Shown one piece after another: positions 1 to 64,000 of a DNA stretch of 64,000 nucleotides. Within the stretch, counting starts at the first letter, position 1. Every line of letters starts with the position of its first letter. The DNA comes from Spongospora subterranea f. sp. subterranea (Eukaryota). Where the stretch lies: assembly GCA_049724395.1 (NCBI GenBank), contig JAUGWO010000124.1:1-64000 (forward strand). The letters run 5' to 3'. The position numbers and the translations under genes were made by a program. Under the pieces are notes generated by a model. The model had not been told where the DNA came from. It saw only the letters and a program-made list of their open reading frames with translations, and did not search any database.

Positions 1-613
1 TGCCCAATTCTGGATGCATGTTCTGAAGTCTTGGTATGGTATGGTATACAGAGGATTGCGGGTTCTTATGGGTTGAGTAAGCCTGATGACCAGGCTTTCC
101 CTACTTCCGCCTGGCCGCTACAAGTAGCTTGGGTATCCAAAGAAGGAACATATTAGACCAGCTGGATTCAGCAACATAATCTGTCCTAATGACCACACCG
201 AATGGGACCTGCCCCCACCTGATTACATTGCCTATCCAGAGTTTCCGAGTTTACTGCAAGCAGATCGCTCTCCTCACATTCATTAGAGGCCAACGTGGTC
301 AGACCTTCGTGCTCAACATTCACTCTACTTTTCCTATTGGATGCAACCTTGGGGGGGGGTCTGCCAAAATTCCATCATTCACGGGGTTTCGAACTCATGT
401 CCAACACTCGCCCGGACATGCCTGCCACCAACAGGAGCAGATCCGAACCAAGGTTTTCTGAAGTCTTACACATTCAACGGAATCTCTCCTCGTCACGTCA
501 TCCTGAATCAGACGGTCAAAAATAGCGAGTAAATCAGGTTCTCGAATCATACTTGCGTTGTTTTATTAGCTATCGTCAAAACGACTGGGTGGATATTCTA
601 CCCATGGCTGAAT
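1..613 (+). pseudogene. Ty3/Gypsy integrase core fragment, interrupted by the 33-455 insertion
   Basis: 1-32 and 456-613 are near-identical to the integrase core at ~22606-22784 (QFWKHLLKSLHIQRNLSSSRHPESDGQ...WVDILPMAE). Confidence 0.85.
33..455 (-). mobile_element. Non-LTR retroposon insert, putative SINE
   Basis: 12-bp target-site duplication TTCTGAAGTCTT (21-32, 456-467). On the minus strand it ends in a (CATAC)n tail and has a B-box-like GAGTTCGAAACC about 60 nt from its 5' end. Confidence 0.7.
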
Positions 614-1380
614 CGACAACAATTCTTTGTCGTAAATCTCATAGTTCAATTCGGCAGGAGTGAATTTACGGGAGTAATAAGCTACAGGATGTAAGCCATC
701 GGGGTGCTGTTGAGATAATATAGCGCCCAGGGCAAAATCGGATGCATCGGCCTCCACTACGATATCCAATTCGAGATCGAAATGCGTAGGACCGGCGCCG
801 AGACGAAGGCAGACTTCAAAGATTGGAATGAAGCATCGGTATTGGAATTCCACTGGTATGGGACGTTATTCTTCGTTAAAGAGAATAGGGGATGAGTGAT
901 GCGAGAATAATTTTGGATGAAACCGCGGTAGCAATTTGCAAACCCCAAAAATGATTGGAGTTCTTTAACTGATTTAGGAACTGGCCATGTAATGATAGCA
1001 GAAATCCGTTCAGGATCCATAAACAAACCACGAGATGATAGGCGGAAACCCAAAAAATCAATCTCGGCCGCATGAAAAACGCACTTGCTAAGTTTGGCCA
1101 ATAGACTATGTCGACGAAGAATTTGCAAAACAGTTTGAACATGCTGTACATGTTCGTCAACGCTTGGGGAGAATATAAGAATGTCGTCAATGCAATAGTG
1201 AAATATATCATTCATGAAACGCTGGAAACCGGCAGGTGCATTGGCCAGGCCAAAAGGCATGACCAAGTACTCAAACAAACCGAATTTGGTCCGAAAAGCT
1301 GTTTTCCACTCGTCGCCTTCTCTGACGCGAACGAGATTATAAGCACTACGAAGATCGATTTTAGAGAAGACCCTTCTGTG
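614..1380 (-). pseudogene. Tf2-like Gypsy reverse transcriptase/RNase H fragment
   Basis: Motifs [57 protein letters not shown] and YEIYDKELL; frameshifted and deleted. Confidence 0.9.
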
Positions 1381-1539
1381 CAGTTCAGATTTCCATAAAA
1401 CGTGAATCCCGGAGGGGTACCCTTTAATGCGCGATACTTTCTTCATTTCCGCTCACCAGGTTAGAAATATTTATCGTCGAATTGCGGCCATAAACTAATT
1501 ATATACTGTATACATTTAGCGAAATCAGATTGACCCGAC

Positions 1540-1960
1540 TTCTGTTCCACAATCAATGGTTTTCCTGAACGATTATTCCCACAAGCAAAAGGGATGTCGC
1601 ATGTTGTACAAGAACGGGGGCTTCTCCCAGAACATCGCAAATGCATTGGTATTTGTAAAGACTGCAAAACTAACTTTTTGGCGTCGAAAACTCAAGAATC
1701 CAGAAATTCCTACATGCTGTCTGACCCGATTTTGGAATTGGAAGCAGAGTTTTCATCAGAATTTTGCCAAAGATCCATGTGAGTTAAACCCAAGTAGAAA
1801 TGGCATGGGAAAGGGCAAAGTTATTTGCCGCGAACATGCGATTATCCGTTTCCCGGCTTACGTAACAAGGCGCCACAGATCCTGGATGAAATTCCATTAG
1901 TTGTTAGGAGGAACCAGGTCCGTTTCGAAATAAACCGAAGTGTATTATTTGAACAGACTA
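1540..1960 (+). pseudogene. Degenerate IS630/Tc1-like DDE transposase fragment
   Basis: Across frames: KGMSHVVQERGL, a CC motif, FLPK-x-CELNP and CDYPFPGLRNKAPQILDEIP. Confidence 0.55.
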
Positions 1961-2040
1961 TACAAGGAGTGGACAAGAATGACCAGCCTTGAGGTCGATT
2001 CTTTCGGAAACTGTGAGTGGAATGCGGTTGAAGCCGCGAA

Positions 2041-4283
2041 TGTTAAGTATATTATACTTGTGTTGCTAACATGACCCCCTCCTTAAGCCAGGGCCCGGCT
2101 ATGGACGGGGATCCACATGAAACCAACGAATCGTTTCCTTTAAGGCCGGTGTGGAACCAAGGTTACGTGCGGGCTCTTACGATCGCTCTGACGGCGGATA
2201 CCCTTCAATCGAGGAGATACTGCAACTGATTTCTATACCAAAACGAGAGTCCAGTACCTCATTGACAATATATAATGGGTCCTTGTGGTCAGAGTCAAGG
2301 ATAAGAGGCGGAGGTGGAGATTGAACGCGCTCTGGGATCTCGTTCTCCTTGTGTGGGGACAGTAGTGCAACATGGAATGCGTTGTGGAGCCGACTGTCAT
2401 GTGATAGGGATAAACGGTAGGTCACTGGGTTGATCATCTCTGTAATGGAGTACGGCCCTAATCTTCGACTACTCAGCTTAGAACTAGGACGGCCAGATGA
2501 AATACCCTCTGATTTCAACCAAACCATATCGCCAACCTTGTAGTTCGGGTGAGGTAGTCGTTTCTTATCAGCGAAATGTTTCATATCTCGAACCGAGCGT
2601 TGTAGTTCTGCCTTGAGGAACATCCGAACTTCATTGATGTGGTTTACTCGTTCATCAGCCGATGGAAGAGTCGCAACTGAACACGATGTGGCGTCGTCGA
2701 AACGGGGGTGAGAACCATAGACCGCATAAAATGGCGTCATCTTTGTCGCCGAATGTTCTGCGTTATTGTAAGCGAATTCAGCAACGTAATGACCAATTCT
2801 GGTAACAGATCCACCCAGTTGTTTTGTTGGAAATTAATGTAACAGCGCAAGTACTGTTCCAACACTTGATTTAGTCTTTCTGTCTGCACATCCGTCTGGG
2901 GGTGTCGCGATGAGGACAGTTTGCGATCAATCTTGAAGCGAGCCAACAGGTGTTTCCAGAATTTCGAGACGAACTGGGGTCCGCGATCGGAAATGATCTC
3001 GTCGGGCAACCCATGTATTTAAAAACATTCGTCAAGAAAACAACTCGGCGAGACCTGCCCCATTTATCGATTCGGTGCAAGGAATAAAATGGCTCATTTT
3101 GGAGAAACGATCTACCACCACCAGGATAGAATCGTGCCCCCGAGACTTCGGCAATCTAACAATGAAGTCCATGGTAATCGAGCGCCAAATGTCCTCTGCG
3201 ATCGGTAAAGGGCAGAGTAGACCGTGCGGTTGATGGCGACTGGACTTTGCTCTAGCACATGTGTCACAGGAGATAACATACCTTTTAATATACTTGGACA
3301 TTCCAGGACACCAGTAGGTGCGTCGTACTGAGTTAAGTGTCTTAGAAATACCGAAATGACCACTCGCTGGGGCATCGTGACGTGCCTTCAATATGTCCAG
3401 TTTACAATCTTCTCCCACCACTACCAGCGATTGCTCTTTGTAGAGGATGCCGTTGTCGAGTCGAAAACTTGTCACAGGAAGCCTTGAAATGATATCCTGG
3501 ACGAAGGTGTCCGACTGCTGGTTAAGTTTGATACGCTCCTCGATCGATTGAGAAGGGTTAATCATCTTGGCACATAATGTAGCTGCAGGAGTAGGTAAGA
3601 GCTGATCCGGTTGAAGTATCCGTAATCTTCGCTGCACCTTCCAGATAGGGTCGGTTGGTTGAATTTCGTATTCGGGACGCCGCGACAACGCATCTGGTTT
3701 TCCTGATTGACTACCAGGTCGGTGCACGATGACGAACGGATATTCGGCGAGCATTAATGACCAACGAGCGAGCTTGTCGGCGACTGAGAGTCTTGGACGA
3801 GGTAAAATAAATCAAATTCATGTGGTCGCTGTACACGATGATTTTGTGCTGTGCTCCTTCCAAAAAATGTCTCCACACTTGAAACGCTACCACGATCGCA
3901 AGTAGTTCTTTGTCATGAACATCGTAGTTCAATTCCGAAACTGTTAATTTTCTCGAATAGAACGCAATAGGATGTGATTTACCGTCCATTTGCGGTTGCG
4001 AAATCACGGCGCCGAGGGCGAAGTCTGACGCATCGGTCTCAATAATGATAGGTAAGATAAGGTCAAAATGCTTCATAACAGGCGCTGATGTGAACGCTCG
4101 TTTCAGGGTCCCGAACGCGGACTCGGCCGCGGCCGACCAATCAAATGGTTGATCTTTTTTCGTCAGAGACGTCAAAGGTGAAGATATTTTGGCGAAATCT
4201 ACGATGAACTCCCTGTAGAAATTAGCAAAGCCTAGGAAACTTTGGACGTCCTTGACTGTTGAAGGTGTCGCCCAATCGAGGAC
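2041..4283 (-). mobile_element. Chromovirus-type Gypsy 3' half (RNase H, integrase, chromodomain-like tail, PPT, LTR stub)
   Basis: [16 protein letters not shown] integrase (HDAPASGHFG...CDTC); IISDRGPQF; GPY motif; polypurine tract at 2072-2085 followed by TGTTAG. Confidence 0.9.
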
Positions 4284-4964
4284 CACTGTCGCATCTGTGT
4301 CTGGTGTATTGACAGGCGTCATATGCACCAATCCTGACACATCATCCCTGATTACTAATAGCCATTGGAAATCATGATATGCACCCTCCTTAAGCGGCAT
4401 CATATACAGGTAATCAAAGTGTAATACTTGATTAGGTCTGCTGCATCCATGACATGCTTCTCCTAGTGGTCGTGGCACCTGCTCACCACCTCTGCTGTGA
4501 ACGCAATGCAAGCATTCCTTGCCGATAGTCCTCACGTCCTCGATCATATTGGTCCAGTAAAACCGTTCCTTAATCAATTGTGCCGTCGAATTGATTCCAT
4601 TATGACCATTACGTGCACCCATATGTGCAATAACACATATCCTTAACCTTAAATCCCGACTACCAGACGGAATAACAATCTGTCCCTGATCATTCACAAA
4701 CAATCCGTTAGTTTGTCTAAGGTTTTCCTGTTCCATTTCCGTTAGCTTATTAGTTTGTTCTGTGCCTATTTCCTGTTCATTAGGGAACACAAACGTTCGC
4801 TCATCCATTGGCCTGACCCTATATTGGCCAATATTAATCGATTCCTCATTGGATTCTGGTTCCATTCCAATGCGATTAACCCTGATCCCATTCCTCCTTT
4901 GGTTTGTGGCGATCTCCTGATCAAGCGTCAAATCATCCTTATTTGACGATCCCCATCTGGTCAT

Positions 4965-7900
4965 TCAGTCTGCCAAGACGTTTTCCTCACCAGCTATGTG
5001 TTCAACCGTATAGTTGAACTTCCTGATCTCCATTCCCCACCGCTCCAGGCGTTGCCCAGCCTGTTTGGTGCACCTAGTTGGACTATACATGGCCGCCAGA
5101 TTTTTATGATCTGTGTATATCCTGAATGGAGTGTCTCCAATTTGAATAAAGTAATCCAACTTCTTTAAAGTGTCCCATATTGCAAAGGCTTCCTTATCCG
5201 GTGTAGACCAATTCAGTTCAGATCCATTGAACCTATGTCCTACAAATCCCAACGGTTCGTGTCCCTGATCATTCCTCGGTTTCCCAATATCCCCAATAGG
5301 AATTTGAGTGACCATCCCTGAGGCATGAAATTCACTGGCATCAGTGAATACACATTGAACCTTATCCTTCATTGGATAACTCAGCTGCGTTTTCCTAGCA
5401 ATTGCGCCTTTGATGTTTCGAAAAGCGTCGATATGAATGTCTCCCCATCCATGCCGGTCTAATCTCACACCACGAGCTACTGCTTTTGTCCGTTTGGGCT
5501 GATTCTTCATTGCTTTTTCATAAATGTCCTGCAATGGTAAAATCAATTTGTTATACTCTGGAATCGACCTATTCATCCATTGTATAGCCATCATGAATTG
5601 CTGTAAATCCCTAGCCGTTTTCGGATATGGCATTCCATTGAGAGCCGATATCCTCCCTGGATCATGACTGACTCCATCTGGTGTGAAGATGCGGCCACAG
5701 AATTTGGCTTCCCTTAAGAACAAATCACATCGTTCAACATTGAACTTAATGTTATGTTGTTCCGCCAATCTCAATGTCCCCTGCAGTGCTTCAAACCATT
5801 TGTCCTCAGTTTCCGCATGACCTAAAATATCATCAATCCAGATGATCAACGACTTATACAACAATTCCTCAAATATTTCATGCATCCTAGCCTGAAACTG
5901 AGTAGATGAATTCAATGCTCCCTGGATCGAACGTGTTGGAGTGTAAACTCCACGATCGGTCATGAATGAAAACATCTCCTGACACTCCTGGTCAAGTGGC
6001 ATAATCCAAAATCCCTTAAACGCATCCAATGAAAACCAATACTTAGACCCTGCTAAGTATCTAACAATGGATTCCAAGAATGGCATTGGCCATGCTGTGG
6101 CCTTGCATAATGCATTGACTTCCCTGAGATCAACACACATTCTGTATCCTCGTTTCCCTGGTTTTCTGACAACTACCACCGGCGAAGCCCACTCCGCATT
6201 GTAGTTCTCATACACCAATCCATATTTGACCAACAACTTGACAAAAGTGTCCAGAAATTCACTTTGTTCTGTGTTGTATCTCCTAGCTTTGCACCTGACT
6301 GGTTCCACATTATCCTTCAAGCATGTCTTGAAAGGTGTCACCTTAGCTGGTTCATCATTACCTAATGATGCCCTCCACACATTACCGTATGTATGGACCA
6401 ATTTCCTTAGTCGACTTTCCCAATGATTTGGTAATCCATTTTGTATAGCGCGCTCAACCAAACCATTCATTGCACCTCGCAATTCCTCAGGAATATTTTC
6501 CCCAATATTCACATCCTCATCAGAAACTTCCAGATCCTGATTTCCCAATCTTGTCCTCAAGATTAAATGCTCTAGGGCTGTTTTTGGGTCTATCCCTAGT
6601 TCCTTTAGCAAATCCTCGCCAATGAATACCTCATCTTTATCCTCGAAAATCCTCATACTTGGCGTATCCCATACCAAACATCTCCGGTTACGAGTGATCA
6701 GCTCGCCCGTTGCAGTTTGTAAAGTCAGGTCTGCATATACCTCATGCGTTGCCTGAGCCCGTGTCTTATCAGGTAATTCCAATGTGACCAGTTCCTTCAG
6801 TTCACATAACCTGATATCAGGATCCATATCCCTTATTTTCATGGCAATTGACATTGGAATAATTGTCGCTTCTGCTCCACTGTCCAATATCCCTGGAAAC
6901 AGTATCCCAGATGCAGCAATCTTCACTTCAATACCACTGTTCCTTGCTTCATCCACATTCCTATGTGGTGAAGACTTATCCAGATTTCCACAATCATCCA
7001 AAGTTCCAGTGTTAACATTGTCGACAACCTTGCCGATTCTGCACACCAATAGGTACTTGGAACCCTGAGAGACTTTATTGCTGCTAAACTGACGTTTCCG
7101 GCGGTCCAGCAGCTCTGCCATCTCCTTCCCTGTCGGCTTGTCAGGACATTTTGCCATGGGATGCCCTTTCTTGCCGCACTTAAGACAAATGATGTCGGGG
7201 TTGTGATTCGAAGTTTGCATTTGGCCCTCGTGTTTCCGCTTTCGGTTGGCACCTGCCTTCCGAATCGGTGCTTTCAGACTCCTGTCATCCAGCTCACTAG
7301 CCGCAAAAGCCTTCACTTCAGCAACGGTCTCCGCCTTGCTGACCAATGTCTTAACAAAGTCCCGCCAACATCGCTGAAGGCTGGTGTTCCGAACCAGTGT
7401 CTCTTCCTTCATTAACGCGCCTAGCTCCGGCGGTTGCAGAACCGCGACGGTCCACCGGACACGATTCTTTACCCCTTCCGGTGAAGAGAAGAGGTTACCG
7501 TACCCCTTGTCTTTAATTACCTTTTCCTGCCTGGCCAGTAAATCCAGCACTGACAGCTTCCCAACCATAGTCCTGGACATCTTAATCGATAGTATGTCCT
7601 TCTGCACGGTACCTGCCGCCGTCGGCAATCCTCGAACCAGCTCCTGCTTGATCCAGTTTCGTACCTCGGTCCCAGTCACAACCCCTGGATCCCTAACCAG
7701 TTCGTGTATAGCGATAACGGCCAGGTGCTCCGGCTCGATCATCGTGACGACGTCTCTTGCTGTGTCGGACCTTCCAGCATCAGCAAGGTGTAAATCATAT
7801 CTTTCCAATTCCTCCAGGAACTTCACCAAATGTTTCCTCTGCATTCCGGCCAACCTTGGCGCGGCAATGGTTTCCATGATGTCACCAGCCCGACCTCGGA

Positions 7901-8030
7901 CTCGATGACCATCACTTCCCTTCCCATTCTGATAGTTGACAGAGCTCGCCTCCGGATCGTCACCCAGATTAATGGGGCTTCCAGCACCCACTTCAGCCCT
8001 CTCCTCATCAACTATCATTGTGACAGTCAT
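4965..8030 (-). CDS. Gag-protease-RT-RNase H polyprotein
   Basis: Zinc knuckle CLKCGKKGHPMAKC, protease ILDSGA, RT WIDDIL and RNase H FTDAS in 1021 uninterrupted codons. Confidence 0.95.
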   Translation of the reverse strand: MTVTMIVDEERAEVGAGSPINLGDDPEASSVNYQNGKGSDGHRVRGRAGDIMETIAAPRLAGMQRKHLVKFLEELERYDLHLADAGRSDTARDVVTMIEPEHLAVIAIHELVRDPGVVTGTEVRNWIKQELVRGLPTAAGTVQKDILSIKMSRTMVGKLSVLDLLARQEKVIKDKGYGNLFSSPEGVKNRVRWTVAVLQPPELGALMKEETLVRNTSLQRCWRDFVKTLVSKAETVAEVKAFAASELDDRSLKAPIRKAGANRKRKHEGQMQTSNHNPDIICLKCGKKGHPMAKCPDKPTGKEMAELLDRRKRQFSSNKVSQGSKYLLVCRIGKVVDNVNTGTLDDCGNLDKSSPHRNVDEARNSGIEVKIAASGILFPGILDSGAEATIIPMSIAMKIRDMDPDIRLCELKELVTLELPDKTRAQATHEVYADLTLQTATGELITRNRRCLVWDTPSMRIFEDKDEVFIGEDLLKELGIDPKTALEHLILRTRLGNQDLEVSDEDVNIGENIPEELRGAMNGLVERAIQNGLPNHWESRLRKLVHTYGNVWRASLGNDEPAKVTPFKTCLKDNVEPVRCKARRYNTEQSEFLDTFVKLLVKYGLVYENYNAEWASPVVVVRKPGKRGYRMCVDLREVNALCKATAWPMPFLESIVRYLAGSKYWFSLDAFKGFWIMPLDQECQEMFSFMTDRGVYTPTRSIQGALNSSTQFQARMHEIFEELLYKSLIIWIDDILGHAETEDKWFEALQGTLRLAEQHNIKFNVERCDLFLREAKFCGRIFTPDGVSHDPGRISALNGMPYPKTARDLQQFMMAIQWMNRSIPEYNKLILPLQDIYEKAMKNQPKRTKAVARGVRLDRHGWGDIHIDAFRNIKGAIARKTQLSYPMKDKVQCVFTDASEFHASGMVTQIPIGDIGKPRNDQGHEPLGFVGHRFNGSELNWSTPDKEAFAIWDTLKKLDYFIQIGDTPFRIYTDHKNLAAMYSPTRCTKQAGQRLERWGMEIRKFNYTVEHIAGEENVLAD

Positions 8031-8187
8031 TGGTTAGACGCCAAACGCGAATCAAATGCAGATGCAAATGTTTTTGCAAAAAGATCTTTGTAGCGTTTCC
8101 ACGCTGGAATCCGTTCCAAATTCAATGTGTGTATTAGCCATTACTTCTCTATAATTGCTTTAATACGCACTTCTTCCCTCTATACAT

Positions 8188-10762
8188 ATGACCGCATCAC
8201 CCGCATCACAGGCCGCATCACCCGCATCACAAGCGGAGAAGGCTGCTGCGCAGCCTTCTCCGCTTGAACGGTCCGTACACGCACCACCAACGGAGAACGC
8301 TGCTGCGCAGCCTTCTCCGCCTGAACGCCCCGCCACTCGGTCCAGGGCCCGTCGTCAGACCAACATTTGCGCCATGGAGCGTACGATCGTGGGCGCCATT
8401 CGTCCCGACCGAACTGGCAAGAAGCGGTTCAAGCTCTCGCAAGCTCAGCTTGAGCTTGTACAAGCAGGAGTCGATGACGTCCTTGCGCGTATGAACTTGA
8501 CTAGGCGGCAGAACGTTCTCCCTAGTCAGAGTTGGGTGGACGGACTTGCCGTCGAGGAGAGCACCAAGCGAGCGTACGATAAGCACCTCCGCGGCCTACT
8601 GTATTTCTTCGGACTGATTGGGGACTTCGAGTCGCTGATAATCCTGCAGCCGGATGCGCCGCACAACGTTCCCGCCATGAACGTTGACTCAATCCGTAAG
8701 GGAACCACGTTTGGCTTCTTCGTGCCGAACTGATTGCTCTTTCTCAGTACTTTATCTTGATTGGCGAACTCTTGAGGAAGGGACTCATCTGCAGAGGGCT
8801 GATGGGACAGCGGTACTGGATACGTTCGGTGCTCAAATCCTGTCGTCTGGATCTTGGTTAGATCCAGATAACGTCACGCAGATGGGCTCCGCTCTCAAGG
8901 CGATCCATCAAAAGTTCGACCATAGGGGCGCCTATCAGGGAGTATGCCCTGATTGTCAGTTGCAACGTGCGCTGACTCCTCCCAACCGACTCGGATGCGA
9001 TAGGCATTCGCCAGCGCCATTAATCTGGCGAAAAGGAGTTCCGACCCAATCGACGGTTTTTGAAAACGCGTTCAAGCGCATCAAAAAGGATTTGAAGGAT
9101 TACAGAGCGAATGGGGATACCCAACTGACTCCGACTGAGGTGCTTATTCTTCGCGATTACTGCATGAAGGAGAACGACCCGTACTTTTTCATGGTCTACA
9201 CGATATTCATCGTGTTTGTGAAGATGTTCATGCGCAACGACGATGCCAAAAACCTCGACTTTAACGATTTTGAAGAATCGTTCTTTGTTGTAAGTCCTTT
9301 GACTTTTGCATTTTTTTATCGATTTCATATGTTGCTCTGAAGTTCATTCAAAATACCGAATAGCAGAATACTTTTTTTTTGGTTACTTGTTGATAGTTTT
9401 TGTTGAATTTAGATTAACAACAATGTCGTGGAGAAGCTGGCCGTTTGGGTTGATGGCAAAACGGAGAAGCGCCACGACACGAAGTCGCTCCTTTTGCTTC
9501 ATCGTGACCGCGATGTCCCCGAGTTTGATGCTATCTCGCATTTGCTGGCTCACGTTGGATCCCTTCAACTGACTAGTGGATGCTTGTTTCCCGGCAAGCG
9601 ATGGTTCAGTTGTGGACGAAAGATTGAACATTTGCGGCCGATCACATACGACGAGTTCAACAAGGTTTTCCAGGAGCTTTGCCGACGTCTTCTTCGTCGT
9701 CGGGGTCCTTTCGGCGTCCATTGCGCGCGAAAAACCGCATATCTGTTTGCAGTGTGGTATGGCGCAAATCTCATTGAAGCAATGAAAGCAGCTCGCCATG
9801 CGGCCACAGTCAATGCAACCCGATACTACAAGGATGCGGGAGCCGTGATCAATCTGATCAAAGCCACAACGCCGTAAGCGATTAACAGGGTTATTTGCAG
9901 AAAATGAATGCGTTTGTCCAGTGACGACATCGTGAGCCGAGTACAGCCAAAATGGCAACCGGTCTTCGTTGAAAGCGGGCATGTTGTCAGGGAAAACTTG
10001 ACCATGCACTCACGACGTCCGGGGAACGAGCTACGCAGCTTGGTTGTTTTGGCTTCTGAGTATATCCAACGTCTACAATCGCGGCACTTCCTCGGATTTG
10101 ATGATCATGGGCATGGTATTAGCTGCCAACTTTTAAGTCAGGCAATTCTTCAACGAGAGGAAGTCGTCGACGACCCATTCCAGAGATACGCCAGTGCTCT
10201 ACAGAGAGCAAGGGCGAGTATGCCTGAATTGATGGTCGAAATCGACCGCGCTGTACAGGACATGTTAGAACATGTTCGCCAATCTGCAACAGTTACTGCT
10301 GCTGCCGTAGCCAATGTAGAATCGGTAACTTGTTCTGATCTCAATTACTCCATTATAAGTCATTCGTGTATTATGGTATAGATCGAGCGAGCTGGTGACT
10401 CCCTCCTCAGCAATGAGCCGTTGGTTGCATCACAGGCGGTAGAGAAGCGTCGGCAGCAAATGTTCGGCGACTTCGACATCGATCGTTCGCAACTGGGCAA
10501 GCTTAAAACCAGCCAAAAATTACAATTTTTGGTGGAGATATGGCAGCAATGCCATGCTGTTGATAGCGCCCGATTCTCAAACCCGTTCCGGTTGTTTTTT
10601 TCGCAATCGTTACGACCGTTGATGGAGTGCCTGACGGGCCATTTCCAGGGAGATCAAGCCGCTTTTACAGAGGCTTGGTCCACCCAGAAATGTAGGCACC
10701 GATTATTCGGCCGAGATTTGTGCAATGGCAAGGAGCGTTGCACTTTGACACGAACTCTGTAA
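8188..10762 (+). CDS. Tyrosine recombinase, 5 exons, 764 aa
   Basis: Exons 8188-8695, 8748-9289, 9413-9873, 9922-10324 and 10382-10762 join in frame through GT-AG introns (2295 nt). Catalytic pattern: R (MFMRNDD), K (DGKTEK), HxxR (HCARKT), H (ARH), Y (TRYY). Confidence 0.85.
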
Positions 10763-10772
10763 ATTATTCTTT

Positions 10773-11097
10773 ATAAAACCCACTGCGGATAACCCGCCCG
10801 TTGGATCATTGTTGATTAACCCCATTGGGTCATTATAGAACCCCCATTGGAGTCATTGTTGATAGAATTCCCGTCCGGTTGAGTCATTGTTGAATAGAAC
10901 TTCTGTTGAATTCCGGTTTGCATCATCGATGATAAAACCCCCGGTTGAGTCATTGTTGAATAGAACTTCTGTTGAACTCCCGTTTGCGTCATCGACGATA
11001 AAACCCCGGTTGAGTCATTGTTAATAGAATCTCTGTTTGTATTAAATTCCCGTTTGCGTCATCATTTAATGATAAAATTCTTTGGGTTGAGTCACGA
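10773..11097 (+). repeat. Subterminal tandem repeat array
   Basis: GGTTGAGTCA recurs at 10877, 10943, 11008 and 11085 (period 66, 65, 77 bp), with shorter degenerate subunits upstream. Confidence 0.9.
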
Positions 11098-11277
11098 AGT
11101 CGGAAAAAGTGCGCGGCAATTTATCTGCATCATCGTGCATCACATCGATAAAAGTACATTCCCTGGAGTCGAGTAATCCTGCTTGACTCACGCAGTAGAT
11201 GAGGCCGTGGCGCACTTCATGGCATTAGGGGGTGATTAATCCTTATGCCCAAGGATTGATTATTCCCATATGCTACA

Positions 11278-11921
11278 AGCGCGTAAATACTCGCCAGCGA
11301 ATCTCCCCACAACTGCTGCAGCGAATTGGTCAAGGCAACCTGCCGCAGTGCTCTCTCCGATTCGAATATACTCGTCGCATGCATCTGCACCGGTTCCATA
11401 CGCCATTTGCCGAATCGCCGCGGTGACCTTTTGAATGGTGGACAATCCGGATTGGAGCAGAGCGTCTTTCTTCTGGTCGAAGTACTCGTCGAAATCTCGG
11501 ACGCCGTTGAGAACGCGTAGAAAAACTTCTCTCCTCATCCGAAAGCGTCGGCGAAACAACCTGTCATTGTAATTAGGGTTTTCCGAGAAGTAATCAGAGT
11601 AGATGCGGGCCGCACCCAGTGCTCGTCCACGTTCGACATTACGTTTTCGACCAACCCTTGAGCCCCCATGGCGAGAACCTAATTGTCCTGAACTGAACAT
11701 TTCATCGTCGGATGACAGAACAGCATCAATGATAGCATCGTTCTGATCCTCTTCGATAAACGACATTTGCAACCGGCGAAGCAGGTCCATGAAGATATAC
11801 GGATCGTTTTTGGGGATACCTCGCGGTGGACTTACGACACACTAACTGTCCCTATAAAAGGCCGCTCGAACATATTTAGGGATAGGGACTGTGAATTTGA
11901 GGATTTGCGGTGGAGATGCTC
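11278..11921 (-). mobile_element. PIF/Harbinger transposon 5' part (TIR plus transposase N-terminus)
   Basis: Terminus GAGCATCTCCA at 11921; ORF from 11790 with DYFSENP...FRRRFRM...AIRQMAYG...DEYIRIGESTA; truncated at the LTR end. Confidence 0.85.
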
Positions 11922-11981
11922 TCAACGGCTGGCTACGGCTTCAACTTGCCAGACATTCTCATCAGTCAATTATACTTTTGT

Positions 11982-12200
11982 TTAACACCACATATCTTGG
12001 ATCATCCATAACCGCAAGAACGGGATGTTCTCCGGTTTCACAAAGTCCATGGTGCAACCACTGAAATTGCTGTGCAGCCACTCCAAGACGTATACGCCGC
12101 AACTCGAAGTATCTCTCTGCGTCGTACAGAAAACTTCAATCGTTCCGTTGTTTAGATTGGAAAAAAAATGGCATAGATTCCGATCCGGGTCCTGATCTGG
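11982..12200 (-). pseudogene. Ulp1-like (C48) peptidase C-terminal remnant, TE-associated
   Basis: TQRDTSSCGVYVLEW...IPFLRLWM fits the Q-x-D-x-x-x-C-G motif. Confidence 0.65.
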
Positions 12201-12899
12201 CGCAACGAAGGTGGCCTTTCCCCTCTTTGATCCAATCTTGGAATTTCCGTGCCAGAGCAACAGTTTTCATCCATGAGTAAATATCATGCATTTCATGAAT
12301 TAGTTTTCTGAACTGAAATCAGTAACATTTGACAACTAAGACATGATGCCTCTACCTGGAATAAACTCCGAAACGTTCTAAAGAAACTGAGTAATGTTCA
12401 TCTGGAGTAAAACCTCCGGCCATCAAAATTTTGTGACACTTGTCTACCAGATTTTTTGGCAACAAATTCGATATCTGAAAAATAGTGTCGGAATGTAAAC
12501 AGCGATTTCATTCTTGGCCGAACCACACCAGGTGAAAAGTTGATCATCGACAGTCAATGGAGGGTGTCGACCCACCATTGATATTGAAGAATCCATCTGA
12601 GGGTTCCCACGCGAACAGATTGATGTACAGACCTCCACATGTTACAAAGTGTATATTTGAGGTGCCTGCGCGCAGTATCGATCAATTTTCGATCAATTGT
12701 ACAGGTGTACGACAGTGTTTTGCTCAGTGTATCCATAACGGGCTGCGCACAGTTTCGATCAATTTTCGATCAAAATGTATTCCTCCGACAGCTGGCCCAA
12801 TTAGAGTCATAACTCTCAGCCGTCGACTTCTGGCCCAACCGGAAAATAATGAGTCGGTCATATTCCAAGGTGCGGCAAAGGTCAGTTTAGCACTTTAGA

Positions 12900-14294
12900 C
12901 CAATGCCGGCTATATGAACTTGACTATATATGGTTCTAGATCAATCCAGGACCTGCTATGAATCCAGTTTTTGCAAAATTATTATGTGGATGGCCCGTCG
13001 AACAAACAGCTGCTGACTTGGGCAATCTATAGTTCAATAATCACTGGATGTTGATATCCATCGACCTTATGATGCGATAATTTTCCTGTATGATTCACTG
13101 AGATCGGCAACGTTTCAAGACAAATTACAGGAGGTGAATACGCTCTGTATACAGCCATAGTTTTTTAACATTTTCTCTGATCACGATTGGGAAACCGCAA
13201 GCCTGACGGTCCGCTTTAAAGGGATCCTTTGAGCTGTGATTTGTTCATTTCGACAATGGCTGCTGTTCAGGCAGATCGGTCCACCTTGCCGGATGAACTG
13301 TCCGAGTCCGAACTCGACCTGATAACGATCCATTGCCTTTTGAAATAATTCAATAAACTCATGAGCAAATGCGTTTCCAATATTTTTCAAGCACGTAAAG
13401 ATAGACATCGATGTTTCGACGGCCATCCGCATAATAGTTTCAATTAACACTGAATTCGTAGCAGGTCCTGGATTGGTCCAAGACCATATATAGTCAAGTT
13501 CATATAGCCGGCATTGCTCATGAATGTATTGAATCAACTCAAAACGGCAATGGATCTTTGTCAGGTCGAGTTCAGAGTTCAGACTCGGACAGTTCATCCG
13601 GCAAGGTGGACTGATCTGCCTGAGCAGCAGCCATTATGAAAATGAACTAACAACACTAAAAGAATCCCTTTGAAGCGGACCGTCAGGCATTGCGGTTTCC
13701 CAATTGTGATAAGGGAAAATGTCAAAAAGCCATGGCTGTATACAGAGCATTTTCACCTCCTGTAAGTTGTCTTGAAACGTTGCCGATCTCAGTGGATCAG
13801 AGGAAACCATCGCATCATAAGGTCGATGGATATCAACATCCAGTGAGTATTGAACTAGAGATTGACTACAGCTGTTTGTTGAAATGACGCGAAAACACAA
13901 TCAAAGATAGGACAAAGAATAAGCTTGAATGAAGTGTCGACCGCATGAGGAAACGGGATAGGGTGACTGTCTCGGCAGACGTCAGACGATAGAGCTAACA
14001 CGTGAGGATGGTATGTTCGGAAACATGAGAACACCGCATCGATGGAAAAATTATCGAGACCCTGTTTTTCCGGAGCCTGAACATCAAGTCGCCCGAGTTG
14101 AGGCCACGCCACAGTTTCATGGAATTGAGTGGCGACAATATTTGGTCGAGAACTTGAATTTCCATGTTTCGGAGTGAAGGACTCATCAACCTTCTTGTTG
14201 CGTAGATGCCGGTTTCATGCTCAGGCAAGAGGAGACAAGTAATGAATTCGTGGGCAGCAGGGGCTATTTGCAGCGCAATGTGTAGAACAGTCAT
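12900..14294 (-). pseudogene. Degenerate Ulp1-like peptidase with a diverged inverted partial copy
   Basis: Minus strand reads LDNFSIDAVF...VVNL/NTHWMLISIDL; the plus copy has YDSL. 13001-13330 is the inverse of ~13550-13881, and 12901-12968 the inverse of 13449-13516. Confidence 0.6.
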
Positions 14295-14789
14295 GGGATT
14301 ATATTACATCACTAACAGCAGGTTCAGGGTTGAACGAGAAAACAGATTATTAACTAAGCAACCATGCTGCTTACAATAAAAAAAATGCAAGAAACGTCTG
14401 ACGAAATTTGAACACAATGCCAACAATCCTCCATAATAACTGTGGGTGGACCTTGGGTTGAATGCTTGATTTGATAAAAATTCAGATTAAACTCTGAGCC
14501 AAGTCCACAACAGACTGATGAAGGACGAATGAATCATCCTGACAAAGCAACGAGATTAGTAAGCCATAACATTAAACCAACATCCTGTGCCTGTTCAAGA
14601 AGCTGATGCTGATTATGCCCCACTAAACAGCAACTTGCTCTAGCATCGTCGCTGGGTTTGACCATTGTATCAAGCCGCGACTGAAACTGTAGCAAGGAAC
14701 AATTCCTCAAACTGTCTGCAAGGGCGGGATGCTAATGGTGGAGACGACCGTCAAAGGTTCGCTGTCAGGAAATTCTTTGGAATAATCGA

Positions 14790-15383
14790 ATCACACGTTG
14801 ATGGTGACCTTTGCTCTGTCACCGGAATAATGGCATCAAAAATTTCTGATGACGATGGTCTGCTGGAGTCAACAAGTTCGACCTCTAGAAGTACAAAACA
14901 TGAAAAATTTCAATGAATAATTGATATCATACCGGCATACGGTGATGGAGACCTTTGCTCTGTCACCGGAATAATGACATGAAAATATGGTTTGCTGAAA
15001 TCAACATTGACAAATCATATTTGCTGGCGCCGCCGAGGGAGCACGTTTTACCAGGCCGGCAGCACACTCATACAACAAATCGCGCTCCTGCAGCAGTTCG
15101 GCAGCGAAAAGCAACGCGTGGGCGGCAAGCACTGTTCGCAATGCGCCAGGAATGGGATTTTATCTACAGACGGATATCGTTCAGGAGGAAGGTGTCCTTT
15201 CTTTTATCAATCATCTCAGGCGGTATCATCGGGTTCACTGTCTGCCGGTATTTTTTCCAATTATTCCATGTAAATATTCTAACGTCCTGTACTTCTAGAG
15301 TTCGAACTTGTTGATTCCAGTAAACCATATTTTGATGACATTATACCGATGACAGAGCAAAGGTCTTCATTACCGTGTGTCGG
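14790..15383. repeat. Fold-back structure of ~145-bp units
   Basis: GACCTTTGCTCTGTCACCGGAATAATG occurs twice on + (~14806, ~14950) and inverted near 15335-15365; flanking homology extends the match. Confidence 0.8.
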
Positions 15384-15406
15384 CGTCTGTTGTCCAGAGT
15401 TTCTAA

Positions 15407-15501
15407 GTTCTAATACAGAATTGTTATCCACCGATCTAGGAACACAGAATTGTCATCCACCAATCTAGGTAGATCGGTGCATAACAATTCTGTATTAGAA
15501 C
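15407..15501. mobile_element. 95-bp Tourist/Harbinger-type MITE
   Basis: ~32-bp TIR GTTCTAATACAGAATTGTTAT(C/G)CACCGATCTA; TAA on both flanks (15404-15406, 15502-15504). Confidence 0.7.
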
Positions 15502-15509
15502 TAAAAAAC

Positions 15510-17229
15510 GGGCCACTAGAAAAGACTGGATCAAAAAGCTGGATCAAAAAGTGCGTGCCAGTCTTTGAATCCAGTCTTTTCTGTCCTACAGAAAAGACTG
15601 GATTCAAATCACCAGTCATGACGTTCAAAAGACTGGATTCAATCATTCGAATTAAATCAGAGGCCCCGCCATACAAATGACTGGTGGAGGCCGTAGTTCA
15701 GCAATACGACTTTGGCTCGTTTGTGGACCCCAAAGGTTTAACGAGGTTGGCAGGTTTATGGGTTGTTGGGGTTACGGGTTTAAGAGGTGGCAGCTTGGGG
15801 TTTAGGACAGTGTAAAAGACCCTAAGAGGTGGCAGCTTAGCGAAGACTCGTCCAGGCTTCAACTCGTCCAAGTGGCACTCGAGAAATTGAAACGCTTAGA
15901 CAAGTTAATCAAATATCGGGCAAACTCTGCAGAAGGCTGGACACTCTGGACGGTTCTATGCCGTTGTTCAAAACTTGATGAAAGGGCTGATATCGCAGTC
16001 GACTTCTTCGTCCGTCGATTCAGATTATTTTCGTTTGCAAGTTGTTGAAATTATTTTATAAGTTTTAGGACAAGATTTTGATCTCCTGGTGTGGCCCGTC
16101 TGTAGGCAATTGGAACAAGTAATGAACGTCTCTTTGCACACCTTCGCAACGACCGCTGTATTTGCCCTTTCATTCGGTTTGTAACGGCAACAAAACTGTT
16201 CAAGTTATTCACCGTTTCTGTGGGAGAATAAAAAACAGATTCAACGAGCAATCTACGTACAGAGCAAACCTTGAAACAAGCAAATAAACATTCCAATAAA
16301 GACGTGATGTAGCACGTATTATTGTCATGGCCATAGCTTTGATACGTAGTCAGTGCATTTCTATTAATGTTACGACTTCCTTTAGGGCGACCTAATTTAG
16401 CTTTTACTATATTGTCCGGGCCAACTAATTCCTTAGAAGTGTCAGGGGCTCGCCCGTCATTGGCAAGCATTCCTGCCGGATAATAGTTTCACCACAGCCG
16501 TTCCGACAACTATCGATTAGTTCAGCATTATGAAAAGAAAGACCAGAAAAATACCTGATGTTGAAATCATTGAGGTCGTTCTGCTTCGGCCTTAACGCTG
16601 AGACACGACAAGCAGAGGTCGGCAGAGAACAAAAAAGAACCCCGACACATCTTTTTGCAACAAAACGCACGCCCTTGCCAATCTGGAGAGACCTTGTGCT
16701 CTGTAACTGCCACCGGGAATAGCAATTAAGTAGATTGGGCATGTCCTTAATGTTTTCAAACCGGTATACATCAGGTGACAGTGGGTATCCCGATGAATCA
16801 ATTTCGTGATCAGTGTGATTGTGAGGAGTTAAATCGAAATCGTCAGAGTCATCAATTGCCCATGTGGACTGCGCGCGCCGCATTTGTTGTAAAGGGAAGT
16901 TGGAGGCAGGCATGAGTATTAAGGTCTCGGGATGTGATTATACAAGCTCTTGCTACCAAGTCTGATCAAATTGTGGAATGCGGGAAGTCCCGGAGCCGCA
17001 CGGTCGCACCGCACCGTCCGGTAACCCTGTTCATTCACTTCGCAGAAAATCCTTTGAGTCATTTGTATGGCGGGGCCTCTGATTTAATTCGAATGATTGA
17101 ATCCAGTCTTTTGAACGTCATGACTGGTGATTTGAATCCAGTCTTTTCTGTAGGACAGAAAAGACTGGATTCAAAGACTGGCACGCACTTTTTGATCCAG
17201 CTTTTTGATCCAGTCAATTCTGTAGGCCC
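15510..17229 (-). mobile_element. Mutator-like element (MULE), internally deleted
   Basis: 173-bp TIRs (15510-15682, 17057-17229) starting GGGCC; 9-bp TSD CTAAAAAAC (15501-15509, 17230-17238); internal ORFs 16425-16913 and 16051-16470. Confidence 0.92.
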
Positions 17230-17239
17230 CTAAAAAACT

Positions 17240-18724
17240 CCCTCCTTTCATGTGGAGAAACTTCAGAATGTTTTCAAATTTCCTGTCGCCTTTCTATAGA
17301 AGATTCTTGACATGAGTTGGACATTCGCCCAACAATGATCGAGTGGCTCAAAGGTTTCAAATTCTTGGGTGTAATTGAACCATCTAATCAATAAAACCCA
17401 TGATCCGTCTTTCTCCCGACGAACATCCATGATGTCTTGAACTTCGAAACCCGTGCTATAATGGGTTATTTGAGCTAAGGTTGGTAGTTACGTCCAAAGA
17501 CGAATCCGCATAAGACTTAAGGCGTTGCCAAATGCACATCAGAGACTTGTCTGGTAATCAGATCTTTCATTTGAAAAACAAAGTCGGATACTGCTCCCTT
17601 GAACGGTGCAGGCCCATGCCATTTGAAGTTTTAACTTGCCACCCAACTGACGTTTGTGGCATAGCGTAAAGTAAAAAAAAACACTCACCTACCGCAAAAT
17701 TAACCTTTGGGGCACGCTGAATGTCGCCGTCGTGTTTCTTCTCGAACACGGGAGACTTCACGATGCATATCAGCAAAACTGTTTCTTAGCTTAGCAATAT
17801 GATCCACTAAATCTTCTGTTGATAGTCAGACGTGTAGAACTTTCGACCTGTTCGGGGGCCAGATTGCATCTAATGGAGACGATGGCACTCTGCCCGAAAA
17901 CAACGTTATTGGAGCAAAAGGTCCTAATCTTGCCACGCGTTGCAAAAACCAAATGACGGTGAGACCGAGTTATTCAGAGAAAAACGAACCAACGGCAGGA
18001 GTGTAGGCCATTCTTTGCGATTAATTCACATTTCCGAGCATAAGCTCCTTAACATTGACAAAACGTGATAATTTGCCGTCTCAACGCCACCATGAGACCA
18101 CGGCGTGTATTCCTAAAAGTAAATGATGGTTAGTATGTAATGTCAAACATAGTTCTTCGATCACACAATTCAGAAATGAAATCCTCGATAGGAAACCCAA
18201 ATTTCAACGATTCCGAACCTCGTGAGCCAGTCCAATAAAGAGGAAGCTGTGTGCATTGCAGTGGGCTCGATTGCCGGGAAAAGATCAATGTAACCGGAAA
18301 ATCGATCTCTTTCTACATGAACCTGTTTGAACATTAAACGAAACGATCCCATGAACAAATAGTCGAAATCCATTATGCTGTTCGGACGGGTTGCTTCTGC
18401 AGATGCGCCAAATGCTCGTGGAATATGCTCTCCTAGTTTTCCCGGGGAAAACAGTGCAGATATTTATCCACAAACCCAAACGTATCCTTTTAGTGCTTGA
18501 TAAGTTGAGCGCCGTTCACGATGACCTGCCGAGCTACAATGGGCTATAATCATTGATCGGAGTTGCAAGTGGGCGTCGTCCCTGATGGTAGCCAACTCCA
18601 TCCATCCATTGACTTCAGCTTCAATGAGCTTCATTCGATGCGTATCCTTGTTGATAATCTGACTAAAAATGAAGCTGCAAATACGGCAAGTTCGCCGCAT
18701 TTTGATGGAACTTAGTAAGGTCAA
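17240..18724 (-). pseudogene. Decayed Gypsy integrase/chromodomain
   Basis: MIIAHCSSAGHR, DFDYLFMG, LLDWLTRFG; chromodomain-like FEVQDIMDVR...LIRW; purine tract near 17240-17250. Confidence 0.75.
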
Positions 18725-19395
18725 CAGTAGAATCTGTTATACGGTCGGTGGCAGGTTTCAATCAATTATAAGCGAGTATCATTCACATAACGTTTTTAGC
18801 TTAAAAGTGTCCGATCGACAGTTCACCTCAGTTCCGAATGTGAAACAAATTGCGCTCGCAATATGTAACTGCGCGACAGTGAGAACCTGGGCCTGTTCGC
18901 ACATGCGGACTTGGGTTGGAGTGACCTGTCATCTGCTATAATCTTTTCGCGTTGGTGATTCTTGCTTTTGTTCGTTGCTGGTTCAGTTCACATCTGTTGT
19001 TTGAAACGAATTGTTGTGCTATTTGTACTAATATAATGAATGGATATCATCAGTGAGTGCAATTCATGTTTACCAAATCAACTTAGTCAATAGTTTTTCA
19101 GTTGTCCTGCGTGCGGTCGACCAGTTCACCCGTTTTGCGGCAAACCATACGAAAATGATGATGAAGGATATGGCCAGCGCATCTGGTGCTCCTCGTCAGG
19201 AGAATGTTTGCTGTCAAGTGAACAGCAGGATGAGTCCGACTGAGATGTCTTGTCTTCTGAGTCAGTCTCTTCTGGTGATCAGCATGCGTCCGATGAAGCT
19301 CCTATAACTGTTTCTAACGCAAATACACGCCGTAAACCAAGTCGTCAAGTGGGAATAGGCCCCAAATCTGGCAAAAGCATCTGAGCGCACCTCAA

Positions 19396-21450
19396 ATGAC
19401 CCAGCTGAAACTTGCTGAATGGGCCAAACAGGAAATCCAGCTACATAAGCTGACCCAAGCTACCATTTCTACAAATCTGAAGGATTTTCGCAGCGCATCG
19501 TATGGCGGTGGTGATCTTTCCAATGAACAAGTTAAAACAATCTTTCGAAAAGAGCAAAGAATGCGGAATGAGCCAGAAAAATCTTGCAGGTTGGGCGAAA
19601 CAAAAGTTCAATCTCCAAAAAGCACCCTGTCAAGCGACGATTTCGAACATAATCAACAACAAACGTGGTATTTCGGACTCGTTGGGTGATAAAGAACGTA
19701 GTCTAAAGCGCAAACATGTTTTCAGGTCGCCAGAGTTGGACAACATTCTGGTTGAATGGATTCTGCAACGCCAACAAAACCGAGTTTCTTTGACTTGGCA
19801 ACTGATACGAAGAAAGGCTCACGATTTTCGCTAAACAGTTGAAGCTGCGGCAGGACCAGCGCCCAACGTTTTCCGATGGTTGGTTGGAAAAATTTCTACA
19901 TCGTCATGGACTTCAAACAATTGTTCAGTGGGTGAAAGTGGTCTGCAGACGCTGCCGCGATCGAATCTGCTTTGCCTGACCTTTAATCCGCAATTAGACA
20001 GTACTCTCGCACCGGACCGGACGATTGCGTCCAAACAGCTTGAGGGTTTGAAAAAGGATAAAACTCGAATGAGTATTGCGCTGTGTGCCAATGCAGATGC
20101 CAGCGAAAAACTGAATCTCATGATAATTGGGCATGCAGGAAAACCTAGAGCTTTCAACAAACAATCCGGACAACAGTTGGGATTTTACTACCGCCACAAC
20201 CGAAAGGCATGGATGACCACCATTCTCTTTCAGGAGTGGCTTCAGGGGTTCGATACCAGAATGAAAAGGCAACGTCCTTCTTCTATTGGATAATGCTCCA
20301 ACGCATATGGTCACGAACATGGAGCTTTCAAACGTTAAGGTGTTGTTCGTACCGTCAAACACCACGTCGCGGAACCAGCCAATGAATGCCAGCATCATTG
20401 CTGCTTTTAACAAACGATACCGATCGTTCCCTTTGGCAAATGCAGTAGATCGAGATGCCGCTGGGGAACAGAATCTCTATAAAGTGGACATCCTCAAAGC
20501 GATGAGATGGTGCCGAGCAGCTTGGAATTCCATGACGCATGACACTATTGCAAACTGCTGGCGTCACAATGGCTTGATGGCTGCACCAGCTACGTCATCA
20601 GACGATATTGAGGTCAATGAGCTCCTTTTATCGCAAATCGCCGAGCTAAAAATCTCTTCGCCTTTGTCAATGGAAGAGATGGTATCTCACGAATGCCAGT
20701 CGTTAGTGCACAATCAAAACTGATCAAGAGCTCGTGGAATTGTTCTATGAAGCTCCTGAGGATCAAGCTGAACGTTCTGATATAAATGAACAACATTTTG
20801 AGGTCTCAACCGAAGCCTATATTAACGCACTCAAACTTACCTTGAACCTTCTGGTTGACGAGCCTCAAGAGAATGAAATTGGCATTCGTCAAGTTCGTAA
20901 AAATTTTGTTCCGTCTCAGCAAGGAGCAGTCGTCAAAACAGATAGAAGATCTTTAAACAGAGCGACATTCGCTTATACTGTACTCTGCTGGTTTAAAACA
21001 GAAATGCCTGATCCTCAGGAGTTTCACAAAACAATTCCACGAGCTCTTGATAGGTAACCTGATTGTACTTTAAGGACTGGAAACATTCGTGAGATGCTGT
21101 CCCTTCCATTGACAAAGGCGAAAGAGATGTTTAGCTTGGCCATATGAAATAAGAGGAGCTCATCGACCTGATTATCGTCTGATGAAGCAGCTCGTGCAGC
21201 CATCAAGCCAGTGTGATGCCAGCAGTTTGCAATACAGGTACTGTATACGGGATCTCAAACAGAGCAGGTTTATAAAGTTTAAGAGATTACTATAAATTAT
21301 AAGCCATAGAACGCAATCGGTGGACGCCATTTATATCAATTATAAGCGAGCATTAGTAATAAGAGCTTTATTTATAAGAGATTCTACTGAACTTTCTATC
21401 AATTATAAGCGAGTATCAAAAATAAAAAGGGCATTTATAAGAGTCTACTG
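19396..21450 (+). mobile_element. pogo/Tigger-like (CENP-B HTH + DDE_1) transposon remnant
   Basis: LAEWAKQ...QATIS HTH (twice), PELDNILVEW, CANADASEKL, KAWMT, DNAPTH, PSNTTS; terminal-like ...TCTACTG at 21389 and 21450 (the latter followed by TA). Confidence 0.85.
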
Positions 21451-21728
21451 TATAAGTAGATGTGATTTCGGTATTACGGGTCCTAATACACATGGTCGTG
21501 CATTTACTTGAAATTCGAGGTTTCTCTTGCAGCACTCCCAGCAGCACATTTTACAAGAGAAATTTATTGTCTTTAGTACGGTTTGATAGTATTAGACTCA
21601 CACTTGATCTCTGTGAGCGTTATTGAAGAGTACCTGAAGATGCACTAAAGTGCTTGCTGACACGGCTCCTCATAAACCTGTCCATTTTTCCAGCATTGGT
21701 TTGCGATTTTCACGCTTCCAACAGAAAC

Positions 21729-23804
21729 TGTCAGGAATGTTAATACAAACGATGTTAATAGTAAACGACGTTATCCGAACTGAGCATTTGCCCAGTTCGG
21801 ACGGTACGCTTCAATCGTTTATTAATAATATACGTTGTGAGTAGTACGGTCGGTAGTACGGTCGTCGTACGGTCGTGACAGTATCCCCCCTTTCGGCCGC
21901 GGTGCCTCAGGATGAGTCTGATGAAATTGAACAATACAATCCTTTAAAGCGGGTGTGGCGGAAAGGAGTAGCGATGATGAGGGTTCCCAAGTACGATCCG
22001 AGACGTCGTAACCCTTCCAGTCTACCAGATACTGGTGTTGACCACGTAAGAGTCGCGAAGCAATTATATCTTCAACCTCATAAAGAGGTTGTTGGCTATC
22101 GTCCAAGGTAAACGGTGGTGGTTTACATTGTTTGCGACCAGGCAGTTGATTCTCGATATAGGGCTCTAGTAGCGAACAATGAAAAACGCGGTGCAATCTG
22201 GAGTCTTTCGGGAGATCAAGCTCATAGGCAACAGGGTTAACTATTCGAACAATAATGAAAGGGCCTAACCGCTTTTCAGAAAGCTTGTCACAGGGCCTCT
22301 TGGAAGGGATCGAATCGCGAATTAACCACACCTTATCGCCAATGATAAATTCGTGATGTGCTCGACGTTTCCTATCGGCAAAACGCTTCATATTATCCAC
22401 AGATTTCCGTAAGGTCGATTGAAGACGAGTGTGAACATCGTGAAGGTGGGAGATCAACTCCACAGTGGAAGGGTTTGGACATGATCCACTACTTGGAACT
22501 CGCAAATCATGCCGAACGTGGAATCCATAATTCGCGTAGAAAGGAGAGATTCCAGTTGAAGAATGGAAAGACTGATATTGTGTCTGATAGAGGGCCCCAG
22601 TTCGTTGCCCAATTCTGGAAGCATCTTCTGAAGTCCTTACATATTCAACGGAATCTCTCCTCGTCACGTCATCCTGAATCAGACGGTCAAACAGAGCGAG
22701 TAAATCAGGTTCTCGAATCATACTTGCGTTGTTTTATTAGCTATCGTCAAAACGACTGGGTGGATATTCTACCCATGGCTGAATTCGCGTACAACAATTC
22801 TTTCCATTCTTCAACTGGAATCTCTCCTTTCTACGCGAATTATGGATTCCACGTTCGGCATGATTTGCGAGTTCCAAGTAGTGGATCATGTCCAAACCCT
22901 TCCACTGTGGAGTTGATCTCCCACCTTCACGATGTTCACACTCGTCTTCAATCGACCTTACGGAAATCTGTGGATAATATGAAGCGTTTTGCCGATAGGA
23001 AACGTCGAGCACATCACGAATTTATCATTGGCGATAAGGTGTGGTTAATTCGCGATTCGATCCCTTCCAAGAGGCCCTGTGACAAGCTTTCTGAAAAGCG
23101 GTTAGGCCCTTTCATTATTGTTCGAATAGTTAACCCTGTTGCCTATGAGCTTGATCTCCCGAAAGACTCCAGATTGCACCGCGTTTTTCATTGTTCGCTA
23201 CTAGAGCCCTATATCGAGAATCAACTGCCTGGTCGCAAACAATGTAAACCACCACCGTTTACCTTGGACGATAGCCAACAACCTCTTTATGAGGTTGAAG
23301 ATATAATTGCTTCGCGACTCTTACGTGGTCAACACCAGTATCTGGTAGACTGGAAGGGTTACGACGTCTCGGATCGTACTTGGGAACCCTCATCATCGCT
23401 ACTCCTTTCCGCCACACCCGCTTTAAAGGATTGTATTGTTCAATTTCATCTGACGCATCCTGAGGCACCGCGGCCGAAGGGGGGTACTGTCACGACCGTA
23501 CGACGACCGTACTACTGACAACGTATATCATTAATAAACGATTGAAGCGTACCGTCCGAACTGGGCAAGTGCTCAGCTCGGACAACGTCGTTTACTATTT
23601 AACATCGTTTGTATTAACATTCCTGACAGTAGTTTTAGGTATATAAGGACCCGAGAATGATGGCCTTGTGCCATCATAGTACCTTTTGGGTCAGTTGGTA
23701 ACTGTGTATCTCGGGCGCAGTTCCTAACAGTTCCGAACTGGGCAAATGCTCAGTTCGGACAACGTCGTTTACTATTAACATCGTTTGTATTAACATTCCT
23801 GACA
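21729..23804. mobile_element. Inverted pair of chromovirus 3' ends with LTRs
   Basis: 21729-22571 is the reverse complement of 22799-23628. LTRs TGTCA...TGACA at 21729-21880 (-) and 23488-23628 (+); PPT at 23477-23484; extra half LTR at ~23732-23804. Confidence 0.92.
22572..23518 (+). pseudogene. 5'-truncated Gypsy integrase plus chromodomain
   Basis: IVSDRGPQF, HPESDGQTERVNQ, LGPF and YEVEDII...YLVDWKGY...TWEP, without stops. Confidence 0.9.
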
Positions 23805-24677
23805 GTTTGTCTGGACTTTCATCTGCAGCTACATCTTTACCACTCCTTCTTCGAAGCCTGCTTAGCTAGACTCCATCTACACGGAATAAAATGATTGCTA
23901 ACAACAAAAATTCTGCAATGGTGTGGTAGCACCATGTTTCTATAAGTTCTGTCAAAAAGTATCACGCTCTTCATTATTGAGATTACGCTTGGTACCAATC
24001 TGGGAATTTAAACTTCAACAATCAGCACATCAACGATTAGCATTACTGGAGAAGAACACGGAAAATACTTTAAAGGAATCCTACGAGCACGGAAAATACT
24101 TTGAAGGAATCCTACCAGCACACTACATCAAAAAATTAACGGCCAGGGATGAAGTTTTTGGCACAATTTTTCGGCTTTCGCCATAATCCAAACCAACTTC
24201 AAAATCATCGCACTTCGTTTGGAACGTGATTGAGTGAAATCTTTTCAATTTCTCGCACTTCCCCTTACGAAGGAAATCAAAAACAATCAGCAAATTATAT
24301 AAAGCAAGGAGCTTTTAACTAGAACAAAGAAGGGTTCCCAGAGGGTTAGGTTTAATAAGCCCAATAGACCCATTGTGCAAAACGATGTCGATCATGATCC
24401 AGTATGATCATGATGATTCCTGTGGTCGCGCAACTATTGGTTGGGCGGACCTATGGCGCAGCCAGGTTGTTGCCACCCTCCCCATAGCCGTAGAGTGTGG
24501 GTTTGTGTACAGGCGCGGCCCGTTACCAAGGATTCGTCCGCACGCATTTCCTGCGTTGGAGTCTCATTTGTATTCGATATTACCATCGCCTATTGCCTAT
24601 AGGCAATCGATCACCATCGCAGGTGCAGCCCGTTAAAAAACGGGTCTGTATCACTGTGTATGTCCCGTTCGCCAATC

Positions 24678-27736
<3,059 letters not shown>

Positions 27737-28106
27737 CACATTTCAAATAATCTAATATATATCTCATATCCAAATATGTTTCGTATGGATTGGTGATCTT
27801 CCGCATCTGCCATGAGGGCTGTTCTATATTGGCAACAATCGTGTGGGCTACTGTAGTGATCTGCCCAATAATGACGAGATCGCGCACAGAGTGGCTTTCT
27901 CAATCAATAAAATAAAAACGAGGTTTTTGCTTTTTTAGCACAAAATGGGATTTTCCGTTGTACACGAATGGAAACATGTTCGTCAGGCGTATTGGTAGGA
28001 CTCAAACGAAGCAAAACGGGTTTAGAGGCCAAAGACGACAAATTCAACAGAAAATAGTGTTTGGCGGTATACACCTTACCGCACATAACACACGAGATGT
28101 CATTTA

Positions 28107-29122
28107 CTACCTCCGTTCGGAATAGTTGGCCAGTAAGCTTCTTTTTTACCCGATTAAGCTCATTTTTTTATTTAGGACAATAAATCTCTCGATTGCTGTC
28201 TTAGCGTTTGTGTAGGTTTCCTGATAATTCGTTCATAACCCACGTTCAATAGAAATGAACGACGCCCTACGAATACGACCCGTCATTGGTCTGTGTACAC
28301 GATCCCTTTGGTGCACGACAGGGTCCTCATGAAGTCATGTGTTTCGTGCACATTCCTAACATTCGATTCGGTAATCATTACAAAACCAAGAGCAGCAGCC
28401 ATTGACGCGAAATGGTCAAGTCGAAAGAGCTTGGTGCTGACCAAGGCAGAGGAATGTATGAACGGCTCCTGTCGATGCTGGATGACAATGCTAATAAGAA
28501 AGGTTTTGCCCGCAAATAGGTCCAAGTTCTCCAATGACATTTCAATGATTATCCAACAAGATAATGCAAGACCCCATATTCGGCCACATGATCCTTTTGT
28601 TGCAGCAGCCAAAGAGGGTGGATACAAGATAAATTTGTTCTGTCAACCCCCAAACAATCCGGATATGAACATTTTGGATTTTGGGTTTTTCAGTGCAATC
28701 CAGTCACTGCAGAAACAAAAAACAACTGCGAATTTGGATGAGTTGATCACGGCAGTGTTAAGGTCGTTTGACGAACTGGACCCTGTCGAAATCAGTTCGA
28801 CTTTTTGACACTACATACGGTGCTGCAGTCCTGCATTGACGATGATGGCGGCAACAGATTCAAAATCCAGCACATCGGGAAAGAGAAGTTACAAGGGCAG
28901 GACAGCTTCCAATTGCACTTCCTTGTTCCGTGGAATCGGTCGCGAATGCGAAAATGATCATCGTGGATGATGAGATGGCTCAGCTATTCACTGCAAATGT
29001 GAAATAACGTTGCTCAAATCTACTCAAATCCTATTGATTTCAAAGGGTGAAAGTGCAACCGGCCAGCTATTTTGGAACTAAACAAAAGTGTGTACCGGCC
29101 AACTATTTCCGAACGGAGGTAG
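28107..29122 (+). mobile_element. Internally deleted DD39D-type mariner element
   Basis: TIR CTACCTCCGTTCGGAA(A)TAGTTGGCC with TA flanks; IQQDNARPH...QPPNNPDMNILDFGFF. Confidence 0.9.
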
Positions 29123-30081
29123 TAAATAAATAACAGTGTCTGGTGTTGTGGACCATATCGCACAAACCACAACAAGAACACGCGTATGGTCCCAAAAAAG
29201 TAAACTCGGAAAATCCTTAAAGATATTTCGGTGAGTGGAAGAAATGGGATATTGTCTCTCCCCGGTTTTAATTTAGGCCGATCCATTTTTGATTCCTGAA
29301 TAGATTGAAAAATCGGATAATGATGAGAGTCATTTTTGTATGAATCCATTAAACCAATCCTGTGTTGTTGAATAGATCTTTGCCTCTCTCTTTAAATGAG
29401 ACATATAACCGTATTGGACTCAGATCATCCCAACCATCCAAGGTGCGACTGTCGTCGACCGAGGAGATCATCCTCATTACGACACGCTGGTGTTAACGCT
29501 CCTCGTATAAAGTCAAACATGCAAACATTGGATATCCTAATGAAGTGAAAGCACCGCTCGATGAGCGAAAGTGGAATTTTACAGAAACCTGTTGTGATTC
29601 ATAAAAGATTAGTATCAGATTAGCTAACTTGGGTTCAATCATTAAATACAAATCGTTCACCTGTGCGTATTCAGTTCAATACATCCTTACTGCATGGAGA
29701 GCACTCCCCATTCATCCGACCAACGGGAGCTGTTAATGGCTGTCTTTAATCGATAATTGTAAACTGCAGGTGTATGCAAACTTACAAAAGGACCTTTACC
29801 GATTTCAAGAGTTTCACATTGTGGGCCAGGCCCTGGCAGGCCCTTCGATATCCAATTACACCAGAAGTGTGACTACAACTGGATTGGTTGCGCTCAATCA
29901 GTTTAACATTTGTGATATTGGATTATGGGACCGATGAGATAGGGGAAACAGTGCTTGGTCATCTACTCCATAGCCGACAGACACAGCACAAGAACAGTCT
30001 GACGACAGGGATTGCATTAAAGACCCAGGTGCCGCCCCTGCTGTATTGCACTCTCCTCCACCATTACCAGGGTTCACCATT

Positions 30082-32430
<2,349 letters not shown>

Positions 32431-33319
32431 ATAACATATTGTCTACTTTCATTCTTTACAAATACAGTAGCAGCAATTTTCTTGTGATTTGCAGAATCAC
32501 CGCTGCAGTACAACCGCCAAGTGTCAAACTTCTTGATCGCATTCATATGCAGTGTCAGATTGCTTGTTATTATATGATTGATCAGCGAGGCGGAAAATCA
32601 AAGCCTGACTTCACTCTGTGGTATTCAACTTGTATGGATTGTTAGTTAAAGGAGTCTTTCACATCTGCAATAGTGTCTTGTCCACTGTAGCTCTGCTAAG
32701 GTTCTCATGATCGTATTCGGGTTCGGTAATACTGCAAGAGTGAGCAGCTGCTCCGGCTCTGGTGGCGAATTCGTCGACGGTAGAATGCTTCGCCACCAGA
32801 CCCGGAGCAAATTTGGAAATACGTAATTTTGTTGACCAAGGGCCTGAAGTTGATGATTTTGGGATTGATCGGATTTTATCTATGAGGACAACGATCCGCA
32901 ACACTAATCTTGAGCGTTAACCGACACTTACAGCTGTAGGAGAAGTCGATACGCTGCCGTATGGATGAGATGTCGTCTCGCTAGCAGCAGCGTGCAATCA
33001 AGAGTGGCGATAACCAAACAAGTTAATCCCAGGGTAGACTAATGCCACCCATTGGTCACCTGAGACATAAGATCCTGGTTGAAGTGCCTCCTTTTTCACG
33101 TCACAGCTTCTCACAGTTTTTTGGGGTTTGTGACGAGGTCAATGGGAGTCGTCTCCGTTTTGAAAAGGAGGTCCCAGAAGTCCCAGATGTCCCAGATCTA
33201 CTTTTCAAAAAGTGGACGACTTCAAGTCGTTTTTGACTCTGGACCTGGAAGTCAAAAGAAAGCCCTTTCATCTCCAAATCGAGCGGCGAAGTTGGGGCAC
33301 TTGTCGAAGCAGATACGGT

Positions 33320-33900
33320 CAAAATTGCTGTGTACGATAGGTGGTATTGCCGAAAGGGGTTTACCGCTGTTAATATGCAGGCGACTGTCGATCCTAGACA
33401 GCGATTTCAAGAATATTCGGTGCGCCTTGGAAGCTGTAGCGACAAGGTTTCATGGAAGATGAGCAGTCTGCAGCGAATCGTATTGCAGGATCACCCCATT
33501 GGGATGCACATATTGGGGGACGATGGGTATACCCTCGCGTCGTATCTCATGATCCCATACGACATTTTCCCTGCATGCCCCTGTCCAACAAGAAATACAA
33601 CTATCTCCACAACCGATCCAGGATTCCTGTGGAGTTCCGCTTTCGGGAAAATAAAGGGCAAATGGCGAATACTTAAACGCGTGCTAATATGACATCGGTA
33701 GAGCGATTGTGTAAGACGATCGTCTCATGTTTGGTGTTGCATAATATGTGCATTGACCTCAATGATGGCTCGGGCATTGGTGACAGATATCAAGATCTGC
33801 ACCTCGATCACCACAGTCGCAATGACATGCGCATGAATAAAAATAGAAGTGATGCAATGACCAAACGGGACAGGATCCCAGATTATTTGGTTGATTGGGA
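33320..33900 (+). pseudogene. Harbinger (HARBI1-like) DDE nuclease remnant
   Basis: CRKGFTAVNMQATVD, GSCSD, LGDDGY, YNYLH, AFGKIKGKWRIL and CLVLHNMC; frameshifted. Confidence 0.85.
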
Positions 33901-34383
33901 AACAAAATCAAAATTGAAGTCAGTTTATCTAAGCTTGGTTGGCTTGTTTTCTGTCGCTGACTCTGGTGCCAAGGGTTTCTGGTCCACCTTGCGCTTCTTT
34001 GGTTTAGGCGGCCCTGCCACGATTGCTTGTACGGGCACTTGTTGCATAGAGATCGGTGTCGACACCAACTGCGATTCTTATTAGAGACTAGATCTGAAAT
34101 TGAGCACATCAACCTCCATCTACCTCGCTTTTTTTACAGATTGTGTGGTCGACCGTCAGAGAAACCCCCAAAAAGCTGTGACGTCAAAAAGGAGGCATTT
34201 TCGCACTTCAACCAGGCTCTAAACGAGATTGTATGATCAAATAGTCATTTCTGTTGCACTGTCCAACCTAATCATCAAAACTCGTCCAGGTAGCGCTGCT
34301 CATACCAGAAACTGCATTTTTTCATCCAGAATTTAGCAAACGCATTTTTTTGTCTTTATAAACGCATTATTTATTTTCAAAAA

Positions 34384-37300
34384 TTATTTTACTCGTTTCC
34401 TGGATCGCCTCAGTGTCATCGAGTTGATCGAGTGCTCGTAAAGAATCGCAATAAAAAAGTCGGCAACCATGAGCATGGCTAAATTACTCTTCAACGGGCC
34501 ATCAGGCATGGGATGGAGTTCAAGAGCGGCATTTACTGAGGGAAACACTTCCAAGGCCAAAGAGAAAACAGATACGGATGACAAGCAAAGACAACGCCAT
34601 AAAGCCTGCACAAGGTGTAAGAACACGGCTATGGGGAAAAGAAAACAAAAGAATGATTACTTTGTTCTCCTGCAGTGACTGCATAAACGGATGCCCTTTG
34701 TAATTAGCTGCAAATGTAGAGAGAGTCATTGACGTAGATATCAAATAAACTACAGTATTGAGAACGTTAGGGGAAAAGTCAGCATCGAGGTTCTTATCCA
34801 TGCTGCAATCAATAAATCAGTTGAAGTAAGGACAACAATGCGATGAGAATGGGTACGGTGCACGATAGATATGGGCCCACCGAACAGCGGTGACAAGAGA
34901 AAAGAGATGGATGGCAAACTGGCCGACAATAGAGAGGAACATGGAGATGGTGAAAACCGATGACTAAGGTTGACGTTGAGTGGGCAGAAATGAGCGCTGG
35001 CTAGACGGGTAACCATAAATCAGGTGATCATACCTGTGGGCGCTCGGCAGAAAGAGCATGAAGCGGTGTAGCTCGCGAAATGAACAAAAACATCATGGCG
35101 ACAGCCATACCAGAAACGGTCATCTGGGTATCGCCCAGCTTGACACCGTCCAGGTAGAGGACTGAAAGCGAATACGCGGAAATTAGGCATTGCAGGGCAA
35201 GGATCTGATACATCTGCATCGTGGTCACCAGCGTGCATCGACCCTGCCGAACCACATCGAGACAGCAATCGACCTGGGATCGTTTCGCTGTGAAAGGAGC
35301 AGCCACCGAGGCGTCTCCTAAGGACACGACCTGGATATCGTCGGATACACTCATGGCCGCCTTCTGTCGCAGGCCTCCGCCCTTGCCAGCTTTTACTTCA
35401 TGCCGAGCCTTGCTGCCTTGACTCGCGCCACCTTCACCGCCACAGTTGGTTAGCAGCGCCACACCGACATGGGACTGCTTCAACGCCCCGACGTCATTTG
35501 TACCATCGCCACACATTAGGGTGACCCGACCGCTTTCTTTCAGCGATGAGATGATCATCTACATGCAATATCAGTAACCTGCATACGTCGCTTAGAAAAG
35601 TTGATTAACACCTGTTTTTGTTCAGGATTGACCCTTGCGAATACAGTTGTCATGAGAATGAGATCAGAGCGCTCCTGTAAATCAGAAATGCATTGCAGGG
35701 CGGCGCCAGTGACACACAGAGAAGCGGTGAGAGATGGACGCACAGCAGGCAGGTACGGAATGGGAGCTCCCGATCCATCAACCGAGAGCCAGCGCAGATT
35801 GGGATTGCTGTCTTCTATGATTGCCGAAATCACGAAAGGGCGGAGAGTAAAAATAACACCATACCCGAAGAATCCGTCAAAATTAGAGTGGCAGACCGCG
35901 ATGATGTTAGATTCAGGCGACGAGACACTTCACAAGCTGTCAAAGCATGATCGCCCTGAAGCGATGAGGTCGGATACAAGAAAGCTAATTATCTTGCAAT
36001 ATACCGTGATCATTAGCACATGATGGCTACTCGAGAGAAATGCATTGACAGTTGATAAGGATGATGTCTTGATGGGGCTTTCAAGGACCATGAATCCGGT
36101 AAACACCTAAAGTATTTTTAGTTGATGGGTTGTCGCCACCAAAGCAACACGTGATACTACCAAGTTGGACTCCACCTCTCCTCTGGAGAGTTTCAAAGCT
36201 GAAGGCTCGTTGATTGAAACAGACCGTAGGGGACGATAAGCCATGGCAAGGACCCGACAGCCACGCCTGGAGTAGTACTTGTGTGTGGCCTCATACTGGT
36301 CGGGGACTGAGGCCAGCAAAGAAACGAGTGCTTCAGGGGCACCCTTGCAAACGACTACCATTCAGAATCAGACCGGAGCGCACCACATTGTAATCTCTTT
36401 GCATCCTAACCTATTGATTGGCTCTCATTCAGATTGACAATACATGTCATACGTCTCAACGCTGTCCAGAAAATGGTGAACCTATAGAAATGCAGCGGAT
36501 GTATGAAAATACCTGATTCGAAGGCAAAGCGGCGAACAATCTTGAGAGAATCATGCGACACGGAATTCCGCAATGATAGTATACCTGCACCACTGCCTGA
36601 CAGAGCCTGCCAGCTCACAGCTTGCACAGCAGCAATTTCTAAAGGGTCACCGACAATATTCCCATCCAGAAACACTAGACTATGACAGGATCCAATTACA
36701 CGAGAGGCCCAGGATCTAGGGTCTACTGTACTCGATAGCAGCAAATGATCTGGTTTCGAAACTGTTCCTGACTTTTCGGGCGCTGAAACGCTAGAAGAGC
36801 CCGTATCTTGGCTAGCTACACCAAGAAATTCAAATTCATCTTCAGTAAGAGTACCCGTTTTGTCGAAGCAGATAGTATTGACAGCTCCAGCTAAAGGAAT
36901 ACGAAAGGGTTCAGTGCAGAATATACCTGAAATGACAGGAATCAATGAATCCACAGCATCTAAAGCACCGGTGCTTACGCTTCTGTAAAAGTGCTGCAAG
37001 TGAGGTGTTGACCGCAAGGGATAATTCCATGGGAAGTTCAGGTGGGACGACACTTGTAATGATCATGATGCAGTTCAGGATGAGCTTGGAACGAGCGCGA
37101 GACGGGTCACCCCATGACTCATAGAGGACATAGCTGGCTGAAGCGATCGCAAACAGTAACAAACAAAATATGAACATGAACGATTCAGTGTTATTTACAG
37201 TGACGCGATCAGTTGCAGACATCATGGTGGATACCAGACGTCCTAGGAAAAGAGAATCGGCAATTGGAGACAAAAAAGCATCGTAAGGAGAGTTTACCTT

Positions 37301-38867
37301 GAGCAGTGTGGAATCCTGTACGAAGCACATACGCTATTGCGCCGCCGTCGGGTGGACGCCTGGATTCTGTCGGTGGAGATTGTACTATGACCCGGGTGCC
37401 ACCGAACAGAACGTGTGCTTTATCAGAGCCTTCAATGTCCAAGGGCAGAGAAAGCATCCCTGAAGCCGAAAGAGGCTCCTTCAACTATTTTATGAGAAGG
37501 TCATGTCAGATACTTGTAAATAGAAATGCAGGCACAAACCTGAGGAACTGACTCTCCAGTCAATAATGATTCATCAACAACACAAGATCCCTTGATCAAA
37601 ACAACATCACAAGGCACGTTATGACCACTGGATGGAGCTAAACAATAGACAGCATTATCAGCAATTTCCACGAGTGCATACACGAAACTTACGATATCGC
37701 TTTAGAGACAAAATATCACCGGGAAGAAGCTCTGAAGTCTTGACAGTACGCCATCGTCCAGTACGGTAAACACTAACATCGTAAACCGCCGCTCGCATGC
37801 TTCTGATCTGCTCCAGTGACGCTATGGCCCTCAGTTTAGCAAATGATAATCAATAAACTCAGATACACACAGATTCGCCGTTTGACAACAGACATTTCGA
37901 AGGCAACCAACATGAAAAGGGTCATTAGCGAATAATACCAATACCTAAGAAACCCCGGATTATTTCTTGAAATAAAAAATGATTAAAAGATGGAAACCGT
38001 ACTCGTCCAGCAGCCATAGCGAAACGCAGAACATTTGGAACACAAAGAATGGCGATGTGGCATGTTCAGCGAATAATTCAGAGAACAGAGGCATCGGAAT
38101 CTTGAACATGTTAAGACCATACTTGTGCCTCTAAAACAAGGAACTTGAATGAGAAACGAGAAATAATTGCATTCAAGACGCCGTCATTCATTACTCTGAT
38201 GAACATATCATCATCATCATGACCCAATCCTTGAGCGGAGACATAATGTTGGCGAACATGGGCTGTGGGAAAATCTAGCTCTACGAAAGCGTTTATGTCA
38301 ATTGACCATATGAATTTGCGGTGCTGATAAGTAAAGCCACGAATGCCACTAATTCGCTAAATGAAGACGAGTAAGAAGAGGGACTGTATCGAGCGGAGAG
38401 TATACCTGAATTGGGACTATTTCCCATGGAGAGAGAGCGGTCTGCTGCAATACCACATGAGTCGCAGAGCGGCTGGAATGGACGCGACGGAACCGGGTCA
38501 AACAGAGAACACGAACAGACCAAGTACAGGCTAGACAGGCAATCACATGAAGCGACACCGCAATAACGAACAGAACCAGGATTATAATGGACGATGAGCT
38601 GCAGCCGTCCATTAAAGACAATATGGATGGGCCCGAGGGAGCCGAGGCAGTGGTGTTCGAAGGCGGGGAAATGGGTACTTGAAGGATGGGCAACGACTGG
38701 TTGGAAGAAGGCAGGAGAAACGGAAGAGAGCATAGAGCCGCGTATATAAAGAAAAAGGGGGTGATATCCAAACGGAGAGGCGAAGTTGCTGGCAACGAGC
38801 GATAGAGCCGGGTCATATAAAGTGATGGACTCGAGACATGTGAACAGGACGGCACATTCACCATCAT
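34384..38867 (-). CDS. SPF1: P5A-type ATPase (Spf1/ATP13A1), multi-exon
   Basis: [48 protein letters not shown] and QGRCTLVTT. Confidence 0.95.
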
Positions 38868-39207
38868 AAACTCTGGAAAAAAAAACTAGCCCTGGCTATC
38901 TAAATTATTGTGGCCGTCGTTCACCGATAATCCAGATCTAAGAGATCAATCAGGACCTTGCAATGAATGTGAGTCCGAGATCCGGTTATTACAGCTGATG
39001 GTGGGAGAACAGAACTGCAGATCCGGGGATCAGACACCGTGTTCCACAGTGTATTTATGTAATACAGGTGCCTGTGCCGCATACATACCCACATGTCAAT
39101 CGTGGGTACACACACGATTATTGCGCTATTATAGGTGATAGGCTCCATGGGGAAGTGTCAGACCTGACTCACCTGACAGTCAGGCAACGGCCGACGCCCG
39201 CCTGATC

Positions 39208-39442
39208 ATGTCACCTGGTAGCAGTAGAAGACCTGCCTTCATACTCGCCACCATAACCATACTTGCTTTCACCTGTGTTGGCTATGTCCATATTGAGCAG
39301 ATTCGTGACAAGAAGGTATATGATGTCAAGAGGATTATCTTGGGAATGTTAATCTTGGTAATGATGATTATAGAGAATGCATGATGGGGTTGTTAGAGAT
39401 CGTGAAAGGCTTCAAGCGAAACTAATTCATATTGATCGATAA
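39208..39442 (+). CDS. PET117: Cytochrome c oxidase assembly factor PET117-like, 58 aa, 2 exons
   Basis: Exons 39208-39315 and 39374-39442 give MSPGSSRRPAFILATITILAFTCVGYVHIEQIRDKKRMHDGVVRDRERLQAKLIHIDR. Confidence 0.8.
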
Positions 39443-39479
39443 TGGAATTAATACTCATCAATACACTATTTAATCAATC

Positions 39480-40670
39480 TACGGTACGTTGTCGGAGGAT
39501 GTTGGTTCCGCTTTTTTCCTCAGATCTCCCGGAACCATCTCAGACGCGATGGAACTGCCGTTCCATGATAATCTTTCTAAGAACCCATCAAACCAATTTG
39601 GTGTTGAAGGAAAATCCAGCAATACACTACAATAATTGCCTATTTTTGATTTCAATAAAGAGTGAGAGAAAGGACATCAAACCTTTTCCGAAGAATTCTC
39701 ATTTTCACCAATGACTCCTGTAAATCTCAGTACATTGTACAGACTACAGTAACTAATGATCAAATCTAGTTTGTCCAGCCCGTTCCCAAAGAGTGATGAC
39801 GACAAAACTACTCTCAAGGGCTTTGAGTGGTGGTAATTTGGAAATCTGCACTTTCCGACTATCTGTTGAGAAATTTAGAGGATTCGAGTGTCTTCTCAAG
39901 ATGCTGTGTAGGTGGCGACCGCAGGGCTGAACAGAATCTAAGATCTATGTATTTTTCACCAACAGGTATTCTGATGATTGTCAAAATTACTACCGATTAA
40001 GGGTCTTCACATTCCTCTTTAAATTGACAACTTCAGTCCATGGAATTTTAGCTCGACTGAATAGAATGAATGTGGTTGATGTCGGTACAGTATCTCCAAA
40101 ATCCCTGGATATGACCAACGCATTGTACTTAAGCTCACAGGAAAACATCACAATAAGCTTATCAACTTCAATAACGGATTGTTTGGTGAATGGGAGAAGG
40201 AGGCAGTTAAAGACCTTTGTATAATCCTATGATAATATCAATAACACAGGCGCACGAGCTCCAATACTGGTCTTATTACCGCTCTGGTCACAACAAACCT
40301 GAGACCAGGCCGAGCATATTTATGGAGTCGCTTTAGCAGACCTAACCGGGTTGGGTTTATGATGGCTTCTGTTGCAGGGATTGGATCCATACCGACAATC
40401 TATAACTGGCACGAGCTCATTCTTATGGGCAGGAGCCATGACCTCCCTATTACCATTGTTTATTGGGACATGCTCTGCTAAATACCCAATAAACCGTAAT
40501 GTTTGTCGATGATTGTCGTTATGTCGTATGAGCCCCACCTAAAGTACCCAATATGCCATCTCAATTACATCAATCACTAACCATCCCAAGACGCCTTTTA
40601 GCAAGAACATTGTCATTACTGATTCGATAGTCCATTGATATATGGAGCCTTGCCTTATCATGAACCCCCA
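39480..40670 (-). CDS. Possible multi-exon hypothetical gene
   Basis: Open segments alternate with ~50-bp GT-AG-like intervals; no recognisable domain; model unresolved. Confidence 0.3.
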
Positions 40671-41364
40671 TCAAACATCAGATTGTATAATTAGGGCCCG
40701 TTTGCATATATTGTTATCAAACCACGGCATCCGTGACGGTGACCGTACGGAACCGGGACATTGAAGGTCTATAGAGGTCATTGTGCTATTGTCTGTGTGG
40801 ATGGTGTCGTAGCTTTCCTCCTTTTGTATATCGCCAACAGGTAGGCGCTTTTTTATTTCGTTATTATAATCCCTCCATTATCATATTGCGATTGTGTGTT
40901 TCCTACACGATTAGCTGGTGATTAGTTATTCTATTTGAGGTATATTAACTAGAACGCTTGGGCACTGGCCGAATGACTCGTTATTCATGATCAGAATCTT
41001 GTTGTCTACATTTTTATTTCATTTCGTTTATGCTAACTGTATTGCTGGCTTGGTGTCTGACCGACATTGCTTGTTAGGTGAGGATTGAATTCTCCAGGCA
41101 CATCTGCGTACAGAATGGTACGTTCAGCCGTTTATGTTGAAATTCTATTTCGAATTGGATTCAAATGATGTTTATATATTTATAGTCTTCTTTCTCTTGA
41201 ACTGGGGGTGATAGCCCAAAAATAATGTAACTAACTATGCAAATTCGCTGATTTATCCAATAATTCAATTTGATTGTCTTCGTGTTGGTTAAGGAGTTGC
41301 TAATCAATTGCCTTCTTGATATAGGTCTACTAACGATGTCAATTTCAATAAAACATAATTATCT

Positions 41365-41598
41365 TTATCCTCCATTGCGTGATGACCTCTTTTCTGCTTT
41401 CTCCAAGCAGTTTTTCCAGTCTCTGATCGCATCTTTACATCTCGCCTCGCTATACTAACATCTATTGAATATCCTGAAACGGGAAACTTCACCGAAAGTT
41501 GTACCGACATTGTTTTTCTGTAAACATGCCTGAATAGCACAGGCGAATTTCCTACATTGATCCTCAGCAGTGTTGCTAGTCGATTGAGATTGCGACAT
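41365..41598 (-). CDS. CMC4: Twin CX9C protein CMC4/MTCP1-like, 59 aa, 2 exons
   Basis: Exons 41598-41509 and 41454-41365 give ...DQCRKFACAIQACLQKNN|YSEARCKDAIRDWKNCLEK... Confidence 0.8.
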
Positions 41599-41773
41599 GA
41601 TCTGGTAGCTGAACTCTCTGTAAAACTGTGACGGCGAAATGTCGCAAATCAGAATGACCGGACTTGGACTGGATTGATAGCAACACCCGACAAATCGGTT
41701 TCACTAGGACAAACAATCGACTGACCCCTGGTCTGGTTCTGTCAACCCATCTGCCTACCACTGAGAACATGCC

Positions 41774-41958
41774 ATAGCGCCGCTACCGTTCAGGATTATA
41801 GTCTACCAATGCGCAGCCCTATATAGTGTCTCCGGAGGCCGCTTGAATATTCAACCTCACAGTCATTAATAGCGCCGCTACCGTTCAGTATTATAGTCTA
41901 CCAATGTGCAGCCCTATAGTAATTGTCTCCGGAGGCCGCATATTCAATCTCACAATCA
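41774..41958. repeat. ~95-bp tandem duplication in a divergent intergenic region
   Basis: ATAGCGCCGCTACCGTTCAG...TCTCCGGAGGCCGC...CTCACA starts at 41774 and again at 41869. Confidence 0.9.
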
Positions 41959-42070
41959 AAATTTGTCATGGATTGTGGTCTGCAAATACGGCAACTCCAC
42001 CTATCGCATTGACTGAACCAATAGCTCAGTGATTGTGTGTGGCCTATCGCGTATTACTAAATTGATCATC

Positions 42071-43082
42071 ATGTCTAATGCATATACGTTGTTGGGGTTG
42101 GCGGTTGACGCGTCCGACCAGCAGATTCGAACAGCGTATCGACAAACCGCTCTTAAATTTCACCCCGACAAGTGCAAGGAGGATCCTAACGCCAATGAAC
42201 GATTCGCTGAGGTAGTCGCCGCTTTCGAGTTGCTCAAGGATGCGGTTCGACGTGGCGAACTGGATGCCAAATTGAAAGCAATGTCAGAAAGGCAGGAACG
42301 TCTGAAACGGCAATCCCTCGGTAAACAAATCATGATCGAGAAGCTGGAGAGACGTGAAAAGGAACATGAGGAGCGACAACGGCAACGAGATTCGGAAAGT
42401 ATCAGCAGAATCAATTAGGCAAAAAATCCAGTCAGAATTGATTCGTATTCGCCAAGAAATTATATCGGAAGAAGCTCGTAAAGTGCAACAAGCCTCAACC
42501 AAACCATCGGCTCCGGTAAACCTTTCAAATACTATATCAATCCGAATTAGTCGTAAAAGGAAGCCAGCACCCAACGATGATGAACTCAGGCAGCTGTTTT
42601 CAAGGTATGGACATGTGATAGATGTGGTTCAATCAAACAAGAGAAGGGCATTAATATCTTTTATTGAAGAAACCGGCGCGTTATCAGCGACGTCACAATC
42701 TGAACGCGATTTCCTTTCTGGAATGGGATTTACGGCATCGCTGTATGGAAGTGCAATGGACGCCAAAACTGATGCGGTTGAGGACAATGCTGGCCCCTGC
42801 TCGGAATCACAATACCCATCTGGCCCATATACCAGCCCACTCGCATCGTCAAATTATCCTTCATTGAATGACATGTCTTTTGACGACCTTGAAAAAGTCG
42901 TTATGGAAAGAATGCAACAGATGGCTGATAAACAAGCGTTGGTCAGGGGCAGCTCCTGTTATACTGGAATAAATATTAATATTATTACCTGTAAATCCAA
43001 TGTATGGGCTCATCGATCAATGTATAACTGCGTTTTATTCCGGTATGAGGGCAGCTTGGAGATTCTCCATTTTATCGTCTAG
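42071..43082 (+). CDS. J-domain + RRM protein DNAJC17/Cwc23-like
   Basis: J-domain with FHPDK, coiled coil, RRM-like LRQLFSRYGHV...ALISF; frameshift near 42395; 3' end uncertain. Confidence 0.75.
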
Positions 43083-43902
43083 ACTGCTGAGGATACTTAC
43101 ACAGAATTTATCATTTATGCGACCGTGCTCCAGCATAGTCGTTTACCATCGGCCATCTTTGCCTCGTCAGGACAAAAATATGAGGTGGGTTAAAATTGCG
43201 GCTTCGTCAAGAATTACAAAATTCACGAGAACATTGTTTTAGTACAATGTTGAGATCAGATAAACATCCTCCTCTGATAAATAATTCTGATAACCAGGAA
43301 CCGCTTATTTCGTTAAAAACATCCTCGACTCCTCCGGATATCGGATCCAAATTCATTAGTATTTCGATTGGCAGAATTTCCAATCGTCATAACGCTCTTT
43401 GGAACGAGACACTCCCGGAGCCACTCCTACATAAGTAGACGAACGATGAAAATCTCTTCTTGCCACCGACATTAATTAATGTAATCGCTCTTGTTAAGTC
43501 GGAAAAGGGCATGACGATGCGGAAAACAAACATTACAATTGTCCAAGTCTCTCATCAACGTTCCATTGTGCGGCACAGTCATAGGCAACATCACTCAGCC
43601 TTCATATCCTGAACTGATCATTAATATTATAGGTATGGTGATGGTGTAGCTCTGCTAGGGCAACAGTATTTCAAACGCGCTGTAGTAGTGTGTAATTTCC
43701 TTCAGGCAACCTTTTCTTTCAACTCATACACAACTTGACGAAACCATGAATGAATTACTTTCATATACCTTAAATCTACAAGATGGTTGACCTGAGATTC
43801 AGATGTGTTATACCGTTCATCATGTATCCAACTCTGGAATCGTACAATGGCTTTAACAACCTCAAATGTCTATTTTATTGTAGTTTGTTGCCTATCAACC
43901 GG

Positions 43903-44721
43903 TTACATTTCTTCCGATATTAACGGTTCCTTAAGAATAGTGCCAGGACAGAATTTGATTATATAATGGCTGAGACTATATCCAACAGGCTCTGGTTTCG
44001 CTGTTCTGCACCTGAAAACAGACGATGCATCATCATACGCGTAGCTGTACGCCATTGGGCACGCTTTCTTGAAGATTTCCGAATAGGGAAACGGCTTACA
44101 TGTAGCTACGTTGCCAAACGCTCCTCTACAACAAAACTGATCTGTGTCGAAGATATTGCATGCACTATTACAAGCAACAACTTTCCCCAGCTTGTTCGTT
44201 TTAGCTAATTCTTTAGGGCAATGCATATTAAGATCGTAATTGCATCCTGCTCTTCCACACGAATTCGATGTTTGTTGATTGTTTGCCTGAGGCATAGGTT
44301 CCATTGACATAGGAAGGTTGTAGCCATCTACCAGACTGATGTCGTAGAAGTCAAGATTGTTGACTGATCTGTCGCCGAATGTAATCTCAGCTAGCGTAGC
44401 AGGAGGGTCGCCTCCTCGGCCAGAGCAGTGTAGATCGCCACAATCCCCACTATCACATGATCTTCCGAGCTGATCACATCCTGTCCGGCCCCATATTCGA
44501 CCACTCCATGATTGCGGCACAAACACCTTCTTCTGATGATTTGATATCAACAAGAAACCTCCATCTTCTGGTACTTTTGGGCCTCCTAGAATTCCCACCC
44601 AGATATCCTCGCTGCATCGGTTCTCTATTCTTATGATATGCCCTGAGGCTGCACTGTGTCCTTCATGGAAAAGGGTTACGAACAATATAGCGATTACCGC
44701 CTTTGCCTGAGCATAGACCAT
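43903..44721 (-). CDS. Secreted thaumatin-like protein (PR-5 family)
   Basis: Hydrophobic signal peptide, GRIWGRTGC, TLAE, DFYDISLVDGYNLP, CPMAYSYAYDD and 16 Cys; intronless. Confidence 0.95.
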   Translation of the reverse strand: MVYAQAKAVIAILFVTLFHEGHSAASGHIIRIENRCSEDIWVGILGGPKVPEDGGFLLISNHQKKVFVPQSWSGRIWGRTGCDQLGRSCDSGDCGDLHCSGRGGDPPATLAEITFGDRSVNNLDFYDISLVDGYNLPMSMEPMPQANNQQTSNSCGRAGCNYDLNMHCPKELAKTNKLGKVVACNSACNIFDTDQFCCRGAFGNVATCKPFPYSEIFKKACPMAYSYAYDDASSVFRCRTAKPEPVGYSLSHYIIKFCPGTILKEPLISEEM

Positions 44722-44751
44722 TATCCGCAGCGAATATCCTCAGGAACAGAC

Positions 44752-44850
44752 GATTCTGATAAAGAGCGTCGTTAGACAATGATTCTGATGAAGAGCGTCT
44801 TAGACAATGAATGTGATAAAGATCGTCGTTAGAGAGTGCAATATGATGAA
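44752..44850. repeat. ~29-bp minisatellite immediately upstream of the thaumatin gene
   Basis: GATTCTGATAAAGAGCGTCGTTAGACAAT-like unit, about 3.5 copies. Confidence 0.8.
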
Positions 44851-44955
44851 AGTGTTCTGAGAGGAGTGAGGAGTGAGGACACGAGTCAATTAATGAGGTG
44901 ATGTGGGGGGTTCAGGGGGTCCCGTACTCACAGAGTATCATAGAGTGCATGGCCA

Positions 44956-45001
44956 GTGTGTGTGTGTGTGTGAGACTGTGTGTGTGTGTGACTGTGTGTG
45001 T
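44956..45001. repeat. Interrupted (TG)n microsatellite
   Basis: GT runs broken by GAGAC and GAC. Confidence 0.9.
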
Positions 45002-45875
45002 AACCTCCTGTTGCCCATTCATCTCTACACCTGTACAAGAGGAGTACTCTCACCCCTTATCTCAATTACCAAACAAGCCAGATTAATATGCTGCATCCTT
45101 CGATATTTGTTTTGAAAGACCATCAGTCAACCAATTAGCATTGTTCCTCTTTAGCTGTCTCTTCTGATTATCGACGAATGAAGCATCTGGCAGGTGTGGA
45201 CGGTTGTCAATCACTGCGTAAGCGTTTTAAGGGACCATACTCAAGACTGTTTTTGGGAAGCATCAGGTGAACCGGTAGCAAAAGAAACAAGTCAAAAGTT
45301 TAACGAATTTACTTAATCCCTTCTTTCGGGGTAAACAAAAAGGTTGTCTAGTAACGACAACATCAAATTTAGTTCTTGCAGAATCATTCTTCCGATTTAG
45401 TCGCACTCCGTTTCCAGTCCTTGACTTTCCAATTTTGTAAATTTCTGATTTTCCCGAATCATTTCGGCGCTGTCACATTCAACATAAATACGTTTGGGCA
45501 TATTTTACACGTGAATTTTTCAAAGACGAGACGGATATACTCAAATTTCCTTTTCTTGAAAACCCCTATAATGAGTGTCCGTCCGCCTCTATTTGAAAAA
45601 ATTACTCCCTACGTCGAAATCCATTGATTGGACTGTCCCAGAGTTGCATATTTGAGTGACTGAGTGATTGTGGGGCATTTTTCAGAGAGATTTCGGTAGC
45701 GCCAACTTCATAGATTCACATTCAGATAGCATCCAGTCATTTACTGACACTATGGCATGTTTTCATCAAATTGGTTGTCGTTATCATGGGAAAACCCAAA
45801 CGTTTGTTACCCTGTATGTAAGAAGGAATAATGTGATATCGTTAAACGTTTACAAAATGACTCTAAAAAATGGTG

Positions 45876-47844
45876 CTATTTATTCTTGGCAATTTCACTG
45901 TCCAATTTATCATCCGTCTCCATAAAGACTTTTCCAGCTAACGGCAGCAACTTGGGCTTGTCAACAAAACAACGACCATCACGCAGAGCAAGACCCAGTG
46001 ATATTAGTGGACAAACGACAAGAGCTACTGCAGTTAGGCTTGACATTGACGGGCGCAATGGCGATGGTAAACAAAGAGTGGCCATTAGCGTCGTGATTAA
46101 CAGGAAAAACGATCGAGTCACGACGAAGTTGAACAGCGATGGAAGTCCATCTGAATATCGGCCAGTAGCGTAGGGTAATGATCTAGGAGATCGAGTCCCA
46201 TTCAACTTATACTTTCCCAAGAACAGGTCGAGCGAATCCTGACGATGGCCGTCATGAAAGTTGTTCAAATAGAAGCGCATGATGGAATTCTTCCCATCTT
46301 GAATAGCACCAATCAAGGATCGCTTGCCGGTCCTTGTGAAATCTGTCTTGAGAGCATTCGTACCCGAATATTGAACGCTCATAACATTGGCATTGTCAGC
46401 CCAAACATTTCGGAACACGGTGGTGATTTGGGGATATTGATCCACATTATCGATAGCACATATCTTGGCCCGATTCAACTGCCATAAAAGAGCATGGCTG
46501 GCGAAAACACTTTGCACCACATTTGTTCGGTCGAGACAATCCATACAATTGGTCCTGAAGCACCCATCTTGCCTCAGATGGACCAACCATGAAGAATCAG
46601 CTTTTAAGGTCCCGTGAAAAAACGATGAATCTTGAAGGTGACGCTGCACTTGTTTGACCAGAAGCTCAATATTTTCATATTTCATGTTTTTGCATTTGTG
46701 GTGGAAGTCAAAGGCAATTAAGCTGTACGGTTGAGGCGAATCGGGATTGAAGATTGGTATTGCATCAGACAATGCATTCGATATTGCCAACTCTTTTCCT
46801 GTCTGGTTGACAAGACTCACTATCACCGTTGATCCATATTGCTGAACATGACGGGACATATGCTTTTCAAGCAATGATGTTGATTCCGGCCCTATCTGGA
46901 TCTGAACAGGAGGAGCCCACTTTAAACAAGCCAATTGGCTCCACAGCAAAGGAATCGATCCACGGGTCTGGACGAAGGAGCACAGTTCGTGAGATCCATC
47001 AGGCTGAGCAACGCAGACGATTTGCTCTTGTTCGGCGAAGTTAACTGCATCACCATTATGATCCAAACCGCGACGAGTGAACCGAGTGCCAGCATTTCGA
47101 CATGATCGACGAGAGAACAGAGCATATTGAAAATCGACGTTCTGAACCCTGATTTGAGTACAGGAAAAGAAACCACTAACAAGAACAAGGAGACAGGGTG
47201 AGGAGAAGAATGAAGAATAATCGGCTAAGAGATGATGGTTCCAGAAAAAAGACTGCTCGGCGTTGTCGATGAGGTTGGAATTAGGTGGAAGATCACTGAT
47301 CCTCTGCAACGAGTGCGTTAGATCTAGGGTATAGGAGAAATGGAAAGATGATGATGATAACGTCTTTTTCATCATATCCAGATACACGGTTTCTTCGGCC
47401 AGAGAAGTTTCTACATAAAAACAATTGAAGGTATAAGAGATTGAAGCAATTCACGGTATGCTGCATTACTGTCTGGAAAGGTGCTCTCGATTGGTTTTGA
47501 CGAAAACGGAATAATTTCGGTGGAAATTACTCTATATACTGCCTTTCCCGCAAGATTGGAGACAATTTCCGCATCAGATACATGCACAAGATATCGGCCA
47601 TGAAGAAGCCTAAGTAAAAATTGAGAATTAACAAATTATAATAAAGGGTGAGCAGTTGCACTAACTCGATTACACCAACAATTCCGAAGGTGTGGTGCGA
47701 AACCGCTGGCATTACTTCATCCGGTTTCAAGCGGTTAACAGTAACTTCACCTCCGACGACCTGTCGTTTAAGCGACACATGTGGGCCAGCATCATTGTCC
47801 TCTCGCTCAACAACGAATCGATCAGGGAAAATGAAAAGCCGCAT
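45876..47844 (-). CDS. SAC1: SAC1 phosphoinositide phosphatase
   Basis: FSYTLDLT, FFWN, RGSIPLLWSQ, catalytic RTNCMDCLDRTN, LKTDFTRTGKR and two C-terminal TM segments; 5' exons from 47844. Confidence 0.95.
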
Positions 47845-49854
47845 CGGCTACAAAACAAGAAACGGGCTGCTGATGGTTGTTCGGTTGACACGATGGCCAA
47901 ACACGATGGCCAAGCTCAACGGCACCTGACTGGCAATGCATCTTATCTGACTGCGTCTGTAACATACTTACATACAGTACAAGTCGCCATTGGAGGTCGC
48001 GGTAAAAAGCTCTACAGTGCAGTACAGTACACTATACTGACTCCATAGGAACACCTACAGTACTGAGTTCGAAACCCAGTGAAACTGATTTGTTCACCAA
48101 AAACCGACTCCTGAACGAAAAAAGGGGAAAAAAGGCGAAAAAGTACACAAACAAAAAAAAAAATACTCCAAACGCACCGCACATAGTTGTAAAGCTACTG
48201 ATAATCTGCTTCACGATCTTAGGCTCCATCTTCCTCGGGAAGAGTAAACACTGCTGGATTATCGTCCTGACAGTACTGGACAATGGACAATGATTCAGGT
48301 CCGGCCGGAGACTAGATCTGTGAGTGGCACTCTCCTACTGGGAAGGGACCGGTCGTTCGCCGCGAAAAGGTCGCTCCGATCGTATTATTGGACACCATCC
48401 TGAGAAACACGGTGACGTCAATCCCACCTGAGAAGGACATCACAAACGCAAATCACCGTCAAATCCTGATCGCCGGCACAATCTCAGAGTGTTCGTAGAA
48501 TCCTCTTGTTCGCCCAAGTTGATATTGTGAGATGGGGACTCCAGCAAGTCCCGTGTCGTCAAACCTTCAACAAATTTGCCTGCATTCACTCATCCTCAGA
48601 TATATTCAATAAGGCATTTTCTTATCACCGCTTTGTTGATGACCTAGTGCTTTCTTCGTCGATATTCCGAAATCCTCGAGCCTGCGATTCAGATTCCACA
48701 CACCAAACGCAAACGTATAATGGGTTGATTGGCCGACCCGTTGGAGATGCAGGCGGTTTTAGAGCAAGTTCTATGAGTAATGAGCTTACCTCTCCCTGGC
48801 CATATCTCACCGTTAAATGCTCGCACATCCACGCCAGGCAACGTCTGCAGTCTTCGAAATGTTGGTTCCAGCGTATTAAGCGACATACGTCACGATTGGA
48901 GAAGGCGCCCGGAACTGCTCAAACAATGGAAAACGGAAAATATGGCAAGTTTTATATGGGCGGCTGTTAAGGAGGTCGGTAGGATATACCTGTGCTGGAT
49001 AAGATCGTGTAGATCACCGAGTTGAACACCACTAGAGTTTGTCCACACAACAATGTGAACGCCACAGCCACAAGAGTGTGTCTCAAGTGCAACTGAATGT
49101 TATCCCACGACCCCAGGACGCCAAACGATCGGTAATCCAGCTCTGCTTTTGTAACTACCAGTGCATTTGTAGTTCAATTCGGGGCGTGATTTGTGGAAGA
49201 GGTCAAGATTGGGTTGATACAGGTTCTAGATGTGCAGCGGTGCTGATCATATGGGCGAGAGATCTGAGTTATAGCGTTGACAACGTTCACATCTGTAAAA
49301 AGAGAACCAATGGCCCCGTTCAATTGACGGCGACCCGATGAGAAGGGGGAGGAATCTGGAGTGGCGGTCGCAGTGCTTGTCGCCATTGGGTTCCCCTGGT
49401 CGCACGACGCTCATCGACCATATCTGCACTGATCGCATTCTCTCCAGGAACAACCCCTCTGCACACATTATATCAACCAGTGCTCAATAATCGTAAACAA
49501 TGTGGTGTTGGGACAGGCACAAAACAATGGTGTGGGTGAGGAGGTTGACCATGGGCCGACCTGGTTGAGCTGGTGATCAGGTCGTCTTATACGGCCACAT
49601 CCCCCAATATTGGTCATCGTTCACGACTGATTATAAGGTTATCAGACCGTCCTTGATTACGGTCGTGTTATCACGTCACTATCGACTGCGACTCTCTCTC
49701 GTTCACCAAACGGATTTTGCACAAATGAAAACAATATCCGAATTCGGGTGTTCCTGTTGTATCAATAAAACGTGATTGTATTAGGTCCTCCTTGGCCGGT
49801 CCTGTGGGAGTACTTTTTTTAATGATCATCTCCCTCGTCCCGATTATCTTTATC

Positions 49855-50894
49855 TTATGGGGACACCACTTTCACCAATGATGAACGACCTGACGGTTTC
49901 GTTGGTTTATCATTTGTGGTATGTTCCCACGATGGCGTCTTATCGCTCTTGGACGAATATCGCTCACGAACCCGAATATGGATAGCGATGGCCAAAACCA
50001 ACGATAGAATCTGAACATTAAACGCGATTCGGCTCAGATGATCGACAAAACCCCATTAAAAGATGATGACCAGTCAGAGACCTTACTGAATATCTCAATA
50101 CCCTGAAGGAGCAATGCCATCGCGACGGTATTGGCTTGAGCTAACGCCACCAACGACGCGAAGAACTCCCACGAATAGGTAAATACGACCAACCACAGGA
50201 TTCGGATTCGCTTTCTGTCCGATTCGGAACTGGCTCTCCAGTATATGGAGACCGTATAGAACCCGAATATTAACATATAACACTTAATACCATATACGGG
50301 AACCATAACCGTATAGGTTTTCAGACTGGGAATTAGCGATTAGGAACGAGTGCTTGGGCGATCGATCAATCGGAACGGGGGAAGGAACGCACCCGATGAT
50401 GACGGCACAGCCGTATTGGGCGGGAGGGATCCGGTTGAACAGACATAGAGCGATGAAGTTGTGATAGGCCATGAGGCAGTTCATGGCGACCATCATGTGG
50501 AACAGCCGCCCGTACAGCTTCTTGCTCGATTGGTAGAATATCGCCGTTCGGTAATGGAACAGGTTGAACTCGCACGTCTGGTGTGGGATGACACAGGGGA
50601 TGAGATGACGATGGGAGATGGGGGTCGGTGATCGCTTACGAAATAACACGTCTCGAGTAGGTGCAATGCACATAGTTCAGGGATCCAGATTGTGAATAGG
50701 CGAACGACTAAGGTGATGAAGGCGAATGTCACATTGATCGCCGATACGTTATAGCCGAATTTGCATTTCGGGACGTGAGAATAGTTGAAGATGACGTAGA
50801 TGGCGATGATGAAAACGGCGATGGAGCTTTGAATGGTCCCCCACCAATATACCCAATCGCTGGCGTAAAGGAACCCATCGTCTTCGGGTGTCAT
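49855..50894 (-). CDS. Multi-pass (7TM-like) membrane protein, 4 exons
   Basis: Spliced ORF segments give successive hydrophobic helices and a basic, Ser-rich C-tail. Confidence 0.6.
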
Positions 50895-51165
50895 TATTCA
50901 GGAAACCAATATCGTGTCTGATGATCCAGTGGGACTGGTTCATCTGATCCATCGCATCACCTGGGTGTACTAGTTCAAGAAAACGGGGGGGAAATGGAGG
51001 GGTTCACTTCCATCGGGTACTCAACCCTCGATCGCCGGATCGATATTGACCAGCGCCATTCGACCGGGGGGGGGGAAAAGACGATCACGTGTTCCATCTG
51101 GTCTGGTCGATCTCGGGATCAAGAGCGAACGCGGATTTATTACGATGATATCGGTGAGCGCGATC

Positions 51166-54100
51166 TCAATGTCTCATGAACAGCCACTCCATCAGGGTCT
51201 GGAGCTTCTCCTTACTGGGATAGGTGTCGTGATTGAGTCGGGTTGTGATCTGGCCCATTAACACACTTGTACCATTTGGCGATTGCCGGATCAGGTTATC
51301 GATCTCGTGCGGACGATTCCCCGACCCGATCACACGGATCGTATCGATCGCCGTCGACCGAACGATCGGGTCGTCGTCGTCCCAGAGGGCGATGATCTGG
51401 TGCAGACAGGAATCCCTCAATGGACCTGATTGCGATGGGGTCTGTCACAAGATCATCATCAGCCGTTATTCGCCATCGAGGCGACGACGCCAACCGACCA
51501 ATGGCAGTAATAAACCCATAACAGAGCAGAGATCCGCCTTCCGCCGCCTCAGAACATATCGCCCATCGTCATCACAGATCGTCTGTCGTATATTGGACAC
51601 GATCCGATCATAGAACAGGGGAATATCGCCATCGTGATCATCGTGTCGCGCCCTGATCACCTGTTGAACACTATCGCGACCCGCTTTCCTCACCCCTTCG
51701 TGATCATCGCTCAGCGATCCGATCAGGAACTCGATCCCGTTCCCGATCGTGGCCGATTTCCCCTGAACCACTCCCCGGCGATCAGATCCAATACGACCAA
51801 CGATGACGACCCCCTTCACCTCCTTCATCTGTATCGCCGAATACAATCGCCCCATTCCCTTGATGATCTCAATCGCGATCGTGACCATCGCCGTCAACAC
51901 CCGATTATTCCTGTCGATCTCCCCCTGTTGTGTCTGCGTGTTCTGGATCATCTCCGATCGCTTGACCGGATCGGTATTGGCGATCATGATCTGTTGGCTG
52001 TAGAGCTGAATCCGATCGATATCGTCCTGGGTTGAGGCGATTGTCGATATGAATCCGGACGACGCCAACAGCTGATGATCGAGGGCGTTGATCATGACGA
52101 CCCTGATCTGATCGGCTCTGGCCCTGATCCTATCCGACAATGAGTGTAATCGTGTCAGATATGATCGGTCGATATCGGTGATGGATGTGATGAGATTGAC
52201 CAACACCCCCATCGTGTGGATCTTGGACTTGACGTCGTTCCTGAGACCCGATCCTGATCCGTAATCGATATCCCGTTCCATTGTCGACACCAGTCATTAT
52301 CGATCAGTCCATCTGTGGGATGGTGATTCAGACAGAGGGAGGTGGTGATCACGACACAACACGCACGAGCTGTGTCGCCATTGGATTCAACGGTCGCCGT
52401 CAACATGGTCTGGAGTTGATCGACCGACATGTTGTTGATAACGGATTCCCCGAATGTGGTGGCGATATCGACAGTGCCACGATCTTTAGGAATATCGTCC
52501 CGAATCGTATTAACGGCGGTGGATATCGATCTTCTCGTCGATTCCCGTCGTAATCGTGCCCTTGATCCGCTAGCGGCCATTGCTGATGAATTAGGTGATG
52601 AAGGGCGTCGGTTAAACCCTTGATTGGCGCCTGGTTCGGGTGGTGATATCTGTGGTCGGGGACGATCAGGGGTTGATCGAGAGAGGGGGCGACTCCCTAA
52701 CCTTTGGTGATTGAGACGATGACGGCAATGGATCAGGCGATAATGTCGAACGGCGTTGGTACGAGGGTCTCCCTGATGGTGGTGCTGATGGGGATATGAT
52801 ATCGTGAAGAACCCCCTGGTCGATATCGCCATGATCACGAGCTGGCGGTGATGGTGATGATGGCGATAACGGTGTCAACCCTGGCTGGGTTCCTCCCTCG
52901 GGCGACACCACTCCCCCCGACAATGGCGATACCGTGTCCAGATCGTGATGATCTGACGGCGGTTGATCAGCTCCTCCTCCAGCTCCTCCTCCTCCCGCGA
53001 CACCATATTCCGCTTTATCGCCATCGTCCACCACCTTCTCCTCATTATAAATCAGATTACTGTGATATCGGGCCGCTATTGAGCTATATCGTTCGGACGA
53101 GAGATACGCCACGTTCAATGGATCGTCCTTAATCCCTAACGACGACCGTTTACCCCCGTCATCATCCTCATCATCGTTCTCTTTGTCATCATATCCCCCA
53201 TTGACCATATCGCTATCGTCATCTCCTCCCGATCCCGACACCGAATAGTCATTCGATCTGAGATACGACGTCCTCATCCTGAACGCCATCGACGCCTTCA
53301 ACCGCCGTTTCGCATTAGCAATGCTCATCTTGTTATCGTCATTGGTCAAATCCCCATTCCGCCGATGTTGTTGCTCTAGAACCGGTGTCAATCGCGTCTC
53401 TTCAGATCGATCCCCAACGACCCATCCAATATCTGCCACAATCGATCAGCGATTAACGGTGACGGTGACGCCCTATTCCCTCATCACCATTCTCATCGCC
53501 CTTCTCCTTATACTCATATCGGTATCGGCCAATAATCCAACAACTTCCCCTAATAATTCCTGGGGATCTTCATAGGTTTCAGAGAGAATCCCCAATATCG
53601 TTAACGATCGTTGCTGATCGATGACGTTGGCGCCTCTCTGAACCTCAGCGAGTTTAGCGAATACCAGTTGAACTGATGGGTGATCGCGATCCAATGGGGT
53701 CAATAACGGCTTGATCGCCACGATCAGCTGATCGTGCAGATCGGGATCGGTGATCAGGTCGAGGAGATCGAGAAGGCGTTGAATGAGGGAGGACGGGTCG
53801 TCCGATACTGACGATAGGATGATGAAGAGATCAAGGGCCAATCGGCGGGTCGATCGGGGCGAGTCCTGGTGGGGATCAGCGATGACGATAAGAGGGGGAG
53901 AAGGCGATGGCCGTACAGGGGATTGGAGAACGGGACGTAATGACGTGATCATGATCGTGGCCTGAGATGGACTGATCATCGCCGATAGATCGTGGTCGGG
54001 AGATGGGGGACACAGGGTCGAGTGGAGAGCGTGAATGGCGCCATCGTGATGGGGACGATCATGACTGGCGATATCGGGGGAGGTTAATATATGGACCCGA

Positions 54101-57100
54101 TTACAGATGGCGATAACAACAGGAGGGGGATATCAACACACACCTGCAGAACCATCGGACGGAGCGATCGACAGCGACCACGAGGCGCTGATTGGAGAGA
54201 TTGGTTAAGGCGACGGAACACCCCGACACCTTATCCGGTGTTAACGACGCCATCGGTCGATCGAGCTCATCGCACAAACGGGCGACCAGATCGGATCGAG
54301 TGTCGGCATCGTCGGGGAGAAGAGACGCGATCTGTGTGTGGGGATTAGCGATTGGAGGCGATAACGGGGTGAGATTGTGTGATGTTGACGATGAACCTGC
54401 GACATCACAATCGCTGCACTACCAGGTGTCACATCATTACTCATGAACCGCATCAATAGCGCCATCGTCCTCATCGCCATCTCGATATCCGTTAACACAT
54501 ATCGCCCACCGATATCCCTAATCTGTTATCGAAAGGGATATCAATATGAGGGAGCGGTGTCCTCTCGCCCTCGTCCTCACCATCATCAAGAACCCCTTGT
54601 CCATATTGGGTATCTGTATCACCTGTTCGCCATAGACCTCATATTGTTCATCTGGTCCCGTGTTCCCCATCGCCCTAATCGATCACACAGATCCCTTTAT
54701 CGATATCGTCCCCTAAATCACATCCCCTCTATCCATTACCCGATATCGAACTGTTCAGGCGCTTTAAAGACCTGTCCCTCGATCGGATCAACCTGTCGTG
54801 ATCTTGACCATAACGGCGCCCTCATATTCCCAATCACTCCCGTTAACGGCGGCGGATCCCGGTTCAGGCCCCGTCTCATCTCAATCCTCACATCGATATC
54901 GATATCGGCAATAAGAGGATATGTCTGCCATAAACACGACGCGATCACGCCCTGAAGGTGATCGGTCATCTCCTCCCCCGATATCGATGAACATATCTCG
55001 TATATGGCGCCAACAGCGTCACGACGAACCTCGTAATGATGATGGCACAGGAACAGGGAGAGGTTGGTCAATAGCTGTTGATCATTGAACAGGGGGGCGA
55101 TGATCAACGGAACGAGACCCGCCACCGACCTTGACCGTCTGCGATGACGATCGACACGATCCCAATGCGCGAAGGGATATTCGACCGATATTATGGACCT
55201 GGGAACGGGTCAGGTTGGTCAGTAATGGATCGCCGCCAGCGATGGCCGACGACAGTAGCGCCATCCCGTCGGTCTGGACCTCGCTCTGGATCGGGGCGAT
55301 ATCGGCCAGGAGGAAATCGATATAGGCCTGGTGATCGTGGTGATCGGACGGGAGCGAGGCCGATAGCGCCGCCAGGACCAGATAGAACCGGTGAAGAGCT
55401 GGAGATGGGCGAACGGCCAATTGCGATCGGATCATGTTCCTGATCCGGTCGATCGACGACGATATGATCTGTGATGATGATCCGCGATCGATATCCCTAG
55501 ACGGGGGATCGTCAATCACAGCGAGGGCGATCGTGTGTGGTGTTCTGTTGGGGATTACGGGTTGGCCAGATAATCGACGAACAAGGTCTCGATCAGTGAA
55601 CAGATTGTGGTCGTTCGTGATCGAATGTGGGTCGCTGATCATATCGATAAGGGTCGGTAATAACCGCCTGATAATCCAGCCGTTCAGACCAGGGATATGG
55701 AACGGGACCAGACCGTGCAGGACGGCGATGGCGCTATCCTGAACCAGGGCGCTACCCCCATCCAATATCGCATCGACCGCATCGCTGACCCCTTCCTCAA
55801 CAACACCACACTGTAATCGCGATCCGTTGAAACACGATCGGATCAGGGTCTCGACCGCCGCTGATCGGACAAGGCGGTTCTGAACAAACGACGATGAGGG
55901 TGATGGCGGCGGTGGCGGAGGAGATCCCTCATTCTTACAGGTGACGCCATCAATGGCCTTAACGCCCTCTCGGCTGGAATATTGCGATCGGGACCGATGT
56001 GGATCACTAGTTTCCCCAATAGGATGATATACCAGTTGAGGTGATGTGGAATTAGCTCGTGCGATCGACCAGGACCGTTATCGCCACCGTCACCGATTGT
56101 CGAATATAAACGGGTTCGGATGAGGTCCCCGATCCCGCCCGAACCCGATAACTGTTCAACAACACCATATAATGGATCAGATACGGTCCAGGACGATATC
56201 GCATTGGCGATCGTGTTGAACGCGTTCAATCGCACAGCTGTGATGACGATGAGGTGAGAAATGCGAGTGAGTTTCGACGAACGAGTGTCGAATGACCTTG
56301 ATCGCGGTGCTTAAGAGATCCCCCTGTTCTAATCAATAATGAATGGAAGGCGCTGGTCGACGAGACGCTCTTCCATTGCGGTCCCGAACTCACATCGATA
56401 AACCCTCGTAGACTGGCCATGGACGCGTCGCTGTTGACGTCCCCAATCCCGATGATCAGGACGGATAAAGCGGCACAAGCCAGATCCGTTGTGATCCAGA
56501 AGTGGCGACACCCTTTGTCACACAGAGGATCAGATCACGACCACGACGAGCGATGATCGGGGCGAACGGGGGTCCAGTTAATTACCTGCCAATACAGTGT
56601 AGATCCCCTGACGAAGGGATGGACTGAGGGCGAACGATTTCGGGGCGAGATAAGAGATTAAGAGCTTGTGAAGACGGGATGATGATAGCTCGTTCAGAGG
56701 GAATATCGATAAGACGTCCAAGGTCAACGCGATTGCGACGTCGTTGTCGACCGAGAGGAGCTGACGGAAATACGTCTCGGACGAGCGGAGAAGGGATCGG
56801 GAGATGGTGGGCAACGCCCGCTTTAACGAACGGAATATGGCCAGAACCGCCGATTGGATATCGGGATGGGGGTTCTGGAGCATTGGTAATAGCTGTTGAA
56901 CACTGTCGGGGAATTGGGATTATAAACACGAATGGGAACGGGGAAAGGGCGATTGATCAACACGTACAAGTTCGGGTCGAGATCAGTCGCTCGTGACGAC
57001 CAGTGACGAACCAGATCGAGATGGGCGATCTGGGCGGAGATCGGGAGACACTTCGACAACGACAACAGCGATGTCAATTGTGGCGGTGTCAGATTAGGCC

Positions 57101-58820
57101 CATACATGATGGCGTCGGCGATGATGTCGGATAGAGTGGTGATCGATGACGATTGGGATCGGTCCGATAGACGATTGTCGTGGGATTCCAATAGATCGAA
57201 CAATATCGTCATCTTATTGTGTTGGGCGATTCGCGACAGGATATGAAGGGCGATCTTCCTGGTCAACAGATTGACGTCGCAACAGCGGTTGACGATCGCC
57301 GGATAGAGATCGGGGACGTGATTGGCCAGATCCGGGGCCAGATCGATCACGGCGCTGATCATGATGACGGCGCCGTATCGGACACGGGTCGGGGACGGGG
57401 GCGATAAGTGGATCAGGACGCGCTGGAGGAACCTGCGATGGGATTAGGGACAGACGGGGGGAACAGACAGAGGATCGGGCTGAAGGACCTGATCGGCGAT
57501 CGGTCACGATCGTGATCGACCGACGATAATGAACGGATCAGGGTCTGAACCGCCCAATAAACCTGATCGTATTGGGACTCGCTCCTCCCTGATAATAGAC
57601 CATGAACGGCCCCGAATAGATCACCGACTTCAACCGATCGACGATCGCCGACATCGATTGCTGATGTTGATGGATTCCGTCCATCATCGTCGTCTTTACC
57701 GGTGGGATCGCGTTCGTGATGTCGTTCACCGATCCAGTCTGGTCCACCAGGATCATCATCGCCCGACGTCGCCGCCGCCTTCCCCAGACCGTCGGCGACG
57801 AAGGAGAATATGGAGGCGATGGTGGAGCGAATGGCGACGACCTCATTGGAACTGGCGTTGGGGACCGTCAATAGGCGATTGACGATGGCGATGGAGAGAG
57901 TGTGATCACGAGAACAGTATTGACGGGACAGAAGATGGAGACAGGTTATAACAGGTAATCGAGTACCACAGAGCAATGAACGATCGGGGGAATCATCGTC
58001 AAGATCAAGGGCGAATAACAGATTCCAGATCGACCTCACTACAGATGGCAGAAATGAAATTGGGGAACGGGACGGTGGTGGTTATGGGGGAAGGGATTAC
58101 GATTATCGGTGATGGCGAATAGATCGGGATTGGCGTTGATGAACGACGTGGAACAGATGATAGCGATCTGGCCAACACAGCGATCGGGGTGAAGATATAA
58201 TGACTCAAGGGACGATATGAACCCGATCGCCATTGGCGATAACGGACGGCTGATCAGGGTCATCAGGGTCTGGATGGGATAATGGAGTCCTTTGGGGGTG
58301 ATTGGGTCAGGGGGTGGCGATGGCGATGGCGATGGCGATGGCGATGGCGATGGCCTACCTGGGGATTGATGAACATGATCATAGGACGATTGAACAGGGA
58401 ATGTTCGGTCGAAGACGGCGGCGAGTTTGAGGAAGAGGATGATCGTGTCGTGGCGTATGGAGTGACGAGGATGGGCGAGATTGGGGGCCAGATCGGACGA
58501 TCGCTCCAGTAAGATCATCTCTAATACATCAGTGGCGCCAGGACCTGAACAGACACAGCGAGTTTAGGGTCAAACGGGGGTCGAATACGATCACGATCAT
58601 GATGATGATGATGATGATTATGGGAATTACGTGATGTCGTTTGTTGTGGCGGATCATGGACCCGATTCTCATAGAATGTCGCCACGTCCTCCAGCCATTC
58701 GAGGGCTAACGGTCTTTGGCCATCTCGTAGTTCGAATTCCTGCGATGACGTCCTGATATGTGGTCGATTGTGGTCCATTATTCCCCCTAGTTGTCCCTTT
58801 ATTGTTGGGATCATAATCAC
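51166..58820 (-). CDS. Very large HEAT/ARM-repeat protein, broken by many frameshifts
   Basis: Chain of overlapping ORFs with HEAT-like ends (CCDVNLLTRKIALHIL, HHHYEVRRDAVGAI, SDDHEGVRKAG, DDDDPIVRSTAIDTI). May begin as far upstream as 59820. Confidence 0.6.
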
Positions 58821-59870
58821 ACCCGACTCATCATCGTCCTCACTCTATCTACTGTACCCGAATCCCAATCCCCATTTGTGACCGACCCCATCTCTCCCTC
58901 CCCCCCTTTCAATACCAACGATCGATCTCCCACTTGATCACTCTCTGTTGAAATCCCCCTTTTATGCCACATTGCCCTTAGACACTTTGCCAAAAATGAT
59001 CATCGCTGTTGCGCCATATCCAAACGCGTTCGAACAATGGTTCAGGAATCTGGTGCAGGATCAATGTCGAATCTCCCATAACTGCTCCATTTACATGACG
59101 ACATTTAAAGGGGCCAAACCACACAATGAACTGGTGATCGGCAGATAAACAATGACAATAACTGTGTGATGTGTCATGACAATATAACCGGTGATTGTCT
59201 GCTGTTCTTTAATCACGTACCACTTTTCAGCTAATCGACTTCTCGTTTTTCCCCAAATTATTCAACAGATATGTCCCGGTCTAACGACCAACAATGCAGT
59301 AGATTATCATTGAACAACTATATGATCGATATGTCGGAACTGGTCTAATCCATTATAATATGAAATGGGCCAAACCAGAACAGGGAATAATTGGTGTCAA
59401 ATGGCCCAATGGCCCTCCTTTATCACATCAATCGGTCCATTAAAAACCCCAACAATAACCACAATATCCGATTACAACACGAGATCAGGTCTTGATCAGA
59501 CACTCCTCAGGTATCACATCCATTTACTGCAAATCCAATCCCGACCAATATAACACATCATCATGTTAATCCACTAATTTCCGTCAACACTTAATGACCA
59601 TGAACAAGTCAATGACGTTTATCAAATAAAGACCGATCAATCCCCCTAATGACAATCCAAATGGATCTTTTATTGCAAAGGGAAATGGCGTTTCGGTTAT
59701 GTTTTCGTGATGGTGCGATGGGCGATGGCGGGTTCGTCGATAGAGTTCCAGTGTTTGAGTCGACTGGAGTCGTGAGTGAAAGAGTGCGTGAATATCCGCG
59801 GCGGAGTCCGTGACGGCCATGACTCAAACAGCAGTCAGTTGCACCTCCTATAGAGCAAAGGGGGACGGAG

Positions 59871-62138
59871 ATGGCGCCACCTGAGACCAGCTCTGGTTCT
59901 GGCAAACGACCCAGGCACTCTAGCGATGCCAGGAGAGCAGGGCAGCGGTCATATCGTGGCGGTGGTGTTGGAAGAGGAGGAAGCGGTCGCCATAAACATG
60001 GCCAATCTCACCACCCATCGGATCATCCCCATTCGCCATTATCGCCAGCCCTCGTAGACTGCATCAAGGACATATTATCGTCCATGTCTGATCCACGAGC
60101 GACATATGCAGATGTCGGTATTGACCATTTTTGTAATAATGGTTCAGCAATATCGGCATATGTTAAACAGCGATATTCTGACTTCATTGTAAAGTCAGTC
60201 GATCATATTCTCGTCTCGTATTTCAGGCGATTAACCAGTTTTATGATAGTGAAATTGATGACAATGGGTCGGTTGTGCATTTATCGTCGTTCGACCTTCC
60301 TCCTGAGAATCAGGTCGTTGAGGAAGCGCCAGATACCGATCAGATCGAGGCGTCGTGGGCGGAACTGGCTCAACGAGTGGAGAACATCGATATGGTTCGG
60401 GAGTTCATCGATAGCGGGTCGAAAGGGGAGATGATCATAGGAGATTATAGCGATAAAGATGAGCGGCGAACAATGCACGATCTGTTCAAGAAGATCCCGG
60501 GGCTCATCTTCAGCTTTACCCGTATCGATGGCGACAAACGCCTAATCGTGATCAGCAATAAACCTCAATCATCGGGTTATAAGAACAAGGCCTGGCTGGC
60601 TCCTGATCGTCCATATCTTCAGGTAATCATCGCAACAGAATTCTCGGGCTTCGAATCGTATTTGACAGATCGCCACCAGATGACCTTATATAAAGATAAT
60701 GTCGAGACGATGAAAGCTGTTAATGCGTTATCGCAAATCTCATACGTCAACGTTGGCCGATTCGCCTACGCTGGGAATAAGGATCGGCGAGGGATCACCA
60801 CTCAACTTGTGACAGGATTCAAAATCGACGCCGATCAATTATCGCGATCATTGCCCCGGTTGCGATCCGATGTTCGGGTCGGCAACTTCAAATACGTCAA
60901 AGACGGATTGAAACTGGGCAGTCTGCAAGGGAATAGGTTTGGTATAGTCCTTCGTGATGTCATCCTTCCTGACCAGACCACCACTGATCACGTTGATCAA
61001 TCGCTTTCTTCGATCTGCACGTTCGGGTTCATCAACTACTTCGGATTGCAGAGATTCGGGACCGGGTCGGTATCAACACATCTGATCGGGTTGGCGATTA
61101 TGCAGAAGCGGTTCGATCAGGCTGTGTCCTATCTTCTGACCCCTCAACCTACCCAATCGCCATCGCTCAACGCAGCGTTGACCCATCTTCTATGCACATC
61201 CGACATCTCAGGTACACGATCGCATCGTGGCGATTCTATAGTCGTCAAACTCAGTTCAACCAACGTGTTCCAGGCGCTATCGACCGTCTATCACCGCGGG
61301 ACTTCATTGAGCGAACAATCCTCCAATCATTGGCCTCAAATCCTAACGCGTATTCCAATGCATTAGATCGTTTGCCTCGTAATATGCGATTATTATATGT
61401 CCATGCATTTCAAAGCGCAATATGGAATCGGTTAGTGTCCAAGCGATTACGAGATCTTGATCGGACAAGGCCCGTGATTGGCGATCTAGTTATGGATCGA
61501 TCGTCCAGGTAATTCTGTTTGGTGGTCTCCGACCTGTGGATCTGATAATGATGACGATTGTGGGTGGATGTAGTGATGAAAAATCGGTGGTGATCGTGAG
61601 CGAGGAAAATATCGACAACTATTCGATATATGATGTTGTGATCCCATTACCGGGATACGACTCGACATTGCCCAGTCATATCGTGGGCCAATACTGTGTT
61701 GATATCCTGGCAGGATATGGTCTAACATGTCAGTTCAACGGGGGGATCCATCGTAATCGCATCAATTTGACTGGAAATACAGTACAGGATCTTCGCCATT
61801 CTGCAGGAGATTACTGCCTAAAGGGAGATTATCGCCCCATTATCGTCAAACCAAAACAATTCCAATGGAGCTTCCTTCGATACAGCGATAAATGTGTTCC
61901 GTTAATGCTATCCGATCTTGATATCATGAACGGCGTCCCTGAACATGAATCTGTCGTTGATGGTGACAAGCTGGCATTGCGCCTGTACTTCTCACTGCCA
62001 GCGTCGTCTTACGCCACCATGCTATTACGAGAGATATTGAAATGTGATCCCAGAGAATGGCATCAGGATGAGAGTGTATGTGATGTCCAGCAAGATTCTG
62101 TGTCGGACGATATCTCGGCTCTCACAGAGATGCAATAA
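59871..62138 (+). CDS. PUS7: TruD-family pseudouridine synthase PUS7, multi-exon
   Basis: [46 protein letters not shown] and [15 protein letters not shown]. Confidence 0.95.
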
Positions 62139-62458
62139 ACCAGATATTATTATTGTCACCTTGAATTCGTCTGGAATCAAAACAAGTAATCAAATATTGT
62201 TAGATTTATTTGAAAATTATTCATAAGAAACAACCTCAATATGATGATATGGCGACAATTGAAACAGGAATTTGATCACTTTTGTTGCAGTATAAACGTC
62301 GGTATCGCAGATCCAATATTATCTGCTCCATTATCACTCATCGTCTCATAATCCATTGTTGGAAAACGATCCTCTGCGCCATCCTTTTGCATGGCATCTT
62401 TGGTAAACCCACTAGCATAGAATTTTAGTTTGTAGACCCATCAGGCAGTTAGGTCTTC

Positions 62459-63981
62459 TTACGCTGGTCCTTGAGTTGGTACAACAATAGCTCTCATCCT
62501 CAATATAGACGCCACGTTTTGCACCCACCCTCCAAACGATAAAGACATCGACAACAGTCTGCAGTCAAAAATATATTCACTGAATGCTAAAAGAACAAGA
62601 AAAAAAAAAGTCAAAGACCTTGGATTACTCCTCCAGGAGACTGTTCCAATTATGACGATCAGGACAACATCGAGAACCAAGACAGACGCGCACTGCTGCA
62701 GACGCAAACAGACTTGCTTCATAATCCATGATCTGTTAGGATCTTGATCTTGAAATTTCCGATAGGTCAGGGAGAATCTTAAGACAGAGATACAAAATAT
62801 AACAATGGTCCCTATAGCCGACCGTTATCAAAATAAAATGGATACGCGTTCTTGAGTACCCAAAAACATGGCCACCCAGATTATACCGATCCACTGTAGC
62901 TTCCACTGATTATCCCCTGACGATCGGGGCCCAATATTGTATACATAGTGAAGAACAAAAAAAACAATACAAAAACTCAACATGGAAGCTTTGATGAAGA
63001 CTGGCATTGGAGTCGCATACAGATCACGCAATGCAAAACCTGAGCACGTTTTACAGATCAATAAGCCATGAATGAGATGAAATAAGAGGTTGGATTACTT
63101 ATCGTAAGATTGGTCATAATGTGGATGATTACGACCAGGTTGACAAGCAAGATAAAGTTGGTGTAATCATAACCCGCCCCTAATCCTGTGAACGCAAACC
63201 CAATCCCAATTGCACTTTAGGGTGGCAGTGCGTCAGGCTATAACCTCACATGGATGTTTATGCAAACACACCTTCGCATACCGTTCTCTGCACTCTCCGA
63301 TATCACCAAAGTCAAATGGATTATTGGAACAGACTTCCAATCACCTACATCGGCCAACTTTTCTCGAAATTTGAATAAATTCCATATTCCGATGCACGCA
63401 GCTGCTGCACCTATAGAGCATGAATTGAAAATTAAACCCACTGCAGCAAATGGACGAAGAAATCAAGCCGTACCCGGCATGGACCATGCCCAAATAAACT
63501 CTCGACTTGTTGAATAGACAACCCATTCATTGGGTTCATCAGACTTGATAGACGCGTTCAATACGTGCGAGGAGGTAAGCAGCCTATGAATATGGGCACC
63601 ATCTTCGTCGGATACTTCAACCATATGCACTTGAGTATCTTGACGAGATATCACGAAACCGGGCGTCTTATATGCAGTATGGAGAATGAGGCCTGCACAG
63701 CCCCATTGCAAGCACACCCGATTCCAATCTTGAATAGTGCATGGGGAAACCGTGGTTATTAGAACAATACGGGAGTGGGTGTTATTGTCGAAATGGCATG
63801 AATCCCATCCACCGGCTGGCATTACCACTAACGTATTCAGGATTTCATATGGAGCAGGTTCAGGTGCGGACGGCGATTCGAACACCAGAGTTTCTGACGC
63901 ATTGCTATCGAGAATGGTCAACGCACACGACGTTGAAGCGGCGACTATCAGGCATGCAATGATCCCATACACTAACACCAT
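62459..63981 (-). CDS. Signal peptide + PA-like domain + multi-TM receptor-like protein
   Basis: N-terminal hydrophobic leader; IVLI...C...GCAGLIL...MVEVSDEDG; several hydrophobic exons downstream; frameshift near 63470; 3' end uncertain. Confidence 0.55.
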
Positions 63982-64000
63982 AAGTGAGCAATTCCGATCC

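Follow-up and report, generated by a model that had tools for sequence, protein, structure and literature searches.

What is an intact tyrosine recombinase (YR) gene doing among the remains of other transposable elements, and can the DNA that carries it still move? The window (the whole stretch of Spongospora subterranea DNA analysed here, 64,000 nt) holds such a gene at 8188..10762 on the plus strand, and an earlier note, made from the sequence, took it for the recombinase of a Crypton-like mobile element. The element is a Crypton-type DNA transposon, young and expressed. In our reading, to which we give a probability of about 80%, a 3-kb transposon of this type lies at a CATT site in the LTR of a Gypsy element, and the predicted Cre-like recombinase made by its spliced gene likely excises it as a circle and re-integrates it at a CATT-like site.

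Five fragments had been proposed to join through four introns into one stop-free frame of 764 aa, and this structure holds: the spliced gene is 2295 nt long and encodes 764 aa plus a stop, while the other two frames contain 29 and 39 stops. Exon 1 (8188..8695) begins with the first ATG (8188). Exon 2 (8748..9289) encodes the core-binding region, including a CxxC..CxxH insert (8945-9007) and the catalytic R332 (9233-9235), and exon 3 (9413..9873) encodes K366 (9458), H453 (9719), R456 (9728), H479 (9797) and the nucleophile Y488 (9824). A helical region past the catalytic domain occupies exon 4 (9922..10324), followed in exon 5 (10382..10762) by a linker and a conserved C-terminal helical domain containing C721, H725, C752 and C758. 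All four introns run from GT to AG: intron 1 (8696..8747; 52 nt, phase 1), intron 2 (9290..9412; 123 nt, phase 0), intron 3 (9874..9921; 48 nt, phase 2) and intron 4 (10325..10381; 57 nt, phase 0).

Twenty public runs from eight studies contain the stretch wholly or partly, and contigs from four of them were aligned: X14, recorded as an oligo-dT metatranscriptome; X11 and X2, guessed to be RNA; and X3, guessed to be DNA and possibly the source of the assembly. The splice-junction check that the earlier note had asked for supports its introns, all four of which are skipped in both X14 and X11, with a shorter side of 29 letters at intron 4. In X14, the joints of introns 1-3 have a depth of 17.5 and a shorter side of 255 letters, and the joint of intron 4 has a depth of 4.1; the longest X14 contig matches over 1677 nt with 0 differences and skips introns 1-3, and depth is 0 over the flanks (7304-8308 and 10922-11122). 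X2 skips intron 1 as well, yet its contigs are unspliced over introns 2-4, and X3 skips none. Furthermore, a relative with about 57% identity across the catalytic region is encoded at two soil-type metagenome loci (L001 and L002; 2 of 88 candidate stretches), and its introns fall at the positions of intron 1 (L001) and introns 2 and 3 (both loci); the alignment to L002 has no gap at the position of intron 4. Short introns and runs from the rhizosphere may point to a microbial eukaryote living in association with roots.

The protein may start downstream of the first ATG. M62 (8371) is a likely alternative start, giving 703 aa, and the Met of L001 falls at nearly the same place. In the 66 relatives that start with Met, a median of 73.5 residues precede the column of the conserved Y130, compared with 129 from M1 and 68 from M62; at least 120 residues precede it in 10 of the 66, consistent with M1. 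Upstream DNA inside the element would amount to 49 bp for M1 and 232 bp for M62.

The ends of the element can be read from contigs in which it is missing. A joint from 8138 to 11157, skipping 3018 nt with 4 letters of ambiguity, occurs in contigs of X11, X2 and X3 (three studies). It places the element at 8139..11160 (plus strand), 3022 bp including both copies of CATT (left, 8139..8142; right, 11157..11160), of which 3018 bp are missing from the empty site. Both copies are evident in the sequence and at the joint, and an X11 contig aligns from the first letter of the left one. The joined sequence is a Gypsy LTR, so the YR unit is an insertion into that LTR, whose inner piece (8126..8138) and outer piece (11161..11277) lie on the minus strand; the joint and the joined LTR mark the inner piece, and loose ends at 11277/11278 in X14, X11 and X3 mark the outer one. 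Rejoined, the LTR is about 134 bp long, runs TG..CA and fronts a Gypsy gag-pol that lies on the minus strand and has an integrase of its own. LTRs in this unbroken form abound (the joint reaches a depth of 3519 in X3), and the empty site most likely stems from other LTR copies rather than from excision at the present locus.

Cryptons are characterised by terminal direct repeats of 4-6 bp and no terminal inverted repeats (TIRs) (PMC3212892). The element fits a 4-6 bp terminal direct repeat without TIRs or LTRs: its empty site keeps a single CATT, and repeat searches and alignment found no TIRs at its ends. The recombinase gene is the only gene between 8139 and 11160, where we found neither a reverse transcriptase (RT) nor a DDE transposase. 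Together with the Cre-like fold modelled for a relative (below), the CATT repeat, the empty site and the lack of an internal RT agree with the earlier description of a YR-only, intron-bearing, TIR-less element of Crypton type.

One contig suggests that this element also occurs elsewhere. An X11 contig of 1983 nt, in which intron 1 is skipped, aligns from 8139 to 9013, and about 1160 further letters have no match on 6500-12500 among the pieces listed, giving it a different left flank that starts at CATT. A second insertion site, likewise bearing CATT, would explain this contig most simply, although it is a single one from a run only guessed to be RNA. Alignment found no second copy within the 64-kb window. 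Contig depth over the element in X3 is 430-911, compared with 36-114 for minor variants, but depth does not equal copy number and we do not take this as evidence of further copies. The element had been called potentially active, which stands as regards youth and expression but not as regards an excision circle: neither a circle junction nor excision from the present locus was seen in the assembled contigs of the four runs, from which rare circles would drop out.

The catalytic pattern noticed earlier is complete (R332-K366-H453xxR456-H479-Y488), and 89-99% of the relatives aligned conserve each of its six positions. Across 98 aligned relatives, R332 is kept in 94/96, K366 in 96/97, H453 in 91/98, R456 in 87/98, H479 in 95/96 and Y488 in 91/95. 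In the Atlas, exon 3 shows similarity to Phage_integrase clusters (score 0.96), and its ten best family matches all fall in one clan. Pfam returned no family for any of the five exons, a PDB sequence search gave zero matches with either exon 3 or the family profile, and a viral structure library yielded phage integrases and VLF-1 only, at 7-15% identity. The fold check proposed in the earlier note was carried out on a relative (P0009; 29% identical over 653 residues), modelled on a 79-row alignment with a pLDDT of 89.1. Its best match is Cre of phage P1 (Foldseek E 7e-8; Z 16.7, rmsd 4.1, 298 aligned), spanning model residues ~43-437, and a Cre fold is predicted for the window protein from this model; the window's own exon 3, folded alone as a single sequence, reached a pLDDT of 39.7 and was unusable. 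Judging from the model, the core-binding and catalytic domains and the residue order would be those of Cre, but identity is only 13-15%, and the Crypton protein has a Cys/His insert and about 250 extra C-terminal residues.

Two Cys/His modules lie outside the catalytic residues. The N-terminal one had been given as CPDC-x12-CDRH; the motif is present but its spacing is 13 residues, not 12, and its four residues are conserved among relatives (C236 82/84, C239 84/84, C253 84/85, H256 81/85). The Cys/His-containing C-terminal domain reported earlier is likewise present and conserved among relatives (C721 77/78, H725 61/74, C752 51/69, C758 64/64), and these residues form a predicted second metal site, metal binding being suggested here by residue patterns. 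This domain is confidently modelled in P0009 but has no clear match, with a best Atlas score of 0.76 and, within that whole-protein model, a VIA Z of about 5 or less; we do not propose that its fold is new.

Both modules are traits of a large family and not peculiar to the window copy. A word-based homolog search gave one match for exon 3 and none for exon 2; HMMER then gave 287 cluster representatives from exon 3 (E <=0.001), of which the best 150 were considered, and 239 proteins were retrieved for comparison. In 59 of the 239, which have a median length of 705 aa and 23-35% identity, the alignment takes in the Cys/His insert as well as the YR core and the C-terminal domain. The accessory domains that the earlier note did not recognise are thus shared family-wide, and the family may be one already described, the CryptonS lineage. 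Among 30 proteins looked up and 54 listed, named members come from the chytrids Zopfochytrium, Chytridium, Blyttiomyces, Chytriomyces, Quaeritorhiza and Phlyctochytrium, from Rozella, from two species of Aphanomyces and from the aphelid Amoeboaphelidium, where a cluster has 14 members. The gene models of Zopfochytrium look as expected from recent transposition: over 946 aa, identity is 100% among four of them and 94% for one more. Scans of IMG/VR, GTDB genomes and plasmids, sensitive to close relatives only, gave zero relatives.

A FastTree phylogeny (227 YR-core columns; 97 of 99 rows, two with <170 residues having been dropped; no outgroup) groups the window protein with P0157 and P0021 (0.98). 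Since its deep branches lack resolution and an outgroup is absent, we claim neither an origin nor a transfer. Three Megasphaera-type members of 40-44 aa, all in one cluster, were set aside as clustering noise. Two chytrid gene models (P0049 and P0094) combine a recombinase relative with an MFS transporter or a tRNA synthetase, probably because gene prediction merged insertions with their surroundings. Among the literature matches listed, outside Repbase and most subscription journals, none describes Cryptons in chytrids, aphelids, Rozella or phytomyxids. With this family, the hosts of such elements come to include early-branching fungi, and it is a source of many Cre-like recombinases that are adapted to eukaryotes and have short target cores.

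Subterminal repeats occur at both ends of the element, on the plus strand. Those on the left (8192..8332) comprise GCATCAC in four copies (8194-8230) and a 56-bp unit, internally palindromic, in two, and occupy codons 2-48 of the long reading from M1; those on the right (10791..11143) comprise 24-bp and 66-bp units and five GCRTCAY copies. GCRTCAY, a motif defined post hoc from the ends and with non-independent tandem copies, occurs 10 times in the element on one strand (4 within 250 bp of the left end and 5 within 250 bp of the right) and at 0.44 per kb elsewhere. The last 108 bp at the right end, a segment picked post hoc, match the 3' region of L002 with a score of 53 that 0 of 1000 shuffles equalled, and that region contains GCRTCAY twice. 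The right repeats are candidate binding sites or a candidate promoter. One X2 contig lacks 48 nt in the left repeat region (8246-8295), an in-frame length variant of the element.

How might this element move? According to the Crypton model, which takes a circular intermediate route (PMC3212892, PMC13465315), the recombinase would bind both element ends and Y488 would form a 3'-phosphotyrosine; strand exchange across the CATT core would then free a circle and restore the LTR without a scar. Insertion would be the reverse reaction, in which the core of the circle recombines with a genomic core, so that one CATT would come from the element and one from the target. More tentatively, the GCRTCAY repeats at both ends may be the sites bound by the Cys/His modules, and circle formation would put the 3' repeats in front of the gene. 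With so little upstream DNA of its own from either start, the gene may depend for expression on its flanks or on the 3' repeats after circularisation. The X11 contig that begins in foreign DNA suggests the former; the 3' repeats may serve as a promoter after circularisation by analogy with Starships, for which a circular intermediate and junction-boosted expression are reported as shown (10.64898/2026.09.21.753150). The predicted circle junction has a 5-bp inverted arm, matched by 412 of 5000 shuffles and thus not significant; unlike Cre, the element has no significant loxP-like symmetry at its ends.

In Chlamydomonas, CryptonF-1_cRei was observed to excise cleanly and to insert at target sites (PMC9977147), and a 2026 review (PMC13565253) regards the Crypton mechanism as experimentally unshown. 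Within the literature covered, transposition of Cryptons has been observed in action in one alga only. The present copy, whose ends are exactly placed, whose empty site and splicing are confirmed and whose catalytic residues are intact, together with relatives that occur as identical copies in a chytrid, offers a compact test system for probing circle formation and target choice.

Other explanations for the locus differ in what they take the YR gene to belong to. Its start codon lies 155 bp from that of the Gypsy gag-pol, on the opposite strand, and the head-to-head pair could be one YR retrotransposon of DIRS, kangaroo or Ngaro type. However, the gag-pol (gag-protease-RT-RNaseH-integrase; 4290..8033, minus strand, lower end approximate), recognised by translation and by the Pfam families RVT_1, RT_RNaseH and Integrase_H2C2, has a Gypsy integrase of its own (Integrase_H2C2, E 1.8e-11); the YR unit sits inside the LTR of that gag-pol, LTR copies without the unit dominate, and split direct or long inverted repeats bounding the pair are absent. 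These observations leave a joint retrotransposon very improbable, and DIRS, Ngaro and VIPER, in which RT-RNaseH and YR share one set of repeats, were rejected because the adjacent RT comes from a Gypsy that has its integrase too. Domestication as a single-copy host gene, one refutation that the earlier note had named, would account for a spliced, expressed gene with three intron positions in common with a diverged relative. This is the least probable of the explanations and is largely refuted: the gene interrupts an LTR whose uninterrupted form is abundant, rather than sitting at a host locus, X11 provides a second flank, and relatives are present as identical copies.

CATT might instead be a 4-bp target duplication made by a trans-acting DDE transposase, with the recombinase as mere cargo or a resolvase. 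A lone insertion cannot separate such a duplication from a recombination core, but the lack of TIRs and the retention of CATT in the X11 contig with the other flank (alignment starting at 8139) make this improbable, if a little less so than the two foregoing readings. Considerably more weight belongs to a young Crypton copy that is now immobile, left intact as the last-arrived layer of the nest and transcribed solely by read-through from its flanks. The spliced X11 contig does begin far upstream in foreign DNA, no circle was seen, and some copies appear frameshifted by 1-nt indels (an insertion at 9565 in one X11 contig; a deletion at 10557 in contigs of X11 and X2). We nevertheless think immobility unlikely, given that the frame, introns and six catalytic residues are intact and that contigs of the four studies differ by only 0-3 letters in long pieces over the gene.

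If the element is a mobile Crypton, to which group does it belong? CryptonS is the likeliest named candidate, extended beyond stramenopiles, and we lean towards it without filing the element there. The resemblance lies in a length of about 3 kb, a single YR, the lack of GCR1_C, a conserved C-terminal region and a short terminal direct repeat, and the element's family includes proteins from Aphanomyces, an oomycete. In PMC3212892 (Kojima and Jurka 2011), most listed CryptonS families, from oomycetes and a diatom, measure 2.8-3.8 kb, and their terminal repeats are 5-6 bp and mostly TATGG, several families having other or undetermined repeats. By contrast, the repeat here is the 4-bp CATT, and chytrids, an aphelid and Rozella supply most of the named relatives. 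The repeat of one CryptonS family is TAATG, which in reverse complement agrees with the left end of the element; we treat this as a lead only. The likeness to CryptonS is one of description, and the same text, so far as available, mentions neither introns nor Cys/His motifs for that group. No Phytophthora or diatom name appears among the named relatives, which weighs somewhat against CryptonS, although both searches favour close relatives. Oomycete CryptonS proteins presumably share the layout of the window protein, again as a lead only.

An unnamed sister group in place of CryptonS is plausible but less favoured. Rather doubtful, as a whole, is a fuller version of this idea: an unnamed group separate from CryptonS in chytrids, aphelids, Rozella, Aphanomyces and uncultured eukaryotes, with two zinc-type modules, repeats read at its ends, still jumping and activating itself on circularisation. 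Its two modules, both predicted, would be a zinc insert within the core-binding domain and, at the C-terminus, another zinc-type domain, as yet unclassified.

The remaining groups are more distant. CryptonF (fungi, oomycetes and CryptonF-1_cRei of Chlamydomonas) is similarly YR-only and TIR-less with a short terminal core, but GCR1_C is found in 0 of 79 relatives (E up to 0.1) and 0 of 5 window exons, and the C-terminal domain is a different one. Weak similarity to NDC10_II, below cut-off, occurs in 7 of the 79 relatives (best E 1.3e-4), and weak similarity to Phage_integrase in 7 of 79. CryptonA, CryptonI and Glomhopper elements (DUF3504) also have a single YR gene; Glomhoppers often bear introns (PMC13465315), and CryptonA and CryptonI are described as having neither a C-terminal domain nor terminal repeats (PMC3212892). 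CryptonA and Glomhopper were rejected because DUF3504 is found in 0 of 79 relatives and the C-terminal domain is folded in the P0009 model. Starships resemble the element in an inward-facing YR at the 5' end and short direct repeats, but they are large and carry cargo with a DUF3435 captain, whereas this element is 3 kb with one gene and DUF3435 occurs in 0 of 79 relatives. Given the zero counts for all three domains, we do not file the element under CryptonF, CryptonA/Glomhopper or Starship. CryptonV is a cnidarian group with some families inserting in microsatellites (PMC8869645); the target here is no microsatellite.

The surroundings suggest a nest of three layers. The transposable element genes around the YR gene had been called broken, and the adjacent Gypsy indeed has an in-frame stop and ends inside its integrase. 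The stop (4968-4970, minus strand) lies between RNase H and integrase and may reflect mutation or programmed read-through. Pieces of a second, Tf2-like Gypsy (760-4290, minus strand; RT, RNase H, integrase and SH3) are joined to the first inside its integrase. On the other side, an ORF at 11263-11841 (minus strand) has no Pfam match but resembles the start of a Harbinger-type transposase. X14 and X3 have loose ends at 11278, which suggests that the Gypsy inserted into this ORF, the YR element being the youngest layer.

A 21-nt stretch at 6636, in the Gypsy, is missing in contigs of three runs. One X11 contig skips 57 nt at 7050-7108, with GT..AG on the plus strand, opposite the Gypsy frame, and is possibly a spliced antisense transcript across the Gypsy. 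Farther along the window, long nested inverted repeats at 12898-13864 and 14792-15608 (arms <=110 nt, ~90% complementary) are fold-back or MITE-like, and two overlapping chromodomain-integrase fragments on opposite strands (21825-23515) are apparently an inverted duplication. Rfam gave 0 matches in the window. A single-exon thaumatin-family gene with a hydrophobic N-terminus (43903-44721, minus strand; Pfam E 2e-69) has as neighbours host genes that encode a DEAD-box helicase, Sac1 and TruD.
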